A stretch of DNA of 64,000 bases from sequence record PQ818763; one strand, given 5' to 3'. This document shows, piece after piece, positions 1 to 64,000 of this stretch (position 1 is the stretch's first letter; each line of letters opens with the position of its first letter). Origin of the DNA: Shigella phage ShigP1. The notes beneath the pieces were generated by a model. It made no database searches and was not told the origin of the DNA. It was given only the letters and a program-made list of their open reading frames with translations. The translations under genes were made by a program, and so were the position numbers.

Positions 1-429
1 GTTTTATATCTTTCGGCAAGTTTACTACATAAACCGACTATGTACTTTCATCATAAGATGAATCTCAAGCCGTTCACATCGTAAACGTTCACACTAAACC
101 TTATTGTTAAATAGCAATTTGCCACTTTTTAACCATTCACCGCCGCTCTCAATTGAGCGTTAATTCGTCGGGATTGCCTACCCTGATTAACTTCTTTCAC
201 CGTAGCACCATGTTAGCGATGACCGCCGCTACCCTTAACCGTGGGCGATTAGCTTAAGTCTTTGCGTGTACTCAATGAATCCGTTTATCAATGGTGACGT
301 TTCCAGTAAGGGAATGTAAAACTGTTTACCCTGATAATTTAGGGAGTTTTACGCCGTTTTATCTGGTATGCTTTCCGATGGTTATTATCATCAAGCATAT
401 TCAACCGATATAGGAGAATGTTTAAATTA

Positions 430-1372
430 TTAAAGAGCGGTAAATCTATCAGTGTGCTTTCTCACACTATGCAACTGTTAGCCGTTGTTACGCTTTTCAC
501 TGAAGCGATGATTTGCTTAGTGAGTGCTCATTATGAATCATGTTGTTTTCGCTGTCAACCGCTTTTTAATCTTTTTCGTCGTTCCCGCTATTGGGAGGAT
601 ATATCAATCAGCTTTATTTGATTGAAGATTAAGCGGTGAGGCTTAACTTATGACTCATGTTGTTAAAGAGCGTTTAGCCTTTTAAAGTGTCTGCTAATCA
701 CTGTCACATTGAAGGCTTACTGATTCATTAACAGGCCGCCTACACCTGAACTAATCGCTGCACTATGTGCCACCTTTCCCGCGATACGTTGATTTGGGAA
801 CTAGTTAGCGATGTTTTGCTAACTTGTGGTTAGTATGGACTACTTTAACCACGTTTGCAACTCTTTTTATCATCTTCTTTTAATTCCTTTCCCTTATCTC
901 GCGTGAATCTATGCGAAAGGGCAAGATGATAAGTCTGATTTGTCTTTCAGGGAATCTAGTGCGCTTTCAAGCATTAATCTTTTGAAAGTATCGAACAAAT
1001 AAGGCTTATTGATATTGCTTATTGTCCGCCTGCGTCACGTATGAATCAGGAATCAATTCTACCGATTAACTGAGCGCCTTATAGTAATGACGTCGCCGCC
1101 ACCCGTAAGACAAATCATATTTTTAAAGAGCGGGATTTTTTAAGTCATCGCTGACTATGCTCACTATATATCAGGCTGTTTTCGGTGTCAATACTCTTTT
1201 TAAGAATATTTTCACTTTCTAGCCTGATTTTTAAAGAGCGGGGCAAGTTTCCTTGCCTTGTATGTTTTACATCGTACCCGATGAAATGAAGTATACATTA
1301 ATCAGTGAGGGATGCAATAGGGTAAAACAAAATATTTTAAACTTTTTCACTATAGGAAGGTAAAAGAGCGGG
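430..1372. repeat. Five same-orientation copies of an 11-nt motif TTAAAGAGCGG (about 430, 663, 1123, 1231, 1363) in a 1.5 kb non-coding region
   Basis: Read directly: ttaaagagcgg at 430-440, 1123-1133, 1231-1241; ttaaagagcgt at 663-672; aaaagagcgg at 1363-1372. No long ORF across the region. Confidence 0.6.
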
Positions 1373-1471
1373 CGAACGTGATACATCATAGGAAAAGGCT
1401 TGTAAAGCGATAACAAGCGGCCTATAACGCATCACAATGAGCTAAAAGGGAGTAAGGTATACAATCACCTT

Positions 1472-1502
1472 AGAAAAGAAAAAAGCCTCATAGCGAGGCT
1501 TA
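1472..1502 (-). terminator. Hairpin (aagcctc / gaggctt) flanked by A/T runs, downstream of the minus-strand gene ending at 1578
   Basis: 7-bp inverted repeat at 1483-1501 with a T-run on the minus strand (A-run 1474-1484 on plus). Confidence 0.5.
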
Positions 1503-1577
1503 TAGGAAGGATTTAAAGCATCAGATAGATTATGACCATAGGCATGACTACGGCACAATACAGGAGAAAGATTAAGC

Positions 1578-1943
1578 CTATGGATTTACACATTGACCAT
1601 TACCGGACTCAATTTCATTCATGGACTCATCAAAGAGCGTCAACGATGAGCGCATCAAGTGATCTATCGTGATTTGTTTACCGGTAGTTTCATTTACCAG
1701 CAGAATAGCTTTGTTATCTGATTGCACATGATCAAAATCATTTACATGCAAAATAATAACTTTAGGTGACTGTTTACCAGTTTCGTAATTCTCTACGAGA
1801 TAGGTACACTGTAAACCGTCAACCGTATCAGGGGAGAATGTTGCAGCCTTAACGCTACCCATAGATGACAGCAGGACACCTAACAGGAGAACAACCAGAA
1901 AGAAGCCTACAAATACTTTCACTACAAACTTGATAACACCCAT
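1578..1943 (-). CDS. Membrane-anchored hypothetical protein (N-terminal hydrophobic segment)
   Basis: ORF of 121 aa; N-terminus VVKVFVGFFLVVLLLGVLL is signal-anchor-like; no recognisable catalytic motif. Confidence 0.4.
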   Translation of the reverse strand: MGVIKFVVKVFVGFFLVVLLLGVLLSSMGSVKAATFSPDTVDGLQCTYLVENYETGKQSPKVIILHVNDFDHVQSDNKAILLVNETTGKQITIDHLMRSSLTLFDESMNEIESGNGQCVNP

Positions 1944-2038
1944 GATAATAAACCTTTAGTTAGAGAATGTAAGAATACAGCATATCAGCAATGAACAGCA
2001 GGAAGGTCGCACCAAACAAGCAACGCCAAAAATAATCA

Positions 2039-2314
2039 CTATTCATCGTTGCTATTCTCGCCAAAAAATGCTACGCTAATCTGTTCCACTTCTTCCAGCG
2101 ACAGGAGAATCCCGCGTTGGGCTAAATACTTCCCAACAGTTAGATAATCTTGCACTAAACAGACAATAGGAAAGCGTATGTTTTGTATCTCACCTTTAGA
2201 AAGAAAAGACAAATAACCAGCGTCGACTGATTCATCAAAGGACAATGTAACGCCACCGTAATTATGCGTATCAATTAACGCAATAGTTTCATTTCCCATT
2301 GGTATCATCCCCAA
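2039..2314 (-). CDS. Hypothetical protein
   Basis: ORF of 91 aa, co-oriented with its neighbours; no motif recognised. Confidence 0.3.
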   Translation of the reverse strand: MGMIPMGNETIALIDTHNYGGVTLSFDESVDAGYLSFLSKGEIQNIRFPIVCLVQDYLTVGKYLAQRGILLSLEEVEQISVAFFGENSNDE

Positions 2315-2555
2315 TCAGACCATGATTAAGCAGGTTAGCCAGCGACAAATCACCGTCAATATAGATTGATCTGAAATCATCGCGGGTAATTTCGAAATCA
2401 GCAAAGGCTAGCCAATCTTTAAGAGGCTGATATTCCATCCTGCAAAAAGTGATAACAGGCAAGATTATCTGACCATCAAGTGTATTAAACTCGATAGATT
2501 GCCCACCAACAAAACAAGAAAAGCCGTTTGATAACTTAACTTCTTTGATAGCCAT
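2289..2555 (-). CDS. Hypothetical protein
   Basis: ORF of 88 aa, co-oriented; no motif recognised. Confidence 0.3.
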   Translation of the reverse strand: MAIKEVKLSNGFSCFVGGQSIEFNTLDGQIILPVITFCRMEYQPLKDWLAFADFEITRDDFRSIYIDGDLSLANLLNHGLIGDDTNGK

Positions 2556-2580
2556 TTTTACACTCCTGAAAATAGGTTAT

Positions 2581-3453
2581 TTACTTACTAGCCTTAATAC
2601 AGTTGGCTAAACTAACGTGAACGGTATAAACAGCGTTATTAGCGTTATTGTAAACAGTGGTAGCAATCATCGACTCATTGATCGGGCCATAACTCACTAG
2701 ATTGGTTACAGCTTTAACGTCTTCGTAACGTTGTACAGTGCCAAATGTAACCATATCCGAGTCACTATCGGTGCGCTTGAGAACTAGATCATTGTTAGGC
2801 TGATTGTCTAGTGTCTTAGACTGAAAGAGAACGCCATCATTAGTTACGTTGCTAAACTTCATTTTTAATACAATAGTACTTCCATCACTATCCGCACCGT
2901 TGCAAATCATCCAACCCTTATTGATGGAACTAGAGAAGACACTAGCGGCATCAGTTGCAGGAGTAGAACTAGCGATAGCTTTATCAGAAAGAGATGTGAC
3001 CAGTGCACTAACACCGATCGCTGCAACCAGTGCATAACTTGCCAGATTAACAGACTTCATAATCTTACTTGCAACAGTAGGCTTGATTGGCTGTTTCTTG
3101 TTTTTCTTATTCCATGCTTCAACCATGACAGACAAGCGGGATAATTCAGCTTTCACATCGCGGCATGACTCAGGCCAATCCTTCTGATTCCAGCTATCTA
3201 AATTTGCTTGAATGTAGCAATTAATAGCGTCCTGCATATTGGTAAAACCGTTCTCTTTGAACGTGCTTTCATCTTCACACTGTAAAGCGTTCGCAGTAGA
3301 GTTAATGATCAAGCAAGCCAGCATTACAGAGTTTTTGAATCCTTTACGTGCACTTTCGTTTTCCATCCACGCATCAGGACTACCAACGGTTAAGCCTAAA
3401 GAGGAAAGGCTTTCGTTTGCTTTGTTCAAGTGGTTAATCGCTACTTTAGACAT
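2581..3453 (-). CDS. Hypothetical membrane protein (single central TM helix)
   Basis: ORF of 290 aa; central hydrophobic stretch VNLASYALVAAIGVSALVTSL separates two hydrophilic domains. Confidence 0.45.
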   Translation of the reverse strand: MSKVAINHLNKANESLSSLGLTVGSPDAWMENESARKGFKNSVMLACLIINSTANALQCEDESTFKENGFTNMQDAINCYIQANLDSWNQKDWPESCRDVKAELSRLSVMVEAWNKKNKKQPIKPTVASKIMKSVNLASYALVAAIGVSALVTSLSDKAIASSTPATDAASVFSSSINKGWMICNGADSDGSTIVLKMKFSNVTNDGVLFQSKTLDNQPNNDLVLKRTDSDSDMVTFGTVQRYEDVKAVTNLVSYGPINESMIATTVYNNANNAVYTVHVSLANCIKASK

Positions 3454-4236
3454 TTGATATTCCTTATGGTTGATGAAAACTACAAACTACAATCGCAACT
3501 ATATAATAAAGGAAAAGGCTGTCAACCATTTATTTTCTAACTTTCCTATAACTCACTGAAAACTAAAGGGATTTAATTTACTAAACTTTCCATACTCAGA
3601 GAATCAGCTTACTTCTTATTGTTACTTTATAACACTACGGGTAACAGACCAACAGATCAGGACAAACGGGGATACAACAACCGCAGAACAGACCACGGGG
3701 AAACATAGGCAGATAGTGCGGTAGTAATATACCACTTAAATAATTGTATAACTCAAACATCAAAGACGTTCGCTACGCTCACAAAGGCACGCTGAAAAAA
3801 GAAAAGAATAAAAGCAATTATTAAAAGAATTACAATCATCCACTTAATTAATACATATATCATTATTGCACTCATAATCATTACTATTGAAACTATTTAC
3901 ATTCAAACTATGGGGGATGTGGGCTATTACTTATGGGTATTATTAGCCTCTTATGGTAGTGCCTGTACTAGTTTATACAGTGCTAGCCTTTCTCTCACTC
4001 TTTAAAGGGGAACTAAATAAACGGGTAGCTAATGAATAGGATGGTATACACGGGGGAATAATTACGGGGAGTAGGCACGGGGAAAGGTGGAACGTGGGAA
4101 TGGGCTTAAAGGCATTGCCAATAACCCTTTTTTTAAATGAGGACTCCCCCTTTTTAGGAAACGCGCGGCGAGCGGCTAGCCCCATTCGGTCAAATCAGAA
4201 TTTTAAACTCTTATATATAAGGTTGAAAGAGAACTT

Positions 4237-4401
4237 ATGTGGAAAATTAAGTTAATCATTAAGCAATTCAAATGTGATCATGAGTACTATCGGATACGCA
4301 AAGCTTACGGGGATGAAAGAGTTCACACCCTTTATAAGTCCACTTGGAGATGTAGTAAATGTGGAAAGCTTAAACACAGCACATGGATGGATAGGCCTTA
4401 A
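4237..4401 (+). CDS. Small Cys/His-rich (zinc-ribbon-like) protein, 54 aa, absent from the ORF track
   Basis: Manual translation MWKIKLIIKQFKCDHEYYRIRKAYGDERVHTLYKSTWRCSKCGK...; C-x-H ... C-x2-C spacing; lies inside the repeat-rich leader. Confidence 0.3.
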   Translation: MWKIKLIIKQFKCDHEYYRIRKAYGDERVHTLYKSTWRCSKCGKLKHSTWMDRP

Positions 4402-4614
4402 CGTGACATGGCCTTTATGTGATAGTGCCTTAATGTGAAGTAGTCATCAAAGATGACGTCCCCTTTATGTCTTAACTTTATCAGAGGGATGTATGACAGA
4501 AGATGAATACGGTAGCTTCTCTGAAGAAGACTACGAAAATGAATACAGGTATTCTCACGGGTGTTAATGTGAGGTGGCCTTTACGGGTATGTCTTATGAT
4601 GTGCCCTTTATACT
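4328..4614. repeat. Cluster of about 6-7 short direct repeats, (G)CCYTTTATGTGA and TTAATGTGARG variants, just upstream of the late module
   Basis: Read directly: ccctttat 4328-4335; gcctttatgtga 4411-4422; gccttaatgtgaag 4427-4440; cccctttatgtc 4460-4471; gtgttaatgtgagg 4561-4574; ggcctttacggg 4576-4587; gccctttatact 4603-4614. Confidence 0.5.
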
Positions 4615-4635
4615 CTTATTCAGAGGAGAAGAATT

Positions 4636-4890
4636 ATGAATTTAGTATTAGACTTTTTATCAGAGATGGTGCCTCGGTTCAGAACGGAGACATACGCTTT
4701 CGTGGTCAACAGTGACTCTGAAGAAGGGATGGAAGCTACTTGCTTAGGCCGTCTTGTTGATTTAGATGATGAAACAGATTTCGATATTACAATTGATGTA
4801 AGTAGTTTTGGTTGGCTCTTCTTCAGAGCATTCCGCACTTACAGAAAAGAAACATACAAAGATTACAGCAAGGGAGATACAAATGAATAA
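4636..4890 (+). CDS. Acidic hypothetical protein
   Basis: ORF of 84 aa; first plus-strand gene after the non-coding region. Confidence 0.4.
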   Translation: MNLVLDFLSEMVPRFRTETYAFVVNSDSEEGMEATCLGRLVDLDDETDFDITIDVSSFGWLFFRAFRTYRKETYKDYSKGDTNE

Positions 4891-5515
4891 TTTAATCCAA
4901 GCGATGGACCTTAACGATTACAATTCACAGCTATGTCGCTCTGGTTGTAGCTTACAGCATTTAGAAACTATGGGAAATGTTTCAGGATTGGCTGTACAAG
5001 ATTTATATAGTGGAAGTATTCTTAAACCAACTATTACGGAGAAGAAAGATATGATGAGTTTAGTAGAACAATACCGTGGACTTCAAGTCGGTACTATTGG
5101 TGATAAATATGAGAACTACTACAAAGATCGCTCAAAAGTACTTGAAGAAGTTGCACGGGCTAAGCCTTCTACTCTGGAAGTAGTTGAATACGAATCTACT
5201 AAACATGATCACCTCCCTGACTATGCTCGTGCAATGATTGAGATGATTGAAGAAGCTGAATACGAAATGCTCCATGATTATATTACCTCCAAAGATGAAT
5301 GGCATCGTGATGTTAGAATCGAAGAGGATGGTACAGAAACAATTACGTGGATTCACAAGAGTGAGCTAGTAGACGACGCACTGCGAGACTACGAAAAATT
5401 TTTGGTCGACGGCTCTATTCTTTTAGAGGAAGAGAAGGGTGCAGAACTTCCGTGGGAAGGTGAGACGATTGCTCTAGGTAAGATGTTTAACCTGTCCGTT
5501 GGTGATTGTAAGTAA
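4883..5515 (+). CDS. Hypothetical protein (start moved to internal Met)
   Basis: Internal ATG at 4883 preceded by AGGGAG; overlaps the upstream stop in an ATGAATAA arrangement. Confidence 0.45.
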   Translation: MNNLIQAMDLNDYNSQLCRSGCSLQHLETMGNVSGLAVQDLYSGSILKPTITEKKDMMSLVEQYRGLQVGTIGDKYENYYKDRSKVLEEVARAKPSTLEVVEYESTKHDHLPDYARAMIEMIEEAEYEMLHDYITSKDEWHRDVRIEEDGTETITWIHKSELVDDALRDYEKFLVDGSILLEEEKGAELPWEGETIALGKMFNLSVGDCK

Positions 5516-5571
5516 TATTTGCCTCCATTGGGAGGCTTTTTGTGTTGTTGATAATGTAGAAGGAGTATAAA

Positions 5572-6045
5572 ATGTTTGGAGAAAACGGAGAACTCACGCC
5601 TGCACAGGTAGCTGAGATTACAGGAAGATTACCCGGAGTAACGGAAGAACTCGAAAGCCGTGGTATGAACCCAAGCAATGGGAAGTTTCAAAAGGGAAAT
5701 AAATTCGGACGACCCAGAGGTAGTAGAGGTAAACTGACACAATTAATGTTGGACCGTGTTGCTGCAAGTCATTTGTCTCCTGATGAAGTGTTAATTCAAA
5801 TTTACGAAGATCCTAATATTCCACCCGATCTTAGATTCAAGGCTGCATCAAAAGTTGCAGATCTGGTATATCCTAAGGCGGCCTCTGTTGAAGTTAAGAT
5901 TGAGGAAGAGAATGTAATCAACGAAGAATCACTGAATGCACAAATCAAGGACTTCTTGACTGGAGCACTTGGTGTTGACGTTATGCCTCCAGAAGAAGAT
6001 AACTCTGAGGACGCTGAAAAGGGGGAGGAAGCGGACGAGAGTTAA
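5572..6045 (+). CDS. Candidate terminase small subunit
   Basis: 157 aa, immediately upstream of the large terminase; basic Gly-rich stretch GNKFGRPRGSRGK and acidic C-terminus; strong SD (GAAGGAG). Confidence 0.45.
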   Translation: MFGENGELTPAQVAEITGRLPGVTEELESRGMNPSNGKFQKGNKFGRPRGSRGKLTQLMLDRVAASHLSPDEVLIQIYEDPNIPPDLRFKAASKVADLVYPKAASVEVKIEEENVINEESLNAQIKDFLTGALGVDVMPPEEDNSEDAEKGEEADES

Positions 6046-6206
6046 GTAAAGGAAACAGGGAGCTGTCGAAGATCATCTGATTAATAATCTGAGGATTGTT
6101 ATAGTTTTATTGCCACGATGTTCTTTTGCAGTGTACCCTTGTAGTGGAGAGGGGAGGTTCTTTGACGAAGGGACTTTCCCTTTTCTATTTTTAAACTGGA
6201 GGAAGT

Positions 6207-7748
6207 ATGTCATTAGATAAACAAATTTATGAAGCTCTAACTGGTAACAACCTTAGTGTAGAGGAAAAGAAAGCACTATTGAATATGTTGAAAGAGCGTG
6301 ACCAATGGAGGAAGTATAATAAGATTTTGTCTTTCAAGGCGTATGACTTCCAAAAGAAATTTTATGCAGCAGGATTGAAGCATCGCTTTAGATTCTTGTG
6401 TGCAGCGAACCGTGTTGGTAAATCTTATAGCGAGGCATACGAGTTTGCTTGTCATGTCACAGGTCGCTACCCAACTTGGTGGACAGGGTATAAATTTAAA
6501 AGACCTATCTTAGCATGGGCAGTTGGTATTACAGGGGATTCCACAAGGAAAGTATTGCAAAAGGAGTTGTTTGGTACACCTATCGGAAAGGATACAAATT
6601 TATTAGGGACAGGTGTCATTCCTCGTGATGCTATCGTCATTGACACGATAGAACGAGATGGTAACAAACTTCAAATCGTACAAATCAAACATCAAAACGA
6701 AAGAGGAGAGTTTGACGGTTTAAGTACATTAGAATTCCGTTCAACCCAACAGGGTGAACACACATTGATGGGTGCAACAGTTGACTACATTTGGTTAGAC
6801 GAAGAAGATCCATACGAGTCTATGGCTATATTCGCACAGTGCGTCACACGTACACTCACAACTAAAGGTCTAGTTACAATTACAGCTACACCAGAGAACG
6901 GTTTAACTGAACTGGTAGATAAATTTATGAAAGGTGAAGGGGATGAGAACACAGGTTCTCTATATTTCCAGAACGCTTCTTGGTGGGATGCTCATGCAGA
7001 CCTAGGTGGACACATCACTGACCAAGATATAAAAGATATGACTGAAGGTATTCCAGCGTGGCAGTTAGAGATGCGTTCGAAAGGTATGCCATTGTTAGGA
7101 AGTGGTTTGATTTATGATGTATCGGATGACACAATTAAATGTGAACCATTCGAAATTCCTGATACGTGGAAACGTGTCTGTGCAATTGATATTGGTATTG
7201 ATCACCCAACTGCTGCTGTTTGGACAGCTTACGATGCAAACACGGATACTATCTATGTTTACGACTCATATAAAGAAGGTGGCTTTACTCCAGTGTATCA
7301 TGCTCCAGCTATTAATGGTCGTGGTCAGTGGATTCCTGTCATCCTACCGCATGATGCGGACAATATTGAGAAAGGTAGTGGTTCATCTGTTGCTCAATTC
7401 TATAAGAATGCAGGAGTTAACGTACAGAGTGAGACCTTCTACAACAAAATTGGAATGGATGGTAAAAAGAACTTCTTTGTAGAACCCGGAATCACAGATA
7501 TCCGAGAAAGAATGATGAGTGGACGCTTTAAAATCTTTAACACAGCTGCTAACGCTAAGCTATTCGAAGAGAAAGCTAGATATCACCGTAAGGTTGGTAA
7601 GATTATTAAAGAACATGATGACTTAATGGATGCAATGCGCTATTCAGCGTGCTCTGTTACACATCGTGGTCGCTCTAAACATGACGTTAGCTACGGAAGT
7701 GCTTCTCTGTATGAGGCAAACGTAAGCAGATGGAATCAGAGTTACTAA
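6207..7748 (+). CDS. terL: Terminase large subunit
   Basis: 513 aa; P-loop-like AANRVGKSY, Walker-B-like YIWLDEEDP, nuclease-domain acidic residues (AIDIGIDHP); followed by the portal gene. Confidence 0.85.
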   Translation: MSLDKQIYEALTGNNLSVEEKKALLNMLKERDQWRKYNKILSFKAYDFQKKFYAAGLKHRFRFLCAANRVGKSYSEAYEFACHVTGRYPTWWTGYKFKRPILAWAVGITGDSTRKVLQKELFGTPIGKDTNLLGTGVIPRDAIVIDTIERDGNKLQIVQIKHQNERGEFDGLSTLEFRSTQQGEHTLMGATVDYIWLDEEDPYESMAIFAQCVTRTLTTKGLVTITATPENGLTELVDKFMKGEGDENTGSLYFQNASWWDAHADLGGHITDQDIKDMTEGIPAWQLEMRSKGMPLLGSGLIYDVSDDTIKCEPFEIPDTWKRVCAIDIGIDHPTAAVWTAYDANTDTIYVYDSYKEGGFTPVYHAPAINGRGQWIPVILPHDADNIEKGSGSSVAQFYKNAGVNVQSETFYNKIGMDGKKNFFVEPGITDIRERMMSGRFKIFNTAANAKLFEEKARYHRKVGKIIKEHDDLMDAMRYSACSVTHRGRSKHDVSYGSASLYEANVSRWNQSY

Positions 7749-7809
7749 AGTAAGGGGGAGGTTTGTCCTCCCTTCTTTTATTTAAGCTATCAACCGAGGG
7801 AGAGAATCG

Positions 7810-10053
7810 ATGGCTAAGCAAAAATATAGTGAAGAGGTGTTGGACGAGTTACGTGTTGACCTTCAACGTCGTTTTAATTATGCTCAAGGCTACGTGGACA
7901 TGGCTGTTAAGGGCTATGCTCGTGAAGCTTGGGAATATTTCTATGGTAACTTACCTGCACCAGTAACTGCTGGCAGCTCTAGTTGGGTAGATCGTACTGT
8001 TTGGGAATCTGTTAACGGTACATTGCAAGATATTATTAACGTATTCTGTTCTGGTGATGAAGCAGTTACTTTCGTAGCTGACAACCAACAGGATTCTGAT
8101 GCTGCTGACGTAGCAACTAAATTAGTTAACCAAATTCTTCTGCGTGATAATCCGGGATACAATATTATCTCTTCTGCTGCACAAGAATGTCTGGTTACTC
8201 GTAACTCTTTTATCAAGTATTATTGGGATGAACAAACTTCTACTCAAACTGAAGAAGCTGAAGGTGTACCACCGGAAGCATTGGCTGCATATGTTCAGGG
8301 ATTAGAAGCTGGTGGACTCAAGAATCTGGAAATCTTCACTGAAGAAAATGAAGATGGTACAGTAGATGTTAAAGTTACTTACGAACAAACCGTTAAACGT
8401 GTGAAAGTTGAATATGTTCCTTCAGAGCAAATCTTTGTTGACGAACATGCTACCTCTTTTGCAGATGCACAATACTTCTGTCATCGTGTACGTCGTTCTA
8501 AAGAAGATCTGGTTGCTATGGGATTCCCTAAAGATGAGATTGAAGCATTTAACGACTGGACAGATACAATGGATACCACTCAATCTACAGTTGCTTGGTC
8601 TCGTACTGACTGGCGTCAGGATATTGATGCTGATATTGGTACAGATACCGAAGATATCGCTTCTATGGTTTGGGTTTATGAGCACTATATTCGTACTGGT
8701 GTTCTAGATAAGAATAAAGAGTCTAAACTCTATCAGGTTATTCAAGCTGGTGAGCATATCCTTCACACTGAAGAAGTAACTCACATTCCGTTTGTAACCT
8801 TCTGCCCGTATCCGATTCCGGGTTCCTTCTATGGTCAATCGGTCTATGACATTACGAAAGATATTCAAGATTTACGTACCGCGTTAGTTCGTGGTTATAT
8901 TGATAACGTCAACAATGCTAACTATGGTCGATACAAGGCTCTTGTTGGTGCATACGACCGTCGCTCTCTGCTTGATAACCGTCCCGGTGGAGTGGTTGAA
9001 ATGGAACGTCAGGACGCTATTGACCTGTTCCCATACCATAACCTACCTCAAGGTATTGACGGCCTCCTAGGCATGTCTGAGGAGCTTAAAGAGACACGTA
9101 CAGGTGTAACCAAACTAGGCATGGGTATCAACCCTGATGTGTTTAAGAATGATAACGCTTATGCAACCGTAGGCTTGATGATGAATGCTGCACAGAACCG
9201 TCTCCGTATGGTATGTCGTAACATTGCTCACAATGGTATGGTTGAATTGATGCGTGGTATTTACAACCTTATCAGAGAAAATGGTGAAGTTCCTATCGAG
9301 GTACAAACCCCTCGTGGTATGATTCAGGTAAATCCAAAACAATTACCAGCTCGTCACAATCTTCAAGTTGTTGTAGCTATCTCTCCTAACGAGAAAGCAG
9401 AACGTGCACAGAAACTGATTAGCTTGAAACAGCTGATTGCAGCAGATGCACAGTTAGCACCTCTCTTTGGTTTGGAGCAAGACCGTTACATGACTGCACA
9501 GATCTTTGAGTTGATGGGTATTAAAGATACTCATAAATATCTTCTGCCTCTGGAACAGTATCAGCCTCCAGAACCTTCTCCGATGGAAATCCTCCAGCTC
9601 GAGATGACTAAAGCACAGGTTGAGAACGTACAGGCTTCTTCTCAGAAGATGATTGCTGATGCATTCGACCAACGTGAACGTACTACATTCGAACAGCAGA
9701 AAGCTGCGGATGAATTAAGTCTACGTCAGGAAGAGTTGCAATTCAAGCAAGAAAATGCAGCAGATGCAATGACTCTGGAAAACCGTAAAGAAGATAACAA
9801 TGCTACTCTGGAACAAGCTAAGCACAAGTTAGCTCTTATGCAACAGCAGGTCCGTCAGTATGAATCTGTACTGAAAGAATTGCAGATGGTTATGTCTCAT
9901 CAGGTAGACCAAGAGAAGATTGTTCAGCAAGCTCGTGTTCAGGATAAAACTTTGGAACTCCAAAAGAAAGAAGCTAATGTAACTAAGAAAGAGCAACAAG
10001 CTTCTCTCAAAGATTCACGGATTCCAGGCAAACGTCTTGGAAGTAAAAACTAA
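7810..10053 (+). CDS. Portal protein
   Basis: 747 aa, directly downstream of terL and upstream of scaffold/capsid; SD GGGAGAG before the ATG. Assigned by synteny and size. Confidence 0.7.
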   Translation: MAKQKYSEEVLDELRVDLQRRFNYAQGYVDMAVKGYAREAWEYFYGNLPAPVTAGSSSWVDRTVWESVNGTLQDIINVFCSGDEAVTFVADNQQDSDAADVATKLVNQILLRDNPGYNIISSAAQECLVTRNSFIKYYWDEQTSTQTEEAEGVPPEALAAYVQGLEAGGLKNLEIFTEENEDGTVDVKVTYEQTVKRVKVEYVPSEQIFVDEHATSFADAQYFCHRVRRSKEDLVAMGFPKDEIEAFNDWTDTMDTTQSTVAWSRTDWRQDIDADIGTDTEDIASMVWVYEHYIRTGVLDKNKESKLYQVIQAGEHILHTEEVTHIPFVTFCPYPIPGSFYGQSVYDITKDIQDLRTALVRGYIDNVNNANYGRYKALVGAYDRRSLLDNRPGGVVEMERQDAIDLFPYHNLPQGIDGLLGMSEELKETRTGVTKLGMGINPDVFKNDNAYATVGLMMNAAQNRLRMVCRNIAHNGMVELMRGIYNLIRENGEVPIEVQTPRGMIQVNPKQLPARHNLQVVVAISPNEKAERAQKLISLKQLIAADAQLAPLFGLEQDRYMTAQIFELMGIKDTHKYLLPLEQYQPPEPSPMEILQLEMTKAQVENVQASSQKMIADAFDQRERTTFEQQKAADELSLRQEELQFKQENAADAMTLENRKEDNNATLEQAKHKLALMQQQVRQYESVLKELQMVMSHQVDQEKIVQQARVQDKTLELQKKEANVTKKEQQASLKDSRIPGKRLGSKN

Positions 10054-10062
10054 GGACGTCGA

Positions 10063-10299
10063 ATGAACATTAGACATCAATTTAATAAAGAGCACGCCGC
10101 CGCTTTGGCGGCTCTCAACCTTAACGGCAGTCTTGACGCAGCATTAGAGGCATTGAAAGAAAGACTCATGACAGAGATAGTTCAAACAGAACCTCATGAG
10201 AATAAGAAACGCGAAGATTGTTATCAAAAGTATAAAATGGTTGGTAGCTTAAAAGAGGTCATAAAAGCTGCTATCAATAGTGCAGGAGATGTTTCATAA
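10063..10299 (+). CDS. Small hypothetical protein
   Basis: 78-aa ORF with SD, between portal and scaffold. Confidence 0.45.
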   Translation: MNIRHQFNKEHAAALAALNLNGSLDAALEALKERLMTEIVQTEPHENKKREDCYQKYKMVGSLKEVIKAAINSAGDVS

Positions 10300-11375
10300 T
10301 GCCACAAGATAATTATATTGACCCGAACGATTTTAAATCTTTCCTCCAACTGGATGACCTGAAAGGTTCTTTCAAAGAAGAACTCGGTCGATTAGAATCT
10401 GAACAAGAACCAGAAGTGGACATTGACGATGAGTTCCCGGAAAAAGACGGTGACGATTTCGACTTTGATACCGACCTTCTCGGTGAAAGCGATGAGCTTA
10501 AGTTCGAAGATGAAGATGGTTGGGAAGATCGTGAAGAGGAAGGCGAAGTCGAAGAAGATGAAGACGAATCCTCTGAAGCAGAAGAACAAGAGGAAGAAGA
10601 TTCAAGCGATGCAGAGTATGAAGATGATTCTGCTGACGGTGAAGGTGAAGTCTTTGATGTAGACTACGAAACCGTTATCACCCTTCCTGATGGACGTGAG
10701 ATGACTATTGAAGAACTTTCTAATGGCTATCTTACTGGTGCTGATATGACAGAACGAGAATCAACTCTTCAGCGTCATATGGAAGCATTCGAGGAACGTG
10801 TAGTAGGTTTGAAGGATGTATTAGAACTAGCGTCTTTAGAAGCAGACCGAGTAATTGAAGATTATAACGGTTTTGATTGGGACAAGCTTGCAGTAGAAGA
10901 TCCTCAAGCATATGTTGAAAACAAACGTTTCCTAGAGAAGTACACAGCTCGCCGTCAACAGCTTGAACAGGCTCAGGTCCGTATTAAGCAGGAAGCAGCA
11001 GCTAAAGAGCAGGAAGCTTTCCAAGCCAAGAGTATTGAATGTGTTAATATTCTGAAACGCGAGATTCCAAATTGGGATGAAAACTTATATCAAAACTTAA
11101 TGCAATACGCAATTGACTTAGGTGCTACTGAAGAAGAAGTATTGAAGGAAAACCGTCCGTCTATTTTCCTAGCTCTCCATAAAGCATACCAATTTGATAA
11201 AGGTAAGCAACAGGTGATGGCTAAGATTAAACGTCCCGGTGCTCCACGCAAGGTTGTGAAGTCTGATGCTGCAAAGTCTCGCACTTCCAATAAGCCCGAC
11301 AACGCTAAGGTTGCCAAGGCATTCGCAGAGGGTCGCGTTAGTCACGAAGACGCATTCAAATTCCTCGTAGATTAA
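10299..11375 (+). CDS. Scaffolding protein (acidic, coiled-coil-like)
   Basis: 358 aa; strongly acidic N-terminal half (runs of E/D); located between portal and major capsid gene. Confidence 0.6.
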   Translation: MPQDNYIDPNDFKSFLQLDDLKGSFKEELGRLESEQEPEVDIDDEFPEKDGDDFDFDTDLLGESDELKFEDEDGWEDREEEGEVEEDEDESSEAEEQEEEDSSDAEYEDDSADGEGEVFDVDYETVITLPDGREMTIEELSNGYLTGADMTERESTLQRHMEAFEERVVGLKDVLELASLEADRVIEDYNGFDWDKLAVEDPQAYVENKRFLEKYTARRQQLEQAQVRIKQEAAAKEQEAFQAKSIECVNILKREIPNWDENLYQNLMQYAIDLGATEEEVLKENRPSIFLALHKAYQFDKGKQQVMAKIKRPGAPRKVVKSDAAKSRTSNKPDNAKVAKAFAEGRVSHEDAFKFLVD

Positions 11376-11415
11376 TCGACAAATTAATTATTAATAGTAT
11401 AGGAGCTAACATAAC

Positions 11416-12474
11416 ATGGCTAATCCAACTTTATTTGTATCGTATGACCAGAATGGTAAAAAACTTTCTTTTGCTAACTGGATTTCTGTTCTGTCCCCTC
11501 AGGATACCCCGTTCGTATCTATGACCGGTAAAGAGTCTATCAACCAGACTATCTTTAGCTGGCAGACCGATGCACTGGCAAGCGTTGACGGTAATAACGC
11601 ACACGTCGAAGGCTCTCGTGCTGAAGACGGTGAAATGAAACCGACTGTTATCAAATCTAACGTTACTCAGATTCTGCGTAAGGTTGTTCGTGTTTCTGAT
11701 ACTGCTAACACCACCGCTAACTACGGTCGTGGTCGTGAACTGATGTATCAGCTGGAGAAGAAAGGTAAAGAGATCAAGCGTGACCTCGAGAAAATCCTTC
11801 TGTCCGGTCAGGCTCGTACCGACGTTCTGGCTGACCAGTATCTGACTAACTCTGCAACTGATCCTGCTGTTGTTGGTCTGAATGACACCCATGCAGCTCG
11901 TAAGACTGGTGCATTCCAGTTCCTGTGTGCTCACGGTGGTCTGGCTGGTGGCGTTGTTGACAAGACCAAGAATGGTCCTGCTGACCCGGATACTGGTGCA
12001 GTGACTGTTAAAGTTGCACAGAATGCTTCTAACCCGACCACTAACATTGGTTTCGACGAAGCTGATATCTTTGATATGACTCTGCAACTGTATACCGCTG
12101 GTTCTGAAGCAGATATCATCATGATTAACCCGGCTCATGCTAAGATCTTCGCTGGTCTGCAAGAAAATACTCAGGGTTCACGTAAGCGTATCTTTGAGAA
12201 CACCAAGCAGTTCATCTACGAAGTTAATAGCATCACTGACCCGCTGGGCCAGAGCTACAAAATCATCGTTAACCGTTGGATGCCTACCGATGCAGTTTAC
12301 TTCTTCCGTAGCGCTGACTGGACTCAGATGGTTCTGCGTGCTCCGAAACGTACTGAACTAGCAAAAGATGGTTCTTACGAGAAGTGGATGATTGAAATGG
12401 AAGTTGGTCTGCGTCACCGCAACCCGTATGCTTCCGGCGTCCTGTTCACTGCTGCGGGAAAGGTGGCGGCGTAA
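11416..12474 (+). CDS. Major capsid protein
   Basis: 352 aa; follows the scaffold gene; strong SD (AGGAG); codon usage biased to T/C-ending codons typical of a highly expressed gene. Assigned by synteny. Confidence 0.7.
   Translation: MANPTLFVSYDQNGKKLSFANWISVLSPQDTPFVSMTGKESINQTIFSWQTDALASVDGNNAHVEGSRAEDGEMKPTVIKSNVTQILRKVVRVSDTANTTANYGRGRELMYQLEKKGKEIKRDLEKILLSGQARTDVLADQYLTNSATDPAVVGLNDTHAARKTGAFQFLCAHGGLAGGVVDKTKNGPADPDTGAVTVKVAQNASNPTTNIGFDEADIFDMTLQLYTAGSEADIIMINPAHAKIFAGLQENTQGSRKRIFENTKQFIYEVNSITDPLGQSYKIIVNRWMPTDAVYFFRSADWTQMVLRAPKRTELAKDGSYEKWMIEMEVGLRHRNPYASGVLFTAAGKVAA
12456..12462 (+). other. Candidate -1 programmed ribosomal frameshift site, slippery heptamer G_GGA_AAG
   Basis: In the capsid zero frame the codons are gcG GGA AAG, three codons before the stop; the -1 frame is open from 12396 and continues into the Big_2 ORF ending 12998. 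Confidence 0.55.
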
Positions 12475-12485
12475 CAGTAGACAGT

Positions 12486-12998
12486 GTGACTGTTAGCCCT
12501 GCGTCTTTAGCAAGTCTAGAGACAGGGGCTACTCGGCAGTTCACTGCAAGCGCGGAGAAAAGTGATGGTTCTACCGAAACAACTGGCTTTACTTGGTCAG
12601 TGACAGGGGGTGGTTCTATCACTCAGTCGGGTTTGTATACTGCTCCGAGTGCGTCTCAATCCACTGATGTATCCATTACTGCAACTTTAGAAGGTGTTTC
12701 TGGTACAGCAACCATTTCTGAAATTGTTGCTCCTGCTCCTACTATTGTAGCTAAGGGTCCAATTACGGGTAAAACTGGTGGTTCCTCCACTAATTTCACT
12801 ACCATGTTTACTGTAACTAACTCTGCTGCTGCGGATTACACGTTTGTTGTAACTCCTACAGAAGCCGGTACAGTAAGCGCCGCTGGTGCGTTAACCTTAG
12901 ATGCTGCTGCAAGTGGCGAAGTTACTGTTCAAGCAAGTTTGACAGCTGACCCGTCCATCAATGCAACATGCACTTTTACTGGTGTAACACCTACTTAA
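12486..12998 (+). CDS. Ig-like (Big_2) domain ORF, probably expressed as a C-terminal extension of the capsid protein by -1 frameshift
   Basis: Big_2-like pattern (VSPASLASLETGATRQFTASAE...TWSVTGGGSITQSGLYTAP); the only in-frame start is a GTG with no well-placed SD; the frame is contiguous with the slippery site. Confidence 0.5.
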   Translation: MTVSPASLASLETGATRQFTASAEKSDGSTETTGFTWSVTGGGSITQSGLYTAPSASQSTDVSITATLEGVSGTATISEIVAPAPTIVAKGPITGKTGGSSTNFTTMFTVTNSAAADYTFVVTPTEAGTVSAAGALTLDAAASGEVTVQASLTADPSINATCTFTGVTPT

Positions 12999-13005
12999 AA
13001 CTAGA

Positions 13006-13031
13006 CCCTGCCTTCGGGCGGGGTTTTTTCG
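13006..13031 (+). terminator. Rho-independent terminator (ccctgcc-UUCG-ggcgggg followed by TTTTTT)
   Basis: Hairpin with a UUCG loop and T-run, read directly downstream of the capsid/Big_2 unit. Confidence 0.7.
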
Positions 13032-13099
13032 TTTTAAGACCTATACAAGCTAGTGTGTAATGTATATTCTTTGTCTACATATAACAAGGAGGACAACCT

Positions 13100-13852
13100 A
13101 TGGCAATGCCAGATGTTCAATACCCCATCAATACCTATGGGTGGCTAAAGAAGGCCGTGGCCCTCTGGGCAGATAGGGACGATGACGAATTTGTTAATCA
13201 AATTCCAAACTTTATTAACTTTGCAGAGAAAGAGATTTATCGTAACTTACGTATTCCTCCTCTGGAAAAAGAAGTGTATTTAGATATTAAAGATGGAGTA
13301 GCTTATATTCCTCCTGATTACCTAGAAGCTCAATGGATGATGAGAGCCAAAGATGGTACAATCTTCCAAGTAACATCTCCTGAAGAGATTAGCTATCGTA
13401 GACAGCATGGAACAATTAACCCATCTCACTGGAATAACCAACCTGTCAACTTTGCTCGTTTCGGTAGTCGTTTCATTTTCTACCCTAGCATCGAAGCAGA
13501 TACTCCGTACTACCCTGATGATGGAAGCCCTTTGATTCCAGCAGAAAACTCAGTGATTCTTAGCTATTATGCAGACCCACCGGAATTCCATGAAGATACA
13601 GATACTAGTACTATTCTTACTATAGCACCAGAACTTCTTCTGTACTTCACCCTACGTCATGCTTGTCTCTTTGTTCAAGATGATAATGGTGTTCAGAAAT
13701 GGTCAGCATTAGGAAAAGCTATCCTTGATGAAATGGTAGAACAGAATAAGAAACAAGAGTACTCAGGTTCACCTATCGCAATTCCGAATAACATGACTCG
13801 ACTTCAGAGCAGCCTGCCTGATATTTATGGTATTCGTACTTCTCGTGTATAA
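13100..13852 (+). CDS. Virion structural protein (adaptor or tail component), function unassigned
   Basis: 250 aa with SD (AAGGAGG); sits between the capsid and tail fibre genes. Confidence 0.4.
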   Translation: MAMPDVQYPINTYGWLKKAVALWADRDDDEFVNQIPNFINFAEKEIYRNLRIPPLEKEVYLDIKDGVAYIPPDYLEAQWMMRAKDGTIFQVTSPEEISYRRQHGTINPSHWNNQPVNFARFGSRFIFYPSIEADTPYYPDDGSPLIPAENSVILSYYADPPEFHEDTDTSTILTIAPELLLYFTLRHACLFVQDDNGVQKWSALGKAILDEMVEQNKKQEYSGSPIAIPNNMTRLQSSLPDIYGIRTSRV

Positions 13853-13861
13853 GGAGATAAT

Positions 13862-16264
13862 ATGATCGTTTATAATAACCAAGCACCTGATGCAGTGAAT
13901 AACGTTGGGCAGTTTGGTGCTACTGAAGGCTCTATCGGGGCTTATAAGCAAGCAGCAGAATATGCAGCTGACTCCAAATATTGGGCACTGTTAGCAGAAT
14001 CTAAGTTTGGTACAATTGATGATTTAATCGCTGAAGTAGAACGTCTATATCAACAGGGTGTTCTGATGAAGCAGGATATTGAAGATCTTAAGCAGGATTT
14101 TAAGGATCAAGATGCTCGTTTGATGACTCTGATTGCCCAAACCAACGCAGCAGTATCGGATGCTAATAATGCCGTTGCTCTCATTAACCAAAAACTTATT
14201 GAAGTCCAGAATCAGCTTGATGTTCTGTTAGGAATGTCTGTTGATGTAACAACTCTCCCTCCGGGAACTCCGGCTACTGGCTCTTTTAATCCTAACACTG
14301 GTGTAATCTCTTTAGGTATTCCAGAAGGTGATCCCGGAAAAGATGGTTCTGTTAAGGATTTGGATACAGCACCTACAGGTGTTCCAGAGCTAGGTGATTT
14401 AGGTTTCTATGTTGACAAAGATGACAATACCGTCCACAAAACTACTCTAGATAACATTGCTAATTTAATCCCATCTGTTCGTTCTGTCTCTATTAACGGC
14501 GGTCCAGCTCTTGATGGAGAGGTTGCTCTAACACTTAACAAAGAGACGGTAGGTTTAGGGAATGTTCTGAACGTTGCTCAGTACAGTCGTCAAGAGATTA
14601 ATGACAAGTTTGATAAAACCACCAAGACATATCAATCTAAAGCAGAAGCTGATGCTGACGCTCAGTATCGCCAAGTTGGTGAGAAGGTCTTAGTTTGGGC
14701 AGCTACTAAGTATGAATTTTATACTGTTGCTGCTAACAAAACATTAACTCCTGTTAAAACTGAAGGTAGAATTCTTACTGTTAATTCCCGTTCTCCAGAC
14801 TCCAGTGGTAATATTGACATTACCATTCCAACAGGAAACCCTTCTCTATATCTTGGTGAGATGGTAATGTTCCCTTATGACCCAACGAAGAATATCTCCT
14901 ATCCGGGCGTTCTTCCAGCCGATGGTCGTCTAGTGTCTAAAGAGTCTGCTTCAGATTTAGGCCCATCCCTTGTCAGTGGACAACTTCCTGTTGTTTCTGA
15001 AACTGAATGGCAAGCAGGGGCTAAACAATACTTCTCTTGGGGTAAATTGGCAGATGGTATTACCGATGCAGATTCTACTAATTTTATCAACATTCGACTT
15101 CCTGATTGGACTGGAGGGGAGGCAATAAGAGCACCAGATTCTGATAAAGACTCTCAGTACAATGGGTCTGTACAGGCTCAGAAACCTTATGTTGTTACTG
15201 TAAATAACCAAGCTCCTGATGAGATTACTGGTAATGTGAACATCTCCAGATCAATTTTAGGTGCTGCCGCTTCTGGTACAAACTCTGATATAACATCCCT
15301 CACGGGACTCACTACAGCACTGTCTGTCACACAAGGAGGCACTGGAGCTAAAGACGCTGCTAGTGCTCGTTCTAATCTAGGTCTNNNNNNNNNNNNNNNN
15401 NNNNNNNNNNNNNNNNNNNNNNNNNNNNNNNNNNNNNNNNNNNNNNNNNNNNNNNNNNNNNNNNNNNNNNNNNNNNNNNNTGCTGCTAGTGCTCGTTCTA
15501 ATCTAGGGTTGGGAAGTGTTTCCACTCTGGATAATGTACCTATTGCTAATGGTGGGACAGGGGCTGGAGATGCTGCTGGTGCAAGGTTCAATATTGGAGC
15601 GCTAAGTAACACCCCAGCAAATTCAGGCGTAGGTGGTACTGGGGATCGTGTCCAACATGCCTCCGGGAACGGCCTGTTTACTTTAGACTTGTTTAACTGC
15701 TACTGGTATATGCAGCCAGAGGATACTAACTTCTGGATTGCCCACGGTGTGTCATATGCAGGGTCTGGTGGCGAAGCCTCACAATACGGTCGCATATCTT
15801 ACGCAATAAAGATTGCAGACGGAACAATAAAATATGTCCATTGTCTTACAAACAAAAACACCACTGTTGATGTAAACGGATTTATCAAAGCGGCATCTCC
15901 GGTAGTTCATATTTACTCCGACGGTCGATATGAGACGAACGAGGAATCTGAGGGGGTTAATGTCATTCGGCAAGGTGTTGGTGAGTACTTGATTACCGGT
16001 TGCCTTGGCTTAAACGCAGATGCAAAATGGGGAGGCATTGACGGCGGCTTTGAAATCCCTACTGACCGCAACAAACAACCTAGGGTTTGGCTGGACTATG
16101 AGATTAAAGAAGATGGTTCTATTTTAGTTAAAACCCATCACAGAACCCATCCAACCTCTCCGGTTTTTGCTAGAAATGAGATAGAAGGTTTTTCTGACGG
16201 TGATCCTATTGATATCCCGAGTGATGCTTTTATTTCAGTTCGTGTTGAAATGCCTTCTGAGTAA
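13862..16264 (+). CDS. Tail fibre protein with phage tail-fibre repeats (GGTGA..AA.AR.NLG); interrupted by an assembly gap
   Basis: 800 aa as read; repeated motifs TQGGTGAKDAASARSNLG and NGGTGAGDAAGARFNIG; N-terminal coiled-coil region. Confidence 0.65.
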   Translation: MIVYNNQAPDAVNNVGQFGATEGSIGAYKQAAEYAADSKYWALLAESKFGTIDDLIAEVERLYQQGVLMKQDIEDLKQDFKDQDARLMTLIAQTNAAVSDANNAVALINQKLIEVQNQLDVLLGMSVDVTTLPPGTPATGSFNPNTGVISLGIPEGDPGKDGSVKDLDTAPTGVPELGDLGFYVDKDDNTVHKTTLDNIANLIPSVRSVSINGGPALDGEVALTLNKETVGLGNVLNVAQYSRQEINDKFDKTTKTYQSKAEADADAQYRQVGEKVLVWAATKYEFYTVAANKTLTPVKTEGRILTVNSRSPDSSGNIDITIPTGNPSLYLGEMVMFPYDPTKNISYPGVLPADGRLVSKESASDLGPSLVSGQLPVVSETEWQAGAKQYFSWGKLADGITDADSTNFINIRLPDWTGGEAIRAPDSDKDSQYNGSVQAQKPYVVTVNNQAPDEITGNVNISRSILGAAASGTNSDITSLTGLTTALSVTQGGTGAKDAASARSNLGXXXXXXXXXXXXXXXXXXXXXXXXXXXXXXXXXAASARSNLGLGSVSTLDNVPIANGGTGAGDAAGARFNIGALSNTPANSGVGGTGDRVQHASGNGLFTLDLFNCYWYMQPEDTNFWIAHGVSYAGSGGEASQYGRISYAIKIADGTIKYVHCLTNKNTTVDVNGFIKAASPVVHIYSDGRYETNEESEGVNVIRQGVGEYLITGCLGLNADAKWGGIDGGFEIPTDRNKQPRVWLDYEIKEDGSILVKTHHRTHPTSPVFARNEIEGFSDGDPIDIPSDAFISVRVEMPSE
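15385..15480. other. Run of 96 N (assembly gap) inside the tail fibre gene, flanked by an identical 24-nt repeat
   Basis: gctgctagtgctcgttctaatctagg occurs on both sides of the N-run; the frame is preserved (96 = 32 codons). Confidence 0.95.
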
Positions 16265-16271
16265 TTTAACA

Positions 16272-16292
16272 ATGCTCCCTTCGGGGGGCTTT
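16272..16292 (+). terminator. Hairpin (ctccc-UUCG-ggggg) after the fibre gene; weak T-run
   Basis: Read directly; may be a terminator or a transcript-stabilising stem-loop. Confidence 0.4.
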
Positions 16293-16304
16293 AAGGAGAT
16301 TTAA

Positions 16305-18503
16305 ATGTCTAGAGAATTAATGCCCAAATCTGGTATAATGATGCCTCATGTGGTTGTAACCAGAGACGCGGCTGTTGTTGGGGTTTCTACTGTAGATGGA
16401 CAGGCTGGAGCTATTAACCTCACCGGAAAATATTTACAGAAAACCGACGCAGCTGCTACCTATCAAACTAAAACAGAGGGTGCATCTAAAGATTTTGTGC
16501 TGGATTCGATTCAACCTATTATGTCTGGTGCGCTGTTCCGAGAAGACCCTTGGGTTGTTAATGATACCCCATTCCGTTCTACTGGAGCTAATGGTGTAGA
16601 ATCAGTTGATATGATGAAAGTTACTACTGATAACTCAATCAAGATTGGTAGTTATGCCTCTTCAGTTCAAGGTGTAGAGATTCATTCTGCTGGTCGTCTT
16701 CAGGTTGTTGACCAGAATGACTCTGGGGTAGAAACTAAGTATCCAGTTTATTCTAAACGTTACCGTCCTGAGATTGAGGATTTGCCTTTTGCTGCAATTG
16801 GTTCTTATGTTAAAGACTCTAAAGGTCGTACGGTAGGTGTTACTCGTACAGGGATTAACTCTGATATCAAACAGCTCACACAGAAAGTTACTTTCACTCA
16901 ACCAGTAACTGTCCCTGATGCAGTTGGTGATTATGATGCGGTTACTTTGAGACAGCTTCGAAACAGTGGTGGTGGCTCTGGTGGTCCTACGATGAGCGGT
17001 ATCTCTAACTTTGGTATTGGTGATTTCCATTTACGTGACAGTCGAGCTTTTATTCCAGCTTTTGAGGTAACGTCAGACGGTCAGCTTCTTAATCGTTCAG
17101 AGTACCCAGATCTCTGGGCTTATGCACAGCTGTTATCCCCTATCTCAGATTCTGAATGGCTTAGTGATGCCCAAAAACGTGGACAGTACTCTACTGGTGA
17201 TGGTTCTACTACTTTCCGCGTTCCAGACCGCAACGGGGTTCAGGTCGGTTCTATTAGGGAGCTATTTGGTCGCGGTGATGGTGGTACATCATCCAACGAT
17301 GGTGTTATCTATGATTCTGCTGCACCTAATATCAAAGGTAAGGTCGCTGGTGTATCAGCCGGGACTTATGCAGGGATATTCGGGACGTATGTGCAAGATT
17401 CATTCTATACGGATAACAGTTTGTATCCGGCTGGTGGAGGGGACACTATACCTCCGGGGTCCGGTGCAGTTGATGGACGTAATAATACTCTAGTCTTCGA
17501 CGCAAGCCAGTCCAACCCAGTTTATGGTCGTTATAGTATCTCTGACAATATTATACCGAGAAACTTTGTGGGGGTTTGGACTATTCGTGCTCATGGTGGA
17601 TTTGTTGCTGCTAATACTTCTTGGTCTGTTATTAATAGTGACACCACACGACCTTCCAACGGAACGAAAGTTTCTAGTGGGTCAGTTGTCTCTGAGTATA
17701 AAATCGGTTCAGAAGTAGAAGCTTCTACTACTCTCAAAACTGATGCCTACATCAACGGAGCTTACTATGGAATCATTGACGTCTATAATAAAACTAAAGG
17801 AGTTACCAAGCAGTTAGCTTTCGACGATTCTGGTACACTGAATTCTGATAGGTATGTTTCTAGATTTGGCACTTTGATATCTTGGAGTGAAACAGGAGCT
17901 AGGAAAGGAACATTCTCCATGGACAACCAAGGGATAGGGTCTGACTTCTCCTTCAATTCCATACTAAGTGCTTCTCAAACATCTAGTGGGGGATACAAGA
18001 CCACCACTCATGTTGGCATGATTCACAACGACGCCGGAACTTTTGCCGATTCTTGCTGGCACGTTGCAGGTGATGAAGACAACAAATACGGTTGTCGCCT
18101 AACCCTTCGACCAAACAGGAATGAGATTTTCTATTATACTTGGCAACCCAGCTCTACTGGAACATATACCCTTGCCTTGAATCCTGTGTCAGATGAAAGG
18201 TTAAAACATAATATCCAAGATATTTCCCCTGAGAAAGCTATCAAGGCTATCAAAGGTTTGGATTTCAAATCGTTTGTGTACAACAGTGATGAACAAGGAA
18301 GAACTCGTCGCGGTGTTATTGCACAGCAAGCAGAAAAGGTAGAACCTCTTTATGTTAAGACTCGTAGGTTCCACGACAATGATGGTGTAGAGCAAGAACA
18401 GAAAGAGCTAGACTCAGCTCCTATGCTCCTTGATACTATGCAGGTTGTTCAAGACCTTCTGAAGCGTATTGAAGTTCTAGAAGCAAAACTAGCAGAGAGG
18501 TAA
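16305..18503 (+). CDS. Tail fibre/spike with C-terminal intramolecular-chaperone (peptidase S74-like) domain
   Basis: 732 aa; C-terminal SDERLKHNIQDISPEKAIKAIKGLDFKSFVY matches the conserved start of the auto-cleaving chaperone domain of phage tail spikes. Confidence 0.7.
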   Translation: MSRELMPKSGIMMPHVVVTRDAAVVGVSTVDGQAGAINLTGKYLQKTDAAATYQTKTEGASKDFVLDSIQPIMSGALFREDPWVVNDTPFRSTGANGVESVDMMKVTTDNSIKIGSYASSVQGVEIHSAGRLQVVDQNDSGVETKYPVYSKRYRPEIEDLPFAAIGSYVKDSKGRTVGVTRTGINSDIKQLTQKVTFTQPVTVPDAVGDYDAVTLRQLRNSGGGSGGPTMSGISNFGIGDFHLRDSRAFIPAFEVTSDGQLLNRSEYPDLWAYAQLLSPISDSEWLSDAQKRGQYSTGDGSTTFRVPDRNGVQVGSIRELFGRGDGGTSSNDGVIYDSAAPNIKGKVAGVSAGTYAGIFGTYVQDSFYTDNSLYPAGGGDTIPPGSGAVDGRNNTLVFDASQSNPVYGRYSISDNIIPRNFVGVWTIRAHGGFVAANTSWSVINSDTTRPSNGTKVSSGSVVSEYKIGSEVEASTTLKTDAYINGAYYGIIDVYNKTKGVTKQLAFDDSGTLNSDRYVSRFGTLISWSETGARKGTFSMDNQGIGSDFSFNSILSASQTSSGGYKTTTHVGMIHNDAGTFADSCWHVAGDEDNKYGCRLTLRPNRNEIFYYTWQPSSTGTYTLALNPVSDERLKHNIQDISPEKAIKAIKGLDFKSFVYNSDEQGRTRRGVIAQQAEKVEPLYVKTRRFHDNDGVEQEQKELDSAPMLLDTMQVVQDLLKRIEVLEAKLAER

Positions 18504-18505
18504 TA

Positions 18506-18525
18506 TAAGCCCCTTCGGGGGCTTT
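18506..18525 (+). terminator. Hairpin (agcccc-UUCG-ggggct) after the spike gene
   Basis: Perfect 6-bp stem with a UUCG loop followed by a T-rich stretch. Confidence 0.5.
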
Positions 18526-18595
18526 AGTAGTGAGTACCCTTAGTAAGTAATGAAACTAATATATCCCAAGAGGTTAATATATAGGAGACACTCAA

Positions 18596-18814
18596 ATGAA
18601 AATGATGAAACAAGCTGCATATGGTTTAATATGTTTAGGCGCAGGTGTTGTGGTATCCACCGCAGTTCCTGTAGGCGCAGTTCATCCATTAGTAACTGTC
18701 CCTGCTCCAGTAGAGAAGCTTAGCTCTCAATGCAAGCAGAGAACAATTCAAAATAACTTAGTTGTTATTTGCCCTGATGCTGAATCTAACGCTCTGAGAA
18801 AGATACTACCTTAA
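18596..18814 (+). CDS. Small membrane protein, holin candidate
   Basis: 72 aa; one hydrophobic helix AAYGLICLGAGVVVSTAVPVGAV; immediately upstream of the lysozyme gene. Confidence 0.3.
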   Translation: MKMMKQAAYGLICLGAGVVVSTAVPVGAVHPLVTVPAPVEKLSSQCKQRTIQNNLVVICPDAESNALRKILP

Positions 18815-18843
18815 TTTAAAGGGACTACAAAAGGAGGTTAGAA

Positions 18844-19335
18844 ATGGATAACGTCGCATTGCCACCTGTACAACTAAACTTAAGCCCAGCTGGAATGGAA
18901 TTCATCATGAAGCATGAGGGTATGAGAACAAAGGCTTATAAAGATTCCGCAGGTATCTGGACTATATGTGTAGGGGCTACGCGCGATATGAATGGTTATC
19001 CGGTTAGACAAGGATTAACGTATTCTATAGAGGATTGTCTAGCTCTGCTAGATAGAGACACACAAGACTCTGTTCGTGCTACTCAGAAGAACATAAAGGT
19101 TCCTTTACTAGTTCATGAGTTTGATGCACTCACTTCTTTCAACTTCAATGTTGGCAGTGGAGCTTTGAGCACATCTAAGTTAAGGAAGGTAATCAATGGA
19201 GATGTTAAGGGGGATGTTTATTCCGAATTTCTTCGTTGGGATAAAATAACGGTCAAGGGAGAGAAGCAGAGAAGTCAGGGTCTTCATAATAGAAGAGTTG
19301 CAGAAGCTAATCTTTACACCGAAGGTAAATATTAA
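18844..19335 (+). CDS. Lysozyme (GH24, T4-lysozyme-like muramidase)
   Basis: FIMKHEGMRTKAYKDSAGIWTICVGAT contains the Glu-8aa-Asp-5aa-Thr catalytic pattern of T4-type lysozymes. Confidence 0.8.
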   Translation: MDNVALPPVQLNLSPAGMEFIMKHEGMRTKAYKDSAGIWTICVGATRDMNGYPVRQGLTYSIEDCLALLDRDTQDSVRATQKNIKVPLLVHEFDALTSFNFNVGSGALSTSKLRKVINGDVKGDVYSEFLRWDKITVKGEKQRSQGLHNRRVAEANLYTEGKY

Positions 19336-19347
19336 TGGAGGTGCCTT

Positions 19348-20151
19348 TTGGCTATCGAAACTAATGCGGTAGTTATTACCGACTTAAACCCACTCTATCC
19401 TAGAGACAGGGATTACATCTACGAAGGGGCGGCTCAAATCCGCCTCATTAAACAAACGTTACAGAACACATTCCCCAATGTTACAGAACCGGTTGATATA
19501 GATTCTGACACCTTTAAGATTATGTCAGAGAAGCTCAAGTTTACTGGTGATGCAATGGATGTTGGTGGTCTTATGATCAATAACGTTACTCCGGGAACTG
19601 GTGACAAGGATGTTGTTACTAAAGGTCAGATGGAAGCGTTCATGAAGAACTGGATGGAGAATAAGCTCTATCGAATTGGTTCTTACTACATCACTGAAGA
19701 AGATATTAACCCCGGTGATTCTATCTCCTTAGGGTTTGGTTCTTGGGCTAAAGTGACTGGTGTCATTATGGGTACTGGTGTAGTAAACCCTGATGGTTCT
19801 GTCCCTAATGCTCAGAGAGTTGAGTTCCAAGCAGGTGGTACTGGTGGTCGTGTCTTCAATACCATTCGAACTGAGAACGTACCTCTGATGACAGTTAATG
19901 GCTCCAGCTTCTCTCTATCCAGTAACACTCACAGTCACAATATGGTGTTTGGTCGTGGAGATGCTAGTGGTCATAACAGCTCACCAAACTGGTATAGTCC
20001 GGGTGGTGGTTACAGTCAGAGAACTGATAGCGACACTCACACTCATACAATCTCTGGTAGTGTAAGTCTTGGTCGTGATGATATCTCTCGTCAACCTATT
20101 AACACTTTGCCACCATTCAGAGCAGCTCACATTTGGAGACGTATTAGCTAA
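19348..20151 (+). CDS. Tail fibre-like protein with His-x-His motifs (receptor-binding tip candidate); TTG start
   Basis: SSNTHSHNMV and SDTHTHTISG motifs resemble metal-binding HxH repeats of fibre tips; TTG start 4 nt after GGAGGTG. Confidence 0.45.
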   Translation: MAIETNAVVITDLNPLYPRDRDYIYEGAAQIRLIKQTLQNTFPNVTEPVDIDSDTFKIMSEKLKFTGDAMDVGGLMINNVTPGTGDKDVVTKGQMEAFMKNWMENKLYRIGSYYITEEDINPGDSISLGFGSWAKVTGVIMGTGVVNPDGSVPNAQRVEFQAGGTGGRVFNTIRTENVPLMTVNGSSFSLSSNTHSHNMVFGRGDASGHNSSPNWYSPGGGYSQRTDSDTHTHTISGSVSLGRDDISRQPINTLPPFRAAHIWRRIS

Positions 20152-20160
20152 GGAGGAATT

Positions 20161-23100
20161 ATGGCGCTGTATCCAATAAAGTCACTAGGTGCTGTAGGCG
20201 TTATCGCTGATCAGGCTCCGACAGACTTAGCTCCTAATGCTTTCACTAATGCTATAAATGCTCGATTTGTTGAGCAGAGAGTATTTAAGACGGGGGGCAA
20301 TGCCCCTCTTTCTTATGTAGATGAAGATAAGGATTTAACCCCTCTGTCTTTCGTTTCTATGCCTTTCGATTATTATAGCGCAGGTAATAGCTTTCTTGTT
20401 GTAGGTACGGATAAGAAGTTATATAAACTGACAGATGAAAGCTTGACTGATATTAGCCGTAAGGTTGCTACAGTCACTAAGAAGGCTTCTGCCTCAATTA
20501 AGATTTATCCAGTTGTTTCTCAGATTGTTCCTAAAGAATCAACTATCTCAATGAACTTCAATCAGACCAAGAATCTAGAGGTTTCTCTTCTCCCTGCTGA
20601 TGCTAACAACACTGATCTTATTTGGGAGGTTAGTAACTCATCCTATGGAAGTATTACGGTAGACCCTGGTGACTCTAAACTTGCTACTCTAACATCTTTT
20701 GAGAAAGAGGGTAATCTTGTAGTAACTATCTCTACTGCCAACGAATCCGTAGTGGCTCAGATTGCTGTTAATATTATCGATGGTGATTCAGGTATCTTCT
20801 TGAGTCAAGATACTGTTACAATTCGTAAAGGAGGGACTACTACTCTCACGGCTGTTACTGGCAAGACCCCTGTAACTTGGTCCAGCAATAATGCTTCTAT
20901 TGTATCCGTAACCCCTAACGCCAACTCTTTAACTGCTGTCATTACAGCGAATGGAGAAGGTAATGTAACAATCACTGCTGATAACGGAACTAAGACTGCT
21001 TCTTGTGAGGTTGTTTCCATCCCTCAGATTGATAGTATCTCTTTAAGCCAGTCAGATGTTACTGTGAGTAGAGGTTCTCAGTATATCTTAACTGCTACCC
21101 TTTCTCCTGCTAACGCCCCTAATCAAAATATTACTTGGACCTCTTCTAATCCAAATATTGCAACAGTATCAGGGACTAGCACACAAGGGACGATCAACGC
21201 TCTACTTGCTGGTTTTACTGAGATTACAGCTACCACTGAAGAAGGTAACAGAGTTGCTGTCTGTACTGTACGTGTGGATTTAGCTGGAAGGACAATGAGG
21301 ACAAGTGCTATGGCATTTGCTGCTCCTGTGTCAGAGCCAGTAGAAACTCAAGAGGAAGAAGTAGTAACTCCTCCTGAAAGTGAAGAGACGGTTTATTTTG
21401 CTGAGCCTACATCCGGTATTGATACGTCAGGGATGTACGAAGGTAATAACTTCTATGACTACTCTAACGTGAATGACATTGAAGGTTTTGCAAGAGCTTC
21501 TTTACTGGCAACCCCTTTGTCATCTGTAACCTTAGATGTTGTCAGCGCCTCACTTGATGTTGGTGAAGAGATTGTCATTACAGCTACGGCTTCTCCAGAA
21601 GGTGATTATTCTTATCAATGGTCTGTTGATAAAACTGGCTATGTTTCTACAACTTCAGTCACTGGTAAATCTATCAAACTGGTTGCTCTCCGTAAAGGGG
21701 AGATTAATGTAACTTGTACTGTTAGTCAGATGACTCAGAAAGATTACGATGCTTTTGATGACTATCCTTGGTATCACGCTGTTATCTCTAACTGTGCAGT
21801 TGCTACAACTCACTATGAAACTCCTCAGGTAAAAGAATTCGAATCAGAATACTTTGTAGATCTTCCGGGATGGGGTGAGCAAACAGTTGTTGATAATGAT
21901 GGAAACCCTTCAGTCAAGAAGTTTAACTGGAAATGTGAGAGAGTAAGATCTTTTAACAACCGTCTTTTTGCTCTGAATATGAGAGAGGCTAATGCTTCTG
22001 GTGTTACCACTAACTATCCACTTCGTCTTCGTTGGTCTAACTTTGCCAATGAGAACAAGGCTCCTACACTGTGGGATGACTTTGCCTATGATCGAGTTGT
22101 GTCTTCGGACTTAGCTTCTAATATCGTAGGACAGACTCAGGCTTTGGAAAATGGGTATGCTGGCTATATCGACTTAGCTGACTCTAACGGAAGCTTAATT
22201 GATATTCTACCCCTTAAAGATTACTTGTTCGTTTATACAGAGTTTGAAACGTATATTGGTTCTCCGACTAATAACACATACCAACCTCTGATGTTCAAGA
22301 AACTCTTTAATGACTCTGGTATCCTTGCCCCTGAGTGTGTGGTTGAAGTAGAAGGTAGCCACTTCGTAGTTACTCAGAACGATGTAATCTTACACAACGG
22401 TGCAACCAAGAAGTCAATTGCATCTAACCGTGTTAAGAACATGCTGATTAATGAGGTGTGTCTGGTTAATCCTCTAGCAACTCGAGTACACTTGCATCAG
22501 GATAAGAAAGAAGTTTGGGTTCTCTATGTAGGTCCGGGAGAGCCGAAAGAAAGCTTCGCTTGCACTAAAGCTGCTGTATGGAATTATGAGTTTGATACTT
22601 GGTCTTTCCGTACTATCCCTTATGCTCAATGTATCGGTCTAGTCGATCCTCCTGTTTTAGAGAGAGGGCCAATCTGGTCTGACTTCCAAGAGATCACTTG
22701 GGATGACCCATCTATCAAAGAGCTTGTTTGGAGAAAGGATGCAACAAACTTTAGACAGAGGGTTACGATAGTAGGTTCGTTCTTGAGGGGATTCTACCAA
22801 GTGGATGTAGGTGCTCTTGACTATTTCTATGACAGGTTAAATGATGTTGTTATAGAGAAGCCTCTGGAGATGAGGTTGGAGAGAACTGGTCTAGATTTTG
22901 ATAATGTGACGAATGAGTGGAATCAGAAGCATATTAACAGATTCCGTCCTCAGACAACTGGCTCAGGCACTTATACCTTTGAAGCTGGAGGTAGTCAATT
23001 CTCAAATGAATATGGACACCCACACACATCTAAGACTTATACAATTGGTGTTGACAGGCATGTCTCGGTGAGACTGAACCATCCATACCTTTTCTATAAT

Positions 23101-23178
23101 GTTATAGATAATGATGTTAACAGTAATGCTGCTATCAATGGGTTAACGATAGAGTTTGCTGTTGGCGGACGGAGATAA
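20161..23178 (+). CDS. Large tail protein with several Ig-like (Big_2) domains
   Basis: 1005 aa; at least three Big_2-like repeats between residues about 110 and 370; SD AAGGAGG. Confidence 0.55.
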   Translation: MALYPIKSLGAVGVIADQAPTDLAPNAFTNAINARFVEQRVFKTGGNAPLSYVDEDKDLTPLSFVSMPFDYYSAGNSFLVVGTDKKLYKLTDESLTDISRKVATVTKKASASIKIYPVVSQIVPKESTISMNFNQTKNLEVSLLPADANNTDLIWEVSNSSYGSITVDPGDSKLATLTSFEKEGNLVVTISTANESVVAQIAVNIIDGDSGIFLSQDTVTIRKGGTTTLTAVTGKTPVTWSSNNASIVSVTPNANSLTAVITANGEGNVTITADNGTKTASCEVVSIPQIDSISLSQSDVTVSRGSQYILTATLSPANAPNQNITWTSSNPNIATVSGTSTQGTINALLAGFTEITATTEEGNRVAVCTVRVDLAGRTMRTSAMAFAAPVSEPVETQEEEVVTPPESEETVYFAEPTSGIDTSGMYEGNNFYDYSNVNDIEGFARASLLATPLSSVTLDVVSASLDVGEEIVITATASPEGDYSYQWSVDKTGYVSTTSVTGKSIKLVALRKGEINVTCTVSQMTQKDYDAFDDYPWYHAVISNCAVATTHYETPQVKEFESEYFVDLPGWGEQTVVDNDGNPSVKKFNWKCERVRSFNNRLFALNMREANASGVTTNYPLRLRWSNFANENKAPTLWDDFAYDRVVSSDLASNIVGQTQALENGYAGYIDLADSNGSLIDILPLKDYLFVYTEFETYIGSPTNNTYQPLMFKKLFNDSGILAPECVVEVEGSHFVVTQNDVILHNGATKKSIASNRVKNMLINEVCLVNPLATRVHLHQDKKEVWVLYVGPGEPKESFACTKAAVWNYEFDTWSFRTIPYAQCIGLVDPPVLERGPIWSDFQEITWDDPSIKELVWRKDATNFRQRVTIVGSFLRGFYQVDVGALDYFYDRLNDVVIEKPLEMRLERTGLDFDNVTNEWNQKHINRFRPQTTGSGTYTFEAGGSQFSNEYGHPHTSKTYTIGVDRHVSVRLNHPYLFYNVIDNDVNSNAAINGLTIEFAVGGRR

Positions 23179-23184
23179 CAACAA

Positions 23185-23212
23185 GGGGCTTCGTGCCCCT
23201 TTTATTGTTTTG
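23185..23212 (+). terminator. Rho-independent terminator (ggggc-UUCGU-gcccc followed by TTTTATTGTTTT)
   Basis: Hairpin plus T-run, read directly. Confidence 0.6.
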
Positions 23213-23221
23213 GAGGAACTT

Positions 23222-24190
23222 ATGGGTGCAGGTGGTTTTCGTAAGAACACTGGTCGTAATAACACCACACTCCCGTACAACGTTGGGTTTCTCAATAATG
23301 TACAGGACACAGAAACATATAACGTAGCCGTATATGACGAGCTACAGAAAGTCAGCACAGCTACTAACCAAATGTTCCAAGCTATTGATGAGATTCACGA
23401 TGAGATTGATGTTCGTATCAAAGCCCTTCATGCGATGAACTTACAATTTGATGAGCTTGAGAATAGAATTACCACAGAGATAGAGACAGCTATTGCAGAT
23501 ATTCAAACACAGATGGGGAATCTCTCCACTGAAGATATTTGGGATAATTCTGTTCAACCTCCGGTAAAACTAGAAAGCACTGTATCTGGCTTTAAAACAA
23601 GTATTGAAGGTAACACAACTAAGATTCAAACGGTAGAAGGGATTGTTAACGACCAAGGTCAAGAGATTGCTTTAGTTCAGACAGAGATTCAAAATATTAA
23701 TGGAAGCCTATCTCAGTATATGAAGCTTTCTGAGTATGAAGCTACATGGGGTGTTAACTCTACAGTCAACGGAAGATATGCTGGGGTTAAGTTAACTAAC
23801 AATGGAACAAACAGCCAATTCCAAGTAACAGCTAACAAGTTTATTGTTGGTGATGGCAGCTCTGGTAACACCCCTTTTGTATTTGAGGGCGGAAGAGCTA
23901 GGATGGAATTCGCTGACATAAAGAACGTCAACATCACAACGGCTCAGATTGCCAACGCCAGAATCCAATGGGCACAGATAGATAACGTATCTATATCCAA
24001 TGCTCAGATTCAGAATTTATCAGCGGATAAAATCACTGCTGGTTCTATGTGGGGTTCTAACTGGAGACTTACCGTTGGGGGTGACTTTGTTATGGGTGGT
24101 ACAGGTGGGGCACAACTATGGATGAATGGAAACAGAATAGACTTCTACGATGGAAGTGGTGCTCTAAGAATTAGAATAGGGAGTTGGTAA
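23222..24190 (+). CDS. Structural protein, fibre/coiled-coil-like (start moved to internal Met after the terminator)
   Basis: ATG at 23222 preceded by GGAGGAA; the ORF-track start at 23156 would lie inside the upstream gene and terminator. Confidence 0.45.
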   Translation: MGAGGFRKNTGRNNTTLPYNVGFLNNVQDTETYNVAVYDELQKVSTATNQMFQAIDEIHDEIDVRIKALHAMNLQFDELENRITTEIETAIADIQTQMGNLSTEDIWDNSVQPPVKLESTVSGFKTSIEGNTTKIQTVEGIVNDQGQEIALVQTEIQNINGSLSQYMKLSEYEATWGVNSTVNGRYAGVKLTNNGTNSQFQVTANKFIVGDGSSGNTPFVFEGGRARMEFADIKNVNITTAQIANARIQWAQIDNVSISNAQIQNLSADKITAGSMWGSNWRLTVGGDFVMGGTGGAQLWMNGNRIDFYDGSGALRIRIGSW

Positions 24191-24191
24191 T

Positions 24192-25223
24192 ATGGCATAT
24201 GGAATATGGACACAACCAGTAGGGCCGGGGCCAGCAACCCCCGCTCCCTTGTTTATTGATAGCGGAAGTACTTTCCCTCAGTTCAAGAATAGCATAAGAG
24301 GGAGTTTTAACTTCAATGGAGCTGGGAGATCTTTCCCTATTAGTGGATGGGATGGTAGTGGTCAGATAGTTATTGTTCCCACTGGTTCTCTATGCTGGCA
24401 ATGGGAAGTCCCTCCTAACTTAGTCCCTGATGTTTATTGTGTAAATAACATCTATGTAGAAAATACCTCATCTTTTAGGGTGACTCTGAACCAGAATCCC
24501 GGCGGCAATCCTTTGTTTGACTGTGGATTCAACGTCTACCAGATTTGGCCTAGAGCTGATAGAAACTATGGGATAACTTTCTCAAATACAGCAGACTACT
24601 TTTCCATATCAGATGCTGGGGTTGTTGGTCAATGCATTTGGGCTTGGCAGGGGGTCATAAACAATGCCCTTCAGATACCAAATATCGGTGGGTTCAATAT
24701 GACCAATGCTGTTGTATTTGCTAATTGGTCTGATGGAGGACTTGGGCTGTCTTATACCTCTGATGATAGAGTTATTCGTGTCTACCAGAACAGACCTTAC
24801 GTAAACGGCAACACTAATGAGGGTGGTTCTGTGTTTGCTAGAATTGCAGTATTCTGCAATGGGGCAGGTGTTCCGGAACATAATGGAGGTTTAAATATCT
24901 ACTCTCCGGGAACCACTCAATGTGTATTTTCTACTAACAGAACACCTTTTACTGTGGATACTTTTATAGGCTCAGGAGGTGGTAACACTGGAATGGCGTA
25001 CCCTATGATACCTCTTACTTCTGGAATAGGTGCAATAAAAGGCCAAGGTAGTGGGTGGAGATACCAGCAAATGAGATCTCACACAATGAGTGGCTCTAGC
25101 ATAGGAACTGGTTATGGAAGGTACTTATTTCAGTGGAATCAAAATTACGACCTAGGGGCTGACACTGTTGTTAACTTATCAGTTCCTGTAATAAACGCAG
25201 CTAAGGTTTTTGCTGGACTATAA
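24192..25223 (+). CDS. Gly-rich structural protein
   Basis: 343 aa with SD; no catalytic motif recognised. Confidence 0.4.
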   Translation: MAYGIWTQPVGPGPATPAPLFIDSGSTFPQFKNSIRGSFNFNGAGRSFPISGWDGSGQIVIVPTGSLCWQWEVPPNLVPDVYCVNNIYVENTSSFRVTLNQNPGGNPLFDCGFNVYQIWPRADRNYGITFSNTADYFSISDAGVVGQCIWAWQGVINNALQIPNIGGFNMTNAVVFANWSDGGLGLSYTSDDRVIRVYQNRPYVNGNTNEGGSVFARIAVFCNGAGVPEHNGGLNIYSPGTTQCVFSTNRTPFTVDTFIGSGGGNTGMAYPMIPLTSGIGAIKGQGSGWRYQQMRSHTMSGSSIGTGYGRYLFQWNQNYDLGADTVVNLSVPVINAAKVFAGL

Positions 25224-25235
25224 CAAGGAGATATT

Positions 25236-26018
25236 ATGGCAATTAAAATGGGTATTGAAGAACTAGACCCAATGGTGCAACAGGCTTCAAAAAAGTATGG
25301 AATACCAGCTGCTTTGATTCATGCTGTAATCCAAAGAGAGTCTAGTGGACGTCCTAAGGTAGCCTCTGGAACTGGTCCTGTAGGTTTAATGCAGATCAGT
25401 AAAGGATTGGCTAAAGACTATGGATACAAACTGGAAGATAGACTGGACCCAGCAAAGAATATTGACATGGGTGCTCGTTATATCAGAGATAACTTAAAAG
25501 CTTTTAATGGCGATGTTAAGAAAGCAATGGTTGGTTATTCAGAAGGAACCGGTGGTGCTAGGCAGATGTTCGCTGGTAAGAAAGGGTTTACCCCTCAGGC
25601 TCTAGACTCAATGAACAACAAACACTTTCTTCCTTTTTACGGTGATGCAGCTTCTCAGATTGCTAACCCAATTGGAGCTTTACAAGCTGTTCAACCAGTC
25701 AATCAGTTTAATCCTGACTTGTTAGACAGAGAGAAGGCTGCACAAGCTCCCACTCAGGCAGAGATTGCTGCTTCTAAGACAGGCGCTTTAGGTGGTAATC
25801 CGGTAGAGTTTTACTCTGATGAAGTACAGGAAGGTGAAGACCAGAAGCCTCAACAGAACTTTGGTAATGCAGTATTAGGAGTAGCTGCTATGCTTGCTGG
25901 TAAACCTCCTACTTCTCAAACAGTTCAGAGAGCGAGTGCACCACATGCGGCAGGTTCTCAGTACAGTCCACAAACACAAGCAGTGCTTAGACGTTTGGCT
26001 AGCATTGGTGTTAAGTAA
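25236..26018 (+). CDS. Lytic transglycosylase (SLT domain), probably virion-associated
   Basis: ALIHAVIQRESSGRPKVASGTGPVGLMQIS carries the catalytic E-S and GLMQ motifs of the SLT family. Confidence 0.75.
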   Translation: MAIKMGIEELDPMVQQASKKYGIPAALIHAVIQRESSGRPKVASGTGPVGLMQISKGLAKDYGYKLEDRLDPAKNIDMGARYIRDNLKAFNGDVKKAMVGYSEGTGGARQMFAGKKGFTPQALDSMNNKHFLPFYGDAASQIANPIGALQAVQPVNQFNPDLLDREKAAQAPTQAEIAASKTGALGGNPVEFYSDEVQEGEDQKPQQNFGNAVLGVAAMLAGKPPTSQTVQRASAPHAAGSQYSPQTQAVLRRLASIGVK

Positions 26019-26037
26019 TAATCGTTAAGGAGGACTT

Positions 26038-27090
26038 ATGTCTTTATTTGGAAAATCAGCTTCTAGCAAAACCACAGTGGCTCCTTCCTCTCAGGTTGAT
26101 GCCCTGCTGAAGCAGATTGTTGCTAATGCTCAGAATATGCAGAACAACGATCCGGGATTCATCTCCCAACAGCTAGCTGGGTTTAATGGCAACCAACAGG
26201 GTGCTCTGAACAACTTAGCAGCTTCTACTACTCAGAAGCAATTGGCTGATATGTACACACCTCGTACACAGCAAGGGTTGGACCAACTAAATGCTCTTGC
26301 TCAACAATATCAGAATATTGTCAACGGTGGTGGTCTAACTGCTGAAGGTGTTAATAAGTTTAGTAAAGGGTTGAATAACTCAGCTCTTGCTCAGGCTACT
26401 AGCAAGGCAGCTTCTAATGTATCTCTTGGAAATGGTTCTGATTCAGGTTCCCTCCGTAGAGCTGCGGCTCAAGGGGCTGCTTTGAATGGTGCTAATACAA
26501 ACCTATCTCGTACCATCAACGGTAAGAACATGGGGATTAGTGCTCTTCAACAAGATCAGAACTTCCAGAGAGGTTTGCTTGGTGCTCAGTCTGGTCTAGC
26601 TGGACAGAATCTCAATCTTGGTGCACAAGGTGTTCAGGCAACTCAACAGGCTATTCAGAATCAGCTGATGGCTGGTAATCTACAACAGCAACAAGCTCAA
26701 GCTCAAGCGGATATTAACTGGCAAAATGCTATTGGCTCTCAGCAGTATGGGTGGAATCAGCTTAACAACCAACTTAATGTATTAAATAGTGTAAGCCCAA
26801 TGGCTGGGTACACGATTAAGAATGCTGCTCCGGGGGTTAATACTGGACAACAGCTCCTAGGTGCTGGTATCACTGGATTAGGTATTGCAGGTCGTATGGG
26901 TGCTTTCTCTCCTAATCAACAGACTCAGAATGCTTGGAGTTCCTATAACAACTCAGGTGGGCAATCTGGAATGGCTGGTCCTATGATTGGTGGTTCTAAT
27001 CTTTCTCAACAGAGAGGTCAGTCTAACTGGTTATCCACAGCAGGTAGTAATATCTTAGGTGGTGTCTTAGGGGCATTTGGAGCAAACTAA
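26038..27090 (+). CDS. Gln/Asn/Gly-rich virion protein (internal/ejection protein candidate)
   Basis: 350 aa, low-complexity Q/N/G/A-rich; strong SD. Confidence 0.4.
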   Translation: MSLFGKSASSKTTVAPSSQVDALLKQIVANAQNMQNNDPGFISQQLAGFNGNQQGALNNLAASTTQKQLADMYTPRTQQGLDQLNALAQQYQNIVNGGGLTAEGVNKFSKGLNNSALAQATSKAASNVSLGNGSDSGSLRRAAAQGAALNGANTNLSRTINGKNMGISALQQDQNFQRGLLGAQSGLAGQNLNLGAQGVQATQQAIQNQLMAGNLQQQQAQAQADINWQNAIGSQQYGWNQLNNQLNVLNSVSPMAGYTIKNAAPGVNTGQQLLGAGITGLGIAGRMGAFSPNQQTQNAWSSYNNSGGQSGMAGPMIGGSNLSQQRGQSNWLSTAGSNILGGVLGAFGAN

Positions 27091-27102
27091 AGGAGATTTG
27101 AT

Positions 27103-28071
27103 ATGGGACTTTTCGGAGGCGGGGGTAGTAAAACTACTTCCCAAATGATTCGCCCTGAATACATTCAACAGTATATTGACCAGCTTAACCAACAGATTGG
27201 TAATACTAGTTCAGGGGATTATGTCTATCGTGACAATGTAGGGTTTAATAACAATCAGACAGAGGCACTTAATAACCTAGCACAATCTGGCGCTTTGGGC
27301 ACTCTCTCACAGCAATACATGGATGCAGCAGGTCAAGGGTTAGGGTATCTGGATAATGCCTATAAAGGCTATCAGAGCCTCTCTGGACAAGGTGGGATTA
27401 CTGGAGAACAGATTGGTGCTCTCGCTGGTCAACTGTATGATGATGACGCTGTGCAAGCAGCCATTACAGCTAATAATGAACAGGTTCAACAGAACTTGGC
27501 ACGTAATGCTCTTCCTCAGTTAGCTCAACAGTATGCTGGTCAGCAGGGTTCAGGTGCTCGTATGGCTAAATCTTTTGCCCAAGGTGATGCTCTGAATCAG
27601 ATGCAAGGGCAAGCAACAGATATTACCAATAGTGCATATAACTCGGCTATCAGCCAAGCTGAAAGCATCCTCTCTGGTAATAGACAGAATCAGGCAGCTG
27701 CTCTCTCTGGTCTTTCTAATATTGGTTCTAACCTTTCTAACCTAGGTCAGCAGGGTGCTAATTTGTCTCAACAGCAAATAATGAATCAATGGAATGCAGG
27801 GTTGCAGCAACAACAGCAACAACAGAATGAATATGATAATGCCTACCAGAATGCTCAGAACGCAGCTAATTGGGGATGGCAAGATATCAATAACCAACTC
27901 GGTGCAGCAGGTGTACTTAACGGTGCTCTCGGACAAACTACAACTACTAAAACATCTGGTGGCAAAGGTGGTTTCCTTGGTGGAGCTATGAGTGGTGCAG
28001 CAGCTGGCTCTTCCTTTGGACCTTGGGGTGCATTAGCTGGGGGTGTAATCGGTGGGTTGGCTAGTACTTAA
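27103..28071 (+). CDS. Gln/Asn/Gly-rich virion protein, related in composition to the preceding gene
   Basis: 322 aa, same compositional bias; SD AAAGGAG. Confidence 0.4.
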   Translation: MGLFGGGGSKTTSQMIRPEYIQQYIDQLNQQIGNTSSGDYVYRDNVGFNNNQTEALNNLAQSGALGTLSQQYMDAAGQGLGYLDNAYKGYQSLSGQGGITGEQIGALAGQLYDDDAVQAAITANNEQVQQNLARNALPQLAQQYAGQQGSGARMAKSFAQGDALNQMQGQATDITNSAYNSAISQAESILSGNRQNQAAALSGLSNIGSNLSNLGQQGANLSQQQIMNQWNAGLQQQQQQQNEYDNAYQNAQNAANWGWQDINNQLGAAGVLNGALGQTTTTKTSGGKGGFLGGAMSGAAAGSSFGPWGALAGGVIGGLAST

Positions 28072-28084
28072 TTAGGAGATAAAT

Positions 28085-29740
28085 ATGCAACAGACAACTT
28101 ACGCTCAGGTCAGAAGTCGTGACCCGAGAAATACTTTCTATGGTGTTAATCCGGGAGCGGCTTCGGCCTCTCCTTATATGGCTAGACCTACTCAGACAGC
28201 AGATATTTCTATGTATCAACGTCCTGCTGTACCTTCATCTCTTGCGGGTCTTGTCTCTCAGGCAGAGGAAGATCAGAATGCTATGGTTAATCCGGGATTC
28301 CAGCAACGTCTTATGGAACAGCAGAATCAAGGAACTCCTACCAGTCTTCAGGGTATTGATATTGGAGCACCGGCCCCTGTATCAGCTAATCCTAACCTAT
28401 CCACTGATCAAGGTTTACAGGATGCTGGGCTTATGCCTAGTGGCCCTCTTCCGGTAACACCTCCTCCTAAACCACTAGAAGCTGGTCCTATGGAGTTTAC
28501 TCCTTCTCAGGTGGAACAGGCACAGGGTGTGATTAATACTCTTGCTCAAGGACAAGACACTGGTGATGGAATGGCTGCTGCTACTCGTGCTAAAGATCAG
28601 GAACGTGTTAACAACGATATCTTGCAAGTTGCGAAAGCTAAAGACCCTTCGGAAGCTTGGAACAAACTACAGAAAGAACCATTCTACCAAAACTCCAGTT
28701 TCTACACAGGTTTGATGGGTGTAGGTCTTTCCATTATGTCAGGTAAGTCTCCTATTGAAGCTTTCCAGATTGGTCAGGGAATGGCTAATCAAGATGAGAC
28801 TAAGAAGCAACTGGAAGCTAACCGTGATGCTCTGATTGAACAAGGCTTCTCTCAAGACTCGATTGCAGCTGCTATTGCTAACGGAGACCCGTCTCTACTG
28901 AAGATGAGAGCTGTAGACCCTGCTCAGAAAGAAGCGCTGTATGCTGCTCGTGAAGAACGACAAAATGCTGAATGGGATAGACGTCAACAGATTCAAGAGC
29001 AGACTATGCGTGAGCGTGCTGAGGAAACTCGTCGTGCTGCTGAAGAAAGGGCTAATATGAACTTTGAACGTCAGAAAGAGTTGATTGGGTATCGTGATCA
29101 AGTCAAGGCTGAACGTGCTGAACAAGCTGCTCAGAGTTTTAACTTTAACCCGAAAGAAGTTCGTCTTGCTCAGAATACAGCTGAAGGTACGGTTGCTAAG
29201 CAGTGGGCAGAGAAAGGTGGCCTGTTTAACCAGTCTAATAAAGACTTGGATTTGGCTGATAAGGCTGTTAAGGATAAAGACTATCAGACAGCTCGTTCTG
29301 CTTACATGCAAGCTATCATGAACTCCGCAAGGGCTGAAATCGGTGCTACTCGTTCTCTTACCGAAGAAGACTTGGGGCACTTTGCAGAAGACCCGTCAAT
29401 CTTCGTTCGTGTTGGCAACAAGTTTGCACTGAAGTCTGGATGGCGTCCTACTGATTCTGCTCTTGCTTATGCTCGTAAGCAAGCTAACGTTGGTCATACC
29501 TCTGCAATGAAAGGTGTTGCTGATGCTAAGAGAGCTACGATTGAAGCTTACATTGGTTCTGGTATGGATAAGAAGAGAGCTACTGCATTGGTCAACCGTG
29601 CAATCCCTTCTGGTGGTTTCTATGACCCTCTAGGTGTTTTCTCTGAACAAGCAGAAGAAGCGGTTGGTGGTGCAGCAACCAATCCTAAGCTTAATGGTGC
29701 TCTATCAGCTGTTGAAGATACGAGCTGGTTCACTCAATAA
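28085..29740 (+). CDS. Internal virion protein candidate
   Basis: 551 aa; Pro/Gln-rich N-terminus and charged helical C-terminus. Confidence 0.4.
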   Translation: MQQTTYAQVRSRDPRNTFYGVNPGAASASPYMARPTQTADISMYQRPAVPSSLAGLVSQAEEDQNAMVNPGFQQRLMEQQNQGTPTSLQGIDIGAPAPVSANPNLSTDQGLQDAGLMPSGPLPVTPPPKPLEAGPMEFTPSQVEQAQGVINTLAQGQDTGDGMAAATRAKDQERVNNDILQVAKAKDPSEAWNKLQKEPFYQNSSFYTGLMGVGLSIMSGKSPIEAFQIGQGMANQDETKKQLEANRDALIEQGFSQDSIAAAIANGDPSLLKMRAVDPAQKEALYAAREERQNAEWDRRQQIQEQTMRERAEETRRAAEERANMNFERQKELIGYRDQVKAERAEQAAQSFNFNPKEVRLAQNTAEGTVAKQWAEKGGLFNQSNKDLDLADKAVKDKDYQTARSAYMQAIMNSARAEIGATRSLTEEDLGHFAEDPSIFVRVGNKFALKSGWRPTDSALAYARKQANVGHTSAMKGVADAKRATIEAYIGSGMDKKRATALVNRAIPSGGFYDPLGVFSEQAEEAVGGAATNPKLNGALSAVEDTSWFTQ

Positions 29741-29807
29741 GACCTAAGTCCTGCCTTCTATAATGTATATAGGGGGTAGGACATTTTTATTTATAAAAGG
29801 AGACGTT

Positions 29808-32800
29808 ATGGCTAACATTAAACCGTGGGAAGAAGCTTCCAAAGCTCCTGCGTATCTGAATGCCTCTCCGGAGCAACAAGCTCAAATGAGAGAACAATAT
29901 AAGGCAGCAGGTGGCTCTATTCCTGAGGAACAGCCAGTAGCACAACCACAACAAGAAGAACGTGGTGCTATAGGTGAGTTTGCTCAAGGTGTGTCAAATG
30001 CTCTTCAATCTGGTGGTGCAAATATTGCAGCTAGTGCTGCTAAAGGTATTGGTGGTTTAGTTGAGATTGGTGAGAATCTAGCTGGAGCACAAACTAGTTA
30101 TGGTAAGCGTATCCAAGAGAACTCTCAGAATCTTCTGAAAGAACGTATGGATAAGATTGAGGATGGGATTGGTAAAACTGTAGGTCAGTATGCTGGCGTT
30201 GCTGGTGATATTGGTATGACTGTTGCTAACCCATTGGCTGCTGCTGCTATCATCGCAGGTCGTGAGACAGGTCGTGCATATGCAGACCAAACCCCTGAAG
30301 AGGGGGAAGATAAATCTATTCTAGATGCAGCCTTGGTTGGTGGTGCTAACTATGCGGCTCAGAGAATCCTTCCGGGCGCTGTTGGTACAGCTGAGTCCAC
30401 ACTTGGACGTATTGGTCAGAACGTTGCTACTAACGCAGTGGCTGGTGCTAAAGGTGGTGCTCTTGTAGGTGCTGCTGAAGCTCAGAACAAGCATGGAGAT
30501 GATACAACCTTTGCTAATGTATTAGAGGGTGCTATCGAAGAAGGTGCTATGGGTGCTGCATTCGGTGGTGCAGTTGGTGGGGTTCATGGTTTGATTAGCC
30601 GTCCGGATTCTGCTGTCTTCAAGAACACTCCAGAGTATGCGAAGACCGATATTGCTGCTGATGATGAACTGATTCGTAGTGCTAAGAATATTGATGAATT
30701 GAAAGAAGCTTACTCTAAAGCTGAAACTGCTAACGCTGCTTCTGCTCTGAACCTTCTGGATGAGAATGGATTCCGTATTACAGATGCTGTTGCTGTAGAT
30801 TCTCCTGCCGCTCAGCGTATTCTTAATACTGACCAAGCTCGTGCTGAGAAAGCTGCTTCCGTTCAGAAAGAACATTCCAACATTCCGGGCCTCAACCCTT
30901 TAGCTTCTCCTGCTAAGACTCGTGGTAAAGCATTCGCTGATAACGAGCACAACCAGAAGCAGGCTGTTGCTATGAAGGATGCAATGGCTGACTACACCAA
31001 AGACAACACGAAAGCTCTTACAGATGTTCTAGATAATCTAGACCGTGAATTAACCTCTCTCCGAGCTTCTGGTGATTTTACTGGTAGTCCGATTGATATT
31101 AAGAATCGTACACAAGCCGACCGTGACTTCATTGATGCTTACAAGACTTTCTATAATGAAGCAAATCGATTCAAAGCTCGTGATGGTGAAGACTTTAACA
31201 ACTTTGTAGAGAAAGCTGCTGAACTACAGAAGATGGCTGATAATGTTTCTCCAGAGATGAAGAAAGCTATTGGTGGGTTGAAGAAACTGAAAGGTATGCC
31301 TGAAGGTTTTAATCCTATTCAAGATGCTTACACTCTGAACAATACAGCTAAGTTCATGAGCAATCAAGACCGTGGTTGGACTTCCCTGACTGATGATGGA
31401 TTCCGTGAGGCTTCTTCACCTAGTCTGGTAATGAACACTCTTGGTGCTGCTAAGTATGCTCTGAATCGCTTCTCTTCTCAGCGTGCTCGCTCTCAACGTG
31501 TTAAGCAACAAGAATCTAACAGCGAAGCTATCCGCTCTCTTGCTCGTGGTGATTTGGAAGTTGCTCGTGCTAAATCTACTGCTGATGAAGCTCGTGCTAA
31601 AATGGAAGAAGAACCAGTTGTTGATGACATTAAATTTAAGACGCAAAATGACGTGGAAACCGAACCGGTTCGGGAGCCTTCTTCTAGTACTGTGACGGAA
31701 GAAAATCTTCCTTCTTCTGCTCCTCAAGAAACTCCTCTTACAGCTCGTGATTTAGTTGCGCAAAGACGCGCTATCCGTCAGGCTGAACAGCGTCGCGCTG
31801 AAGAAGAGGCATTGGCTGCTCAAGAAGCTCCGGTCGAACAAACTCCACAGGCTGAACCTCTCCCTGCTCGTAACCCTCTAGAGGAGCGTCGTGCAATGGA
31901 ACAGCAACGTGCTCAAGAAGAGGCCGCACAGGCTCCAGAACCAACCGTAGAGGAACCAACAGTCAAAGCTGAGCCATTACCTGCTCGTGCTCCTAAAGCT
32001 CCTAAGGAAGCTGTACAGGACGTTAAACCGGCAAGTGGTGTAGAACGTTTAGCTGCTATGTCTAGTGCTGCTCGTCAGGCTACTAAAGATCGTGCAGAAC
32101 GTTTTGCTCGTTCTCTGTACTCTAAGGCTGCTAAAGCTAAAGCTACTGCTGAAAACTTCTTGGCCTATAAAGGTGATCCTAAGGAACTGATGCGTCGTAT
32201 TCGTCAGGAAGATAATGCTATCAACACTGAACGTCATGAAGAAATGGCTCGTAACCAGCTGGCTTCTCAGCAAGGTATTGCTACTGCTAAGAACAACACT
32301 GTACGAACTAATTTTGCTGAGTGGGTTAAGGAACGTGGTCTGCCAGAAGACATTGCTACTAAGGCATTACGTGCTGAAGAGAAAGGTTTAGGTGGGAACG
32401 TAACTAACTTGGATAGTCTGAAACGTCGTGCTGAAAGGTTGTATCAGAAGCAGCGTGAGGATGAGTTTGATAGATTATATCAACAAGCTCTAGAAGAGAA
32501 CAAAGCTTTCGATAAGAAGGATGCTCCTAAACTGGTTGACCAGAAGAAAGAGCTTCAGTCTGAGATTGATGCTTTGATTGATTCAGAACCTTTACGTCCT
32601 GCTCAGAAAGATGCTATGCGTAAGCTGATGAATGACTTTGTAGATGGGAAGTTTAAATCTTCAGAGAAGGCTGGCAGGGAAGAGGCTTTGGAAGTTGGTC
32701 AGATGAAGGATATTTGGGATGGGTTTATTAACACCTACAACAGAGAAGTGAATGCCTTCAACAAAGCTAACAAGAACTCTCAGTACGAAGCTGCTGCTAA

Positions 32801-34229
32801 GCATTTACAGGCTCGTGAAGAACGTCTTGCTACTCTGAAAAACAAAGCTCAGGCTCGTTCAGATGCTAAGGCTGCTGTTGAGAATGAACGTAAAACTTTA
32901 GAGGCTATTGCAGCTCAGAAGAGTGAGATTGAGAAGATGATGGAAGGTTTACCTAAACCTGTTCGTGAGGCTCAGGAATCTCGTACATTGAAACAGTTGG
33001 CTGCTCACCATGACAAGAACTCTCCAGTTCCTCCAGAGAAGTTCCGTAGTTACATTGAACGTATCCACAACGCCGAGTCAGATTACCTTGATCGTCAGCG
33101 TCGTTTAACTGATGCAGAGGAAGATGCTCGTCAGGCCAAGTGGAACAAGATGTACGAGCAAGCGGAAGAGATGAACCGTAAGTTTGATGTGGACAAGAGA
33201 GTTAAGCGCAGTGAAGAGCTTAAAGCGGCCCAAGAGCGTGAGAATGATCTTATGGCAGTACAACGTCAACGTGATGACATTCATCGCCGCCTGATGCGTA
33301 CTATGGAAGATAAGGGCATATCTAGAGAGGATGCTGAAGCATTTGCTGGTTCCTATATGGATAACCGTTATGCACTTCTTGAGAAGCCTATGACTCCTAC
33401 TGAACATCAGAATGCTCGTTCTCGTATCGAAGCTGATGTTGAGAAGTTTGCTAAGAAGTACGAATCAATGACTCCTATCGAGAAAGAGATTGTTAAGGTT
33501 ACTGGAGATACTGAAGGTAAGCTTGATAACTTGGATGCGGATACTAGGAAGGCTATTGAGGAGGCTCAGAAGGTTGACTCTGATATTAAGAAACTGCAAG
33601 AGGAAGAATTGGAGATGGAGAAGATTCGTTCTGCTCTGCCTGATGATGAAAAATCTCAAGCAAATTCTGATATCTTGGAAAGCATTAAACAACAGGAAGA
33701 GGTCTTTGCTGATAAAGTAGAGAAAGCTTTCTTGAGTGGGAAGAGCTTGGATGAGTTGGCTAGTGTGGCTGAAGTTTTAGACAGGGTTCATGGTGCAGAT
33801 AAGGCTGGTAACAACCGTCGCTTTGTACGTGCATTGCAGACTGCTGCTGAAAACAAGAAGAAGTATGGTGATAATCCAGTAGCTTGGTTTAGTGCTGATG
33901 ATTACTCTGCCATTGCTAAACTTGGTGCTTCTTCCGCAGGTGGTAACAAATCCAGAGCACTGGAGAAGATCTTTGGTTCTACAGCTGAACAGGCTAAGAG
34001 TAAGTTGCTTGGTAGGGATGATGTAGCGAAGATGAGACGTGTAATTGAAGAGAACCCTGATATTAAGATTCCTTCTTACAAGACAACGAATCGTACTGAG
34101 TACTTGAAGTTCTTGGAGAAGTTTAATGACGAAGGGAAGCCGAAGATTAAACGTGGCTCATTGTCAGAGAAGCTTGAACGCAGTAAGCGTCAATCGAGAC
34201 TCCGTGTAAGAGTTCGACCTAAGGAGTGA
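29808..34229 (+). CDS. Very large internal/ejection protein (Ala/Glu/Lys/Arg-rich, coiled-coil)
   Basis: About 1473 aa from the ATG at 29808 (SD AAAGGAGA); long charged helical repeats; last gene of the late module. Confidence 0.5.
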   Translation: MANIKPWEEASKAPAYLNASPEQQAQMREQYKAAGGSIPEEQPVAQPQQEERGAIGEFAQGVSNALQSGGANIAASAAKGIGGLVEIGENLAGAQTSYGKRIQENSQNLLKERMDKIEDGIGKTVGQYAGVAGDIGMTVANPLAAAAIIAGRETGRAYADQTPEEGEDKSILDAALVGGANYAAQRILPGAVGTAESTLGRIGQNVATNAVAGAKGGALVGAAEAQNKHGDDTTFANVLEGAIEEGAMGAAFGGAVGGVHGLISRPDSAVFKNTPEYAKTDIAADDELIRSAKNIDELKEAYSKAETANAASALNLLDENGFRITDAVAVDSPAAQRILNTDQARAEKAASVQKEHSNIPGLNPLASPAKTRGKAFADNEHNQKQAVAMKDAMADYTKDNTKALTDVLDNLDRELTSLRASGDFTGSPIDIKNRTQADRDFIDAYKTFYNEANRFKARDGEDFNNFVEKAAELQKMADNVSPEMKKAIGGLKKLKGMPEGFNPIQDAYTLNNTAKFMSNQDRGWTSLTDDGFREASSPSLVMNTLGAAKYALNRFSSQRARSQRVKQQESNSEAIRSLARGDLEVARAKSTADEARAKMEEEPVVDDIKFKTQNDVETEPVREPSSSTVTEENLPSSAPQETPLTARDLVAQRRAIRQAEQRRAEEEALAAQEAPVEQTPQAEPLPARNPLEERRAMEQQRAQEEAAQAPEPTVEEPTVKAEPLPARAPKAPKEAVQDVKPASGVERLAAMSSAARQATKDRAERFARSLYSKAAKAKATAENFLAYKGDPKELMRRIRQEDNAINTERHEEMARNQLASQQGIATAKNNTVRTNFAEWVKERGLPEDIATKALRAEEKGLGGNVTNLDSLKRRAERLYQKQREDEFDRLYQQALEENKAFDKKDAPKLVDQKKELQSEIDALIDSEPLRPAQKDAMRKLMNDFVDGKFKSSEKAGREEALEVGQMKDIWDGFINTYNREVNAFNKANKNSQYEAAAKHLQAREERLATLKNKAQARSDAKAAVENERKTLEAIAAQKSEIEKMMEGLPKPVREAQESRTLKQLAAHHDKNSPVPPEKFRSYIERIHNAESDYLDRQRRLTDAEEDARQAKWNKMYEQAEEMNRKFDVDKRVKRSEELKAAQERENDLMAVQRQRDDIHRRLMRTMEDKGISREDAEAFAGSYMDNRYALLEKPMTPTEHQNARSRIEADVEKFAKKYESMTPIEKEIVKVTGDTEGKLDNLDADTRKAIEEAQKVDSDIKKLQEEELEMEKIRSALPDDEKSQANSDILESIKQQEEVFADKVEKAFLSGKSLDELASVAEVLDRVHGADKAGNNRRFVRALQTAAENKKKYGDNPVAWFSADDYSAIAKLGASSAGGNKSRALEKIFGSTAEQAKSKLLGRDDVAKMRRVIEENPDIKIPSYKTTNRTEYLKFLEKFNDEGKPKIKRGSLSEKLERSKRQSRLRVRVRPKE

Positions 34230-34235
34230 TAAAAG

Positions 34236-34272
34236 AAAAGCCCTCAAGGAGAAATCCAAGAGGGCTTTATTA
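34236..34272. terminator. Bidirectional terminator between the convergent late (+) and early/middle (-) modules
   Basis: agccctc ... gagggct stem flanked by an A-run upstream and a T-run downstream. Confidence 0.6.
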
Positions 34273-34273
34273 T

Positions 34274-34639
34274 TTAACGTCCCCAATCTTTATTGGTAAA
34301 CGTTTTTAGTCGGTGACAGTTCGCACAAAGTGTTTGAAGATTTTCTTCTCTATTATCTTTGTGATTACCGTTTATGTGATCTACATCTAATTGACAAGTG
34401 TGTTTAGGGACGAAACCACACAACTCGCACACTTCTTTCTTAAAGTCTACGTATGGCGATTTATATCGTCTAGTACGTTCTCTGTGTGCATCCATATTCT
34501 CGTACTCTCTTTTATTGCAAGGAGAGCACAAAGGTGCAAACTTTCCACCACCTTTTGATTTCTGAGGGTTCTTGTTGCACAAAACACAAAGACCACGAAC
34601 ATTAGATGGCTCTGTTTTTCTAAACCTCCATGTTCCCAT
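34274..34639 (-). CDS. HNH endonuclease
   Basis: CELCGFVPKHTCQLDVDHINGNHKDNREENLQTLCANCHRLKT is a canonical HNH motif. Confidence 0.8.
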   Translation of the reverse strand: MGTWRFRKTEPSNVRGLCVLCNKNPQKSKGGGKFAPLCSPCNKREYENMDAHRERTRRYKSPYVDFKKEVCELCGFVPKHTCQLDVDHINGNHKDNREENLQTLCANCHRLKTFTNKDWGR

Positions 34640-34695
34640 TAATCCTCCTTGAAGGGGCTTTATTTGTTTCTATATGCTAGAATCCATCAAATTCA

Positions 34696-34956
34696 TCATA
34701 CATCCCAATTTTCTTCTTCGAAGTCAATCATATAGACCTCCCAATCATCTGCAAATAAATCACCCTGAGATGGAATCCATCCGGGCTGAATAATACCTTG
34801 AGCGTTCTTTAAGACCAAATATGGGGCAAAACGGTATTGACCTACAGTATCAACTTTATCACCTACTTTAAAAATGAACTGGTTTGCACCATTCCAACCA
34901 GAGCGGGTAATCTTTTTCCCTTCTTTTACTTTCTCAAGTGCTAAACTAAAATCCAT
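34696..34956 (-). CDS. DUF2829-like small protein (Tad2-like anti-Thoeris candidate)
   Basis: 86 aa; MDFSLALEKVKEGKKITRSGWNGANQFIF... fits the N-terminal pattern I recall for DUF2829 phage proteins (from memory, not searched). Confidence 0.45.
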   Translation of the reverse strand: MDFSLALEKVKEGKKITRSGWNGANQFIFKVGDKVDTVGQYRFAPYLVLKNAQGIIQPGWIPSQGDLFADDWEVYMIDFEEENWDV

Positions 34957-34964
34957 TTGTTCTC

Positions 34965-35192
34965 CTAGATTAAATCATAATACTTAATAATATCAGAGAG
35001 TTTGAACTCTCGAATCTCATCCTTCTCTACATCAATCGCTGTCATAATCCAACAAGGTTTGCCACCGTTATGAAAACGGGAGCTAGCAACGGAGGTTCGG
35101 AGTGGAATAACGGACCGGTCAGCGATCTCACCTCTCCAATTGCGATAGCGAAAGCGAAGCACTTGTTGCGTAGATTTTTGATCATCACTCAT
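34965..35192 (-). CDS. Hypothetical protein (start moved to internal Met)
   Basis: Internal ATG at 35192 chosen because the track ORF overlaps the upstream gene by about 150 nt. Confidence 0.35.
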   Translation of the reverse strand: MSDDQKSTQQVLRFRYRNWRGEIADRSVIPLRTSVASSRFHNGGKPCWIMTAIDVEKDEIREFKLSDIIKYYDLI

Positions 35193-35586
35193 TTCCTTTT
35201 TTGAATTGTTTTCTTGCATCATTTTCCATCTTAGTTTTAATCTTATGACAAGGGTCTTTACACAGAACCTGAAAACCTTCTTTCTCACATAGAGCACGAG
35301 AGATGATTTCATCCCAAGTTGCTTCATGGTCAAGAGGAACTATAGGCTCTATGTGGTCAATAGCCATATCCTTTACAGGGTGGTCAGAACCACACATGGC
35401 ACACTTGAAGTGCATTGCCAGTCTACCTGTCTTTGGATTAATCTTCTGCTCTGTCTTGGCGTCTGCTAGTGCATCGAACATGGGCTTCCACTTTCTAGTC
35501 AGAGAACGAATCCCGGACTTGATGAAAGAGTTGTAACGAGCTTCAGTCCACATTCCACTACAGCGAGTCTTCTCAGACTTCGCCAT
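35185..35586 (-). CDS. HNH-family nuclease
   Basis: HFKCAMCGSDHPVKDMAIDHIEPI...LCKDPCHKIK shows CxxC...DH...CxxCH spacing. Confidence 0.55.
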   Translation of the reverse strand: MAKSEKTRCSGMWTEARYNSFIKSGIRSLTRKWKPMFDALADAKTEQKINPKTGRLAMHFKCAMCGSDHPVKDMAIDHIEPIVPLDHEATWDEIISRALCEKEGFQVLCKDPCHKIKTKMENDARKQFKKGNE

Positions 35587-35752
35587 AATCAGCTTCTTCC
35601 CAAACTCGTTTGTTTACACGATGGCTCACCTTACCCTCACGAGGAATACGACCAGTTCTCTGATCAAACAGTTGATGTTTAATCTTTTGGTCTTTACGAG
35701 ATTCACGATTGGAGGAGTTTTCATCATATGAACGATAATCAAATTTACCCAT
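35573..35752 (-). CDS. Small basic protein, about 59 aa, absent from the ORF track
   Basis: Manual translation MGKFDYRSYDENSSNRESRK...; its stop overlaps the start of the downstream gene. Confidence 0.3.
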   Translation of the reverse strand: MGKFDYRSYDENSSNRESRKDQKIKHQLFDQRTGRIPREGKVSHRVNKRVWEEADYGEV

Positions 35753-35765
35753 TATAATATCCTTA

Positions 35766-36584
35766 TTACCAAGATTTATCTAACCATGTCCAGTCGAACA
35801 GGTCTTCCGGAGTCTGACCAACAAAGAGCAGCCGAGCATTCTCAAGCATCTTCTCTTCATCTTCAGTATCGAACTTCTTATAATATTCCATTCGTACTAT
35901 ATGATACATGGTCCACTTATCTGTAACACCAGCCAATAGTTTAGCTGCTGCTTTCTTCCCTATTCCTTGACGTCGAAGCTGGAGCTTACCACCCCACATA
36001 ACTTCTTCACGTTCTCCACATCCGGGGATATTATCTGTACCATCTCCAATCAACATTTGATAGAAGAAGTTTTGCCATGAAACTAAATCAGATACATAGT
36101 GAGGAGGAACCTCTTTCTGTCTTTCTCCACAAGCCCAACGGTAGTGCCATCCGGGAGTTATCAACAAATCCTTGTCTCTAGTACAGATGATAGTGTTTTT
36201 ATCCCTACGTTGCCTTTCAGCTAGTGCATCATCAGCCTCTCTCCCAAATACATCTATGTATTCATATTTACCTTTAATGTAATCACCAACATTTTGCCAG
36301 TGAAAAGGTCTTTCTCCGGGAGGTCTGTTTGCCTTGTAGTCTTGCTGCTTAGCAACATCAAAACGGAAATTACCACCTTCGCTGAAGTAGAACACAACCT
36401 TACTACAACCTGATCGAGCTATGATTGTATCAATCTTATACTGAAGTCGTTCAATCATGAAATTGTAATCAACTGGAACACGTCCTGTGTCAAGAAAGGG
36501 ATGCTCCTGAGTAAGAGCACCCACTTCATATCGAAGAACGTCAGCATCCACTATAGCTACCTCAGGGAGCTTAACGTCTTCCAT
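35766..36584 (-). CDS. 5'-3' exonuclease / flap endonuclease (FEN, PIN-like)
   Basis: IVDADVLRY, YKANRP, GREADDALA, DKDLL and GDGTDNIPG motifs typical of 5'-3' exonucleases. Confidence 0.8.
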   Translation of the reverse strand: MEDVKLPEVAIVDADVLRYEVGALTQEHPFLDTGRVPVDYNFMIERLQYKIDTIIARSGCSKVVFYFSEGGNFRFDVAKQQDYKANRPPGERPFHWQNVGDYIKGKYEYIDVFGREADDALAERQRRDKNTIICTRDKDLLITPGWHYRWACGERQKEVPPHYVSDLVSWQNFFYQMLIGDGTDNIPGCGEREEVMWGGKLQLRRQGIGKKAAAKLLAGVTDKWTMYHIVRMEYYKKFDTEDEEKMLENARLLFVGQTPEDLFDWTWLDKSW

Positions 36585-36585
36585 A

Positions 36586-37112
36586 TTATTCTCCTAACAG
36601 CTTACGGATTTCATTGCGGAAGTTATCATACTCTTCAGGGTATTCAAACCCACACTCAAGAAGGGCGTAGTGAACAACCTTCAACAAATCCTGAACCTTA
36701 TTCTTATCTTTGTGTCGATAAGCGTATTTGATCATATTGGTTTGTTGGAAGTTCAACTGAGGGTTTGCATGGTAAAACTCAACAGGCTGAATGATTTTAG
36801 ATTCAGGGTTATAGTGTGCACCCCCAACCATAGTGTCTAAAGCTGGACTTCTTTTGCTGGTTTGTTCAGTTGTAGGCTTAAAACTGACTACAGGAACAGA
36901 GGAATAAATTGGATACTCTTCACCTACTGGCGGCTTTACTATCAACCTTTTCATTGCATACCGAATTTCTGTATCAGCAGAACACGAAGAGATTTCTTCA
37001 ACAGATTTACGATAGCTATCAATAACTGCACGTAACATAGAAATCGTTCTGGTCTTATCTCTTAATTTGTGACACAGATCAGCAATCTCTTCTTCCATAA
37101 GGTTAAACTTAT

Positions 37113-37122
<10 letters not shown>
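36586..37122 (-). CDS. Hypothetical protein
   Basis: 178 aa; no motif confidently recognised. Confidence 0.4.
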
Positions 37123-38608
<1,486 letters not shown>

Positions 38609-38609
<1 letters not shown>

Positions 38610-38869
38610 TATTCTATTCCACGCTCTTTCAGAGCTTCTAACAATCCATTGTGATTGGCAGCACATTCTGTGTACTGGTCCTGATACCACTCCAACGTAG
38701 TGGCTAATGCTTTTCCTTGAGCACTTTCTAAAAGAGGCAGGTCAACCCTACATTCAGCTTTTAGGTTTGTTGGTAAGGGCATTGATTGCCTGCTGTTGTC
38801 GCTCGTTGAACAAGCTGACATACTCATCACTAGCGCAGACATTATAAAAAACTGGTTTAGTTTTCTCAT
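38609..38869 (-). CDS. Outer-membrane spanin (o-spanin lipoprotein) candidate, overlapping the i-spanin out of frame
   Basis: MRKLNQFFIMSALVMSMSAC has a lipoprotein-like signal and Cys; embedded in the 3' part of the neighbouring gene in another frame (Rz/Rz1-type arrangement). Confidence 0.45.
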
Positions 38870-39104
38870 AATGCATCTCTTTATAAACGGTTTCCGTGTT
38901 CTTCTTCCAGTTAGATAAACCGGTAAGAACTCTCTGAGCAACTTCATCAGCTGCTCTACTTCTTTCAATCTCTAACTCTTGCTGGTGCTTCTCTTTGTCC
39001 AGATTACTGCTGTCTGTTTGATATTCGTTAAACTTCATACCACCAAAGAATACAAGAGCTGAGAAAACGATAAACCCTAAGTTATCACTTAATGTGTTTT
39101 GCAT
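38754..39104 (-). CDS. Inner-membrane spanin (i-spanin) candidate
   Basis: N-terminal TM helix LGFIVFSALVFFGG followed by a charged helical domain; start at ATG 39104 (SD GGAGA) because the track start lies within the upstream terminator. Confidence 0.5.
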   Translation of the reverse strand: MQNTLSDNLGFIVFSALVFFGGMKFNEYQTDSSNLDKEKHQQELEIERSRAADEVAQRVLTGLSNWKKNTETVYKEMHYEKTKPVFYNVCASDEYVSLFNERQQQAINALTNKPKS

Positions 39105-39117
39105 GTTGTCTCCAACG

Positions 39118-39146
39118 AAAAAAGCCACCCGGAGGTGGCTAAGCTA
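39118..39146 (-). terminator. Rho-independent terminator (agccacc / ggtggct with T-run on the minus strand)
   Basis: Perfect 7-bp stem followed by TTTTTT on the minus strand, downstream of the SSB-like gene. Confidence 0.6.
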
Positions 39147-39161
39147 TAACAAGGAGAGTTA

Positions 39162-39908
39162 TTAGAATGGGCTATCGTTGTCGTCTTCGTAAGTAGAAGC
39201 AGGCTCTTTATCAATCGTAGGGATTGAAGGAGTAGCTTCTTTCTGCTCTGTTTCAGAAGCACGAGTAATTTCACGACCAGCCAGAGGCATGTTCTTAGCG
39301 TCATTAGCTTGAGTAAGCAGGTTGCGCTGGAACGGGAACATCAGTTGATAGGATGCTACGTTCTCATCGGTTTCAGCATACGGTTCGAAGAATACCAGAG
39401 GACTACGAGCTTCACCAACTGCTGCACGATATTTGGTTGGGATTGGAGAAATGGTCTTGATGGAGTTTTTAACTTCACCAGATTTGTTAGTATAAGAGTT
39501 AACCAGAATGTTAACAGGCTGACCTAACAGAACATCCTTGAACCAAGACAGATCACCTTTCAGTGCTTGAATACTTGGGTCAATCATTTTGCAAAGATCA
39601 AGAATACCAGAGTTCTTAGCTCGTGGGTTTACATCATAGCTCTTGAACTGGCAAGCTGGACGTGGTTCTAATGCCTTACCATCGGAATCTTTACCAGTAG
39701 CATCAACACCAATCAGCTCGAAAGCTAAATCCATACGGAAAGCCGGATTCTTAGGAGTTACTGCTTTGGTCTTCGGGTCAATCCAAGGGTCACGATTGTG
39801 AACACCCAAACCTACTACACGAACGATACGTGCTTCGTATTCACCATCAGGGATTACATCGTAGTTGGATTTACGGGAAGCAGTTGCGATAGTTGGAATC
39901 ATAGACAT
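39162..39908 (-). CDS. Single-stranded DNA-binding protein candidate (acidic C-terminal tail ending in Phe)
   Basis: 248 aa; C-terminus ...TYEDDNDSPF resembles the acidic, aromatic-terminated tail of SSBs; located in the replication module. Confidence 0.45.
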   Translation of the reverse strand: MSMIPTIATASRKSNYDVIPDGEYEARIVRVVGLGVHNRDPWIDPKTKAVTPKNPAFRMDLAFELIGVDATGKDSDGKALEPRPACQFKSYDVNPRAKNSGILDLCKMIDPSIQALKGDLSWFKDVLLGQPVNILVNSYTNKSGEVKNSIKTISPIPTKYRAAVGEARSPLVFFEPYAETDENVASYQLMFPFQRNLLTQANDAKNMPLAGREITRASETEQKEATPSIPTIDKEPASTYEDDNDSPF

Positions 39909-40324
39909 ATTTTAATTTCCTTATTTAATTTGAAAGATTGTTGCTCTCTTTGAGCGGTTATGTATAGTATACATTACGCTTATACCGATAAGAGTACTAT
40001 ATAATATAAGTATCTTTGGTAGTAGATATAACACACTAGTAATGTATATATTGTATAGCTGATAAAGTTATTGCAGGCTTGTATATTGGGCAATTCACAG
40101 AATCCCTTGCAAGTACCGAAGGGCAGGAGCCACCTGCGAGATAAAAATAGAGAATTAAGGAATCCTTGATTTAGGTTGTAGGGACTCCTAGGGACTTTGA
40201 TTCTCTATTTAAAAGAATATTAATTACTTATTACCTAAATAATTAACTAACCTACTTAAACCAAATTCAAGAATAATAGATAAAAAGATTATTCCTAAGA
40301 AAGCTAAAAAGTAAAGGATATAAG
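39909..40324 (-). promoter_or_regulatory. ORF-free AT-rich region of 416 bp with an 11-bp inverted repeat and a short direct repeat; candidate promoter/operator or origin
   Basis: aaatagagaat (40145-40155) and attctctattt (40200-40210) are reverse complements; tagggact is duplicated between them. Confidence 0.35.
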
Positions 40325-40552
40325 TTACCATTCAAGTAAACCTTTAAAGTTAGTTTGTTCTACTATCCTCTGATAACGAAGATTAGAATCAGCTTGTTTC
40401 TTTAACATCTCATTATATTGATCTCTGATAGAGTCTTTATAAACTACAGGTTCTTTAAATACTGAGATCTTCTTTTTCTCAGAGTTAGATAGTACATCCA
40501 TCACAGGTAAGATCTCCGAGAAGGGACAGTGATAACAAACGAGACTGCTCAT
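40325..40552 (-). CDS. Small hypothetical protein
   Basis: ORF of 75 aa; no motif recognised. Confidence 0.3.
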   Translation of the reverse strand: MSSLVCYHCPFSEILPVMDVLSNSEKKKISVFKEPVVYKDSIRDQYNEMLKKQADSNLRYQRIVEQTNFKGLLEW

Positions 40553-40700
40553 CGCTATACAGTTGATCTATCTCTTCTTTAAGTTTTGCTAACTCAATGA
40601 AATTGATAAGTTGACCATGTTCAAGACAGTCTGTTTTTAGTATAAATAAAACTTCAGCGTTTGTTGAATCTTCACTTGAGTATTTATCAATGTATTCCAT
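40485..40700 (-). CDS. Small hypothetical protein
   Basis: ORF of 71 aa; no motif recognised. Confidence 0.3.
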   Translation of the reverse strand: MEYIDKYSSEDSTNAEVLFILKTDCLEHGQLINFIELAKLKEEIDQLYSDEQSRLLSLSLLGDLTCDGCTI

Positions 40701-40702
40701 TT

Positions 40703-40924
40703 TTATGCCACATCTCCTTGTTTGTTGTTAATAACATCCAGTGCTGTGTAAGGTTTACCTGTTCCTAAGTATTCCAGAACTGGAGGATTCTTCTTTTCTT
40801 CAGCGACTACATAAGGTGTGATCTTTCCTTTCAGTACAGCCTGAGATGCTTTAGCACTATCTTCAGATGTGTGAATAGTAGTAAGCCCTTTCTTCCCAAT
40901 TCTATAAGTGTGAACCCAAATCAT
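40703..40924 (-). CDS. Small hypothetical protein
   Basis: ORF of 73 aa; its start overlaps the upstream stop (ATGA). Confidence 0.35.
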   Translation of the reverse strand: MIWVHTYRIGKKGLTTIHTSEDSAKASQAVLKGKITPYVVAEEKKNPPVLEYLGTGKPYTALDVINNKQGDVA

Positions 40925-41088
40925 ACTTCTTCCTCATATTCCCAATTTCTTTCATAATACCCAGAGTTGTAGTTTAGGGCGCACTTCTCGGCCTCTTCTA
41001 TGTCGTCGGTGTTTAGGATATTCACCCACCCTCCAGCTTCATCAAAACCTTCTTCTTCCTCGTTAATCCATACACTATATTTCTTCAT
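40921..41088 (-). CDS. Small acidic protein, about 55 aa, absent from the ORF track
   Basis: Manual translation MKKYSVWINEEEEGFDEAGGW...; ATGA overlaps at both ends. Confidence 0.35.
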   Translation of the reverse strand: MKKYSVWINEEEEGFDEAGGWVNILNTDDIEEAEKCALNYNSGYYERNWEYEEEV

Positions 41089-41495
41089 CGAATCACCAAA
41101 GGCTCTTCAGAGTACACAGGAGCGGCTATTTCTACAGGAGGTGCTGCCCTAAGGTCATTAAGTCTTACGCCCTTCAGCATACCGTCTAGGTGGTCCTTTT
41201 TGGGGATTCCAACAGGGAAGTCGTCAATCCAGATATCGACGAAGAAACCTAGCTGTCGACAGACCTCATCCTTCTGCACACCATTACAAAAGATAATAGG
41301 AATCTGCAAACACTCTGCATCAATCTTAATGTCGTGGTTATCGTACCCATTAGGCTCTGCAAAGCGATAAGTTACAAAGCGTACATCGTAGCCCTTTTCT
41401 TGCATTAATGCCACCACAGAGCGCCACAGCTTTTTATCTGAGGTGTAAGTGTCATCGTAATCTAAACCAATATTCATGTCAAATCCTTTAGACAA
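41085..41495 (-). CDS. HAD-superfamily phosphatase candidate (nucleotidase-like)
   Basis: N-terminal IGLDYDDTYT fits HAD motif I (DxDxT). Confidence 0.4.
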   Translation of the reverse strand: MSKGFDMNIGLDYDDTYTSDKKLWRSVVALMQEKGYDVRFVTYRFAEPNGYDNHDIKIDAECLQIPIIFCNGVQKDEVCRQLGFFVDIWIDDFPVGIPKKDHLDGMLKGVRLNDLRAAPPVEIAAPVYSEEPLVIR

Positions 41496-41523
41496 GAAAA
41501 GCCGCCCGAAGGCAGCTTCTTAT
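41496..41523 (-). terminator. Hairpin with T-run on the minus strand
   Basis: gctgcc-UUCG-ggcggc followed by TTTTCTT on the minus strand; one mismatch in the stem. Confidence 0.4.
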
Positions 41524-41700
41524 TTAACTGTTCACTTTAGCTTCAAGTGTTTCGTTTTCAATACTCAAGTCAATCACTACACCAGTAAGCTCAACGACTG
41601 CTTGGCGAAGGGCATCTTTACCCATAGAGTGTACTTGAGATAAGAAGAAAGCTTTACCTTCTTCAGTGGATAGGGTTTCTTTTAATTCAGAAGCAGTCAT
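41524..41700 (-). CDS. Small hypothetical protein, 58 aa, absent from the ORF track
   Basis: Manual translation MTASELKETLSTEEGKAFFLSQVHSMGKDALRQ... Confidence 0.3.
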   Translation of the reverse strand: MTASELKETLSTEEGKAFFLSQVHSMGKDALRQAVVELTGVVIDLSIENETLEAKVNS

Positions 41701-41709
41701 TGATATTCC

Positions 41710-41904
41710 TTATGTTATGTTATAAATTCGCATGATTGTACCACCATTGGCTTCAATAGCAGCAACCATTTGGTTTCGTTCTTCATCCGTGTAAACTAAC
41801 ACACTTCTAAACTCGCCTGTTGCATCAGTATAAAGGATGTTATATTTTGGAGGCGGTTTACGGTAAATACCTTCCATCACTCTTTCTCCTCTCGTTCTTT
41901 CCAC
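41710..41904 (-). CDS. Small hypothetical protein
   Basis: 64-aa ORF; the true start may be the internal Met at about 41877. Confidence 0.3.
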   Translation of the reverse strand: MERTRGERVMEGIYRKPPPKYNILYTDATGEFRSVLVYTDEERNQMVAAIEANGGTIMRIYNIT

Positions 41905-42060
41905 AGTTCGGCTAGCTCTAGATAGAACTCAGCCTCATCAAGACGACCTTGTTCATTACAGATGGCGCTCTGACGATAACACCAATCCGATGGCATCTCT
42001 TCCACTTCAATCTCCTTGTTACGAACCAATCAATAAGAATAGTTCATTCGTCTTATTTAT

Positions 42061-42255
42061 TCACTCTACCAATGCAGGTACTTCTATCATTTTAACTGTG
42101 AATGTCTTGTTTGGAAACTTTCGAACTAGCTCTGCTGCTTTGGTTATTGCTAAGTTCTCTGTCTCAAAGATACACAGTTGACCATTTAACGCTACGAGAG
42201 TGGAGCCACCACTGAAGACGGCCCAAGATTCATAATAACCACGAACACTCATCAC
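42061..42255 (-). CDS. Small hypothetical protein
   Basis: ORF of 64 aa. Confidence 0.3.
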   Translation of the reverse strand: MMSVRGYYESWAVFSGGSTLVALNGQLCIFETENLAITKAAELVRKFPNKTFTVKMIEVPALVE

Positions 42256-42620
42256 TCAACCTCAATATTATATAGAGTTTTCAGTGTATCTTTAATCCAA
42301 GCACGTCGTTTTGGATTCTTATGATGTGCCCCGTTTTCCCTATCTCTAAAATATTGATCACATCCGAATGGGTATGTTGGGTCAAAAAACTTTTCTTGAT
42401 TAAACATATTCTTCATGTCGTCAATATCTAAATGCTTTGTGAAATAGTAATACCTCTTATAACAGCGAAAGTTGAAGCATAATCCTTGATCTTCACTAAA
42501 CCATTTTGGATAAATTCCAGTCTTAGCTATTTCATAATATTGGAGGAGGAAATCCTCCATCCCCCTCTCTTTAGCTAAACATCTCAATGTTCTGTAGATG
42601 ATATTGGTTTCTTTCATCAC
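42252..42620 (-). CDS. Hypothetical protein
   Basis: 122 aa, overlaps its neighbours by 4 nt. Confidence 0.4.
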   Translation of the reverse strand: MMKETNIIYRTLRCLAKERGMEDFLLQYYEIAKTGIYPKWFSEDQGLCFNFRCYKRYYYFTKHLDIDDMKNMFNQEKFFDPTYPFGCDQYFRDRENGAHHKNPKRRAWIKDTLKTLYNIEVE

Positions 42621-42625
42621 TCACC

Positions 42626-44470
42626 TTAGTGTGTATGCATCCAGTTAAGTCCAATCTGACAATCAGATGCCAGAGGACATTCCATATTCAGATACTCGCC
42701 AGCTTTCTTAACACAAAGCTCGGTGTGCTCTTTGAGTTTCTGTACATCATTACGGTTTACTGAGAATTGACCTTCATCGTGCATATCAATTACCTTAGCA
42801 CAACGAACCTTATCTTTCTCAATCCACTTGTTAAGGAACATCATAGCATATTTCATAACAACAGCACCAGCACATTGCAGGAGTGTGTTAAGGGCTTTAT
42901 GAACCATAACCTTACCAGTGGCATCCCGTCTCATTGTAATCTTACGACCATCAACTCCAATCAAGTATCCTTGAGCAGCTTTCTCTGTCATACGATCAAT
43001 GAGGATTGCAATACATGGGTTCTCTGCTAAGAAACGTGCTCGCATCACTGAACCTTCGTCAGCCCCACCACCTACAATTGAACCAAGCTTAGCATCACCA
43101 GCACCATAGTTGAATGCGTAGATAAACGTCTTAGCGTTGTCACGAGTAGGAAGACCAGCAAGTTTCTGGTTGTGGGAGTGGATATCACCTTCAAGGAGAA
43201 TATCACGATACATAATAGCAGAAGCTAAACCACGTTCTGCCAGAGCTTTCTTAGCTGGGTTGTTCTCTTCAATTGCCTCAGCAAGCATATCCCTACACTC
43301 TTTAATGAGGTAGTGAGCGAGCATACGAAGTTCAAGTCCAGAACCATCATACCCTAAGAATACTTCTTTACCAGCGGGTATGTAATATTTGTAAGCACCT
43401 ATAGGTTTATCTTTCTTCCCCGGCTTACCTTTCTCGTAAATTACGTTAGTACCTTTTCGTATATAACAACCATCAGGAACAACGTTAGTAATAACGAAAG
43501 GACGAGAGTGATCACTGTCTGAGTTATAGTCAGACTCAAACAGACTGCGACACTCGTGACCAAACAAACCACGGGAGGGAATATTAACCACGATACGATG
43601 TTTGAATCGAAAAGTCGGCGTAGCGCAGCTGTTAGCTTCTGCCGAAAGTTTACCATCTTCGCGTTCCTTTGCTATGAGTCCACTGATAAGACCTAGCCTG
43701 TGAGCCGCTACAACGCGTCTCTTAAGCAAACTTCCAACACTCCCTAGTTCACCCCCTAGCCCTTCTTCAAGAGTCTCCTCGAGGTTTGTAGGAGCTGTAG
43801 GCCACTTGTTTGATGTGGCTAATGCTTTCTTAATCTCATCAAACGTTACAGGATTACGGCGATTAGGGTTCAATCCCAAACCAAACACGTAAGCTTTCAT
43901 GTAGTTCTTAGTTTTAAACCTGAAGTGCTTTTCTAAGAACTTCTTAATATCAGCGTCAACCATCTCGGCTGTCTGCTTTTGCTTAGCATTGCCTCGCATC
44001 CAAGCAGTATACCATGCTTGGTATGTTCCATACTTTCTCATATCTTTCTTAATTTCGAAAGTATTCCAAGGCTTCTTAGATACGTTAAACTCTGGAGGAA
44101 GAAAGCCCTCATCCATAAGAGCTTCTTTAACTCGTGCATCCTTCGATGGGTCAAAGTCTACATATTCGACACAGGTGAAAGCTCCACCAATGTCTTCTCT
44201 CTTCAGTCCAACCCTATCACAATAAGCTTGAGGCCACTTCTGCAAAGCCCCTGACTTCTTAAATGGCTTCATGTAAGTAGAGCCATCTAATCTCATCTTA
44301 GGTAAGAGAGGAATCAACTCTCTGTCAATATTAACAATAATCTCTTTAAGGAGGTGAACATACCACCGAGCATTTCTTCGGTTGAAACTCACTCCGTGCT
44401 TTGCTTGCTTAGAGATTATATCAGCGACAGTCATCTCTGTCAAAAATGGAAGAGCGTCCGGGTTGCTCAC
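42626..44470 (-). CDS. DNA polymerase, family A, polymerase domain only
   Basis: Motif A LGYDGSGLELRMLAHY, motif B RDNAKTFIYAFNYGAG, motif C VIDMHDEGQF; no exonuclease motifs in this ORF. Confidence 0.85.
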   Translation of the reverse strand: MSNPDALPFLTEMTVADIISKQAKHGVSFNRRNARWYVHLLKEIIVNIDRELIPLLPKMRLDGSTYMKPFKKSGALQKWPQAYCDRVGLKREDIGGAFTCVEYVDFDPSKDARVKEALMDEGFLPPEFNVSKKPWNTFEIKKDMRKYGTYQAWYTAWMRGNAKQKQTAEMVDADIKKFLEKHFRFKTKNYMKAYVFGLGLNPNRRNPVTFDEIKKALATSNKWPTAPTNLEETLEEGLGGELGSVGSLLKRRVVAAHRLGLISGLIAKEREDGKLSAEANSCATPTFRFKHRIVVNIPSRGLFGHECRSLFESDYNSDSDHSRPFVITNVVPDGCYIRKGTNVIYEKGKPGKKDKPIGAYKYYIPAGKEVFLGYDGSGLELRMLAHYLIKECRDMLAEAIEENNPAKKALAERGLASAIMYRDILLEGDIHSHNQKLAGLPTRDNAKTFIYAFNYGAGDAKLGSIVGGGADEGSVMRARFLAENPCIAILIDRMTEKAAQGYLIGVDGRKITMRRDATGKVMVHKALNTLLQCAGAVVMKYAMMFLNKWIEKDKVRCAKVIDMHDEGQFSVNRNDVQKLKEHTELCVKKAGEYLNMECPLASDCQIGLNWMHTH

Positions 44471-44486
44471 TTTATACTCCTTTAAA

Positions 44487-44900
44487 TTATTGGTAAAGTA
44501 AATCTGTAAATGCTTGGTTATCTTCTACTACATCCAAGGATGTGGAATCAACAGCATATGTTCTCATTGCTGCATTTGTTTGTGCCCAAGTAGGTGGAGA
44601 ATAAGAAGACCTAACCTCACGAGGCTGCTCTCTGACTAGATGGGCCACAACCCTCTGATTAGCAACTTCTTCTCTTTCTCTAATAGCCCTCTGGATATAG
44701 GCCAGCTTCATGCCCCAAGCTTCTTCAAACTCTTGAGGATGCTTATCACTGATAACCACATACTGACGTTCAGGAATACCAGAGCGAATCTCTGATAATA
44801 ACTCATGGAATAAATCTAGTTCATGTTCAGTGAGATTCATTTCAATATCATCCCACTTAAGAACTAGGAAACGGTTTTGGTGTCTAGCTGGTAATGGCAT
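44487..44900 (-). CDS. Hypothetical protein
   Basis: ORF of 137 aa. Confidence 0.4.
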   Translation of the reverse strand: MPLPARHQNRFLVLKWDDIEMNLTEHELDLFHELLSEIRSGIPERQYVVISDKHPQEFEEAWGMKLAYIQRAIREREEVANQRVVAHLVREQPREVRSSYSPPTWAQTNAAMRTYAVDSTSLDVVEDNQAFTDLLYQ

Positions 44901-44903
44901 TCT

Positions 44904-45059
44904 ACTCCACCTCTACTTCAATGTAAGTTCTCTCGCCAACGTCATCTTTTAAGACCCATGCCTTGGCATCTTCTTCAGACTTAAAAGCTTTCACAACGCT
45001 GTATCCCCCTTCCCATTCATCACCGACCCAGCGCTGTCCTACGTAAATGTATTCTTTCA
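44904..45059 (-). CDS. Small hypothetical protein, 51 aa, absent from the ORF track
   Basis: Manual translation MKEYIYVGQRWVGDEWEGGYSVVKAFKSEEDAKAW... Confidence 0.3.
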
Positions 45060-45063
45060 TCAC

Positions 45064-45348
45064 TCAACCTTTCGGGAATGGCATTAAAAACTCTACAGCA
45101 GATTTGATTTCGTTATTGATTCGTGAATCACGGTAAGAGATAAACTTACCTTTGCTGTCACGTAACATCACATGGGTTCTGGCTGTTTTGTGAGGAAGCA
45201 AAGTGATACTGGTTGGTATAGTATCAATTCCTACAGAGCATGAATTAATAGTCTTACTCTCTACTAGCAGATAAGACCAAGTACGCGGTTTCTGCTCCGG
45301 ACGGTTGGGGTATGTGTCTCGAATCTGTACCATAGCTAACTTATTCAT
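45064..45348 (-). CDS. Small protein, paralogue 1 of a tandem pair
   Basis: C-terminal region KTARTHVMLRDSKGKFISY...AVEFLMPFPKG is shared with the adjacent gene. Confidence 0.45.
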   Translation of the reverse strand: MNKLAMVQIRDTYPNRPEQKPRTWSYLLVESKTINSCSVGIDTIPTSITLLPHKTARTHVMLRDSKGKFISYRDSRINNEIKSAVEFLMPFPKG

Positions 45349-45349
45349 G

Positions 45350-45604
45350 TTAAACTCCTTTAGGGAATGGGATGAGATTTTCTACTGCAACACGGAAAGA
45401 TTTTTCTACATCTTTGTTTTTATAAGAAATGAATTTACCATCAGCACCACGAAGGATTACATTAGTGCGAGCTGTTTTTGGGTTAATCTCAATCATCCGT
45501 TCGATGATCTTGTTTGATTTGTTGTGGTGGTTAGTGAAAGTCCACTTAACAATCTTGCCATCTCTGGTTACATCAAAAATATTTACGATTTTTACAATAG
45601 ACAT
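45350..45604 (-). CDS. Small protein, paralogue 2 of a tandem pair
   Basis: KTARTNVILRGADGKFISY...AVENLIPFPKG; same motif order as 45064-45348. Confidence 0.45.
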   Translation of the reverse strand: MSIVKIVNIFDVTRDGKIVKWTFTNHHNKSNKIIERMIEINPKTARTNVILRGADGKFISYKNKDVEKSFRVAVENLIPFPKGV

Positions 45605-45631
45605 ATTTATTACCTAAGAAGTTTATTTTGG

Positions 45632-45670
45632 TTTATATAAAAGAAAAGGCCACCCATTTGGGTAGCCTCA
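45632..45670 (-). terminator. Hairpin with T-run on the minus strand
   Basis: ggctacccaaatgggtggcc followed by TTTTCTTTT on the minus strand. Confidence 0.5.
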
Positions 45671-45672
45671 TA

Positions 45673-45990
45673 TTACGATGAGCTTAAAGCCCCTTTGCGT
45701 GCTCCAGCTGCTTTTCCAGCTCGATCACCACTTTTGCCGCCGTTTGAACGGTTTGAGCTGACTGATTCAACACGTAAGTTGCTTGACGCATTAGAGCCTC
45801 CAGACTTGACAGCTCGTTTGTGTCCAACATCTTTACCTCTGACAGCAGCTTTTCCATCGCGCTTTTCAACGATGCGACGTGCACGGTGGCGCTGAGCATC
45901 TCCGCTCTTGCTCCCAACGCCTGTTTCACCACGGGCAATTGCGGTACGTCTTTCTTGTGCATAATCTCTCTTTCCTACATGGTCTGCCAT
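45673..45990 (-). CDS. Basic Gly/Lys/Arg/Ser-rich low-complexity protein (KGG-repeat-like or nucleic-acid-binding)
   Basis: Frame chosen over two overlapping shadow ORFs by codon periodicity (G-first, T/A-third codons) and a strong SD (AAGGAG, 6 nt spacing). Confidence 0.4.
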   Translation of the reverse strand: MADHVGKRDYAQERRTAIARGETGVGSKSGDAQRHRARRIVEKRDGKAAVRGKDVGHKRAVKSGGSNASSNLRVESVSSNRSNGGKSGDRAGKAAGARKGALSSS

Positions 45991-46046
45991 TTAGAACTCC
46001 TTAATATATCAGTGTACACTAAGGAGTATACATTATAAGTTACTGT

Positions 46047-46784
46047 TTAAGCTTTCTTTTCCATTGCTTTAACAATCGCCTTACAGAAACCAGAACGAAC
46101 AATATCATCTGATTCACCATCTACAATCTCAGCAAACTCATACAGATCGTGTTCATCAATAAAGTTAGTAGCCCAAGTTAGACCACTCTCTCGACCACGC
46201 ATATCATGCTGGTTTGTATCACCCATACAGAACAATTGAGAGGTTTCTCCCAATCGAGTCATGATGGAGAAGGCTTCATCCTTAGTTGTATTCTGGAACT
46301 CATCTACGATAACAATGGCATCATTGAAAGAGCGACCACGGAGATATTCCAGAGGTACAAATTCAATGTTACCATTTCCGATTTGGCATTCATAGAATCC
46401 CTTACCGTATCGCTGAGTAATAACATCAATGATAGGCATCAGGTATGGTTCAAACTTCTCACGCATTCCTCCCGGAAGTAACCCAAGAGAGTTACCCATG
46501 CCAACTGAAGGTCGACTCAGGATGATCTTCTGAATCTTACCACTCTTCAGTGCATCGATAACCGTGGAAGTGATTACAAAGGTCTTACCACAGCCCGCAG
46601 GAGCGTCTGTGAACACAACTTGTTTAGTCTTAATAGCATTGAGTAGCTCAGACTGAAACTGGTTCTGAGGGACTACAGGCTTTGCTAAAACCACCTCTTC
46701 ATACTCTCGCTTACCTTTACGAGTAACAAGTGCTTCCCGACGAAGGTCTTTCCGTGATTCTTTCCGTGATTGACGACGACTCAT
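46047..46784 (-). CDS. phoH: PhoH-like ATPase
   Basis: Walker A DAPAGCGKTF and the overall PhoH pattern (IVDEFQN, MGDTNQHD). Confidence 0.8.
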   Translation of the reverse strand: MSRRQSRKESRKDLRREALVTRKGKREYEEVVLAKPVVPQNQFQSELLNAIKTKQVVFTDAPAGCGKTFVITSTVIDALKSGKIQKIILSRPSVGMGNSLGLLPGGMREKFEPYLMPIIDVITQRYGKGFYECQIGNGNIEFVPLEYLRGRSFNDAIVIVDEFQNTTKDEAFSIMTRLGETSQLFCMGDTNQHDMRGRESGLTWATNFIDEHDLYEFAEIVDGESDDIVRSGFCKAIVKAMEKKA

Positions 46785-46966
46785 TTACGCTCTCCAATTT
46801 CTTCGTAATGACATTCAGTAGTTAAACAATCTTTACAGATTGCTGTGTAAACCCTGACGTTAGTAAATCGTTTGTTCTTCCCTTTGGTTGGAGAGCCTTT
46901 AGCAAGCTCTCTGATAACCTTGTTACTTAAGTGAAGGTTTGTCCCTTCACATCTAGAGCACTTCAT
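46781..46966 (-). CDS. Small zinc-ribbon protein
   Basis: CSRCEG ... CKDCLTTEC (two CxxC pairs) in 61 aa. Confidence 0.4.
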   Translation of the reverse strand: MKCSRCEGTNLHLSNKVIRELAKGSPTKGKNKRFTNVRVYTAICKDCLTTECHYEEIGERK

Positions 46967-47282
46967 GGTTCATATCTTTATGAAGTCTATAAACAGCTGT
47001 CGCCATACAAGCAACAGCTTCATTATGCGGGAGATGCATACCTGTAGAACCATCCCAATCCCTGAACTCATTGTCAAAGACTCCGGTAGGCTCTTGATAC
47101 AAGGCTTGCAACTCCACTAGATCATTAGCAACTTGTTGCCATTTATCATCAGACCAGATAGGGTCATCCAACCAGTAATACAAATAGGAATGGATGATCA
47201 ATTGCCTTCTGTGCCGATTAATTACTTCAGCGGGACTTATCTCACTTCCATTTGAAGTCCTAAATGTATTACTGTCAATCAT
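46953..47282 (-). CDS. Hypothetical protein
   Basis: ORF of 109 aa. Confidence 0.4.
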   Translation of the reverse strand: MIDSNTFRTSNGSEISPAEVINRHRRQLIIHSYLYYWLDDPIWSDDKWQQVANDLVELQALYQEPTGVFDNEFRDWDGSTGMHLPHNEAVACMATAVYRLHKDMNHEVL

Positions 47283-47533
47283 TTCACAACCTTAAATTTG
47301 AATGTTGTTGGGTGATAATAATGCAACCTGTTGATGGTGTGCTTGATTTCAAGGTATGTCCTACAGGAGTGGCACATAACATGAGACAAACCAGTCACAG
47401 GATTGGGCTTAAAATTGATGATAGGCTTCTCTTTCTTACAGAAGCTACAGACTTTCTTTTCCATCTTTTCTCCAGTGGTCAACGAATTGCTGAAACACTT
47501 TATGGTCGAATGTGAAACCTCGAGCAATCCCAC
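47279..47533 (-). CDS. Small Cys-rich protein
   Basis: CSFCKK ... CHSCRTY motifs. Confidence 0.35.
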   Translation of the reverse strand: MGLLEVSHSTIKCFSNSLTTGEKMEKKVCSFCKKEKPIINFKPNPVTGLSHVMCHSCRTYLEIKHTINRLHYYHPTTFKFKVVK

Positions 47534-47678
47534 ACTCTACGAAAGTAGAAGGCATATAGTCTACATCATCTTTAGATGTATGACCATAAACTTGAATAAG
47601 CTTTTTAATCTTATCCTTCTCTCTTCGAGGAAGCATTCTAAATGCCTCCTGAATATCTGTAATATGTTTGATTTTCAT
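47445..47678 (-). CDS. Small hypothetical protein
   Basis: ORF of 77 aa. Confidence 0.3.
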   Translation of the reverse strand: MKIKHITDIQEAFRMLPRREKDKIKKLIQVYGHTSKDDVDYMPSTFVECGIARGFTFDHKVFQQFVDHWRKDGKESL

Positions 47679-47694
47679 CAGAAAGCCTCTGATA

Positions 47695-48351
47695 TTAACT
47701 CTCCAAAGTTTTCTTCAGAGCTGCCCACGAGATTGGGTAGAGTTTAGCCATCTCTTCATCTAGAGATTTAGCAAACACTCGAACTTCATATTGAGCGTGA
47801 GAGGAGAGTCGCTGACGACACAACTCAAACCAGCCGTACAAAGAACCGGTCCACACCCACTCAGTGATCATCCCCTGAGGAAGAACAAATCGAGCTTGCT
47901 CTGGTGCAATAAATTCAATCAACTTGTCATATGCTGCTAGAGAAGCTTCATATGAATCGTTAATCAGCATTAATGCTTCAGCTCGCTCTCCGTCGATGAG
48001 TTGAACCCCTGAACCTGCATGGAGGTCCGAAGGTCTCGCAAAAATCTCTTTAGGGATGAAGACTTCAACTGCTCCATCTTTATACCGCCGGGACATTTCG
48101 TTCCACGAGAATCCAACCTGATGCTTCTGTAGTTGACGAGCGATTGCAATTGGAGCCTTACAACGAAAGGACACTTGTGGATGACGGAACGGAGTGCAGT
48201 GTTTCTCTCTAGCCAAGAAGTTAATCAGCCGAGTATCACGATCATTCAAATCACCCTCTCGTACAACACCAAAAGAAACTCTTGCAGCATTAACAACAGT
48301 TTTATCACTGCCCATAGCTTCAATCAATGTTGCTTGCAATTGTTCATTCAT
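47695..48351 (-). CDS. thyX: ThyX-family (flavin-dependent thymidylate synthase) homologue with a non-canonical active-site motif
   Basis: HCTPFRH, ARQL, SRRY, EQARFVLP and AQYEVR align with ThyX blocks, but the RHR signature reads KHQ (ARQLQKHQVGFS). Confidence 0.65.
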   Translation of the reverse strand: MNEQLQATLIEAMGSDKTVVNAARVSFGVVREGDLNDRDTRLINFLAREKHCTPFRHPQVSFRCKAPIAIARQLQKHQVGFSWNEMSRRYKDGAVEVFIPKEIFARPSDLHAGSGVQLIDGERAEALMLINDSYEASLAAYDKLIEFIAPEQARFVLPQGMITEWVWTGSLYGWFELCRQRLSSHAQYEVRVFAKSLDEEMAKLYPISWAALKKTLES

Positions 48352-48823
48352 ACTTCAACTTCTCCTTGTTATAAGCAATCTCTGCTTCTTCTGGAGTATG
48401 GAAAGTTCCTAAATGCTTAGTCTTTCCGTTAACTCCGATGATAGCTCTGAATTTTGTACCACTAGCCGTCTCTCTGATGTAAACACCCATTGGGAGTTTT
48501 CCAGCTTTTCCGGCTCTGTTGTATTGTTTTCTGTTATGACAGTTTGTAGATGGGTCAACATCTCTTAGGTTTTTAAGAGAGTCATCCAGTTTAATCTGGT
48601 TGATGTGATCAATCTCAAACTCAGGCATCTTTCCATAAGAGAAAAACCAAGCTAATCGACATGCTCTGTAAGATTTCCCTTCATAATAGATGTACCTGTA
48701 GCCTAATGTTGAGATACACCCAGCAATATTCCCTGATACTCTCCGACCTTTAGTGTTCTTCCACCTAAAGATTCCAGTATCAGGGTCATATGCTAGGTCT
48801 TCTTTTATCTTATCAGTTAACAC
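48344..48823 (-). CDS. HNH homing endonuclease with AP2 DNA-binding domain
   Basis: EIDHINQIKLDDSLKNLRDVDPSTNCHN (HNH_3) and GVYIRETASGTKFRAIIGVNGKTKHLGTFHTPEEAEIAY (AP2). Confidence 0.75.
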   Translation of the reverse strand: MLTDKIKEDLAYDPDTGIFRWKNTKGRRVSGNIAGCISTLGYRYIYYEGKSYRACRLAWFFSYGKMPEFEIDHINQIKLDDSLKNLRDVDPSTNCHNRKQYNRAGKAGKLPMGVYIRETASGTKFRAIIGVNGKTKHLGTFHTPEEAEIAYNKEKLKYE

Positions 48824-49088
48824 CTAAAGCTGTATCCAAAAATGCTTTCAGGTTTGCTTCGGTTTGCATACCAGAGAGGCTATAGTGTGCACCACTGTTA
48901 CGGTTAGGTACAACGAAAGCAGGGATGCTACGAACCCCGTACTTAACAGCTTGTTCACGACCATCACCTTCAAGGATGTTAATCTCTTCCACTTCTACAT
49001 CAAACTCCTTAACAACCTTCTCAAAGGTAGGAGCCATTGCTTTACATGGAGCACACTGATCGCTATAAAACTTAATTACTTTAGACAT
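48813..49088 (-). CDS. Thioredoxin-like protein (CAPC active site)
   Basis: FYSDQCAPCKAMAP and a cis-Pro region (SIPAF) in 91 aa. Confidence 0.7.
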   Translation of the reverse strand: MSKVIKFYSDQCAPCKAMAPTFEKVVKEFDVEVEEINILEGDGREQAVKYGVRSIPAFVVPNRNSGAHYSLSGMQTEANLKAFLDTALGVN

Positions 49089-49096
49089 GTAAATCC

Positions 49097-49277
49097 TTAT
49101 GCAGTCAGGAGGTGAAGCAGGAATGGGATAACAACAGCTACGATAACCATGACAGTTGATGCTGTTTGAATCTCACCTTTCTTATCAGGAGTTTCTTCAA
49201 TAAGCTTACCAGAAGCCCAATAAATACCACCACCAATAAAGATAGCCCAAATACCCCATACGATTGCTGATAACATA
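49097..49277 (-). CDS. Small two-TM membrane protein, 59 aa, absent from the ORF track
   Basis: Manual translation MLSAIVWGIWAIFIGGGIYWASGKLIEETPDKKGEIQTASTVMVIVAVVIPFLLHLLTA. Confidence 0.3.
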
Positions 49278-49337
49278 TATCTATATCCTTATAAATAAGT
49301 TCGCCCCACCTCGGGTTAGGAGACAGGGCGGAGGTTT

Positions 49338-49916
49338 TTAGTAAGACACGTCACCACTTGAATGGGACATGTTGCTCTTGACGAAGTAGCAATACTTGCC
49401 AAGACCTTCATTTATTTCTTGAAGCATACTCTGGTCAACTGGATAAGTGGCTAAATCGCCATCAAACTCATCCATCTTCTCAATAATACACATCAATGTC
49501 ATGCACATATCAGAGAGCATACCGTCCATGTCTAGATCAGCATTACCCTCTGAGAACCAAGCATGAGATAGGTAGTTAGCTGCTGTAGCGTCCACTTTAA
49601 CACAGTGGTAACGCATACGTTCAGCAATACGATCTCCTACTTGTCGTGCGTAATCTTCCAGCTCATCAAACATACCATGAACACCCTGAAATCCTGAACC
49701 AGAGACGTTCCAGTGGTAGTTTTTAGCTTTGATATGCAAGAGTTCCATGTTAGCTTGTAAGCAGCTCAGGATGTGTTCTAGGCTGTTTCCACTAATCATA
49801 CCTTGCATCGTTTCAAGGCGAGAGATTGATAGGTCGGACCGGTCTAACATATTGTAGCTGTCACGACCAATCTCAGGTAAATCAAAGACATTCTTATGCA
49901 TTTGGGTTTTCTCCAT
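49338..49916 (-). CDS. Dps-like ferritin-fold protein
   Basis: KNYHWNVSGSGFQGVHGMFDELEDY...DRIAERM aligns with the Dps ferroxidase-site region ([20 protein letters not shown]...AER in E. coli Dps, from memory). Confidence 0.65.
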   Translation of the reverse strand: MEKTQMHKNVFDLPEIGRDSYNMLDRSDLSISRLETMQGMISGNSLEHILSCLQANMELLHIKAKNYHWNVSGSGFQGVHGMFDELEDYARQVGDRIAERMRYHCVKVDATAANYLSHAWFSEGNADLDMDGMLSDMCMTLMCIIEKMDEFDGDLATYPVDQSMLQEINEGLGKYCYFVKSNMSHSSGDVSY

Positions 49917-57893: not shown

Positions 57894-59924
57894 TTAACCT
57901 CTATTCAATGAACATTTAGGAGAATTACAATAAACTTGATTCATAGAACCAAGCGTACAACTTTCAGCATCGCGCCACGGAATCTGCTTAAAACACTCTG
58001 AGCAGTATCCGAGGGTTGACCACATTGCTTTGGTGAAGTCAGTGCTTCGGTTTCCGTCGAAGCTGACGACAGTTTTGCGGAGAGCTGTTCGTGATTCAGG
58101 AAACACACCTGCTTTCTCAGCAGGTTCCTCCTTTTTTGGCTTAGTTGAGATTGCAAAAATACTGTTGCTACGTTTCTCAACATAAGCATCAACAACATCC
58201 TCCAGAGTGATGCCTGTCTGTTTCGCTGAGGAAGGTAATACAGTCATACGACCGATCATATCTTCAGTTACACGTAAAGCGAATTCAGGACGACGGGCGT
58301 TTGTTGTATCTGTTGCTTTAATCCAGACATAACCATCTTTGATCGTAGCATTAGACACTTTCTTCTTTACTTCTACAGCGCAGACTTTACAGATATCTTC
58401 ACCACGAAGACGACTAAGTTCATCATCGAACTCATTCTCTGTTTTAACTTCACCGCAGATTTCACAAACACCAATAGGAGTTTCCTCCTCTTCTTCCTCT
58501 TTAGGTTTAGTCAAACCTTCCAGACATTCAGGATGCCAATAGCACTGATATGCGAAGACTGCTTTAGGTGCATCCTTCCAATCAATGTGCTTATCACAAC
58601 CACCACAATCACCATGAGAGTGCGCTTCCCAGAATTTACGAGTGATAGTAACACCATTCTTGTTGACGAAACTATCATTCATATCAAAAGGGATATCATC
58701 ATCGAAGTCAGCAGTAGTTGACTCAGGCTCCTTTTTCTCCAGAGATGGGTCAACAAAACGACCTGCTGTGATCACTAAACGGACCATAGCATTGACTTCG
58801 GAGATGCAGGATACTGTCCCACGGTAAACAATTTTAGGGTCTTTCAGGGCATCCTGATAAGCCTTAATGTCTACGTTATGAACATCACCTTCGATATACT
58901 CTTGAGATTTCTCATCGTAGATATAACCAATCATCTTACCACGAGAAGGAACAGCACCGGCAGTTGCATAAGGAACAAACTCATGCGGAGTGATTTCCAC
59001 AGTCATATCGCGGCGAATATCAATGTTTCGATCGCTTGCGATTTTGTTTTGACTTACCACTGCGTTTCTTCGACGAACGTCTGCCGCTGTCACACCCGGC
59101 TTCGTGTCGTAAGGATTGCTTGTACTGCTTTTTGAGGAACTTTGATAGTTGCTTTGGCTGTAATTGTTCGAGTAGTAATTGCCCCAACGATTGACTACCG
59201 TAAAAACCGGAAGCTCGTGGGCGACCTCTTCAACCAGTGTCATGCTGTTATTAGACATGTCAAAGATATACTCTGTACCAACTTTACACTCAAAATGCTC
59301 ATCAATACGGTTCTTGTGAGACTTCGAACGCTTCAGAATCCACATCAGCATATCTTCTTCAGAAGCGCCAAACCAATCTCTGTTACAACGTGCGAGATGG
59401 AAAGGACGCTCTTCGTTACGAATGATATGAAGGCGGTTATCAGAAGCATCATGCCAGATTAAGGTGAAAGCACCATCCAGCTTTTGAATAGTCTCTGCTG
59501 CACCAATAGTGTTAATAGAGTGGCAGATGTTCTCACTATCTACCTCGAAGTTTTTACTGTCAGGTAACAGGTCTTGGTCCATCAAGGTTCCATTATGAAC
59601 CAGAGTGATGTTACCATGTTGGAAAGGATGGGCGTTCTTGGCGTTAACTGCACCTTTCGTTGCATGACGACTGTGACCAACAATCCATGAAGGTGCTACA
59701 GTGTAAGCTGTTTCACCAGTGGTGTGCTTCTTGTACTCATCTTGTAGGATGAATGCGAAAGAAGGAAGAGCTTCTTTATAAGTGAAGACTTCCTTAGTAC
59801 TTTTACGCTGACCAAAGATACCGGAGGAATGTTGTCCTCGGAATACTCCAGCATAAAAGAGTTGGTTAAATACGTCTAAATCAGTGCTTGACAGATTACC
59901 GCCAGCTAATACGATGCCACAAAT
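57894..59924 (-). CDS. Class-II (Ntn) glutamine amidotransferase domain fused to a Cys-rich C-terminal domain; probable non-AUG (ATT) start
   Basis: Manual upstream translation gives (K)I-CGIVLAGG...FRGQHSSGIF...VGHSRHATKGAVNAKNAHPF...LVHNGTL...SDSEN, the class-II GATase signature with catalytic Cys 2 codons after a stop; AGGTGG lies 8 nt before the ATT. Confidence 0.65.
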   Translation of the reverse strand: MCGIVLAGGNLSSTDLDVFNQLFYAGVFRGQHSSGIFGQRKSTKEVFTYKEALPSFAFILQDEYKKHTTGETAYTVAPSWIVGHSRHATKGAVNAKNAHPFQHGNITLVHNGTLMDQDLLPDSKNFEVDSENICHSINTIGAAETIQKLDGAFTLIWHDASDNRLHIIRNEERPFHLARCNRDWFGASEEDMLMWILKRSKSHKNRIDEHFECKVGTEYIFDMSNNSMTLVEEVAHELPVFTVVNRWGNYYSNNYSQSNYQSSSKSSTSNPYDTKPGVTAADVRRRNAVVSQNKIASDRNIDIRRDMTVEITPHEFVPYATAGAVPSRGKMIGYIYDEKSQEYIEGDVHNVDIKAYQDALKDPKIVYRGTVSCISEVNAMVRLVITAGRFVDPSLEKKEPESTTADFDDDIPFDMNDSFVNKNGVTITRKFWEAHSHGDCGGCDKHIDWKDAPKAVFAYQCYWHPECLEGLTKPKEEEEEETPIGVCEICGEVKTENEFDDELSRLRGEDICKVCAVEVKKKVSNATIKDGYVWIKATDTTNARRPEFALRVTEDMIGRMTVLPSSAKQTGITLEDVVDAYVEKRSNSIFAISTKPKKEEPAEKAGVFPESRTALRKTVVSFDGNRSTDFTKAMWSTLGYCSECFKQIPWRDAESCTLGSMNQVYCNSPKCSLNRG

Positions 59925-60003
59925 TTTCTAATCCACCTGAAGGGTAAACCCTTTCATCTAATTAACCTTTAAATTGTGCCCCTTTATCAGAGGCACCCAT
60001 TGA

Positions 60004-61107
60004 TTACAGCGCTTGCTCTAACTGATTTTCCAGATGGTCTGGAATGTACCCTGTGATATTGCTATCACTGTGACCTGACTCACGTAGTAAGTCAAAAATA
60101 GCACGGATACGCTGTTCTGGAGCGTGTCTTACTTGAGATAGGTCTGCTGTACGAAGCATAACCAAAATCTCTTGGTACAAGTTGTTAGCGTTCCCTCGGA
60201 CATACCCAAGGAAGCCATAGAAGTCTGACATAAGACGTAAGTCAACAAGAGCCTCTCCGTTGGAGTTGGTTCGACGTAAACGAATACGACCAGACTGTTC
60301 TACTTCATGAGAACGGCAATACAAAACATCACGGGCCATACAATATCCTGAATGCAAATCAGATTCATCCAGATTGTAATCCAGAGGAAGGTAAGGAAGC
60401 ATTGGGGCAAATCGTACAGTATTTAAGTGCTCAATAAACTGATCATTGCTCATATCTGCGTTATCTAAAGCCAGCTTCTTCAACATCAAGAAGCGGTTAA
60501 CCAGATTGAGAAGTTGACCACGTTTCCACTTAGGCTCACTGATACGGAACTCAATTGAACCGTATTGGGCAAGTGGCAGAAGGTTCAGAGATGTATATTT
60601 ATCCCATGAACGAACCAGACGGTTGAAGAATTCTTCACCATCGTAGTTAAATGCGTCAGAGGCATTCATTACCTGTGCTTGTACCACTGCAAACGCAGGG
60701 CAGAAATTGCTACGGTAACGATGGTAGCCTGAACACTTGAACAGCATCTTTTCATAGAAGGTCCAAGCAAGGATGGTCTTCTTGAGGATATTACTATCAG
60801 CATCCCTCATATCCATATGAACGTGAGTAGAGCAACGCCAAGTCCCCTCGGCGTGCGATTCAGCTACTGCTTCACTCAGGTTGTTGATAGCGTCTAACAA
60901 CTCCTGTCCGTTGTAAGGTCGTGAACATACCATTTCACAACCGTTACGCAGGGAACCATCCTCTGTGCAATCCCACATATCTGCTTCGATATGTTCAGAA
61001 CCTTCGAGTTCAAGTTCAATACCGACACCGCACTGAAGTGCAATTGAACTATGCGCCTCAGTTAAACGACCTTCTCGATATCCAAAAGTTTGCGCTACAG
61101 TTGTCAT
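60004..61107 (-). CDS. Amidoligase-like protein, paralogue A (glutamine-synthetase/GCS2-like motif set)
   Basis: GIELELEG, STHVHMD and YGSIEFRIS occur in the same order as the equivalent motifs in 61731-62537; family assignment is from memory. Confidence 0.45.
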   Translation of the reverse strand: MTTVAQTFGYREGRLTEAHSSIALQCGVGIELELEGSEHIEADMWDCTEDGSLRNGCEMVCSRPYNGQELLDAINNLSEAVAESHAEGTWRCSTHVHMDMRDADSNILKKTILAWTFYEKMLFKCSGYHRYRSNFCPAFAVVQAQVMNASDAFNYDGEEFFNRLVRSWDKYTSLNLLPLAQYGSIEFRISEPKWKRGQLLNLVNRFLMLKKLALDNADMSNDQFIEHLNTVRFAPMLPYLPLDYNLDESDLHSGYCMARDVLYCRSHEVEQSGRIRLRRTNSNGEALVDLRLMSDFYGFLGYVRGNANNLYQEILVMLRTADLSQVRHAPEQRIRAIFDLLRESGHSDSNITGYIPDHLENQLEQAL

Positions 61108-61721
61108 AACGAATCCACCAACGTAATATTATAATTGCTAAGGTTTTCAGAGATGTGATGAAAATGCTCCAGAAGTCGCATCGGTTGTTGACCATAAGAG
61201 TCACGAGGTGCTTCCAGATCTACCTGACCTACCAGTGCACCTTTATAATGCACTTTACCATCTGTAGGATTGATGTAAATATAACGAGTAACCAATCCAT
61301 CAAATTCAGGATTGAACAGACTGTAAACCATTTCACCAGAGATCGAACGACCAATTCCCGGAGCGTTTCGAATCTTGTTACCCATCAAACCCTTCGCTCT
61401 CTGACGAACAGGGTTGATATGAGTCCAGCTTACAGTGTTACCGTTATGGAACAGATAACCAACATCAGGTGATTCAAGAATCAAGGTTGGGTCGAACACT
61501 GGAATATTCATCGTAGTGTTTCGGAGATTTCCATGCTCGTTCTTGTACCACTGCTCTACAACAAAATACAGAGCCTGTTCTGCTTCATGCGAGAAGTCAT
61601 CGCTGCGGAAGTTACCGCTCTGCTCAACACCAATCACAAAACACGGAAGGTTGATATTGCCTGCTCGTTTAGCAATCCATGTACCATTATAGTAATGAGA
61701 AAAATCAGCTACTAAGCTCAC
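61104..61721 (-). CDS. Hypothetical protein within the ligase cluster
   Basis: 205 aa; ATGA overlap with the downstream gene. Confidence 0.4.
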   Translation of the reverse strand: MSLVADFSHYYNGTWIAKRAGNINLPCFVIGVEQSGNFRSDDFSHEAEQALYFVVEQWYKNEHGNLRNTTMNIPVFDPTLILESPDVGYLFHNGNTVSWTHINPVRQRAKGLMGNKIRNAPGIGRSISGEMVYSLFNPEFDGLVTRYIYINPTDGKVHYKGALVGQVDLEAPRDSYGQQPMRLLEHFHHISENLSNYNITLVDSL

Positions 61722-61730
61722 GATAACCTC

Positions 61731-62537
61731 TTATGCTACCTGAAGGAGTTTGATCTGCTGGTCAGCTTCTTTAACGTTGTTCCCGTTAATGATTTCATGA
61801 AGCTTCTCAATCGGAAGGCGAGAGTGCAATGCCATCAGGGTGGACATATCACACTGCTGAACAACCTTGTCAACCTGATCGTAAACAAACTTACGGTTTT
61901 CACGATCACTAATCCAGAAGTTAGACAGAGAACGGTATTCAATACCATAGTCTTTATAACGGATTGCAGATGCTTTACCGTAGAGTTCTTTACGGCGAGT
62001 ATCTTTGTCCATAATTACTGCTGGGAGAGACAGGAAGTAGTCACACAACACACCCAGCATCATCTGAGTTTGCAGAGTGATATCCAAAGCACCAACTACG
62101 CCAAGATGTACGTGACCACCGGCAGTACGAAGTCCCTTATTCTGAGAAGTCGGGGATGGGTTTTTCTGACCAGTGAAGGCGTTGAAATCAGGAGTGCACC
62201 CGAAGATGAACGCTGATTCGTTAAAGGTCTTCATCTCTTCTTCAGTGAAGATGTGAGAGCTAACACCCGGAGCTGTTTCCATGTCCAGTTTGTTCAGGAC
62301 ATTATTGGTGAGATCAATACCACGTTGCATGTTATCGTTAAACGCTTCAAAACCGCTCTGTGGGTCAATATCAAACTCAGCCAGTACGTTGTCCTCTTGG
62401 AGACGAACATCCTTAGCCAGAGCGATCTTATCGTCCTTAGAGCAGCCTAATAAACCGGCTACAGAAGTGATGATACCATTACTAGTACGAACGAACATTT
62501 CAGGGTCAGAGCCGATGAGGAATTTGCGCTTAGTCAT
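61731..62537 (-). CDS. Amidoligase-like protein, paralogue B
   Basis: IGSDPEMF, GGHVHLG and YGIEYRSLS motifs. Confidence 0.45.
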   Translation of the reverse strand: MTKRKFLIGSDPEMFVRTSNGIITSVAGLLGCSKDDKIALAKDVRLQEDNVLAEFDIDPQSGFEAFNDNMQRGIDLTNNVLNKLDMETAPGVSSHIFTEEEMKTFNESAFIFGCTPDFNAFTGQKNPSPTSQNKGLRTAGGHVHLGVVGALDITLQTQMMLGVLCDYFLSLPAVIMDKDTRRKELYGKASAIRYKDYGIEYRSLSNFWISDRENRKFVYDQVDKVVQQCDMSTLMALHSRLPIEKLHEIINGNNVKEADQQIKLLQVA

Positions 62538-63501
62538 TGTAATACTCCACTAGTTCAGAAAAGAGAGATGAGATTGTGTTACCAACTTCTTCAAGAGTAA
62601 GACCGGAATCTGCTCCAGTTCTTTGAATCAGTCGGGATGTAAAGTTTTGTACCGTAATGTTTCCCAACTTGTCGTCTATTGCTTCACGTTTGTGACCATA
62701 ACAGTTGGACCAGAGTCTTAACCACTCTGACATTGTTTCATACTCGTCTGGGTCTTGATCTTTAGCACGAGCAAATCTTCGTAAGGCATCTTGGTTGTGG
62801 TTACGAACATAACCATTCTCATTGTCGCCAACACCGAAGGGGTTTTGAACCCATACTTGCTTCGTATATTCATCAGAGTCTACAACCAAAGGAAGGAAAG
62901 CTGCTGCTGACATATTGTTGTTAATAACAATAGAGGTGCTCTCGCTACTCCCATTGGCTCTTCCTCGTTGAGACCACCCACCGAAGAAGTCACGACCCAA
63001 CCCAGCTAACACTAGAGCGATGCCGATGCGTTTACGCTTCAGCCACTCTTCCCTGTCTTCAATTCCTTCTGCTAGGAAATCCATTCCACGATATTGCCCT
63101 TCCAGAATACTACGGAAGAGCATAAGTCCTGTGAAGATCTGATCTGCTGGATGCTCACGAAGATTGACAGCAACACTGTTCGCTGAAGTGATAGTAAATA
63201 CATCACGATAGCAAGACATAGAATTCATAATGTCTGCTGTTTCAATCAAGTTCTTTTCAATATCAGATGGAACATGACCATGAAAAGAGTGGGTCCAGTA
63301 ATTCAACATCTCCAATTGCAAGTTAATGTCACGGTTGAAGCGTTTATGGCGCCCATCTTCCATTACACATTCGTCATTAACATCATATACGACTTGACCT
63401 TGCATGTAGTTGTGGATACCGAAGCACCCACGACCTAAGAACTTCTGTTCCCCTAAATCCTGTTGAAGATTAAGAGGTACGATCGTTGTGGAGATTGACA
63501 T
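62530..63501 (-). CDS. Hypothetical protein within the ligase cluster
   Basis: 323 aa; 8-nt overlap with the downstream gene. Confidence 0.4.
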   Translation of the reverse strand: MSISTTIVPLNLQQDLGEQKFLGRGCFGIHNYMQGQVVYDVNDECVMEDGRHKRFNRDINLQLEMLNYWTHSFHGHVPSDIEKNLIETADIMNSMSCYRDVFTITSANSVAVNLREHPADQIFTGLMLFRSILEGQYRGMDFLAEGIEDREEWLKRKRIGIALVLAGLGRDFFGGWSQRGRANGSSESTSIVINNNMSAAAFLPLVVDSDEYTKQVWVQNPFGVGDNENGYVRNHNQDALRRFARAKDQDPDEYETMSEWLRLWSNCYGHKREAIDDKLGNITVQNFTSRLIQRTGADSGLTLEEVGNTISSLFSELVEYYND

Positions 63502-63511
63502 AACTAACCTT

Positions 63512-64000
63512 TTATTTTCCTAAAAATAATCCGCTCATAATACCATCCCACTCAGAGGACGGAATCACTGAATACTCCGAACTTTGGTCCAGAGTTCCAC
63601 TACTAAATCGCTGAATGATGTTGTAGATGTTGAACAGGTCTTTAGCCTCGGCACGAATGCCGTAGATTAACCTGTTAGCTGTTTTCTCATTTTTAGACAC
63701 GCGACGGGTAAAGTTAACCAAAAGATTATCACCTTTAAGTGTCTCTGACCCGTCTTTTACTAGATCGGGGTGCATCACTGGCAAGAACATTGAGTTGTTA
63801 ACTCGTAATTCTGCTGTTTCATCATTCTCGTAATGAATCCACTTAAAGTCTTCATCACGGAAATGACCGCATCCATCTCTATATGACTGTTGACGCCAAG
63901 GCACTTGAAATGCTTCAGCGTATTTATCAGCCATGCCGACTGTAAATAGCGACGCTGGGAAGATACAAGCATCCCAATCGTTACCAACCAGAGTTGCTTT
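63512..64000 (-). CDS. Hypothetical protein, probably truncated at the window edge
   Basis: The frame stays open upstream of the track Met to position 64000 with no SD before that Met. Confidence 0.35.
   Translation of the reverse strand, partial: KATLVGNDWDACIFPASLFTVGMADKYAEAFQVPWRQQSYRDGCGHFRDEDFKWIHYENDETAELRVNNSMFLPVMHPDLVKDGSETLKGDNLLVNFTRRVSKNEKTANRLIYGIRAEAKDLFNIYNIIQRFSSGTLDQSSEYSVIPSSEWDGIMSGLFLGK

Follow-up and report, generated by a model that had tools for sequence, protein, structure and literature searches.

Predicted overlapped spanin genes of Shigella phage ShigP1 situated apart from the holin and endolysin genes

Two open reading frames on the minus strand of the window (the whole stretch of 64,000 nucleotides of the ShigP1 record PQ818763 that was analysed), 39104..38754 and 38869..38609, appear to code for an overlapped two-component spanin, orthologous to gp39 and to an N-terminally extended gp38 of phage phiEco32. 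The probability of this reading, the lytic mechanism included, is put at roughly 0.9. A preliminary description of this DNA had presented the locus as an overlapped spanin pair, which fits the way phiEco32 has been curated in the literature, the annotation of its relatives and the family and conservation tests made here; it had placed the pair at 38609-39104, and this interval is the exact union of both genes. Gene structure, membrane signals, homology and the conservation of both frames were observed directly for the ShigP1 pair. The features of the locus are the following.

38754..39104, minus strand: i-spanin gene, equivalent of phiEco32 gp39, 116 aa (open reading frame, phrog_1152, RefSeq, Kongari 2018)
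39109..39113, minus strand: Shine-Dalgarno sequence GGAGA of the i-spanin gene, 4 nt ahead of the ATG (read from the sequence)
39030..39080, minus strand: hydrophobic, predicted transmembrane segment of the i-spanin, LGFIVFSALVFFGGM, codons 9-25 (Kyte-Doolittle maxima, AF2 helix)
38609..38869, minus strand: o-spanin gene, N-terminally extended phiEco32 gp38, 86-aa precursor and predicted 67-aa mature lipoprotein (open reading frame, phrog_2425, Kongari 2018, tblastn)
38810..38869, minus strand: predicted lipoprotein signal peptide of the o-spanin with the lipobox M-S-A-C (pattern match; Cys invariant in the o-spanin alignment A2)
38754..38869, minus strand: dual-coding overlap of 116 nt, o-spanin in the +1 frame relative to the i-spanin (open reading frames, variability, Kongari 2018)

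The window belongs to a Kuravirus (Gordonclarkvirinae): the 1.9 kb around the pair are 99.3% identical to Escherichia phage MN03 and 98.4-98.6% identical to phiEco32, SU10 and other genomes of this genus, and the order of genes in the window is that of phiEco32. The pair gp39/gp38 of phiEco32 shares 98.4% DNA identity with that of ShigP1, the lengths of 116 and 86 aa, the 116-nt overlap and the neighbours, with gene 40 upstream and the macro-domain and sigma factor genes downstream. The substitutions are few; the residues after the lipobox Cys, for instance, are SMSD in phiEco32 and STSD in ShigP1. In the work of Kongari et al. 2018 (PMC6139136), where the spanins of 677 phage genomes were curated by hand, the phiEco32 genes are given as an overlapped pair on the minus strand (i-spanin 35417-35768, o-spanin 35272-35533), and supplementary file 5 of that paper lists the 116-nt overlap and the products of 116 and 86 aa. 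The same authors assigned the phiEco32 i-spanin to a 'JH2' family alongside Felix O1-like phages, and the o-spanin to a family that also includes NJ01, ECBP2 and KBNP1711, the NJ01 entry agreeing in the 86-aa sequence and in the context of the start (PMC6139136). RefSeq uses the name 'Rz-like spanin' for the larger gene of phiEco32, SU10, MN03 and WFI101126, and in phage EK5 the second gene is also labelled 'o-spanin'. One paper on a Kuravirus describes overlapping spanins, the i-spanin with an N-terminal transmembrane domain and the o-spanin with a lipobox (PMC13417854), and another places the holin and endolysin genes at ~2.2-2.9 kb and the o-spanin gene at ~21.8 kb on the complementary strand (PMC12733307). 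Since the pair is already listed by Kongari et al. 2018, by RefSeq and in the papers on Kuravirus phages, the finding made in ShigP1, including the distance from the holin and endolysin genes, is known. As to the function of the pair, its architecture and its homology to other predicted spanins point to a spanin.

The i-spanin gene extends from the ATG at 39104 to the stop codon at 38754, and its product of 116 aa has the N-terminus MQNTLSDNLGFIVFSALVFFGGMKF. A longer form of 124 aa, starting from the GTG at 39128, was rejected; this codon lies inside the terminator-like hairpin described below. As the preliminary description had suggested, the protein looks like an i-spanin with an N-terminal transmembrane helix. 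It contains a single hydrophobic stretch at about residues 9-25, where the highest 11-residue Kyte-Doolittle window (9-19) reaches 2.68; the single-sequence AF2 model places an N-terminal helix at residues 3-25 (with low confidence), and the protein matches phrog_1152, 'Rz-like spanin', with an E value of 2.7e-37. The N-terminus MQNTLSDN bears no positive charge, so that the positive-inside rule gives no clear prediction of an N-in/C-out orientation; a table of Kongari et al. 2018 (PMC6139136) flags the lack of N-terminal positive charge for the NJ01 orthologue too. The remaining 86 residues beyond the hydrophobic segment are 31% charged and include one predicted periplasmic Cys, in the motif FYNVC, which is invariant in the i-spanin alignment A1. 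A helical periplasmic part had also been proposed. The AF2 model is all-helical here (H36-76, H79-91, H93-111), but its mean pLDDT is 56, and the tables of Kongari et al. 2018 (PMC6139136) put the predicted helix at 61% for the phiEco32 i-spanin, in which no coiled coil was predicted; together this weakly suggests that the periplasmic part may be helical.

Neither protein gave a meaningful match to a Pfam or NCBIfam family or any match in PADLOC, and no match of either to the lambda Rz family, which we take to be PF03245 'Phage_lysis' in Pfam, was obtained in the Pfam scan (E <= 0.1) or with NCBIfam. These libraries therefore neither back nor oppose the assignment of the two genes as spanins, which draws its backing from PHROGs, published work and the comparisons with relatives. 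The phiEco32-type spanin is a sequence family distinct from lambda Rz, and a scan of IMG/VR with the i-spanin returned only six loci.

The o-spanin gene extends from the ATG at 38869 to the stop codon at 38609 and encodes 86 aa; the sequence starts with MRKLNQFFIMSALVMSMSACSTSDNSRQSMPLPTNLK. The signal region reads MRKLNQFFIMSALVMSMSA|C, with an n-region MRK, an h-region FFIMSALVMSM, the codon of the lipobox Cys20 at 38812..38810 and Ser at position +2. Because the residue after the Cys is Ser and not Asp, sorting to the outer membrane is predicted. The Met at position -3 of the lipobox is less common there than Leu, and some relatives have Leu at this place. When a filter for lipoprotein signals was applied to every start in the six frames of the 64-kb window, the o-spanin was the sole match, and no other candidate for a second lipoprotein or a unimolecular spanin was found in these frames. 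The lipoprotein-like frame reported in the preliminary description has thus been borne out, with its lipobox MSAC, the Ser at +2, its uniqueness in the window and the invariance of its Cys. The predicted mature part does contain proline, as was also reported, with 3 Pro in 67 residues, but it is not proline-rich in the manner of lambda Rz1. Its two further Cys include one that is invariant in alignment A2, which comprises eight diverse homologues; predicted periplasmic cysteines for intermolecular disulfides are available in both spanins. The o-spanin matches phrog_2425, labelled 'unknown function', over its full length (E 3.5e-27), and phrog_456, 'Rz-like spanin', weakly (E 0.0013).

The start of the o-spanin gene lies inside codon 79 of the i-spanin gene, in the +1 frame, and the gene runs 145 nt (48 codons) past the i-spanin stop codon. 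As it ends beyond that stop, the arrangement is overlapped, of the type of P2 LysB/LysC, and not embedded. The text of the preliminary description, which spoke of the Rz/Rz1 embedded arrangement, has to be corrected in this respect.

The pair can be compared with several known systems. Lambda Rz/Rz1 has the same predicted topology and presumed mechanism, with a type II inner-membrane protein, a small outer-membrane lipoprotein and periplasmic cysteines; the lambda Rz1 gene lies wholly within Rz, whereas the ShigP1 o-spanin gene reaches 145 nt past the i-spanin gene, and lambda Rz1 is proline-rich, unlike the ShigP1 mature o-spanin. The lambda spanin genes directly follow S and R, and the spanin pair of P2 sits in the lysis cassette. 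No similarity between the sequences of P2 LysB/LysC and the ShigP1 pair was detected in the family scans. Their layout is the same, the o-spanin gene starting within the i-spanin gene in another frame and ending past its stop, which is the definition of overlapped spanins given by Kongari et al. 2018 (PMC6139136). A comparison outside the phiEco32 relatives is offered by Felix O1-like phages (Ounavirinae), represented by genes 43/42 of phage finno. The pair is overlapped there too; the i-spanin is 33% identical to that of ShigP1 and shares the invariant block YEKTKPxFYNVC...YV..FNE, and the o-spanin is 30% identical and has the same signal, MxKLxQxF...MS[AG]C. The Felix O1-like pair differs in its myovirus background, in its distance of only ~1.2 kb from a putative lysin gene and in the central part of the mature o-spanin, which is unrelated to that of ShigP1.

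The preliminary description had noted that the spanin genes lie about 20 kb from a GH24 lysozyme and a putative holin on the plus strand. These two genes of the late cluster are as follows.

18596..18814, plus strand: putative holin gene, 72 aa, one N-terminal hydrophobic segment (phrog_11161 'holin', E 2.8e-50)
18844..19335, plus strand: GH24 endolysin gene, 163 aa (PF00959, E 3.7e-32; phrog_7 endolysin)

The endolysin has no hydrophobic N-terminus and is predicted to be soluble for this reason. The distance between the endolysin gene and the spanin pair was measured as 19.3 kb, and the split of the lysis genes into a holin and endolysin part on the plus strand and a spanin part on the minus strand is visible in published Kuravirus annotations. 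Such a setting apart of lysis genes is common among phages and is ordinary; in the related prolate podophage Privateer, the spanin genes come after the last structural gene and the endolysin gene is ~12 kb off. For the engineering or therapeutic use of Kuravirus phages, the complete lysis set would comprise the holin, the endolysin and the distant spanin pair.

In the window, the packaging, structural and lysis genes are located on the plus strand, and the genes of replication, nucleotide metabolism and sigma factor are located on the minus strand. The surroundings of the spanin genes include the following features.

39968..39976, minus strand: exact TAATGTATA element, ~60 nt upstream of gene 40 (motif search)
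39162..39908, minus strand: gene 40, upstream of the spanin genes
39117..39140, minus strand: terminator-like hairpin AGCCACC-UCCG-GGUGGCU with a U6 tail, separating gene 40 from the i-spanin gene (scan, fold)
38169..38609, minus strand: macro-domain gene, phiEco32 gp37 (Pfam Macro, 8.2e-11)
37502..38149, minus strand: sigma factor gene, 3' of the macro-domain gene (sigma phrog, 6.1e-46)

According to Lavysh et al. 2022 (PMC8948821), TAATGTATA is the consensus for the phage sigma factor gp36, the promoters dependent on gp36 were mapped upstream of phiEco32 genes 6, 13, 26, 40, 58 and 68, and the minus-strand cluster with polymerase, nucleotide-metabolism and sigma genes belongs to the middle class. 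It is likely that the element at 39968..39976 is the promoter of a transcription unit 40-39-38-37-36. The position of the gene-40 promoter, taken together with the published description of the cluster, suggests that genes 39 and 38 would be expressed in the middle class. The hairpin at 39140..39117 has a folding energy of -19.5 kcal/mol (z -3.9), and none of 200 shuffled sequences was as stable; in WFI101126, a 'terminator' is annotated at the matching place. Since there is no space for a promoter past the hairpin, expression of the spanin genes probably depends on read-through and is reduced. The macro-domain gene begins with an ATG that overlaps the stop codon of the o-spanin gene (TAATG), and this junction suggests that the translation of the two genes may be coupled. 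A sigma-70-like promoter at 38197..38168, close to the 3' end of gene 37, corresponds to the one that the literature predicts for the sigma gene. The assignment of the spanins to a minus-strand early/middle module thus holds: the genes lie within the middle-gene cluster, behind the gene-40 promoter and the terminator, and upstream of the sigma gene. The position of the locus is conserved down to 48% protein identity, at a locus of a viral contig of 88 kb (L011). That this fixed place behind a terminator in the sigma-gene unit answers a functional need, such as an early accumulation of spanin at a low level or a second role in the envelope before lysis, and is not a historical accident, seems a distant prospect.

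The same location might suit another reading, in which the two genes encode an inner-membrane protein and an outer-membrane lipoprotein with a non-lytic role in the envelope, for example superinfection exclusion or receptor masking (cf. T5 Llp and Cor). The pair belongs to the middle-gene cluster, next to a sigma factor gene and 19.3 kb from the holin and endolysin genes, and the literature searched contained no experimental test of the ShigP1/phiEco32-type spanin family by complementation, lipid labelling or knockout. A non-lytic role is nevertheless considered very improbable. The larger protein matches a PHROG of spanins with an E value of 2.7e-37, PADLOC gave no match, and the overlapped two-gene architecture together with a type II membrane protein is a signature of spanins, whereas exclusion lipoproteins are encoded by single genes. 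Besides, the homologous pair of Felixounavirus is located ~1.2 kb from a putative lysin gene, and the window holds no other spanin candidate, although a phage with a holin and an endolysin needs one in a Gram-negative host.

By analogy with the established knowledge of lambda Rz/Rz1, we infer as follows how the ShigP1 spanin pair is oriented, lipidated and assembled, when it is made and how it acts in lysis. The N-terminal helix would fix the 116-aa i-spanin in the inner membrane, leaving a charged helical domain of ~86 residues in the periplasm. The 86-aa o-spanin would be exported, lipidated at Cys20 and relieved of its signal peptide by signal peptidase II; because of the Ser next to the Cys, it is proposed that the Lol pathway takes the protein to the inner leaflet of the outer membrane. 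The periplasmic domains of the two proteins would then bind each other and bridge the periplasm through the mesh of peptidoglycan. The spanin genes would be transcribed as middle genes: a transcript starting at the gp36-dependent promoter before gene 40 would read through the terminator and cover the macro-domain and sigma genes as well. As spanins are restrained by intact peptidoglycan, producing them before the late holin and endolysin should do no harm. The complex would stay inert until the holin frees the GH24 endolysin and the wall is degraded; after the loss of the wall, its collapse would disrupt the outer membrane or fuse it with the inner one, which would complete lysis.

In most GenBank and RefSeq records, including those of phiEco32, SU10, WFI101126 and EK5, only the last 57 codons of the o-spanin gene are annotated, from an internal Met at 38782 and without the signal peptide. 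If this annotation were right, only gp39 and a cytoplasmic gp38 of 57 aa would be real, and the signal extension would be a by-product of the other frame. Such an explanation is hardly credible in view of the relatives, since the start codon, the n-region, the h-region and the lipobox Cys are kept in every one of them down to 30% identity. The lipobox Cys and the Cys of the i-spanin FYNVC motif are invariant down to 30-33% identity, the viral contig L011 and Felixounavirus finno included. A tblastn search with the 86-aa o-spanin gave matches in 253 phage records at a coverage of at least 80%, Ounavirinae among them, and many of these records are annotated as containing overlapping i- and o-spanin pairs. 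A stretch of 68 nt at the start of the overlap shows 82% DNA identity to Felix O1-like genomes. Kongari et al. 2018 (PMC6139136) counted 196 o-spanins that had been missed entirely and 64 annotated with a wrong start, and blamed a bias of gene callers against overlapped genes.

The relatives in which the two genes have come apart are instructive as well. Suseptimavirus phages SU7 and EK010 contain an HNH endonuclease gene between the two spanin genes, and the overlap is retained in Suseptimavirus 101114UKE3. A comparison of SU7 with 101114UKE3 revealed an insert of ~514 nt, flanked at either end by a copy of the 31 nt that surround the lipobox Cys. The old o-spanin start in the i-spanin copy of SU7 and EK010 leads into a frame that ends before the lipobox Cys or lacks it. 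In both phages the mature o-spanin sequence is retained, and ahead of it stands a new signal peptide of unrelated sequence, with L-M-A-C or L-S-A-C at its end; in SU7 it reads MLTKKKQKSCLVIFLASSLMAC, and in EK010 a GTG start, downstream of an AAGGAG site, is followed by HIKKKLLSCTGILLAFSLSAC. Both of these signal peptides come from the 3' end of the HNH gene, read in another frame. The mature part, detached from gene 39, thus again follows a signal peptide with a lipobox, now of another sequence, which shows selection for a lipoprotein and not for the annotated frame of 57 aa. An event of the same type was described by Kongari et al. 2018 (PMC6139136), who found that the overlapped pair, when T5 is compared with Shivani and phiR201, was made separate by a homing-endonuclease gene; SU7 and EK010 differ from these phages in having the coding sequence of the new o-spanin signal inside the HNH gene, at its 3' end. 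The ShigP1 window keeps the overlap.

The start at 38782 was rejected on these grounds, the signal and lipobox being kept in relatives and re-acquired in SU7 and EK010. A longer form of 119 aa, from the TTG at 38968, was also rejected: in it, 33 additional residues would precede the signal peptide and bury it, and the relatives favour the ATG at 38869. For annotation, the correct o-spanin gene is 38869..38609, of 86 aa, where most records give a 'hypothetical protein' of 57 aa. This corrected start is the only useful by-product of the analysis; in the way of discovery, the pair itself adds little.

The conservation of the overlap was assessed in 11 distinct sequences of the region, taken from Kuravirus and Suseptimavirus genomes and from IMG/VR contigs. 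Both spanin frames are open in all 11. Variable sites make up 17.2% of the overlap, 39.6% of the part that encodes only the i-spanin and 42.1% of the part that encodes only the o-spanin (Fisher p 2.4e-6), and a low variability of this kind is to be expected where a single stretch is under two coding constraints. The idea that the second frame is a chance open reading frame with a fortuitous lipobox-like string, which could draw on the mean of 0.37 matches per window that the same lipoprotein-signal filter gave on mononucleotide shuffles of the 64-kb sequence, is effectively refuted by the comparative data, namely the reduced variability of the overlap, the conservation across 253 phage records and the independent full-length PHROG match, as well as by the location of the frame exactly at the 3' end of the gene of a single-helix membrane protein. 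The changes found within the overlap fall mostly at the third codon position of the i-spanin gene, which is the second position in the codons of the o-spanin signal peptide, and the signal peptide tolerates hydrophobic exchanges at these positions.

In the divergent relative L011 (an IMG/VR contig of 87,959 nt), whose i-spanin is 47-48% identical, the region 1249-4373 retains the order of a gene-40 homologue, an overlapped spanin pair, small ORFs and the sigma factor gene. As this gene order is kept in such a distant relative, the comparison of sequences indicates that the position of the spanins within the sigma-factor unit is old in this lineage.

The architecture of the pair itself has changed in two Suseptimavirus relatives, SU7 and EK010, where the i- and o-spanin genes are parted by an HNH endonuclease gene.

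Spanin region of the Suseptimavirus relatives
L003 (SU7), 1569-2606: spanin genes separated by the HNH gene
L005 (EK010), 1555-2592: spanin genes separated by the HNH gene
L014 (101114UKE3), 1569-2061: comparison region

In both SU7 and EK010 the original start of the o-spanin is now truncated, and the 3' end of the HNH gene, read in a different frame, supplies an unrelated new signal peptide with a lipobox. The SU7 insert is bordered on either side by a copy of about 31 nt surrounding the lipobox cysteine. SU7 and EK010 represent a natural change of spanin architecture from overlapped to separated, which is analogous to the difference between T5 and Shivani (Kongari 2018, PMC6139136).

The slots around the spanin genes are variable as well. 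SU10 and WFI101126 carry a further HNH endonuclease gene, absent from the window, which is inserted between gene 40 and the terminator. The interval separating the o-spanin gene from the sigma factor gene likewise differs in content among these phages.

Variable slots flanking the spanin genes
Gene 40-terminator, L012 (WFI101126), 1088-1501: HNH gene
Gene 40-terminator, L015 (SU10), 1664-2077: HNH gene
o-spanin-sigma factor, window: macro-domain gene
o-spanin-sigma factor, WFI101126: nothing
o-spanin-sigma factor, SU7 and 101114UKE3: 74-aa ORF
o-spanin-sigma factor, EK010: 112-aa ORF, 'NrdA-like'

In most GenBank/RefSeq records the o-spanin is annotated as a 57-aa protein starting from an internal Met and lacking the signal peptide (window 38609-38782; the corresponding CDS in the relatives' loci L001, L002, L012 and L015). 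The o-spanin family, phrog_2425, carries the PHROGs label 'unknown function'.

The lysis genes on the plus strand (18596-19335) include a putative holin with a single hydrophobic segment (residues ~6-30), followed by a 40-residue tail that contains two Cys. The endolysin of a Kuravirus relative was termed a SAR endolysin in a recent paper (PMC13417854), whereas the endolysin of the window has no hydrophobic N-terminus (maximum KD19 = 0.95).

Several elements of the window resemble TAATGTATA, the consensus of promoters of the phage sigma factor gp36.

Promoter-like elements
18575-18583 (+): TAATATATA, one mismatch to the consensus, ending 13 nt before the holin ATG
29761-29769 (+): exact copy, the positional counterpart of the gene 26 late promoter
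40040-40048 (+): second exact copy, intergenic, upstream of gene 40
39958 (+; region 39958-39976) and 40049 (+): near-copies

Allowing at most one mismatch, the window contains 22 matches against 18.6 expected. The copy at 40040-40048 is directed away from gene 40, antisense to the minus-strand genes. It may act as a gp36-type promoter, either divergent or antisense, or may have arisen by chance. TAATATATA leaves only 13 nt before the holin ATG, which is probably not enough room for it to act as an ordinary promoter with a leader. The element at 29761-29769 overlaps the first ATG (29763) of a 1488-aa ORF delimited by the ORF finder, and the true start of this gene is therefore probably located further downstream.

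Follow-up and report, generated by a model that had tools for sequence, protein, structure and literature searches.

Two small genes that stand next to each other on the minus strand of a phage genome and share a C-terminal block raise the question whether one conserved module was joined here to two different N-terminal regions or one whole protein was duplicated, and what role such a protein may have beside a DNA polymerase gene. The span 45064–45604 of the window (the whole 64,000-nt stretch of Shigella phage ShigP1 DNA that was analysed, record PQ818763) consists of exactly two minus-strand ORFs: gene B (84 aa; 45350..45604), the upstream copy, was assigned from the ORF list, PHROG 6814 and synteny as the orthologue of phi32_57 of phage phiEco32; gene A (94 aa; 45064..45348), the downstream copy, was assigned from the ORF list and PHROG 6814 as the orthologue of phi32_56. 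About 98 Escherichia/Shigella phage records of the phiEco32 group match 1.7 kb around the pair at 90–96% identity, and on this ground the window is assigned to Kuravirus (phiEco32-like podophages; Gordonclarkvirinae). Both genes are annotated CDSs in the ca. 98 records; with the low dN/dS among Kuravirus orthologues this identifies A and B as real genes. In phiEco32 both are annotated as hypothetical. Homologues of phi32_56 and phi32_57 were listed for 5/5 compared phages of the phiEco32 subgroup and for neither phage 7-11 nor GAP52 (PMC8948821 Table S2). The pair is thus a real, correctly located feature, ordinary as a genomic phenomenon and already catalogued (phi32_56/phi32_57, PHROG 6814), its common origin being implicit in public resources; compared with the phiEco32 genes and their orthologues nothing differs in kind, and the family carries no function in annotation.

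Similarity of A and B: BLASTP aligned A54–94 with B43–83 with 23/41 identities (56%), 31/41 positives and 0 gaps (E = 2e-15), the aligned block reading KTART.V.LR..GKFISY...AVE.L.PFPKG, which is the motif string quoted in the first-pass annotation. The block of B (residues 43–83, 45356..45478, minus strand; KTARTNVILRGADGKFISYKNKDVEKSFRVAVENLIPFPKG) comprises the second hairpin region, helix 2 and the PFP tail; that of A (residues 54–94, 45067..45189, minus strand) reads KTARTHVMLRDSKGKFISYRDSRINNEIKSAVEFLMPFPKG; both were delimited by BLASTP, family alignments and DSSP of the models. Full-length Smith–Waterman comparison of A with B gave a score of 120 versus 24.5 ± 4.3 (maximum 45) for shuffled sequences (n = 2,000), so that the similarity was reproduced on formal alignment, and chance was ruled out by the E value together with the shuffle test. 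The description of the two genes as a tandem paralogous pair with a conserved C-terminal block was hence borne out, both proteins belonging to PHROG 6814.

The same annotation had held that the N-terminal halves differ and had taken this as a sign of a common functional module with divergent specificity regions. The first part stands as far as direct comparison goes: Smith–Waterman alignment of the N-halves of A and B gave 19, equal to the shuffle mean, with no significant similarity; hhalign of two shallow N-half (clade) profiles gave a probability of 0.3%; and the N-half is the variable part of the protein. It does not stand in the sense of unrelated sequences. A matched PHROG 6814 over residues 1–94 (profile positions 1–85 of 86; E = 6.7e-37) and B over residues 1–84 (profile positions 1–86 of 86; E = 4.3e-36), i.e., end to end. 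When the N-halves were scored alone against a profile made solely from the corresponding part of distant relatives within the family, A reached 44 bits; B reached 7.8 bits, a marginal score attained by ca. 0.3% of shuffles. The strand patterns V-x-I-x-D and W/T-x-Y/F as well as D11 were found in alignments to be common to the family N-halves, those of A and B included.

AlphaFold2 models of both proteins displayed the order strand-strand-helix-strand-strand-helix; B: strands 6–12 and 18–24, helix 30–40, strand 49–52, short strand 58–59, helix 68–75 (pLDDT 82, pTM 0.68); A: strands 6–12 and 22–28, helix 41–48, strand 56–63, single bridge residue 69, helix 79–87 (pLDDT 84, pTM 0.74); the C-terminal L-x-P-F-P tail was of low confidence in the models. 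Structure prediction, proposed with the original observation as a check on it, therefore returned the same element order in both chains, which speaks against unrelated N-halves. From the models and the profile matches we read A and B as full-length paralogues of one small α/β protein that have diverged asymmetrically; the term "single domain" rests here on the common element order and the pTM values, not on model coordinates. A portable C-terminal module fused to unrelated N-terminal domains of different specificities, for which the null comparison of the N-halves and the marginal score of B would speak, is very unlikely in view of the full-length PHROG matches, the identical order of predicted elements along the whole chain, the 44 bits of A and the common D11 and strand patterns; moreover, the C-terminal block was joined to nothing else among 1.84 billion representative proteins. 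What had been taken for divergent specificity of the N-halves would fit a faster, mosaic evolution of the N-half of B. An internal duplication within each chain (hairpin-helix twice; V-x-I-x-D...T-W-x-Y vs V-x-L-R-D...K-F-I-S-Y) was considered as well; hhalign placed the two halves in register with P = 0.055, which is not significant and does not establish such a duplication.

Extent and conservation of the family: an exhaustive HMM search of the 1.84 billion representative proteins gave 30 matches at E ≤ 0.001, of which 27 are stand-alone proteins of 79–103 aa; no domain fusions or annotated relatives were found in it. The three large matches, P0107, P0108 and P0109 (572, 1465 and 1106 aa), were rejected as repeat proteins or a kinesin fragment in which short motif matches had been summed. 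As a separate observation, the repeats of the metagenomic P0107 (T-E-V-F-A-R-G-A-D-G-K-L-I-H-x-Y) resemble by eye the family hairpin (T-N-V-I-L-R-G-A-D-G-K-F-I-S-Y) at ca. 10/18 positions per repeat, probably by convergence on a strand, tight turn, strand motif and not by homology. The family is small (ca. 27 clusters) and was seen only in phiEco32-like phages; 30/30 diverse relatives also match PHROG 6814. Members used for the assessment of conservation have only 26–40% identity with B. Across the 30 diverse members T47, G56, S60, F80 and P81 (B numbering) are invariant, and D11, I37, T44, A45, R46, N48, V49, F58, L77 and P79 are conserved in ≥90%; constraint is by far the strongest in the C-terminal block, in agreement with the emphasis placed on it at the outset.

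Pfam, NCBIfam and PADLOC scans of the 30 members gave nothing above noise (the sole PADLOC match was at chance level, E = 0.013); a sequence profile search of the PDB gave only noise at E > 0.1; a search of BFVD returned family members only; PHROG 6814 was not mentioned in the literature searched. The fold is unclassified by the searches run, and function is not readable from it. An origin from the E. coli host or its prophages was ruled out, no blastn match being found in 5,426 complete E. coli genomes. A and B are both basic (pI ca. 10); across the scored members pI values span 4.6–10.8, and net charges of −6 to +6 were obtained for the N-half, the C-half being positively charged in most members (median +3) and ca. 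40% of the scored members being acidic or near neutral overall. Generic polyanion binding, as might be read from the charge of A and B, was therefore rejected for the family as a whole.

Evolution of the pair: the nucleotide identity of the C-terminal blocks of A and B is 57% with a saturated pS of 0.73, and codons are identical at 9 of the 23 identical residues. A recent duplication or gene conversion is ruled out by these values, from which it follows that the duplication is old and that protein-level selection has preserved the likeness of the blocks. For orthologues within Kuravirus, dN/dS was ca. 0.06–0.16 (C-half of A), mostly 0.1–0.2 (N-half of A), ca. 0.02–0.23 and mostly ≤0.16 (C-half of B), and 0.15–1.2 with a median of ca. 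0.3 (N-half of B), the typical level in A and in the C-half of B being ca. 0.05–0.16; both copies are judged from these ratios to be under purifying selection. Gene A of the window is nucleotide-identical to phi32_56 of phiEco32 (dS = 0); gene B is ca. 67% identical to phi32_57 (N-half pN 0.35, pS 0.52) and nearly identical to the allele of phage Paul. A Paul-type B allele beside a phiEco32-identical A indicates that B is exchanged by recombination among otherwise near-identical phages.

ECBP2, KBNP1711 and the metagenomic contig L011 also have tandem pairs, spaced like B and A by 1 nt from stop to start. In a neighbour-joining tree whose deep nodes have <60% bootstrap, the upstream copies of the Kuravirus and ECBP2 lineages are placed apart from the downstream ones, which agrees with one old duplication. 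KBNP1711 has a distant member of the family as its downstream copy, which looks like a replacement. Phage Bas89 has the B-type copy only, without A and gp55, and an A-type N-half was found in 66/98 records, once in each.

Gene order: on the minus strand the window contains, from upstream to downstream, a gp58-like gene (45673..45990; 105 aa, basic; PHROG 4590, E = 8e-41), the conserved upstream neighbour of the family; B; A; a gp55-like small gene (44902..45063; 52–53 aa; PHROG 17007) that begins directly after the stop of A; a gp54-like gene (44487..44900; 137 aa; PHROG 11427), the usual downstream neighbour; and a family A DNA polymerase, PolA (42626..44470), which anchors the conserved neighbourhood and is annotated in phiEco32 as lacking both exonuclease domains. 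In phiEco32 the pair is flanked on one side by a PhoH-like gene and gp58 and on the opposite side by gp55, gp54 and the DNA polymerase gene. The annotations of Bas90 and Paul show this layout too. The conserved order runs from the gp58-like gene through one or two family copies and, usually, the gp54-like gene to the exonuclease-less PolA. The gp58-like/family/PolA order was found in the window, phiEco32, Bas90, Paul, ECBP2, KBNP1711, Bas89, L011 and L015–L017, and in part in L008 and L010. The three metagenomic phages L015–L017, whose family member is ca. 26–36% identical to B, have PHROG 4590, a single PHROG 6814, PHROG 11427 and PolA; the divergent phage contigs L010 (82 kb) and L008 (90 kb) have a single copy downstream of the gp58-like gene, which was thus found as upstream neighbour in L008, L010, L015, L016 and L017. 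In L010 other genes, one of them DprA-like, lie between the family member and the polymerase in place of the gp54-like gene.

Junctions and expression: a single nucleotide separates the stop of B from the ATG of A, and at every junction checked (tandem pairs and family-to-gp54-like junctions of distant phages) the stop of the family gene lies 1–4 nt from the next start. The AAGGAG Shine–Dalgarno sequence of gene A (45355..45360, minus strand) is located within the last codons (K-G-V) of B, the junction reading CCTAAAGGAGTTTAACATG; GGAG or a near variant was found in the codons after P-F-P at all checked junctions but one (ECBP2). Since these codons carry the Shine–Dalgarno sequence of the next gene, the KG of PFPKG, or the glycine after PFPx, reflects at least partly a constraint at the nucleotide level. 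The layout of the junctions is compatible with translational coupling to the downstream gene.

A strong, terminator-like hairpin of 10 pairs (6 G-C; 45669..45646, minus strand) follows the gp58-like gene; with its T-run it forms an intrinsic-terminator-like element (45636..45669, minus strand; consensus scan and sequence) between that gene and B, the start of which lies ca. 30 nt past the T-run. No promoter consensus was seen between the hairpin and B. In front of the gp58-like gene an exact match to promoter P58 was found (46027..46035, minus strand; TAATGTATA); P58, recognised by the phage sigma factor gp36, is given with the same letters for phiEco32 and for five of its relatives (PMC8948821 Table S3). 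Given a hairpin ahead of B and no promoter consensus in between, B and A would most likely be expressed from read-through transcripts that also cover gp55, gp54 and the polymerase, P58 being the likely source of these transcripts. The family belongs to the polymerase-proximal middle operon of phiEco32-like podophages.

Comparison with other systems: in Salmonella phage 7-11 (Moazamivirus) the hypothetical protein gp065 (89 aa; L018 9783–10052, minus strand) occupies the slot between the gp58 homologue (gp068) and PolA (gp063), as the family does. It was not given as a homologue by BLASTP in PMC8948821. Its C-terminal segment FRTNVSVRDTKTGRFVKW aligned with the family hairpin at 15.9 bits (family HMM; E = 3e-4 in a six-frame scan of 14 kb). 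The C-terminal hairpin of gp065, R-T-N-V-x-x-R-D-x-x-x-G-R-F-V, is family-like, and a second one, D-G-R-F-V-S, lies near the N-terminus; the protein ends right after the hairpin, without the second helix and the PFP tail of the family. A homologue search that started from gp065 returned close relatives only and no bridge to other families. By the hairpin match and the syntenic slot, gp065 may tentatively be regarded as a truncated remote relative.

Among the nearest systems considered were the FAM3/ILEI (PANDER) proteins (FAM3B 2yoq, FAM3A 7ecq, the POMGnT1 stem 5ggf and TMEM2 8c6i); none of the 30 family members matched the FAM3/ILEI Pfam family at E ≤ 1. Small phage inhibitors (phi29/VMY22 p56, T7 Gp2, T4 Dmd) gave non-significant scores with 45–51 residues aligned and no sequence similarity. 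Unlike p56, which mimics DNA and is acidic, A and B are basic proteins; they lack the features of a phi29 p56-type uracil-DNA-glycosylase inhibitor (ca. 56 aa, acidic, matching fold). The predicted order of elements in A and B differs from that of an OB-fold single-stranded-DNA-binding protein, and no Pfam, NCBIfam or PHROG match to such a family was found. Neither an SpoVT_AbrB profile match nor a swapped-hairpin barrel in the fold search, as would be expected of an AbrB/MazE-type swapped-hairpin binder, was observed.

Proposed role: the reading preferred here, to which we give a probability of roughly 35%, is that A and B serve the replication module as small accessory proteins, binding a partner or ligand. 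A and B would be made together with the replication proteins, their amounts linked to each other and to that of the next gene; the family protein would be a small oligomeric accessory, and probably an A/B hetero-oligomer where a phage has both copies. The invariant residues, polar and gathered in one hairpin region and the L-x-P-F-P tail, fit a conserved ligand or partner: the polar positions (D11, T-A-R-T-N, R/K, G-K/R-F-x-S-Y) and the flexible tail would contact it, and the N-terminal half would be free to vary. Candidates for the partner are a nucleic acid, a nucleotide or a conserved protein of the replisome, for example the polymerase or the gp54-like protein. A role in replication is supported by a position and junction beside the polymerase that stay fixed over deep divergence, and by the lack of a recognisable single-stranded-DNA-binding or processivity protein among the ORFs scanned; against it, the charge is not conserved (pI 4.6–10.8), which argues against a generic nucleic-acid coat protein, no gp54-like gene lies next to the family in L010, A was lost in Bas89, a copy was replaced in KBNP1711, and the N-half of B is mosaic. 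Variable presence and mosaic alleles of this kind are met more typically in accessory genes for host interaction than in components of the replisome. Host takeover is also a frequent function of small genes next to a phage polymerase, T7 genes 5.5–5.9 being examples. Under a role in host takeover or anti-defence, nearly as likely as that of a replication accessory, the invariant hairpin and tail would hold on to a conserved host molecule, for instance an enzyme, a defence effector or a signalling nucleotide of immunity, the N-half (especially that of B) diversifying in an arms race and the duplication having widened the range of targets. The dN/dS of the N-half of B, elevated over the ca. 0.05–0.1 of its C-half, fits this, as do the recombining B alleles and the varying number and type of copies (A-type N-half in about two thirds of the records, B only in Bas89, replaced second copy in KBNP1711); furthermore, Gordonclarkvirinae are reported to be unusually resistant to restriction-modification and other tested defences by no known mechanism (PMC11990801). 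Position, putative coupling and neighbours are nevertheless fixed in very divergent phages, unlike those of typical anti-defence islands; no PADLOC, Pfam or NCBIfam signal was obtained, dN/dS is not clearly >1 and dS is saturated, and the basic A and B are unlike DNA-mimic inhibitors.

The basic residues conserved round the tight turn (R/K-D/G-x-x-G-K/R-F), the mostly positive C-half, the pI of A and B and the location of the genes directly after a promoter-plus-terminator unit would also suit a sequence- or structure-specific nucleic-acid-binding regulator of transcription or translation of the middle operon, the basic β-hairpin serving as reading head in a ribbon/AbrB-like manner; gp065 of phage 7-11, which at the equivalent locus has the hairpin motif as its sole family feature and a further hairpin of this kind towards the N-terminus, points in the same direction. 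Such a regulator is unlikely, no match to any DNA- or RNA-binding family having been found and a large minority of the scored members being acidic or near neutral. A more specific form of the replication-accessory reading is possible but doubtful: PHROG 6814 together with the gp58-like and gp54-like proteins would be an accessory set for the exonuclease-less PolA that replaces a processivity, single-strand-binding or loading function, the duplication having turned a homo-oligomer into an A/B hetero-oligomer of which the B subunit diversifies. As it stands the pair, two hypothetical phage genes already in catalogues, matters little; the family would gain some importance if it proved to be a required partner of the exonuclease-less polymerase or the source of the resistance to defences cited above, Gordonclarkvirinae being abundant, therapeutically used and poorly studied. 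Handles for testing are provided by the invariant residues, the conserved gene order, the single-copy Bas89 and the natural swaps of B alleles among near-identical phages.

Neighbouring genes: the ORFs scanned in 36–56 kb (part of all ORFs) included an exonuclease, a sigma factor, PolA, a primase/helicase and a Dps-like protein; no single-stranded-DNA-binding protein or processivity factor was recognisable among them. The gp54-like protein (PHROG 11427; 44487..44900, minus strand; L011 685–1518; L015 5266–5856; L017 5285–6223) is 117–312 aa long in total and consists of a conserved N-terminal domain of ca. 85 aa and a mostly acidic, low-complexity tail of widely differing length, the conserved tip of which in E. 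coli phages reads DNQAFTDL[LI]Y[QR]; by analogy, this layout recalls single-stranded-DNA-binding proteins with C-terminal interaction tips. The gp58-like protein (PHROG 4590; 45673..45990; L008 3243–3560; L010 3142–3510; L015 4630–4944) contains the motif D-V-[DG]-H-x6-G-G-S-N-x3-N-L-R-x7-N-R, which looks like a cysteine-less HNH (ββα-metal) motif; no Pfam or PDB sequence match was obtained for it. The gene has its own gp36-type promoter and terminator-like hairpin and is conserved out to phage 7-11. A 92-aa, coiled-coil-like ORF (45684..45962, minus strand) overlaps the gp58-like gene, which is rich in G, S, K and R, almost wholly in another frame; this frame was open in 15–85% of synonymous shuffles, broken in L015 and L017 and without a PHROG, and an overlapping gene was rejected in favour of a by-product of composition.

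HNH homing-endonuclease genes lie between the gp58-like and the family gene in Bas89 (L013 947–1441) and apparently in the YW01, SGF2 and EC.W phages. The label "autotransporter adhesin" found on the B-type gene or its neighbour in the ES17, pEC-N1203-2Af.1, DE5 and EC.W phages looks like a propagated annotation error, the proteins being of 84–105 aa with no such domain. A stand-alone protein of 109 aa (46953..47282, minus strand) contains only the NAD+-binding Ia domain of DNA ligase (Pfam Nlig-Ia, E = 4e-34); it is called "DNA ligase" in related records and is far too short for one. The polymerase gene is joined from two pieces in the Bas89 annotation and is split between gene calls in L015 and L017. 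Just inside the 5' end of the polymerase ORF of the window, on the coding strand, a perfect sigma-70 consensus was observed (44415..44443, minus strand; TTGACA, 17 nt, TATAAT, extended −10 TG).

Follow-up and report, generated by a model that had tools for sequence, protein, structure and literature searches.

A ThyX homologue reading KHQ at the RHR signature in a Kuravirus phage is probably an active thymidylate synthase of a large, little-studied subfamily

The ThyX protein of Shigella phage ShigP1 lacks the RHR motif of flavin-dependent thymidylate synthases and reads KHQ in its place. The best explanation, to which we give a probability of roughly 80%, is that this protein is an active flavin-dependent thymidylate synthase belonging to a large and ancient subfamily in which the RHR motif has been remodelled. 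Such an enzyme would use FAD to convert dUMP, CH2-THF and NADPH to dTMP and THF. Its catalytic activity is predicted from homology, fold, retained catalytic residues, selection and the genomic contexts of its relatives. Judging from sequence comparison, KHQ can be regarded as the normal signature of a very large and little-studied ThyX branch that extends across phages and bacterial chromosomes.

The window analysed here (the whole 64,000-nucleotide stretch of record PQ818763) is the genome of a Kuravirus coliphage (phiEco32-like, Gordonclarkvirinae). It shares 95-96% nucleotide identity with phages Ptacy1532, TH06 and PGN6866, and 90-93% with Paul, ES17, SGF2 and NJ01. The gene and its key elements are as follows:

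47695..48351, minus strand: thyX, a 218-aa flavin-dependent thymidylate synthase homologue of the KHQ/SRRY subfamily (Pfam, TIGR02170, AF2 model, dN/dS)
48362..48367, minus strand: Shine-Dalgarno sequence AAGGAG, 10 nt 5' of the thyX ATG (direct sequence reading)
48082..48126, minus strand: variant ThyX signature K76-H77-Q78-V-G-F-S-W-N-E85-M-S87-R88-R89-Y90 (alignments and conservation counts)

The reading frame opens with ATG, and the opposite (plus) strand holds just short ORFs of 49-95 aa, none of which found any support. The first-pass annotation had described the product as a ThyX homologue, and full-length profile matches above curated cutoffs bear this out. Pfam Thy1 (PF02511) matches residues 8-206 over profile positions 1-190 of 191 (E=2.7e-43; 148.4 bits against a cutoff of 24.8), while the NCBIfam equivalog TIGR02170 (thyX) scores 129.3 bits against a cutoff of 87.9. 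ThyX enzymes act as homotetramers whose active sites form where subunits meet; an AF2 model of the monomer, built on 40 homologues, has a mean pLDDT of 95.4 and a pTM of 0.89. When this model was compared with the PDB using Foldseek, the top 50 matches were all T. maritima ThyX (TM 0.78-0.82, E ~1e-17), which places the protein in the ThyX fold. In those records of relatives that annotate this stretch, the orthologue is mostly named thymidylate synthase or ThyX; a literature search for phiEco32 together with ThyX returned nothing. The gene is already known and annotated, and is best filed as an ordinary thymidylate synthase from an under-characterised subfamily.

The variant signature is readily located by alignment. 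In phmmer comparisons with solved ThyX structures, the query segment ARQLQKHQVGFSWNEMSRRY pairs with ARQWFRHRIA-SYNELSGRY of T. maritima and ARQWFRHRTA-SVNEISGRY of T. thermophilus. K76-H77-Q78 (nucleotides 48118-48126, AAG CAT CAG on the minus strand) occupies the position of T. maritima (Tm) R78-H79-R80, as the earlier claim that KHQ replaces both arginines of RHR had it. One residue is inserted after this tripeptide, and the protein reads KHQX8S rather than the canonical RHRX7S, the ThyX signature of Myllykallio 2002 as quoted in PMC2826268. In addition, R88 is a new arginine at the position of Tm G89, giving SRRY instead of SGRY. The possibility that an intact RHR lies elsewhere was also examined, and the observation stands: the tripeptide is absent throughout ShigP1 ThyX and in all 120 of its closest homologues.

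Outside these changes, the active site is largely that of a known ThyX. T. maritima ThyX (TM0449; PDB 1O26, 8REO) and T. thermophilus ThyX (PDB 6J61) have the same fold, length and domain as the ShigP1 protein (TM 0.82, 31-33% identity), and Tm residues H53, R74, Q75, E86, S88, R90, Y91, E144, R147 and R174 are retained in ShigP1 and identical in these enzymes. The dUMP-binding residues are all kept (R72, Q73, E85, S87, R89, R154 and R181, corresponding to Tm R74, Q75, E86, S88, R90, R147 and R174). The other residues of the extended motif, H51, S87, R89, Y90 and R181 (Tm H53, S88, R90, Y91 and R174), are likewise present and essentially invariant in the subfamily. Differences from the two solved enzymes comprise the change from RHR to KHQ, the one-residue insertion, arginine for G89, tyrosine at the R165 equivalent and arginine for E58. 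At the FAD site, Tm R78 is replaced by K76, H79 is kept as H77, R80 is replaced by Q78, and R165 (R190 in M. tuberculosis, Mtb) corresponds to Y172, a position that varies across the subfamily.

Among the 120 closest homologues, which range from 90% down to 53% identity, KHQ is found in 119, and the remaining one has KSQ. The block around the motif is near-invariant in this set and reads ARQLxKHQxGFSWNExS[RM]RY[KR]D. The orthologue in phage Paul differs at 81 nucleotide positions and at just 8 amino-acid positions (dN/dS 0.06, dS 0.62), and strong purifying selection therefore acts on ShigP1 thyX. Given the presence of the motif in 119 of 120 homologues and this low dN/dS, KHQ is the product of neither chance nor decay. 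Three homologues carry HNH-type inteins inserted exactly within the variant motif (KHQSGF / CLTGDT...VVHN / SWNERS), and inteins usually occupy conserved functional sites.

The extent of the subfamily was assessed with an exhaustive HMMER scan covering 1.84 billion representatives of 50%-identity clusters, which recovered 347 clusters at E<1e-30 and 3856 at E<1e-10. Counts per position come from the 121-124 alignable best subfamily representatives. Lysine (94) or arginine (26) fills the Tm R78 position in 120 of 121, and the H79 position holds histidine or serine. The R80 position is hypervariable, with glutamine (66) followed by T, K, V, H, M, E, N and others, and arginine in only four. The one-residue insertion (xG) is general among these representatives, and the Tm G89 position is arginine in 115-118 of 121-124, giving SRRY. 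H53, Q75, E86, S88, R90, Y91, E144, R147 and R174 are each kept in at least 118 of 124, and R74 in 109 of 124; in solved ThyX structures, the retained residues contact uracil, the dUMP phosphate, folate and the flavin ring.

Loss of the third arginine and gain of SRRY also coincide in independently sampled sequences. KHQ with SRRY occurs on a Sphingobium plasmid, while the N4-like vibriophage VBP47 and Rheinheimera phage Barba1A combine SRRY with KHK. Bacillus phage Finn, Streptomyces phage Spelly and an S. aureus plasmid have KYV or KYA with SRRY, again with the third arginine lost. RHR-type samples, namely T. maritima, T. thermophilus, two Borrelia species, cyanophage S-ESS1 and a Xanthomonas phage, carry S[GA][RC]Y. 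Mycobacteriophage Myrna and Gordonia phage Kenosha also combine RHR with S[GA][RC]Y, yet the insertion is already present in both.

These patterns suggest how the cofactor site may have been remodelled. In canonical enzymes, the RHR motif hydrogen-bonds the AMP phosphate, the ribityl chain and the FMN phosphate of FAD, and its first arginine makes further contacts with the isoalloxazine and with dUMP (PMC6514825). The guanidinium of R78 in reduced T. maritima ThyX faces N1/C2=O and stabilises the anionic FADH- (PMC11940539). Lysine at this position is a conservative replacement, and Lys76 would keep the role of the first arginine by placing a positive charge opposite N1/C2=O of the reduced flavin and contacting dUMP. 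His77 would be retained in its function, and the third arginine, an FAD-phosphate ligand, given up. Arg88, located in the active-site loop, may supply the lost charge with the aid of the one-residue insertion; the covariation described above makes it the likely candidate for the FAD-phosphate ligand that replaces R80. With two canonical FAD-phosphate ligands gone (R80 and Tm R165 / Mtb R190), cofactor binding must differ from that in known enzymes. Across the subfamily, the third arginine and the phosphate ligand from the second subunit (Tm R165 / Mtb R190) are dispensable, whereas R88 is both new and fixed; in our reading, the pocket for the ADP half of FAD has probably been built anew. A search of the PDB found only RHR-type ThyX, with the motif peptide giving nothing better than T. 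maritima, and no published enzymology was found for any KHQ/SRRY-type ThyX.

KHQ-type genes are not confined to phages. A scan of one genome per species with a single exact peptide pattern, [VIL]ARQL[GVA]KHQ, found at least 44 loci, a lower bound, some of which lie on short or phage-like contigs. Two apparently cellular examples were discarded: a locus in a 'Rickettsiales' MAG (L029) and one in a 'Prochlorococcus' SAG (L039) both proved to be on myophage contigs. Others lie on long cellular contigs. For example, on a 1.79-Mb Spirochaetia chromosome, the KHQ-type thyX is flanked on one side by genes for citrate synthase, an aldo-keto reductase and a short-chain dehydrogenase, and on the other by dihydroorotate dehydrogenase (pyrD) and an OMP-decarboxylase/phosphoribosyltransferase fusion (pyrF/E). 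The gene lies between 2-oxoacid dehydrogenase E1b/E2 and an MFS transporter in SAR202 Chloroflexota, and between AcrB/HlyD and IspH/MlaA in Nitrospinota (Nitrospinaceae). Poribacteria also carry it on long cellular contigs. Synteny of the flanking genes holds across different species within all four lineages, and the divergence of ThyX is within or above the range of its neighbours; in SAR202, thyX is the most conserved gene of the locus. A vertically inherited KHQ-type ThyX beside pyrimidine-biosynthesis genes is most simply the thymidylate synthase of the cell.

Plasmids provide a further setting. On staphylococcal and Exiguobacterium plasmids, a thyX with K-Y-V and SRRY partners the trimethoprim-resistance gene dfrE within a Tn3-like element, a pairing that represents a folate/thymidylate context. 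The staphylococcal plasmid thy beside dfrE was considered as a validated member of the variant type and set aside; it had been assayed solely for synergy in trimethoprim resistance, and none was seen. Borrelia burgdorferi and B. hermsii have thyX genes of demonstrated function. Both are canonical RHR types and are uninformative about the variant motif.

Relatives of the KHQ/SRRY type in phages include Salmonella phage 7-11, N4-like vibriophages, Rheinheimera Barba phages and marine myophages. Together with their bacterial counterparts, they share a conserved core and the pattern [KR]-[HS]-x-x-G-x-x-x-[NS]-E-x-S-R-R-Y, with identities of 39-62%, and the public phage and plasmid records of such genes that were examined are annotated as thymidylate synthase. 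The Kuravirus/7-11 clade differs from other members in having K91 after the tyrosine (SRRYKD), in contrast to SRRYVD elsewhere. Three residues of an 'R..KQGS' loop (R104, K111 and Q112) have also been lost from this clade. Other subfamily members conserve that loop, as do the ThyX proteins of T. thermophilus and Borrelia, although it is absent too from the best-studied enzyme, that of T. maritima. Non-standard signatures may have been noticed before, as the title of a 2004 paper reportedly refers to 'distinctive ThyX motifs' in Trichodesmium. By description, the Trichodesmium ThyX has an intein alongside its non-standard motifs, a combination reminiscent of the KHQ-type homologues that carry inteins.

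Other explanations for the variant motif can be weighed against an active thymidylate synthase. Gordonclarkvirinae are reported to be strikingly resistant to restriction-modification systems and have no known modification pathway (BASEL-2 study, PMC11990801), which gives some appeal to the idea of a ThyX-fold enzyme with an altered product. Such an enzyme would transfer the folate methylene to C5 of dUMP via flavin and release, for instance, 5-hydroxymethyl-dUMP by hydration of the exocyclic methylene intermediate. The product would enter DNA, perhaps to be decorated by the amidoligase/ATP-grasp/amidotransferase cluster, and resistance would be explained. Avoidance of target sites was dismissed as a cause of resistance, since the window contains 12 EcoRI, 27 EcoRV, 9 EcoKI and 113 EcoP1 sites, approximately the expected frequencies; this presence of relevant sites speaks for the altered-product reading, as do the losses in the R..KQGS loop specific to the Kuravirus lineage. 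Amidoligase and amidotransferase genes also co-occur with thymidine-hypermodification genes in viral contigs (PMC8989533), and a cluster of GGACT, ATP-grasp, GATase, Amidoligase_2 and COOH-NH2-ligase genes is conserved at 55331-62537. Of nine ORFs scanned between 52770 and 63934, however, six match GGACT, ATP-grasp-like, GATase, Amidoligase_2, COOH-NH2_lig and 3'-5' exonuclease families and three are unmatched. A Pfam scan of these nine found no aGPT-Pplase and no 5-hmdU DNA kinase, and the set of dUMP hydroxymethylase, 5-hmdU DNA kinase and aGPT-Pplase that makes up the 5-hmdU route was not found among them; outside 52770-63934, the check for hypermodification genes relies on the RefSeq annotation of a relative. 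In phages with hypermodified thymidine, ThyA-family dUMP hydroxymethylases add a one-carbon unit to C5 of dUMP, but their fold is unrelated to ThyX. Closer in type is gp130 of phage SP-15, a second Thy1 homologue hypothesised, and only hypothesised, to be an hmdUMP synthase (PMC5977210). KHQ/SRRY itself cannot be the determinant of such chemistry, being common to chromosomal housekeeping genes of several phyla and to many unrelated phages, and the residues for methylene transfer and reduction are intact (H53, S88, R90, Y91, E144, R174). A homologue of the phrog_4452 'anti-restriction nuclease' directly downstream of thyX offers another route to resistance. The suggestion of altered chemistry feeding a base modification, made in the first-pass annotation, is not supported, on several grounds: the motif is shared by a huge subfamily that includes stable chromosomal genes, the uracil, dUMP-phosphate and flavin-ring contacts are all retained, and none of the nine ORFs in or beside the cluster matches a hallmark thymidine-hypermodification enzyme. 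Altered chemistry is unlikely on this evidence. Slimmer still are the odds of the specific proposal that a Kuravirus-type ThyX, marked by KHQ/SRRY and by its missing R..KQGS loop residues, makes a 5-substituted dUMP (5-hmdUMP, for instance) that enters DNA and is perhaps elaborated by the cluster. Literature searches turned up no paper on which nucleosides make up Kuravirus DNA.

Two further explanations are more improbable again. Replacement of both signature arginines that bind the FAD phosphates, along with loss of the R165 equivalent, might be taken to indicate an inactive relic, as had been proposed, or a non-catalytic nucleotide-binding or regulatory pseudo-enzyme that no longer binds FAD. 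Against such decay stand the dN/dS of 0.06, the variant motif in 119 of 120 homologues, catalytic residues conserved over hundreds of 50%-identity clusters, inteins that target the motif, and a stable chromosomal position in bacteria. In addition, the fold of the high-confidence AF2 model is indistinguishable from that of active ThyX. Strict conservation under purifying selection is difficult to reconcile with an inactive protein, and we regard this reading as very improbable. A flavin-dependent C5-methylase acting on a different nucleotide (UMP, dCMP, or a di- or triphosphate) seems equally remote. Its model would be PolB of Streptomyces cacaoi (PDB 4P5A), a UMP-methylating ThyX homologue with the same fold and the same flavin- and folate-dependent C5 methylation, which is a detectable relative at E=5e-17, and the dCTP deaminase encoded nearby is evidence that dC nucleotides are handled by the phage. 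PolB, however, is more distant, takes a ribonucleotide substrate and belongs to an antibiotic (polyoxin) pathway, and the query is far closer to genuine thymidylate synthases (2e-30, 1e-23). Both arginines that read uracil (R90, R174) are kept, as are S88, R147 and R74, which bind the monophosphate; an enzyme for cytosine would presumably call for an acidic or amide residue where R174 stands.

The surroundings of the gene in ShigP1 are in keeping with a thymidylate synthase. Three further genes of nucleotide metabolism or replication share its leftward block:

50912..51445, minus strand: dCTP deaminase (Pfam DCD 3.6e-34; TIGR02274 107.6 bits against a cutoff of 92.8; phrog_1663)
36589..37116, minus strand: DUF3310 protein, named 'nucleotide kinase' in relatives (87% identical to MN05 gp026; Pfam DUF3310 2.8e-7)
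48813-49088, same leftward block as thyX: thioredoxin

The DUF3310 gene lies further along this replication and nucleotide-metabolism block than the others. A dCTP-deaminase-like gene had been reported near thyX from the first reading of the DNA, and its identity is secured by the DCD match and by the TIGR02274 score above cutoff. The DUF3310 protein, which we take to be comparable to the T7 gp1.7 kinase, would likely perform the step from dTMP to dTDP. The thioredoxin was considered as a partner of ThyX and dropped, as nothing beyond adjacency supports the pairing. In the proposed route, the phage dCTP deaminase would produce dUTP, host Dut would convert this to dUMP, ThyX would form dTMP, and either the gp1.7-like kinase or host Tmk would yield dTDP. 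ThyX would then be one step of a phage-encoded route that raises the dTTP supply for a genome of 42% GC, the value measured for the window. The host genome has a higher GC content than that of the phage, and a route from dCTP to dTTP, which we infer for ShigP1, makes sense for a 42% GC phage in such a host.

This route also bears on a published suggestion for these phages. The BASEL-2 study takes the dCTP deaminase and the nucleotidyltransferase next to it as grounds for speculating about dU-DNA, and makes no mention of a thymidylate synthase (PMC11990801). A conserved and strongly selected thyX, along with a dCTP deaminase and a kinase that together would lead to dTTP, argues against dU-DNA in Kuravirus. 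Should the Kuravirus enzyme nevertheless release a 5-substituted dUMP, thymidine hypermodification would have a starting enzyme that uses flavin and the ThyX fold, and the resistance of Gordonclarkvirinae would be accounted for.

In summary, the KHQ/SRRY branch appears, from its sequences and their genomic settings, to be a functional housekeeping enzyme. The RHRX7S signature is still used to define or filter ThyX (e.g. PMC2826268), and this practice misses a very large branch that is mostly viral or marine. The differently built FAD-phosphate site predicted for this branch matters for studies of the ThyX mechanism and for inhibitor work, and the pairing of dCTP deaminase with ThyX, possibly extended by a kinase, bears on how thymidine supply and the suggested dU-DNA of Kuravirus phages are understood.

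Several small genes surround the variant thymidylate synthase gene thyX of ShigP1, and a cluster that may bear on DNA modification lies further along the same strand:
46953-47282, minus strand, a 109-aa ORF with only an Nlig-Ia domain (E=3.6e-34)
47445-47678, minus strand, a 77-aa ORF directly downstream of thyX that matches phrog_4452, 'anti-restriction nuclease' (E=1.5e-31)
48344-48823, minus strand, a 159-aa HNH_3 homing-endonuclease ORF between the thioredoxin gene and thyX
49338-49949, minus strand, a 203-aa protein that matches ferritin/Dps-like proteins weakly, under NCBIfam cutoffs
51455-52825, minus strand, a 456-aa protein adjoining the dCTP deaminase gene that matches phrog_12715, 'nucleotidyltransferase' (E=1.5e-244)
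55331-62537, minus strand, a conserved GGACT/ATP-grasp-like/GATase/Amidoligase_2/COOH-NH2 ligase cluster

The HNH_3 ORF, which overlaps the start of thyX by 8 nt, is a mobile insertion, since an unrelated 204-nt ORF takes its place in the related phage Paul, and phages Ptacy1532 and ES17 likewise carry an HNH gene there. In relatives, the 203-aa protein is called a 'DNA-binding protein', and the 109-aa ORF a 'DNA ligase', a role ruled out by a length far below that of a ligase. In NAD-dependent DNA ligases, Nlig-Ia forms the N terminus and binds NAD+.

HNH sequences are also found inside some ThyX homologues. Three of these (P0122, P0133 and P0254, from the scan of cluster representatives) contain HNH-containing inteins exactly within the variant motif. 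Their N-exteins end in ...KHQSGF (or KHYVGA), the inteins run from C to VVHN, and the C-exteins start with SWNE or CWNE.

The ThyX family varies outside this motif as well. The clade of Kuravirus and Salmonella phage 7-11 has F104, H111 and A/S/D112 (window ~48016-48042, minus strand), whereas all others in the KHQ/SRRY subfamily have R, K and Q at these positions (the 'R..KQGS' loop), as do the Thermus thermophilus and Borrelia enzymes; T. maritima ThyX similarly lacks the loop motif. A further type has diverged beyond KHQ. In phages Finn and Spelly and on the Staphylococcus aureus plasmid pNTUH_1027, K-Y-V/A replaces RHR, so that the signature His is also gone; SRRY is present, together with an insertion of 7-14 residues. 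The plasmid-borne genes of this type are partnered with the trimethoprim-resistance gene dfrE.

Some ThyX-bearing contigs are binned as bacterial. L039, from a 'Prochlorococcus' single-cell genome, carries a gp32-like SSB gene, and the L029-type contigs (L059-L063), from a 'Rickettsiales bacterium' bin, encode a clamp loader and a 2OG-Fe oxygenase as well as PhoH and Cpn10. L029, L039 and L059-L063 are T4-like marine myophage DNA, either mis-binned or from an infecting phage.

Regarding base modification, the BASEL-2 study ties the 51455-52825 gene to possible DNA modification (PMC11990801). Its product matches the Pfam PolyA_pol head domain only weakly, below threshold. The 55331-62537 cluster includes a gamma-glutamyl cyclotransferase-like GGACT member, a 563-aa GATase-domain protein and a COOH-NH2 ligase of the phiEco32 type; a scan of nine ORFs within or next to it gave no match to aGPT-Pplase or 5-hmdU kinase, hallmarks of thymidine hypermodification.

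Across the whole window, some restriction sites are strongly avoided: CCWGG has 2 sites versus ~80 expected, GATC occurs at about half its expected number, and PstI, SacI, KpnI and BamHI sites are absent. For EcoRI, EcoRV, EcoKI and EcoP1, site numbers are close to expectation. BASEL-2 describes this phage group as resistant to restriction-modification systems in general, individual systems being unnamed in the portion drawn on here (PMC11990801). The 77-aa ORF had no match in a Pfam search; as a phrog_4452 homologue, it is a possible alternative source of restriction resistance that would involve no base modification.

Follow-up and report, generated by a model that had tools for sequence, protein, structure and literature searches.

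A phage gene for a putative class-II glutamine amidotransferase that probably starts at AUU, behind a conserved hairpin and Shine-Dalgarno leader

Initiation at AUU is a textbook rarity in E. coli, known from infC and pcnB. To our knowledge, infC has not been described with a conserved hairpin abutting its Shine-Dalgarno (SD) sequence. A hairpin immediately 5′ of an SD does occur in the operator of phage T4 gene 43, where it is bound by the gene's own product, gp43; in this operator, the start is AUG and the loop sequence is defined. Compared with AUG, initiation at AUU is 6-8-fold weaker, and at junctions of the infC type, in which 3 nt separate a stop codon from the AUU, reinitiation contributes about as much as de novo initiation (PMC3592434). 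Excess IF3 inhibits both non-canonical starts and reinitiation (PMC2268962). In E. coli pcnB, the AUU start limits expression of the enzyme (cited in PMC3592434).

Here we analyse a gene of Shigella phage ShigP1, a phiEco32-like Kuravirus with ES17-type sequence, within a 64,000-nt stretch of DNA (sequence record PQ818763; hereafter ‘the window’). Like infC, the gene combines a predicted AUU start with an SD and an upstream reading frame that stops exactly 3 nt before it (UAG AAA AUU in the phage), and dependence on discrimination by IF3 would be expected in both. The AUU of infC serves autoregulation by the gene's own product, for which the phage gene has no obvious equivalent, and the upstream cistron of infC, thrS, is a full gene, whereas that of the phage is a mini-ORF of 9 codons. 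As in pcnB, the weak AUU may keep the level of an enzyme low, but pcnB is a single host gene while the phage case recurs in ~11% of an enzyme family, where it is coupled to a structured leader. Like the T4 operator, the locus has a short hairpin just 5′ of the SD of an early phage gene; the phage amidotransferase hairpin, however, goes with AUU or AUC and is variable in sequence.

The features of the locus are collected in Table 1. On the minus strand, the codons around the start read ATG AAA GGG TTT ACC CTT CAG GTG GAT TAG AAA ATT TGT GGC ATC GTA, with TAG at 59930-59928, AAA at 59927-59925, ATT at 59924-59922 and TGT at 59921-59919, and the translation across the junction is *KICGIVLAGG.... 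A first-pass annotation of this DNA had observed that the ORF track begins the gene at a TTG although the frame is open upstream, and the ATT indeed lies 113 codons further upstream. It had also described the catalytic Cys as the second codon after an in-frame TAG, preceded only by AAA and ATT. The two preceding codons are as described, and the frame offers no ATG, GTG or TTG from the TAG to the Cys; the Cys codon, however, comes third after the TAG and not second. The AGGTGG that it had placed 8 nt upstream of the ATT is found there; the duplex of this SD with the anti-SD (-5.9 kcal/mol) is average for the family. When aligned with relatives beginning M-C-G-I/L-V, the ATT occupies the position of their ATG. 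The surrounding genes form a phiEco32-type cluster (amidoligase / COOH-NH2 ligase / GATase / ATP-grasp), which includes a match to Pfam PF14395 at 61731-62537. The terminator-like hairpin that follows the amidoligase gene shows compensatory changes between genera and between strains.

Table 1. Coordinates of features at the amidotransferase locus (positions in the window)
Feature	Position	Strand	Description and basis
Full-length gene, putative class-II (Ntn) glutamine amidotransferase	57894..59924	-	676 codons from ATT to stop; ortholog of phi32_83; ORF and translation
Predicted ATT initiation codon	59922..59924	-	Aligns with the ATG of relatives; no in-frame canonical start after the TAG
TGT, codon of the catalytic nucleophile Cys1	59919..59921	-	Family-profile alignment to residue 1 of GlmS/PurF
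Shine-Dalgarno sequence AGGTGG	59933..59938	-	Followed by an 8-nt A-rich spacer, ATTAGAAA (59932-59925); direct reading
Leader hairpin AAGGG-UUUA-CCCUU	59940..59953	-	Ends 1 nt before the SD; -4.6 kcal/mol, 3′ end at -16; hairpin scan
Mini-ORF MKGFTLQVD*	59928..59957	-	9 codons, in frame; TAG stop 3 nt before the ATT; translation
Invariant 56-nt block	59917..59972	-	Leader, ATT, TGT and the next two bases; three-way alignment
Internal TTG 59585 / ATG 59582	59580..59585	-	Start in the ORF track and in the ES17 and Paul RefSeq records
Terminator-like hairpin GUGCCUCU-GAUAA-AGGGGCAC	59976..59996	-	After the amidoligase gene, without a U-tract; RNA fold
Amidoligase (Amidoligase_2) gene upstream of the amidotransferase	60004..61107	-	Pfam PF12224, 33.7 bits

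The frame upstream of the TTG encodes the nucleophile region of a class-II glutamine amidotransferase (GATase), as had been claimed from the sequence at first reading. In a profile made from a 33-sequence family alignment (A1), the Cys encoded by the TGT aligns with residue 1 of mature GlmS (1xff, CGIV...) and of PurF (1ecb), with E-values from 1e-20 to 1e-15. Cys1, R86, T89, N111, G112 and D129 are invariant in A1 and match the corresponding GlmS motifs; the N-G pair provides the oxyanion-hole residues, and R, T, Asn-Gly and Asp are the conserved glutamine-site set. When translated from the ATT, the protein scores 55 bits against Pfam GATase_6 (cutoff 27) and 27.4 bits against GATase_7 (cutoff 25), versus 23.6 and 20.9 bits, both below cutoff, for the truncated model that begins at the TTG or ATG. 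An AlphaFold2 model (pLDDT 94.6, pTM 0.92) predicts that the N-terminal domain folds as a complete Ntn glutaminase with the four layers of the Ntn fold, and its best Foldseek match is the glutaminase domain of GlmS (1xff; E=9e-14, TM 0.69/0.70), followed by PurF, AsnS and EgtC, with 13-19% identity to solved class-II enzymes in these structure matches. On its Cys1, Pfam matches, predicted fold and conserved residues, we assign the protein as a putative glutamine amidotransferase of class II. It has the N-terminal Cys nucleophile, the R-x-x-T, N-G and D residues and the Ntn fold in common with GlmS, PurF, AsnB and EgtC. It differs from them in its C-terminal ~430 residues, which carry three CxxC...CxxC pairs where those enzymes have a synthase domain, and in its genomic partners, which are amidoligases and an ATP-grasp enzyme.

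Across the 112 codons that follow the ATT, pS is 0.59-0.77 and pN 0.12-0.16 (pN/pS ~0.2), and differences by codon position number 16/13/59 and 21/15/66, the third position dominating. This is the pattern of translated sequence under purifying selection, in a stretch that the truncated model leaves out. Since these codons carry Cys1, the R-x-x-T and the N-G, the ORF track does miss the catalytic N-terminus, as the first-pass annotation had held; the truncated model is without Cys1, R86, T89, N111 and G112. A start at the internal TTG or ATG, with the upstream 113 codons as an untranslated remnant, is what the ES17 RefSeq, Paul and most other records annotate, and a proteomics table for phage SU10 likewise gives a 63.8-kDa model (PMC4281155). 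The SU10 study did detect the protein, but its search was made against that truncated model and could match annotated sequence only. Strong purifying selection acts on the upstream codons, which hold the whole catalytic apparatus, and the truncated product halves both the Pfam domain and the predicted fold. The TTG/ATG falls inside the domain and is not the true start, and we find an untranslated remnant scarcely credible.

The ATT start of this gene is in fact already on record. In GenBank EU330206, gene 83 of phiEco32 (phi32_83, ABY52884.1; Savalia et al. 2008) has been annotated since 2008 from exactly this ATT as a CDS of 676 aa, the only ATT among 128 annotated phiEco32 starts. This ortholog has ~98% identical DNA and an identical leader, and its record bears no note or experimental evidence on the start. 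The CDS of Bas90 is also annotated from the same ATT position. Among the records listed, 48 of the 56 with annotation truncate the gene, the ES17 RefSeq included, and gene callers have given it at least three different wrong starts. A search of 5.8 billion proteins returned zero close full-length Kuravirus proteins, and a metagenome scan with the pattern C-G-I-V-L-A-G-G retrieved only unrelated ‘GIVLAGG’ proteins, none of which fit the family HMM. Most public records hold the amidotransferase minus its catalytic half, and because therapy and collection studies make use of such phages, the error spreads into protein databases.

The same sequence is carried by 98 phage records, from three Gordonclarkvirinae genera and one Aeromonas phage (BUCT695, to which a second ‘Aeromonas’ record also belongs). 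The ATT context is also identical in 5 IMG/VR genomes, and a leader-pattern search of IMG/VR found the same 5 genomes only, with zero new leader variants. Rare AUU initiation, a sequencing error and recoding had been offered at first as alternative explanations of the ATT. Because the 98 phage records share the sequence, a sequencing error is excluded. The idea that an error in sequencing or assembly masks a canonical ATG draws on the rarity of ATT starts and nothing more; it is effectively refuted by a context that is identical across records sequenced independently and on different platforms, by the agreement of the IMG/VR genomes, and by the recurrence of ATT or ATC in dozens of distant family members.

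The start also lies within a 56-nt block that is invariant in Kuravirus, Suseptimavirus and Nieuwekanaalvirus, in an alignment whose overall identity is 0.60 and whose next longest invariant run is 20 nt. Synonymous sites are 59-77% diverged across the same three genera. No pairwise comparison contains a longer exact match, and the block is unique within the window. A promoter was considered as the content of the block and rejected: the coding strand of the leader has no gp36-dependent motif (tAATGTATAtA) within 1 mismatch, and no sigma70-like site (-35/-10) was found on this minus strand.

Looking across the family, ATT or ATC precedes the Cys in 9 of 79 loci (~11%, about one in nine, in a set ranked on protein similarity alone), and these members are spread across the family tree. 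The occurrence of ATT or ATC before Cys1 at this frequency appears undescribed. In this first survey, eight of the nine ATT/ATC loci are without any in-frame canonical start (L060, L057, L072, L074, L076, L077, L078 and L083), and because of these eight we regard ATT/ATC initiation as the common solution in the family. SD duplexes are at or below -5.8 kcal/mol in all 13 ATT/ATC leaders first examined. As a test of compensation for a weak start codon, SD strength was weakly positive at most, the difference between non-AUG and ATG groups being modest (p=0.026, phylogeny uncorrected).

Some Ntn amidotransferases are known to be made with a propeptide that is cleaved off, and that of B. subtilis PurF has 11 residues. 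An in-frame ATG at 59957, absent from the first-pass annotation, opens the mini-ORF that ends at the TAG before the ATT, and recoding would here mean that translation starts at this ATG, that the TAG is read through or suppressed, and that a 12-residue MKGFTLQVD-X-KI is autocatalytically removed to yield Cys1. The ATG does lie exactly 12 codons before the Cys, in the window as in BUCT695. Moreover, the collinear leaders of L030 and L055 have a sense codon (TAT, GAG) at the position of the TAG, with the frame open from an ATG at -12 codons, and therefore a propeptide route exists in some relatives. In the window, however, the TAG interrupts the frame between the upstream start and the Cys; it is invariant in the 98 records, the hosts have no known amber suppression, and the position of the SD suits the ATT and not the ATG. 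The eight members named above offer no in-frame canonical start at all. Both BUCT695 substitutions in the mini-ORF (MKGLTLQAD*) are non-synonymous, so that no selection on its peptide is visible, and the G-T-L likeness between leaders arises because the hairpin nucleotides GGG...ACCCTT encode it. We consider a propeptide reached by readthrough very improbable. Given that eight of the nine other ATT/ATC members of the first survey are without an in-frame canonical start, recoding is unneeded and unparsimonious, and of the three initial alternatives AUU initiation is the one that the evidence supports.

The leader hairpin can be extended to UGAA(A)GGG/CCCUUCA (59956-59938). Its stem is kept in BUCT695 with a changed loop, and L055, L060 and L030 have collinear hairpins with different stems. 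Because the stem is invariant within the ES17 clade, its support comes only from this between-lineage comparison. We defined a leader class by a stem of 4-7 bp that abuts the SD and has its 3′ end ~12-17 nt before the start codon, and the window leader, with AAGGG-UUUA-CCCUU ending at -16, falls within it. Among unique leaders, a hairpin is present in 21 of 38 non-AUG versus 8 of 121 ATG leaders (p=5e-10), and hairpins ending at -17..-12 are present in 17 of 38 versus 2 of 121 (p=1e-10), in statistics that treat leaders as independent where many are related. By the criteria used, 17 of the 38 non-AUG leaders are without a hairpin. The stems are of 21 different sequences, and the control with shuffled leaders yields 3.1 +/- 1.7.

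In an alignment of the class, 54 cells are 100% paired, against at most 49% in slid controls, and 5/5 pairs show compensatory changes, the alignment being derived from a covariance model and hence fitted to structure. An earlier model, R1, was too sub-type-specific to reach the ES17 leader, and one iteration led to R2. Built on distant members only and without ES17-type sequences, R2 has its top match in the 64-kb window at 59960-59920 on the minus strand (21.6 bits, E=0.003, a rough E-value from a shortened calibration), and on 121 ATG-type loci it gives 1 marginal match. Its alignment puts the window hairpin on the covarying stem and the window SD in the SD columns of the model. The window hairpin is itself weak (-4.6 kcal/mol), and folding of the whole leader was no better than that of shuffled sequence (z -1.9 to +0.4). 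Rfam 15 matched no known family over 59600-60200 (best 14-17 bits versus gathering scores of 44-70), and genes elsewhere in the window combined hairpin, SD and ATT/ATC at the rate of control codons, with no further case. The hairpin-SD-AUU/AUC layout appears to be a conserved and undescribed leader class within the phage GATase-II family; literature searches on phiEco32 and ATT (phiEco32's own papers aside), on AUU in phages and on stem-loops and SDs with non-canonical starts yielded nothing on this gene or module.

One possible role for a hairpin in this position is that of a protein-binding translational operator like that of T4 gene 43 rather than a passive enhancer, through which a phage protein, perhaps the amidotransferase or a partner enzyme, might repress or time translation. 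This would be compatible with an AUU start. The layouts are alike, a short hairpin standing next to the SD on its 5′ side in both. Conservation is extreme at the nucleotide level, in loop and flanks too, and goes beyond the need of a 5-bp stem. Some loop motifs are also found repeatedly: UUUA is shared by ES17, L055 and L060, and loops containing GUU by L057, L242, L238, L264, L078 and L241. Stems and loops nonetheless differ widely between lineages, so that any protein that binds the hairpin would have to co-evolve, and no candidate RNA-binding protein was identified. We hold an operator to be unlikely.

The mini-ORF bears on a further reading, which refines that of an AUU start: reinitiation coupled to the mini-ORF could be the main route, de novo initiation at the AUU being minor, and the CAG (Gln) codon over the SD could then confer glutamine sensitivity. 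The geometry is that of thrS-infC (UAA GGU AUU), where reinitiation accounts for about half of expression (PMC3592434). All of the mini-ORF, from ATG to TAG, is invariant in the three genera, and the ATG and TAG are kept in BUCT695. A ribosome at the UAG would open a possible hairpin between SD and AUU (G[U/C]GGAUU-AGAA-AAUUUGU), and the U-to-C change of BUCT695 strengthens the pairing of this hairpin. Against a main role for reinitiation, a comparable mini-ORF is absent from most of the family's ATT/ATC leaders, BUCT695 is without the AAGG upstream of the mini-ORF ATG, the UG of this ATG can pair inside the extended hairpin, and the block, being invariant, shows no covariation. Mini-ORF-coupled reinitiation as the main route is rather doubtful on this evidence.

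We consider it highly probable that the gene is translated from the AUU at 59924-59922, in a dedicated initiation region that would comprise, in order, the hairpin AAGGG-UUUA-CCCUU, the abutting SD AGGUGG, the 8-nt A-rich spacer and the AUU. The AUU would be decoded by initiator fMet-tRNA, after which deformylase and methionine aminopeptidase would take off the Met, as happens in E. coli GlmS and PurF, exposing Cys1 as the N-terminal nucleophile and leaving CGIVLAGGNLSSTDLDVFNQLFYAGVFR as the N-terminal peptide. Hairpin and SD most likely offset the weak start codon, and we infer that the hairpin may do so, for example, by keeping the SD accessible or stacking onto the SD:anti-SD helix. Because hairpins 5′ of the SD had only moderate effects in reporters, and mostly inhibitory ones (PMC3592434), an enhancing role for the hairpin is not established. 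The weak AUU would hold output low and make it sensitive to IF3. In ES17-type phages, ribosomes terminating at the mini-ORF stop may also reinitiate at the AUU, as at thrS-infC, since the mini-ORF ends 3 nt before it.

More speculatively, and as a tentative possibility, the leader may represent an undescribed class of cis-regulatory RNA, a dedicated module of translational control through which phages make synthesis of a glutamine-hydrolysing enzyme depend on the host's IF3 level or initiation fidelity, or on a hairpin-binding phage protein. For the ES17 lineage, the dependence could instead be on translation of the 9-codon mini-ORF, with its Gln codon over the SD. If this is true, the weakness of the start codon would be by design and not by accident. 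A family with ATT/ATC starts and a covarying hairpin offers a natural, replicated system on the upkeep, compensation and use of weak start codons, and it raises the question of whether phages read the IF3-dependent start-codon stringency of their host.

The window matches Escherichia phage ES17, a phiEco32-like podophage (Kuravirus, Gordonclarkvirinae), at 100% identity, and its class-II glutamine amidotransferase gene lies on the minus strand with a start region that reads, 5′ to 3′, ...TTAG ATG AAA GGG TTT ACC CTT CAG GTG GAT TAG AAA ATT TGT GGC ATC GTA... The mechanical ORF list begins the gene at TTG 59585, 113 codons 3′ of the ATT. On reading the sequence, the first-pass annotation was correct about this late start and about the ATT, the in-frame TAG and the AGGTGG before it. 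What it missed is an ATG in the same frame at 59957, from which a 9-codon mini-ORF (MKGFTLQVD) runs to the same TAG.

Elements of the amidotransferase start region
Feature	Coordinates	Strand	Basis
In-frame stop TAG	59930-59928	-	sequence read
AAA	59927-59925	-	sequence read
ATT	59924-59922	-	sequence read
TGT (Cys)	59921-59919	-	sequence read
AGGTGG, 8 nt 5′ of ATT	59938-59933	-	sequence read

In more distant relatives, namely Salmonella phage 7-11, Cronobacter phages GAP52 and vB_CsaP_009, a Vibrio phage and IMG/VR contigs at 63-64% identity, the gene begins with ATG TGT (M-C-G-I/L-V). The ES17 ATT aligns with this ATG and thus occupies the orthologous start position; the ES17-type leader corresponds to the leader of GAP52 and family locus L036 plus an insertion of ~16 nt that bears the 3′ hairpin arm and a new Shine-Dalgarno sequence (SD). 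The ATT context is shared without change by 98 phage records: E. coli/Shigella phages of three genera account for 96, and Aeromonas phage BUCT695 for two (the GenBank and RefSeq entries of one phage). This excludes the sequencing error previously offered as an alternative. Five IMG/VR genomes have the identical context as well. In GenBank EU330206 (phiEco32), the ortholog phi32_83 is annotated from exactly this ATT, the only one among 128 CDSs (112 ATG, 13 GTG, 2 TTG). The BASEL phages, LAMP and the SU10 RefSeq entry follow this annotation; ES17, Paul, ECBP2, SU7, KBNP1711, EP335, BUCT695 and most others are annotated from various downstream codons, with loss of Cys1. Our analysis supports the ATT start as real, and since it is already in public annotation, the result is a confirmation as regards the start codon itself and a correction of widespread mis-annotation. 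Proteomics of SU10 detected the amidotransferase with 9 peptides and is uninformative on the N-terminus, because the listed mass of 63.8 kDa is that of the truncated model (PMC4281155).

The codons omitted by the ORF track carry the catalytic half of the enzyme. The 676-aa product of the ATT start scores above the Pfam cutoffs for GATase_6 (55 bits, cutoff 27) and GATase_7, whereas the truncated product falls under both and matches the second domain half only. In a 33-homolog profile, the Cys aligns with the first residue of mature GlmS from E. coli (1xff, CGIV...) and with that of PurF (E 1e-20 to 1e-15), and R86, T89, N111-G112 and D129 are invariant. AlphaFold2 models residues 1-241 with confidence (pLDDT 94.6), and the top PDB match of the model is the GlmS glutaminase domain (E=9e-14, TM 0.70), followed by PurF, AsnS and EgtC. 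Over the 112 codons from the Cys to 59586, comparison of ES17, KBNP1711 and ECBP2 gives pS of 0.59-0.77 and pN of 0.12-0.16, with 16/13/59 and 21/15/66 differences at the three codon positions. Judged by this excess of pS over pN and the weighting towards third positions, the 112 codons are translated and under purifying selection. Domain integrity, fold and selection thus bear out the earlier claim that the track loses the catalytic N-terminus, and contradict the rival reading in which the truncated protein is the real product. The preferred reading of that annotation, rare AUU initiation, is supported by the start position, the lack of alternative starts and selection on the downstream codons.

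Starts of this kind recur across the family. Among 80 IMG/VR loci, ranked by protein similarity to ES17 alone, the catalytic Cys is preceded by ATG in 67, by ATT in 7, by ATC in 2 and by TTG in 2, with one M-C-C and one unresolved; eight of the nine ATT/ATC loci have no ATG, GTG or TTG in frame between the upstream stop and the Cys. Further ATT cases were found independently in BUCT695, Logan contig L029 (TAG GTG ACT AAA ATT TGT) and MAG contig L030. ATT/ATC members occupy ~9-10 separate places on a neighbour-joining tree; the tree is rough, but this scatter requires either repeated gain or repeated loss. Adding two rankings centred on ATT-type members gave a pool of 170 unique leaders (121 ATG, 28 ATT, 10 ATC, 9 TTG, 1 GTG, 1 M-C-C); as this pool is enriched by design, the unbiased ATT/ATC estimate stays 9/79. 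At one locus (L063:149-420), the leader module and ATC TGT GGA TTA GTA GGT GT are followed by ~216 nt of unrelated sequence, and a second copy, TTG TGT GGA TTA GTG GGT GT, runs on into the amidotransferase. The arrangement suggests insertion into the first codons, accompanied by a ~17-nt duplication, and the ‘TTG start’ there may therefore be secondary.

The leader itself is exceptionally conserved. In the three-way alignment of ES17, KBNP1711 and ECBP2, an invariant run of 56 nt spans 59972-59917; no other invariant run in the 1.6 kb exceeds 20 nt, against a three-way identity of 0.60 overall. The block is the longest exact match in each pairwise comparison and occurs once within the window, and single-base variants of KM01 and Bas93 fall outside it, in the upstream terminator-like hairpin. 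Although BUCT695 is a member of another family (Grimontviridae), with an amidotransferase that falls beside those of the ATG-type GAP52 and 7-11 on the tree, it carries the Kuravirus block (window 59911-59962) with only two substitutions, UUUA to UUAA in the loop and AGGUGG to AGGCGG in the SD. This mosaic suggests leader exchange or extreme conservation. An AT-rich motif, roughly TTTAAATGTAAA(T)TAGA, lies 5′ of the start in Grimontviridae-type loci (L009, L010, L013, L019, L020 and L011, which is BUCT695); its Kuravirus version is TTTAAAGGTTAATTAGA (59958-59975, -), and it resembles the gp36 promoter motif tAATGTATAtA but does not match it.

Within this leader, a hairpin abuts the SD. The ATC-start locus L055 is collinear with ES17 codon by codon (ATG at -12, UUUA-loop hairpin, SD, GAT, a variable codon, AAA, ATC/ATT TGT), with stem CCGUA/UACGG against AAGGG/CCCUU in ES17, and L060, L074, L057, L072, L076, L078 and L030 each have another stem in the same place. 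Counting hairpins of -3 kcal/mol or stronger that end 8-26 nt before the start codon in unique leaders, we found them in 21/38 ATT/ATC and 8/121 ATG leaders (Fisher p=5e-10); for ends at -17..-12 the counts are 17/38 and 2/121 (p=1e-10). The 21 hairpins are 21 distinct sequences, and shuffled leaders gave 3.1 +/- 1.7, maximum 8. A covariance model seeded with five leaders of identical geometry hit the start site in seven additional ATT/ATC leaders and in none of 121 ATG-type loci. In an 11-sequence alignment, itself fitted to the model, 54/54 cells are paired and 5/5 pairs have compensatory changes, against at most 49% pairing with slid partners. Rebuilt without any ES17-type sequence (R2), the model has its top match in the 64-kb window, both strands, at 59960-59920 (-) (21.6 bits, E=0.003), aligning the AAGGG/CCCUU hairpin to its stem and AUUUG to its start; BUCT695 scores 19.2 bits, and the 121 ATG controls yield one marginal match (E=0.9). 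By these comparisons the hairpin is conserved, covarying and specific to ATT/ATC members. The median SD is slightly stronger in ATT/ATC than in ATG leaders (-7.3 versus -6.1 kcal/mol, p=0.026, leaders treated without phylogeny correction). The leader region has no Rfam match, and among the other genes of the window the module is no more frequent than at control codons. The second-best R2 match in the window (60750-60800, +, 16.1 bits, E=0.11), antisense in the amidoligase gene with a 17-nt loop and ending in AUC AG, is probably spurious. In four IMG/VR loci (L253, L254, L255, L277), a second sub-type missed by R2 lies ~45 nt 5′ of the start: a hairpin ending at -24, then G(N)ACGGATAAYGGAGATTTTATT, then ATT TGT.

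Mechanistically, fMet-tRNA would initiate at the AUU, and the Met would then be cleaved off to leave Cys1 at the N-terminus, as in GlmS and PurF, both of which have Cys as the first residue of the mature chain. The weak codon would lower output and make it IF3-dependent: reporter measurements put AUU 6-8-fold below AUG in strength (PMC3592434), and both reinitiation and initiation at non-canonical codons are inhibited when IF3 is in excess (PMC2268962). Together, hairpin and SD may either offset the weakness of the codon or regulate its use. The hairpin may act passively, as an enhancer or insulator, or may be, by analogy, an operator of the T4 gene 43 type, a hairpin bound by protein. In ES17-type phages, 3 nt separate the mini-ORF stop from the AUU, as in thrS-infC (UAA GGU AUU), where reinitiation and de novo initiation have roughly equal shares in the output (PMC3592434). 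We treat mini-ORF coupling as a lineage-specific addition and not the core mechanism, because most other ATT/ATC leaders have no comparable mini-ORF. Readthrough of the TAG from the ATG at -12, giving a 12-residue propeptide, would fit the open frame in L030 and L055, but is unparsimonious given an invariant TAG and the many family members without an upstream start.

The phiEco32-type cluster comprises a COOH-NH2 ligase (PF14395), Amidoligase_2 (PF12224), the GATase, DUF7195 and an ATP-grasp enzyme, and was reportedly predicted by Iyer et al. 2009 to make or modify a peptide or metabolite. The small DUF7195 gene (57658-57891, -) lies directly 3′ of the amidotransferase, with 2 nt between that gene's stop and its own start, and is kept beside it in several phages. 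The amidotransferase C-terminus (residues ~250-676; 57894-59180, -) has three zinc-ribbon-like CxxC...CxxC pairs with acidic linkers between them, and no Pfam match in these ~430 residues; shorter relatives (~400 aa) keep one pair, at the C-terminus. Directly after the amidoligase stop lies a hairpin, GUGCCUCU-GAUAA-AGGGGCAC (59976-59996, -), whose pairing is kept by compensatory changes in ECBP2 (GCGCUCU/AGGGCGC), KM01 and Bas93; as it has no U-tract, it may be a weak terminator, processing site or stabiliser. On the opposite strand, within the first codons of the gene, a strong sigma70-like promoter match (TTGACA-16-TACGAT, 10/12; 59888-59915, +) would drive antisense RNA over the leader; ECBP2 does not keep the -35 element, and chance alone would produce about one match of this kind in the region. 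Two phages unrelated to each other, L030 (883-1308) and Pseudomonas phage UFV-P2 (ORF24; PMC3890496), have an HNH_3 homing-endonuclease gene inserted between amidoligase and amidotransferase. The junction adjoins the highly conserved M/I-C-G-I-V codons and may be a site of repeated homing, which could help explain leader movement between lineages.

We found no description in the literature of the family-wide recurrence of ATT/ATC starts, of the link between such starts and a covarying hairpin directly next to the SD, or of the ultra-conserved 56-nt leader with its infC-like stop-3nt-AUU junction, and all three merit experimental follow-up.

Follow-up and report, generated by a model that had tools for sequence, protein, structure and literature searches.

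A predicted glutamine amidotransferase of Shigella phage ShigP1 contains an internal stretch identical to the C-terminal tip of E. coli SSB

Organisation of gp83 and its neighbourhood

The window, i.e. the whole 64,000-nucleotide stretch of Shigella phage ShigP1 (sequence record PQ818763) that was analysed, contains a homologue of phi32_83 (gp83 hereafter) that is accompanied by several genes of a phage amidoligase island:

55331..55750, minus: gamma-glutamyl cyclotransferase-like (GGACT) gene, Pfam PF06094 at 3.4e-17
56257..57450, minus: ATP-grasp (RimK-like) gene, weak Pfam Dala_Dala_lig_C match, so annotated in relatives
57894..59924, minus: gp83, whole gene, 676 aa, ATT start codon, stop codon at 57894-57896
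59925..60003, minus: leader between the amidoligase gene and gp83, with two hairpins, a GGTGGA Shine-Dalgarno sequence and the ATT start
60004..61107, minus: Amidoligase_2 gene (candidate synthase partner), Pfam PF12224 at 4.5e-8
61731..62537, minus: phiEco32-like COOH-NH2 ligase type 2 gene, Pfam PF14395 at 2.3e-8

The gp83 protein is 100% identical to its counterpart in phage ES17 and 97.9% identical to that of phiEco32, and E. coli is the host of every close relative. The ATT start codon followed by Cys2 (TGT) is also the start in the RefSeq annotation of phi32_83, and the final 30 nt of the leader are identical across three genera. The gene belongs to an early operon and lies beside a primase-helicase gene. 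A preliminary description of this DNA had placed the C-terminal half of an amidotransferase fusion at 57894-59250 (minus); these coordinates are correct and correspond to the C-terminal ~451 aa of the single ORF 57894-59924.

The separate Amidoligase_2, COOH-NH2 ligase type 2 and ATP-grasp genes are candidate synthase partners of gp83. The order of the island is the same in phiEco32, KBNP1711, ECBP2, SU7, Privateer, SE131 and LUZ24. The island is widespread, being found in phages of E. coli, Salmonella, Proteus, Aeromonas, Vibrio and Pseudomonas, and we know of no experimentally established function for it since its description in 2009.

Domain architecture of the protein

The protein is best read as two halves, an N-terminal amidotransferase and a non-catalytic targeting or scaffolding module (aa 278-676), which are composed as follows:

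59190..59924, minus: class II (Ntn) glutamine amidotransferase domain (predicted), aa 1-245, with conserved Cys2, R86, N111-G112 and D129
59094..59189, minus: Ser/Asn/Tyr-rich low-complexity linker, aa 246-277, pLDDT 25-28
58740..59093, minus: basic helix (aa 278-300) and OB fold (aa ~301-395), order b1-b2-b3-helix-b4-b5
58674..58739, minus: disordered acidic linker, aa 396-417, net charge -7, pLDDT <50 in both models
58686..58709, minus: DFDDDIPF, aa 406-413, identical to the end of E. coli SSB, with the conserved D414 next to it
58509..58673, minus: putative zinc module 1, aa 418-472, with C440, C443, H464 and C467, resembling LIM zinc finger 1
58335..58472, minus: putative zinc ribbon 2 and long helix, aa 485-530, with C487, C490, C512 and C515, pLDDT ~80-86
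58140..58334, minus: small beta-rich domain, aa 531-595, with secondary structure, pLDDT 82-88
57897..58082, minus: putative zinc module 3, aa 615-676, with C641, C644, C666 and C671, a repeat of module 1

Residues 1-245 look like a class II (Ntn) glutamine amidotransferase/amidohydrolase domain, predicted from its sequence to be active. The Pfam families GATase_6 (1.1e-14; 55 bits against a cutoff of 27) and GATase_7 were the only ones recognised in the 676 aa, and Foldseek matched this domain to the GATase domains of AsnB (asparagine synthetase) and PurF. The (M/I)CGIV start is kept in all full-length homologues, and Cys2, R86, N111-G112 and D129 are invariant in the homologue alignment; we take the last three to be the equivalents of Arg73, Asn101-Gly102 and Asp127 of PurF. 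Glutamine amidotransferases require a synthase partner. A fused acceptor (synthase) domain was not found in gp83 by Pfam, PDB sequence and fold searches of the C-half. The domain is followed by the Ser/Asn/Tyr-rich linker (NYYSNNYSQSNYQSSSKSSTS), present as previously described, whose composition is kept in distant homologues while its sequence is not.

The full-length AF2 model was built on an alignment of 11 sequences only, owing to which the GATase domain was modelled poorly (pLDDT ~30); the C-half, re-modelled alone with 15 sequences, reached a mean pLDDT of 78.9. Its only sizeable globular domain with structural neighbours is the OB fold, which is acidic (pI 5.2) and gave no Pfam match to SSB (PF00436) or gp32. 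The small beta-rich domain has no assignable family and no Pfam or PDB sequence match. By sequence, the C-half matched no PDB chain at E up to 10, and in Pfam only sub-threshold zinc-finger noise was seen (best LIM, E 1e-3, in 5/11 members). In an exhaustive profile search of 1.84 billion proteins, the C-half module was found only fused to this phage GATase (20 clusters). The preliminary description had proposed an unusual partner synthase domain receiving the ammonia, and this proposal fails: structure modelling and fold search revealed neither a known synthase fold nor any other recognisable enzyme fold in the C-half, and the candidate synthases are separate neighbouring genes. It had also overlooked the OB fold, the remainder of the C-half being small zinc modules and the beta domain.

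The protein has four CxxC pairs, CGGC (440), CEIC (487), CKVC (512) and CSEC (641), plus CNSPKC (666-671), which is replaced by CPNC in distant members. Three Cys/His sets (C440/C443/H464/C467, C487/C490/C512/C515 and C641/C644/C666/C671) are invariant among 15 sequences, down to 31% identity, as is C656 in module 3, and these sets fit zinc sites predicted from sequence. The earlier reading of the pairs as zinc ribbons fits three invariant sets, with a weak LIM match for module 1, but not C461, for which most homologues have Ala, Ser or Gly and a minority Cys; at the first site the invariant H464 would instead be the fourth ligand, giving CxxC-x20-HxxC. The profile of module 1 matched LIM finger 1 of LMO4, LMO2 and paxillin weakly (E 0.005-0.1). 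A full LIM domain was considered and rejected, the zinc sites 1 and 2 being separated by 19 residues and not by 2. The first and third modules are homologous to each other (hhalign probability 94.8%, E 5e-8), which had been missed before.

The SSB-like octapeptide and its distribution

The final nine residues of E. coli SSB are MDFDDDIPF (PMC3632105), and the likeness of DFDDDIPF to this tail, previously noted, is exact (8/8 residues identical). The tip was all that tblastn with E. coli SSB matched, with no similarity upstream of the octapeptide. In gp83 the motif is internal, 263 residues short of the C-terminus. It was foreseen that the octapeptide might prove buried and unconserved; in fact its sequence is conserved and the models place it in a disordered segment, with pLDDT of 26-46 around it in two independent models and well-modelled domains on either side. 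DFDDDIPF is invariant in Kuravirus, Nieuwekanaalvirus and Suseptimavirus, while the C-half is ~40% divergent among these genera, and 15 sequences, down to 31% identity, all retain D409, D410, P412 and F413, and nearly all retain D414. The surrounding acidic linker varies in length and sequence among homologues, and synonymous codon changes are seen within the motif, whose codons differ between phage genera. The number of chance matches expected from gp83's own composition is ~6e-8 in gp83 and ~2e-6 per 25,000-aa phage proteome. Such a low expectation, together with the invariance across three genera with synonymous codon changes, places the match beyond chance.

A recent transfer from the host ssb was also considered; the codons differ between phage genera and the similarity stops at the octapeptide.

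The motif has no counterpart in homologues from Salmonella, Proteus, Aeromonas and Pseudomonas phages that keep the other architecture and the gene cluster. Cultured relatives outside Gordonclarkvirinae are without it, so that it is a lineage-specific linear motif, and its being a trait of the entire family was rejected on the same ground. In uncultivated-phage contigs, in-frame DDDIPFD was found both in PF00436 SSBs, where at most 11 residues follow it, and in SSBs of the gp32 family (PF08804), where it lies 24-70 residues from the end. Since a non-terminal DDDIPFD thus recurs in phage SSBs, selection appears to keep the peptide internally in proteins of SSB function. An SSB-like tip of a phage amidotransferase is not mentioned in the literature searched (Iyer et al. 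2009 not among it), and these phages are not in the data of the HIDEN-SEQ preprint.

Possible roles and comparison with known systems

The SSB tip acts as a hub: it is the docking point on SSB for more than a dozen E. coli proteins involved in replication, repair and recombination. In the leading explanation, which we judge to be about evenly poised between right and wrong, residues 278-676 serve to target the enzyme, have no catalytic role and include a putative mimic of the host SSB tail. It is supported by the 8/8 identity, the E. coli host, the conservation and accessibility of the motif, the recurrence of non-terminal DDDIPFD in phage SSBs, the lack of a synthase fold, the restricted distribution of the module and the lineage-specific occurrence of the motif. 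The exposed motif, with DD-I-PF as its core, would occupy the SSB-tip pockets of host SSB-tip-binding proteins; alternatively, its targets might be phage replisome proteins that use host SSB. As a result, the amidotransferase, together with the amidoligase and ATP-grasp enzymes that other genes of the early operon encode, may be brought to SSB-organised sites, or gp83 may compete with SSB for the partners of the latter. Two points weaken the explanation. Many family members function without the motif, and the Phe of gp83 is internal, while co-crystal work on ExoI, RecQ and chi reportedly indicates that binding of the tip is aided by the free alpha-carboxylate of the terminal Phe. As a conjecture, D414 might stand in for this carboxylate. 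All binding partners considered here, and likewise any ligand of the OB fold, are putative.

Another explanation could be that the OB fold and acidic tip are a real ssDNA-binding module, so that gp83 doubles as the phage SSB or as an SSB-like fork protein whose tip recruits partners as that of SSB does, with the zinc modules aiding DNA binding. The succession of OB fold, disordered acidic segment and tip is the SSB layout, and the gene lies in an early operon beside the primase-helicase gene. No SSB is annotated in phiEco32, Bas90 and Privateer despite their T7-like polymerase and primase-helicase; none of ten ORFs in the window (gp83 and nine others, mostly hypothetical) belongs to an SSB family by PHROG, and tblastn with E. 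coli SSB found the tip only, although an SSB of the gp2.5 type could easily escape detection and ~11 kb of the genome lie outside the window. We nevertheless consider this role unlikely: the OB domain is acidic and matches neither SSB nor gp32 in Pfam, the module always occurs as a GATase fusion inside the amidoligase island, in phages that differ greatly in how they replicate, and the homologues that have no tip retain the OB fold.

It might also be supposed that the motif serves the phage's own ligases, either as a docking peptide for the trans-encoded amidoligase or ATP-grasp enzyme, or as a mimic of substrate or product, if the island modifies acidic C-terminal tails such as that of SSB, as RimK extends the acidic C-terminus of ribosomal protein S6. 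This would agree with the need of a GATase for a synthase partner, none being fused, with the two COOH-NH2 ligase-type genes and the RimK-like ATP-grasp gene that flank gp83 in conserved order, and with the conserved Asp after the tip, which makes the segment look like an SSB tail to which one acidic residue has been added. A docking site should, however, co-vary with the partner enzymes, and these are kept in Privateer, SE131, LAh_6 and LUZ24, all of which lack the motif; no link between the ligases and SSB was seen either. The absence of the motif where architecture and gene cluster persist is more in keeping with a motif added for host interaction than with one on which conserved partner enzymes dock, and a role in serving the ligases seems improbable to us. 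The string might also be a chance product of the acidic low-complexity linker, with no specific function, given that acidic stretches are common in gp83 and that several family members have merely degenerate acidic or hydrophobic strings at this position. This is already disfavoured, and in our view extremely improbable, by the expectation of ~6e-8 and by a core that is constant down to 31% identity between variable flanks, with synonymous substitutions inside it.

Returning to the targeting module with its putative host-tail mimic, a bolder extension, which we regard as very doubtful, is that the OB/zinc/SSB-tip half is an address label that would bring the enzymes to SSB-coated DNA or to partner proteins of SSB. 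There, at the replication fork, the whole island would covalently modify either newly made phage DNA or some member of the SSB interactome, for instance through amidation or extension of acidic C-terminal tails. Gordonclarkvirinae strongly resist restriction-modification systems, which is so far unexplained (PMC11990801); an island targeted to the fork, if real, could account for this resistance.

As the central docking peptide of bacterial genome maintenance, the SSB C-terminal tip has been proposed as an antibiotic target. Should an exact, conserved and exposed copy of it on a phage enzyme prove to act as such, bacteria would offer a clear example of viral mimicry through a short linear motif, and the amidoligase island would gain its first functional handle. 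The non-terminal DDDIPFD in many phage SSB tails also bears on the need for a free terminal carboxylate in recognition.

Among known systems, GlmS, the name given to gp83 in most database records, has in common with it an N-terminal class II GATase domain and the Cys1 chemistry, but possesses two C-terminal SIS isomerase domains, whereas the C-half of gp83 consists of an OB fold and zinc modules and gave no match to SIS domains by sequence or fold; the name is a misannotation. With LIM zinc finger 1 and treble-clef C2HC fingers, module 1 shares the spacing and flanks CxxC-x-K-x-I...(Y/W)-H-xx-C-(L/F). The matches to LIM domains are, however, marginal (E 0.005-0.1), no second finger adjoins module 1 at the LIM spacing, and module 3 differs in its C4 ligands and has no PDB sequence match.

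The likeness to the bacterial SSB C-terminus (DDDIPF) comprises eight identical residues, their amphipathic arrangement, acidic and then hydrophobic, and the position in an acidic, disordered segment that follows an OB fold. In bacterial SSB (PF00436) the tip is at the extreme C-terminus, whereas in gp83 it is internal, with no free alpha-carboxylate, and is carried by an enzyme fusion whose acidic OB fold is not assignable to the SSB family. Phage SSBs with DDDIPFD have in common with gp83 the heptapeptide including the Asp after Phe, the disordered acidic tail and the non-terminal position; they are, however, recognisable as SSBs and carry the motif ~0-70 residues from the end, while that of gp83 is in the middle of the protein, between folded domains of an amidotransferase. 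The neighbourhood of gp83 has the same gene content and order as the phage amidoligase/GAT-II/ATP-grasp/GGCT island of Iyer, Abhiman, Burroughs and Aravind (2009, Mol Biosyst 5:1636), of which phiEco32 is the type example and gp83 the GAT-II component; as summarised in PMC10580990, this island was proposed to modify the cell wall and thereby prevent superinfection.

Identity and start of the gp83 gene

Over the 2,028 bases of the finding, identity is 100% to Escherichia phage ES17 and 97.9% to phiEco32 (Kuravirus, Gordonclarkvirinae), and 80 of 80 near matches to the gene come from E. coli or Shigella phages; the gene is a homologue of phi32_83 (here gp83). Its relevant parts are:

57894-59924, minus strand: gp83, 676 aa, with an amidotransferase (GATase) N-terminal half and a C-terminal half at aa 278-676
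59922-60003, minus strand: leader and ATT start
59094-59189, minus strand: low-complexity linker, aa 246-277
58686-58709, minus strand: DFDDDIPF motif, aa 406-413

A mechanical ORF list chose an internal TTG as the start, for a product of 563 aa. Upstream of it lies an in-frame ATT, preceded by GGTGGA and followed by TGT-GGC-ATC. Class II amidotransferases must begin with a (M)CGIV-like sequence, and the ATT start, also chosen by RefSeq, yields a 676-aa protein with a (M)CGIV N-terminus. The 30 nt preceding the ATT, aaagggtttacccttcaggtggattagaaa, show 100% identity among Kuravirus, Nieuwekanaalvirus and Suseptimavirus, unlike the ORFs of these genera, which diverge by ~20-30%, and the 79-nt leader forms a pair of hairpins (MFE -22.9 kcal/mol, z -2.0), of which the second adjoins the Shine-Dalgarno sequence. 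Together with the ATT start, these features suggest that gp83 may be under translational control, as is known for infC with its AUU start. Relatives outside the subfamily start with ATG. The ATT start has led to truncated calls in many database records (563 aa from TTG, 627 and 667 aa; proteins P0001-P0003, loci L003-L005); these lack the catalytic Cys, and in several records the gene is split or unannotated.

The N-terminal half matches GATase_6 and GATase_7 in Pfam and the asparagine synthetase and PurF glutaminase domains in Foldseek. Cys2, R86, N111-G112 and D129, which we take to be the equivalents of PurF Cys1, Arg73, Asn101-Gly102 and Asp127, are invariant, so that the GATase domain looks catalytically competent. 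No SIS domains were found in gp83 by Pfam, and the common database name 'L-glutamine-D-fructose-6-phosphate aminotransferase' is therefore wrong. The Ser/Asn/Tyr-rich linker of the preliminary description was confirmed at aa 246-277. From Kuravirus to LUZ24 (loci L008, L009, L130, L131, L133), this Tyr/Ser/Asn(/Asp/Gly)-rich region keeps its composition and not its sequence. It is similar to prion-like, condensate-forming regions, which may be relevant since E. coli SSB has been reported to phase-separate.

Architecture and distribution of the C-terminal half

A full-length model from an 11-sequence alignment was poor in the GATase domain, confident at aa 290-395 and had a pLDDT of 26 in the motif stretch, and a second model of aa 278-676 alone (15 sequences) reached a mean pLDDT of 78.9. 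The latter comprises an N-terminal helix, a b1-b2-b3-helix-b4-b5 domain (pLDDT ~90), a disordered segment at aa 398-414 (pLDDT <50), and zinc modules with a beta domain (pLDDT 80-90). The neighbours of the b1-b2-b3-helix-b4-b5 domain in Foldseek, using the first model, were RPA, hSSB1, Teb1 and an SSB-domain protein (probability 0.95-0.98); in BFVD they were first the family members Cronobacter GAP52 and Aeromonas LAh_9, then viral SSB, DUF669, DnaE_OBF and LEF-3 OB domains. The C-terminal half is predicted to be an OB fold (aa ~301-395) with small zinc modules and a beta domain. An unusual partner synthase domain had been proposed earlier for this region; this idea is unsupported, since no synthase or other enzyme fold was found among its structure-search neighbours.

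The CxxC pairs noted previously (CGGC 440, CEIC 487, CKVC 512, CSEC 641) are present, as is CNSPKC at 666-671, which is replaced by CPNC in distant members. The invariant residues are C440, C443, H464 and C467 in module 1 (aa 418-472), C487, C490, C512 and C515 in ribbon 2 (aa 485-530), and C641, C644, C656, C666 and C671 in module 3 (aa 615-676); C461, also counted in the preliminary description, is replaced by Ala, Ser or Gly in the majority of homologues. Judging only from ligand conservation, these modules probably bind zinc. Modules 1 and 3 are homologous repeats (BLASTP E 5e-6; hhalign probability 94.8%, E 5e-8). The profile of module 1 weakly matches LIM zinc finger 1 of LMO4, LMO2 and paxillin (E 0.005-0.1), and no PDB sequence match was found for module 3.

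In the phage collection, the C-terminal half occurs only in Gordonclarkvirinae of E. coli and Shigella (97 records), and a collection of 5.8 billion proteins adds further clusters with identities as low as 45%. When 1.84 billion representatives were searched exhaustively with a profile, only 20 proteins matched, of 524-808 aa except for one 52-aa fragment. All of the retrieved proteins (19/19) carry GATase motifs, with the profile match within their C-terminal half; thus, by this search, the module exists only fused to this phage amidotransferase.

The amidoligase island

55331-62537: amidoligase island
57658-57891, minus strand: 77-aa ORF directly downstream of gp83, DUF7195 (E 4.7e-17)
56257-57450, minus strand: ATP-grasp protein
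56002-56250, minus strand: phiEco32 gp79 homologue
34274-34639, minus strand: HNH homing-endonuclease-like ORF among the early genes (several PHROG HNH families, best E 3.7e-14)

The gp83 gene lies within a minus-strand early operon in the order COOH-NH2 ligase type 2, hypothetical, Amidoligase_2, gp83, DUF7195, small ORF, ATP-grasp, small ORFs including the gp79 homologue, GGACT, small ORF and primase-helicase. Leaving aside the gp79 homologue, Nieuwekanaalvirus, Suseptimavirus, Proteus phage Privateer, Salmonella phage SE131 and Pseudomonas phage LUZ24 share the core of this order, and the succession from COOH-NH2 ligase, hypothetical, amidoligase and GATase-OB-Zn protein through two small ORFs and ATP-grasp to GGACT is common to very different podophages (loci L001, L003-L005, L008, L009, L130, L133). 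The island stands beside replication genes wherever checked among relatives, the primase-helicase being adjacent in LUZ24 and one small ORF away in the window. Both gene and island are already known and annotated, the latter being the phage amidoligase island described by Iyer et al. 2009, for which, according to a citing paper (PMC10580990), a cell-wall modification preventing superinfection was proposed. A gp83-type protein was among the early products that proteomics detected in SU10.

A small ORF occupies the DUF7195 position also in Privateer, SE131, LUZ24 and LAh_6, and thus its product may be a partner subunit of gp83. At aa ~280-397, the ATP-grasp protein carries an acidic linker, EEVEEFAESADDENF...EESSEPVPE, followed by a ~80-aa C-terminal domain without known family, a layout of enzyme, acidic linker and extra domain that is the same as in gp83. 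The gp79 protein of phiEco32, whose homologue lies between ATP-grasp and GGACT, is an inhibitor of host sigma-70 transcription that also stabilises the sigma factor of the phage (PMC12276001). These phages have no annotated SSB gene (whole window, PQ850626.1, NC_010324.1), and neither tblastn with E. coli SSB nor PHROG scans of ten ORFs of the window detected one, despite their T7-like polymerase and primase-helicase. For Gordonclarkvirinae, a remarkable resistance to restriction-modification systems has been reported, and neither a genome modification pathway nor a restriction inhibitor is known for them (PMC11990801).

The internal SSB tip and its possible role

E. coli SSB ends in the nine residues MDFDDDIPF (PMC3632105), and the octapeptide of gp83, earlier likened to this tail, is an exact copy of it. 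A match by chance is excluded in practice: ~6e-8 matches are expected from the protein's own composition, KEPxSTTADFDDDIPFD is invariant across three genera, and in 15 sequences with identities as low as 31%, D409, D410, P412 and F413 never change and D414 hardly does, in contrast to the surrounding linker, which varies in length and sequence. Between genera, synonymous codon changes are seen within the motif (GAC/GAT, TTC/TTT), so it is the peptide on which selection acts. Rather than being buried or unconserved, as had been considered, the octapeptide is conserved and lies in the stretch predicted as disordered. Some remote members keep DD[IVA]PF[DEG] (P0012-P0017, P0020, P0027), and the motif is absent from cultured homologues of Salmonella, Proteus, Aeromonas and Pseudomonas phages and of E. 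coli phage PJNS034. Most motif-less homologues retain the rest of the architecture, LUZ24 and PJNS034 having a reduced set of zinc modules. By this pattern, it is a linear motif specific to the lineage, which originated within an acidic linker that was already there.

The best-supported reading is that the C-terminal half may be a non-catalytic targeting or scaffold module, whose disordered linker would offer proteins with an SSB-tip pocket a mimic of the host's tip. Its main weaknesses are the acidic OB fold and the missing free carboxylate at the internal tip, as this group matters for binding in structural work on ExoI, RecQ and chi. A true SSB-like function of the C-terminal half is a less likely alternative. 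The motif might also dock to the island's own ligases or serve as their pseudo-substrate; this explanation is likewise less likely, and it is weakened by the homologues in which the motif is missing but the ligases are still present. No mention of the motif in gp83 was found in the searchable literature, and the architecture of the C-terminal half and its conserved host-SSB-tip mimic are apparently undescribed there.

Uncultivated-phage contigs of IMG/VR commonly carry in-frame DDDIPFD, with at least 120 loci. Among the matches listed, four belong to the gp83 family, and the ORF ends directly past the Asp in 27, after 1-14 further residues in 44, after 15-75 in 32 and after more than 75 in 13. 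The representatives in which 24-70 residues trail the motif belong to the gp32 family of SSBs (PF08804), and one with 10 is a PF00436 SSB; the PF00436 SSBs of IMG/VR have 0-11 trailing residues among the matches listed (L010-L129). One gp32-like protein (L027) carries two tandem copies, DDDIPFDEDPVAEDNDIPFEEE, and the motif also occurs in acidic linkers of large non-SSB ORFs (L026 and L032, ~1,000 aa; portal-like L030; L087, 2,028 aa). Linear motifs that resemble the SSB tip may be general among phages. DDDIPFD, including the Asp after the Phe, is maintained non-terminally in proteins that are beyond doubt SSBs, which makes a functional internal copy in gp83 credible by analogy, and since non-terminal tips recur, gp83 is a variation on a recurring theme and not an isolated case.
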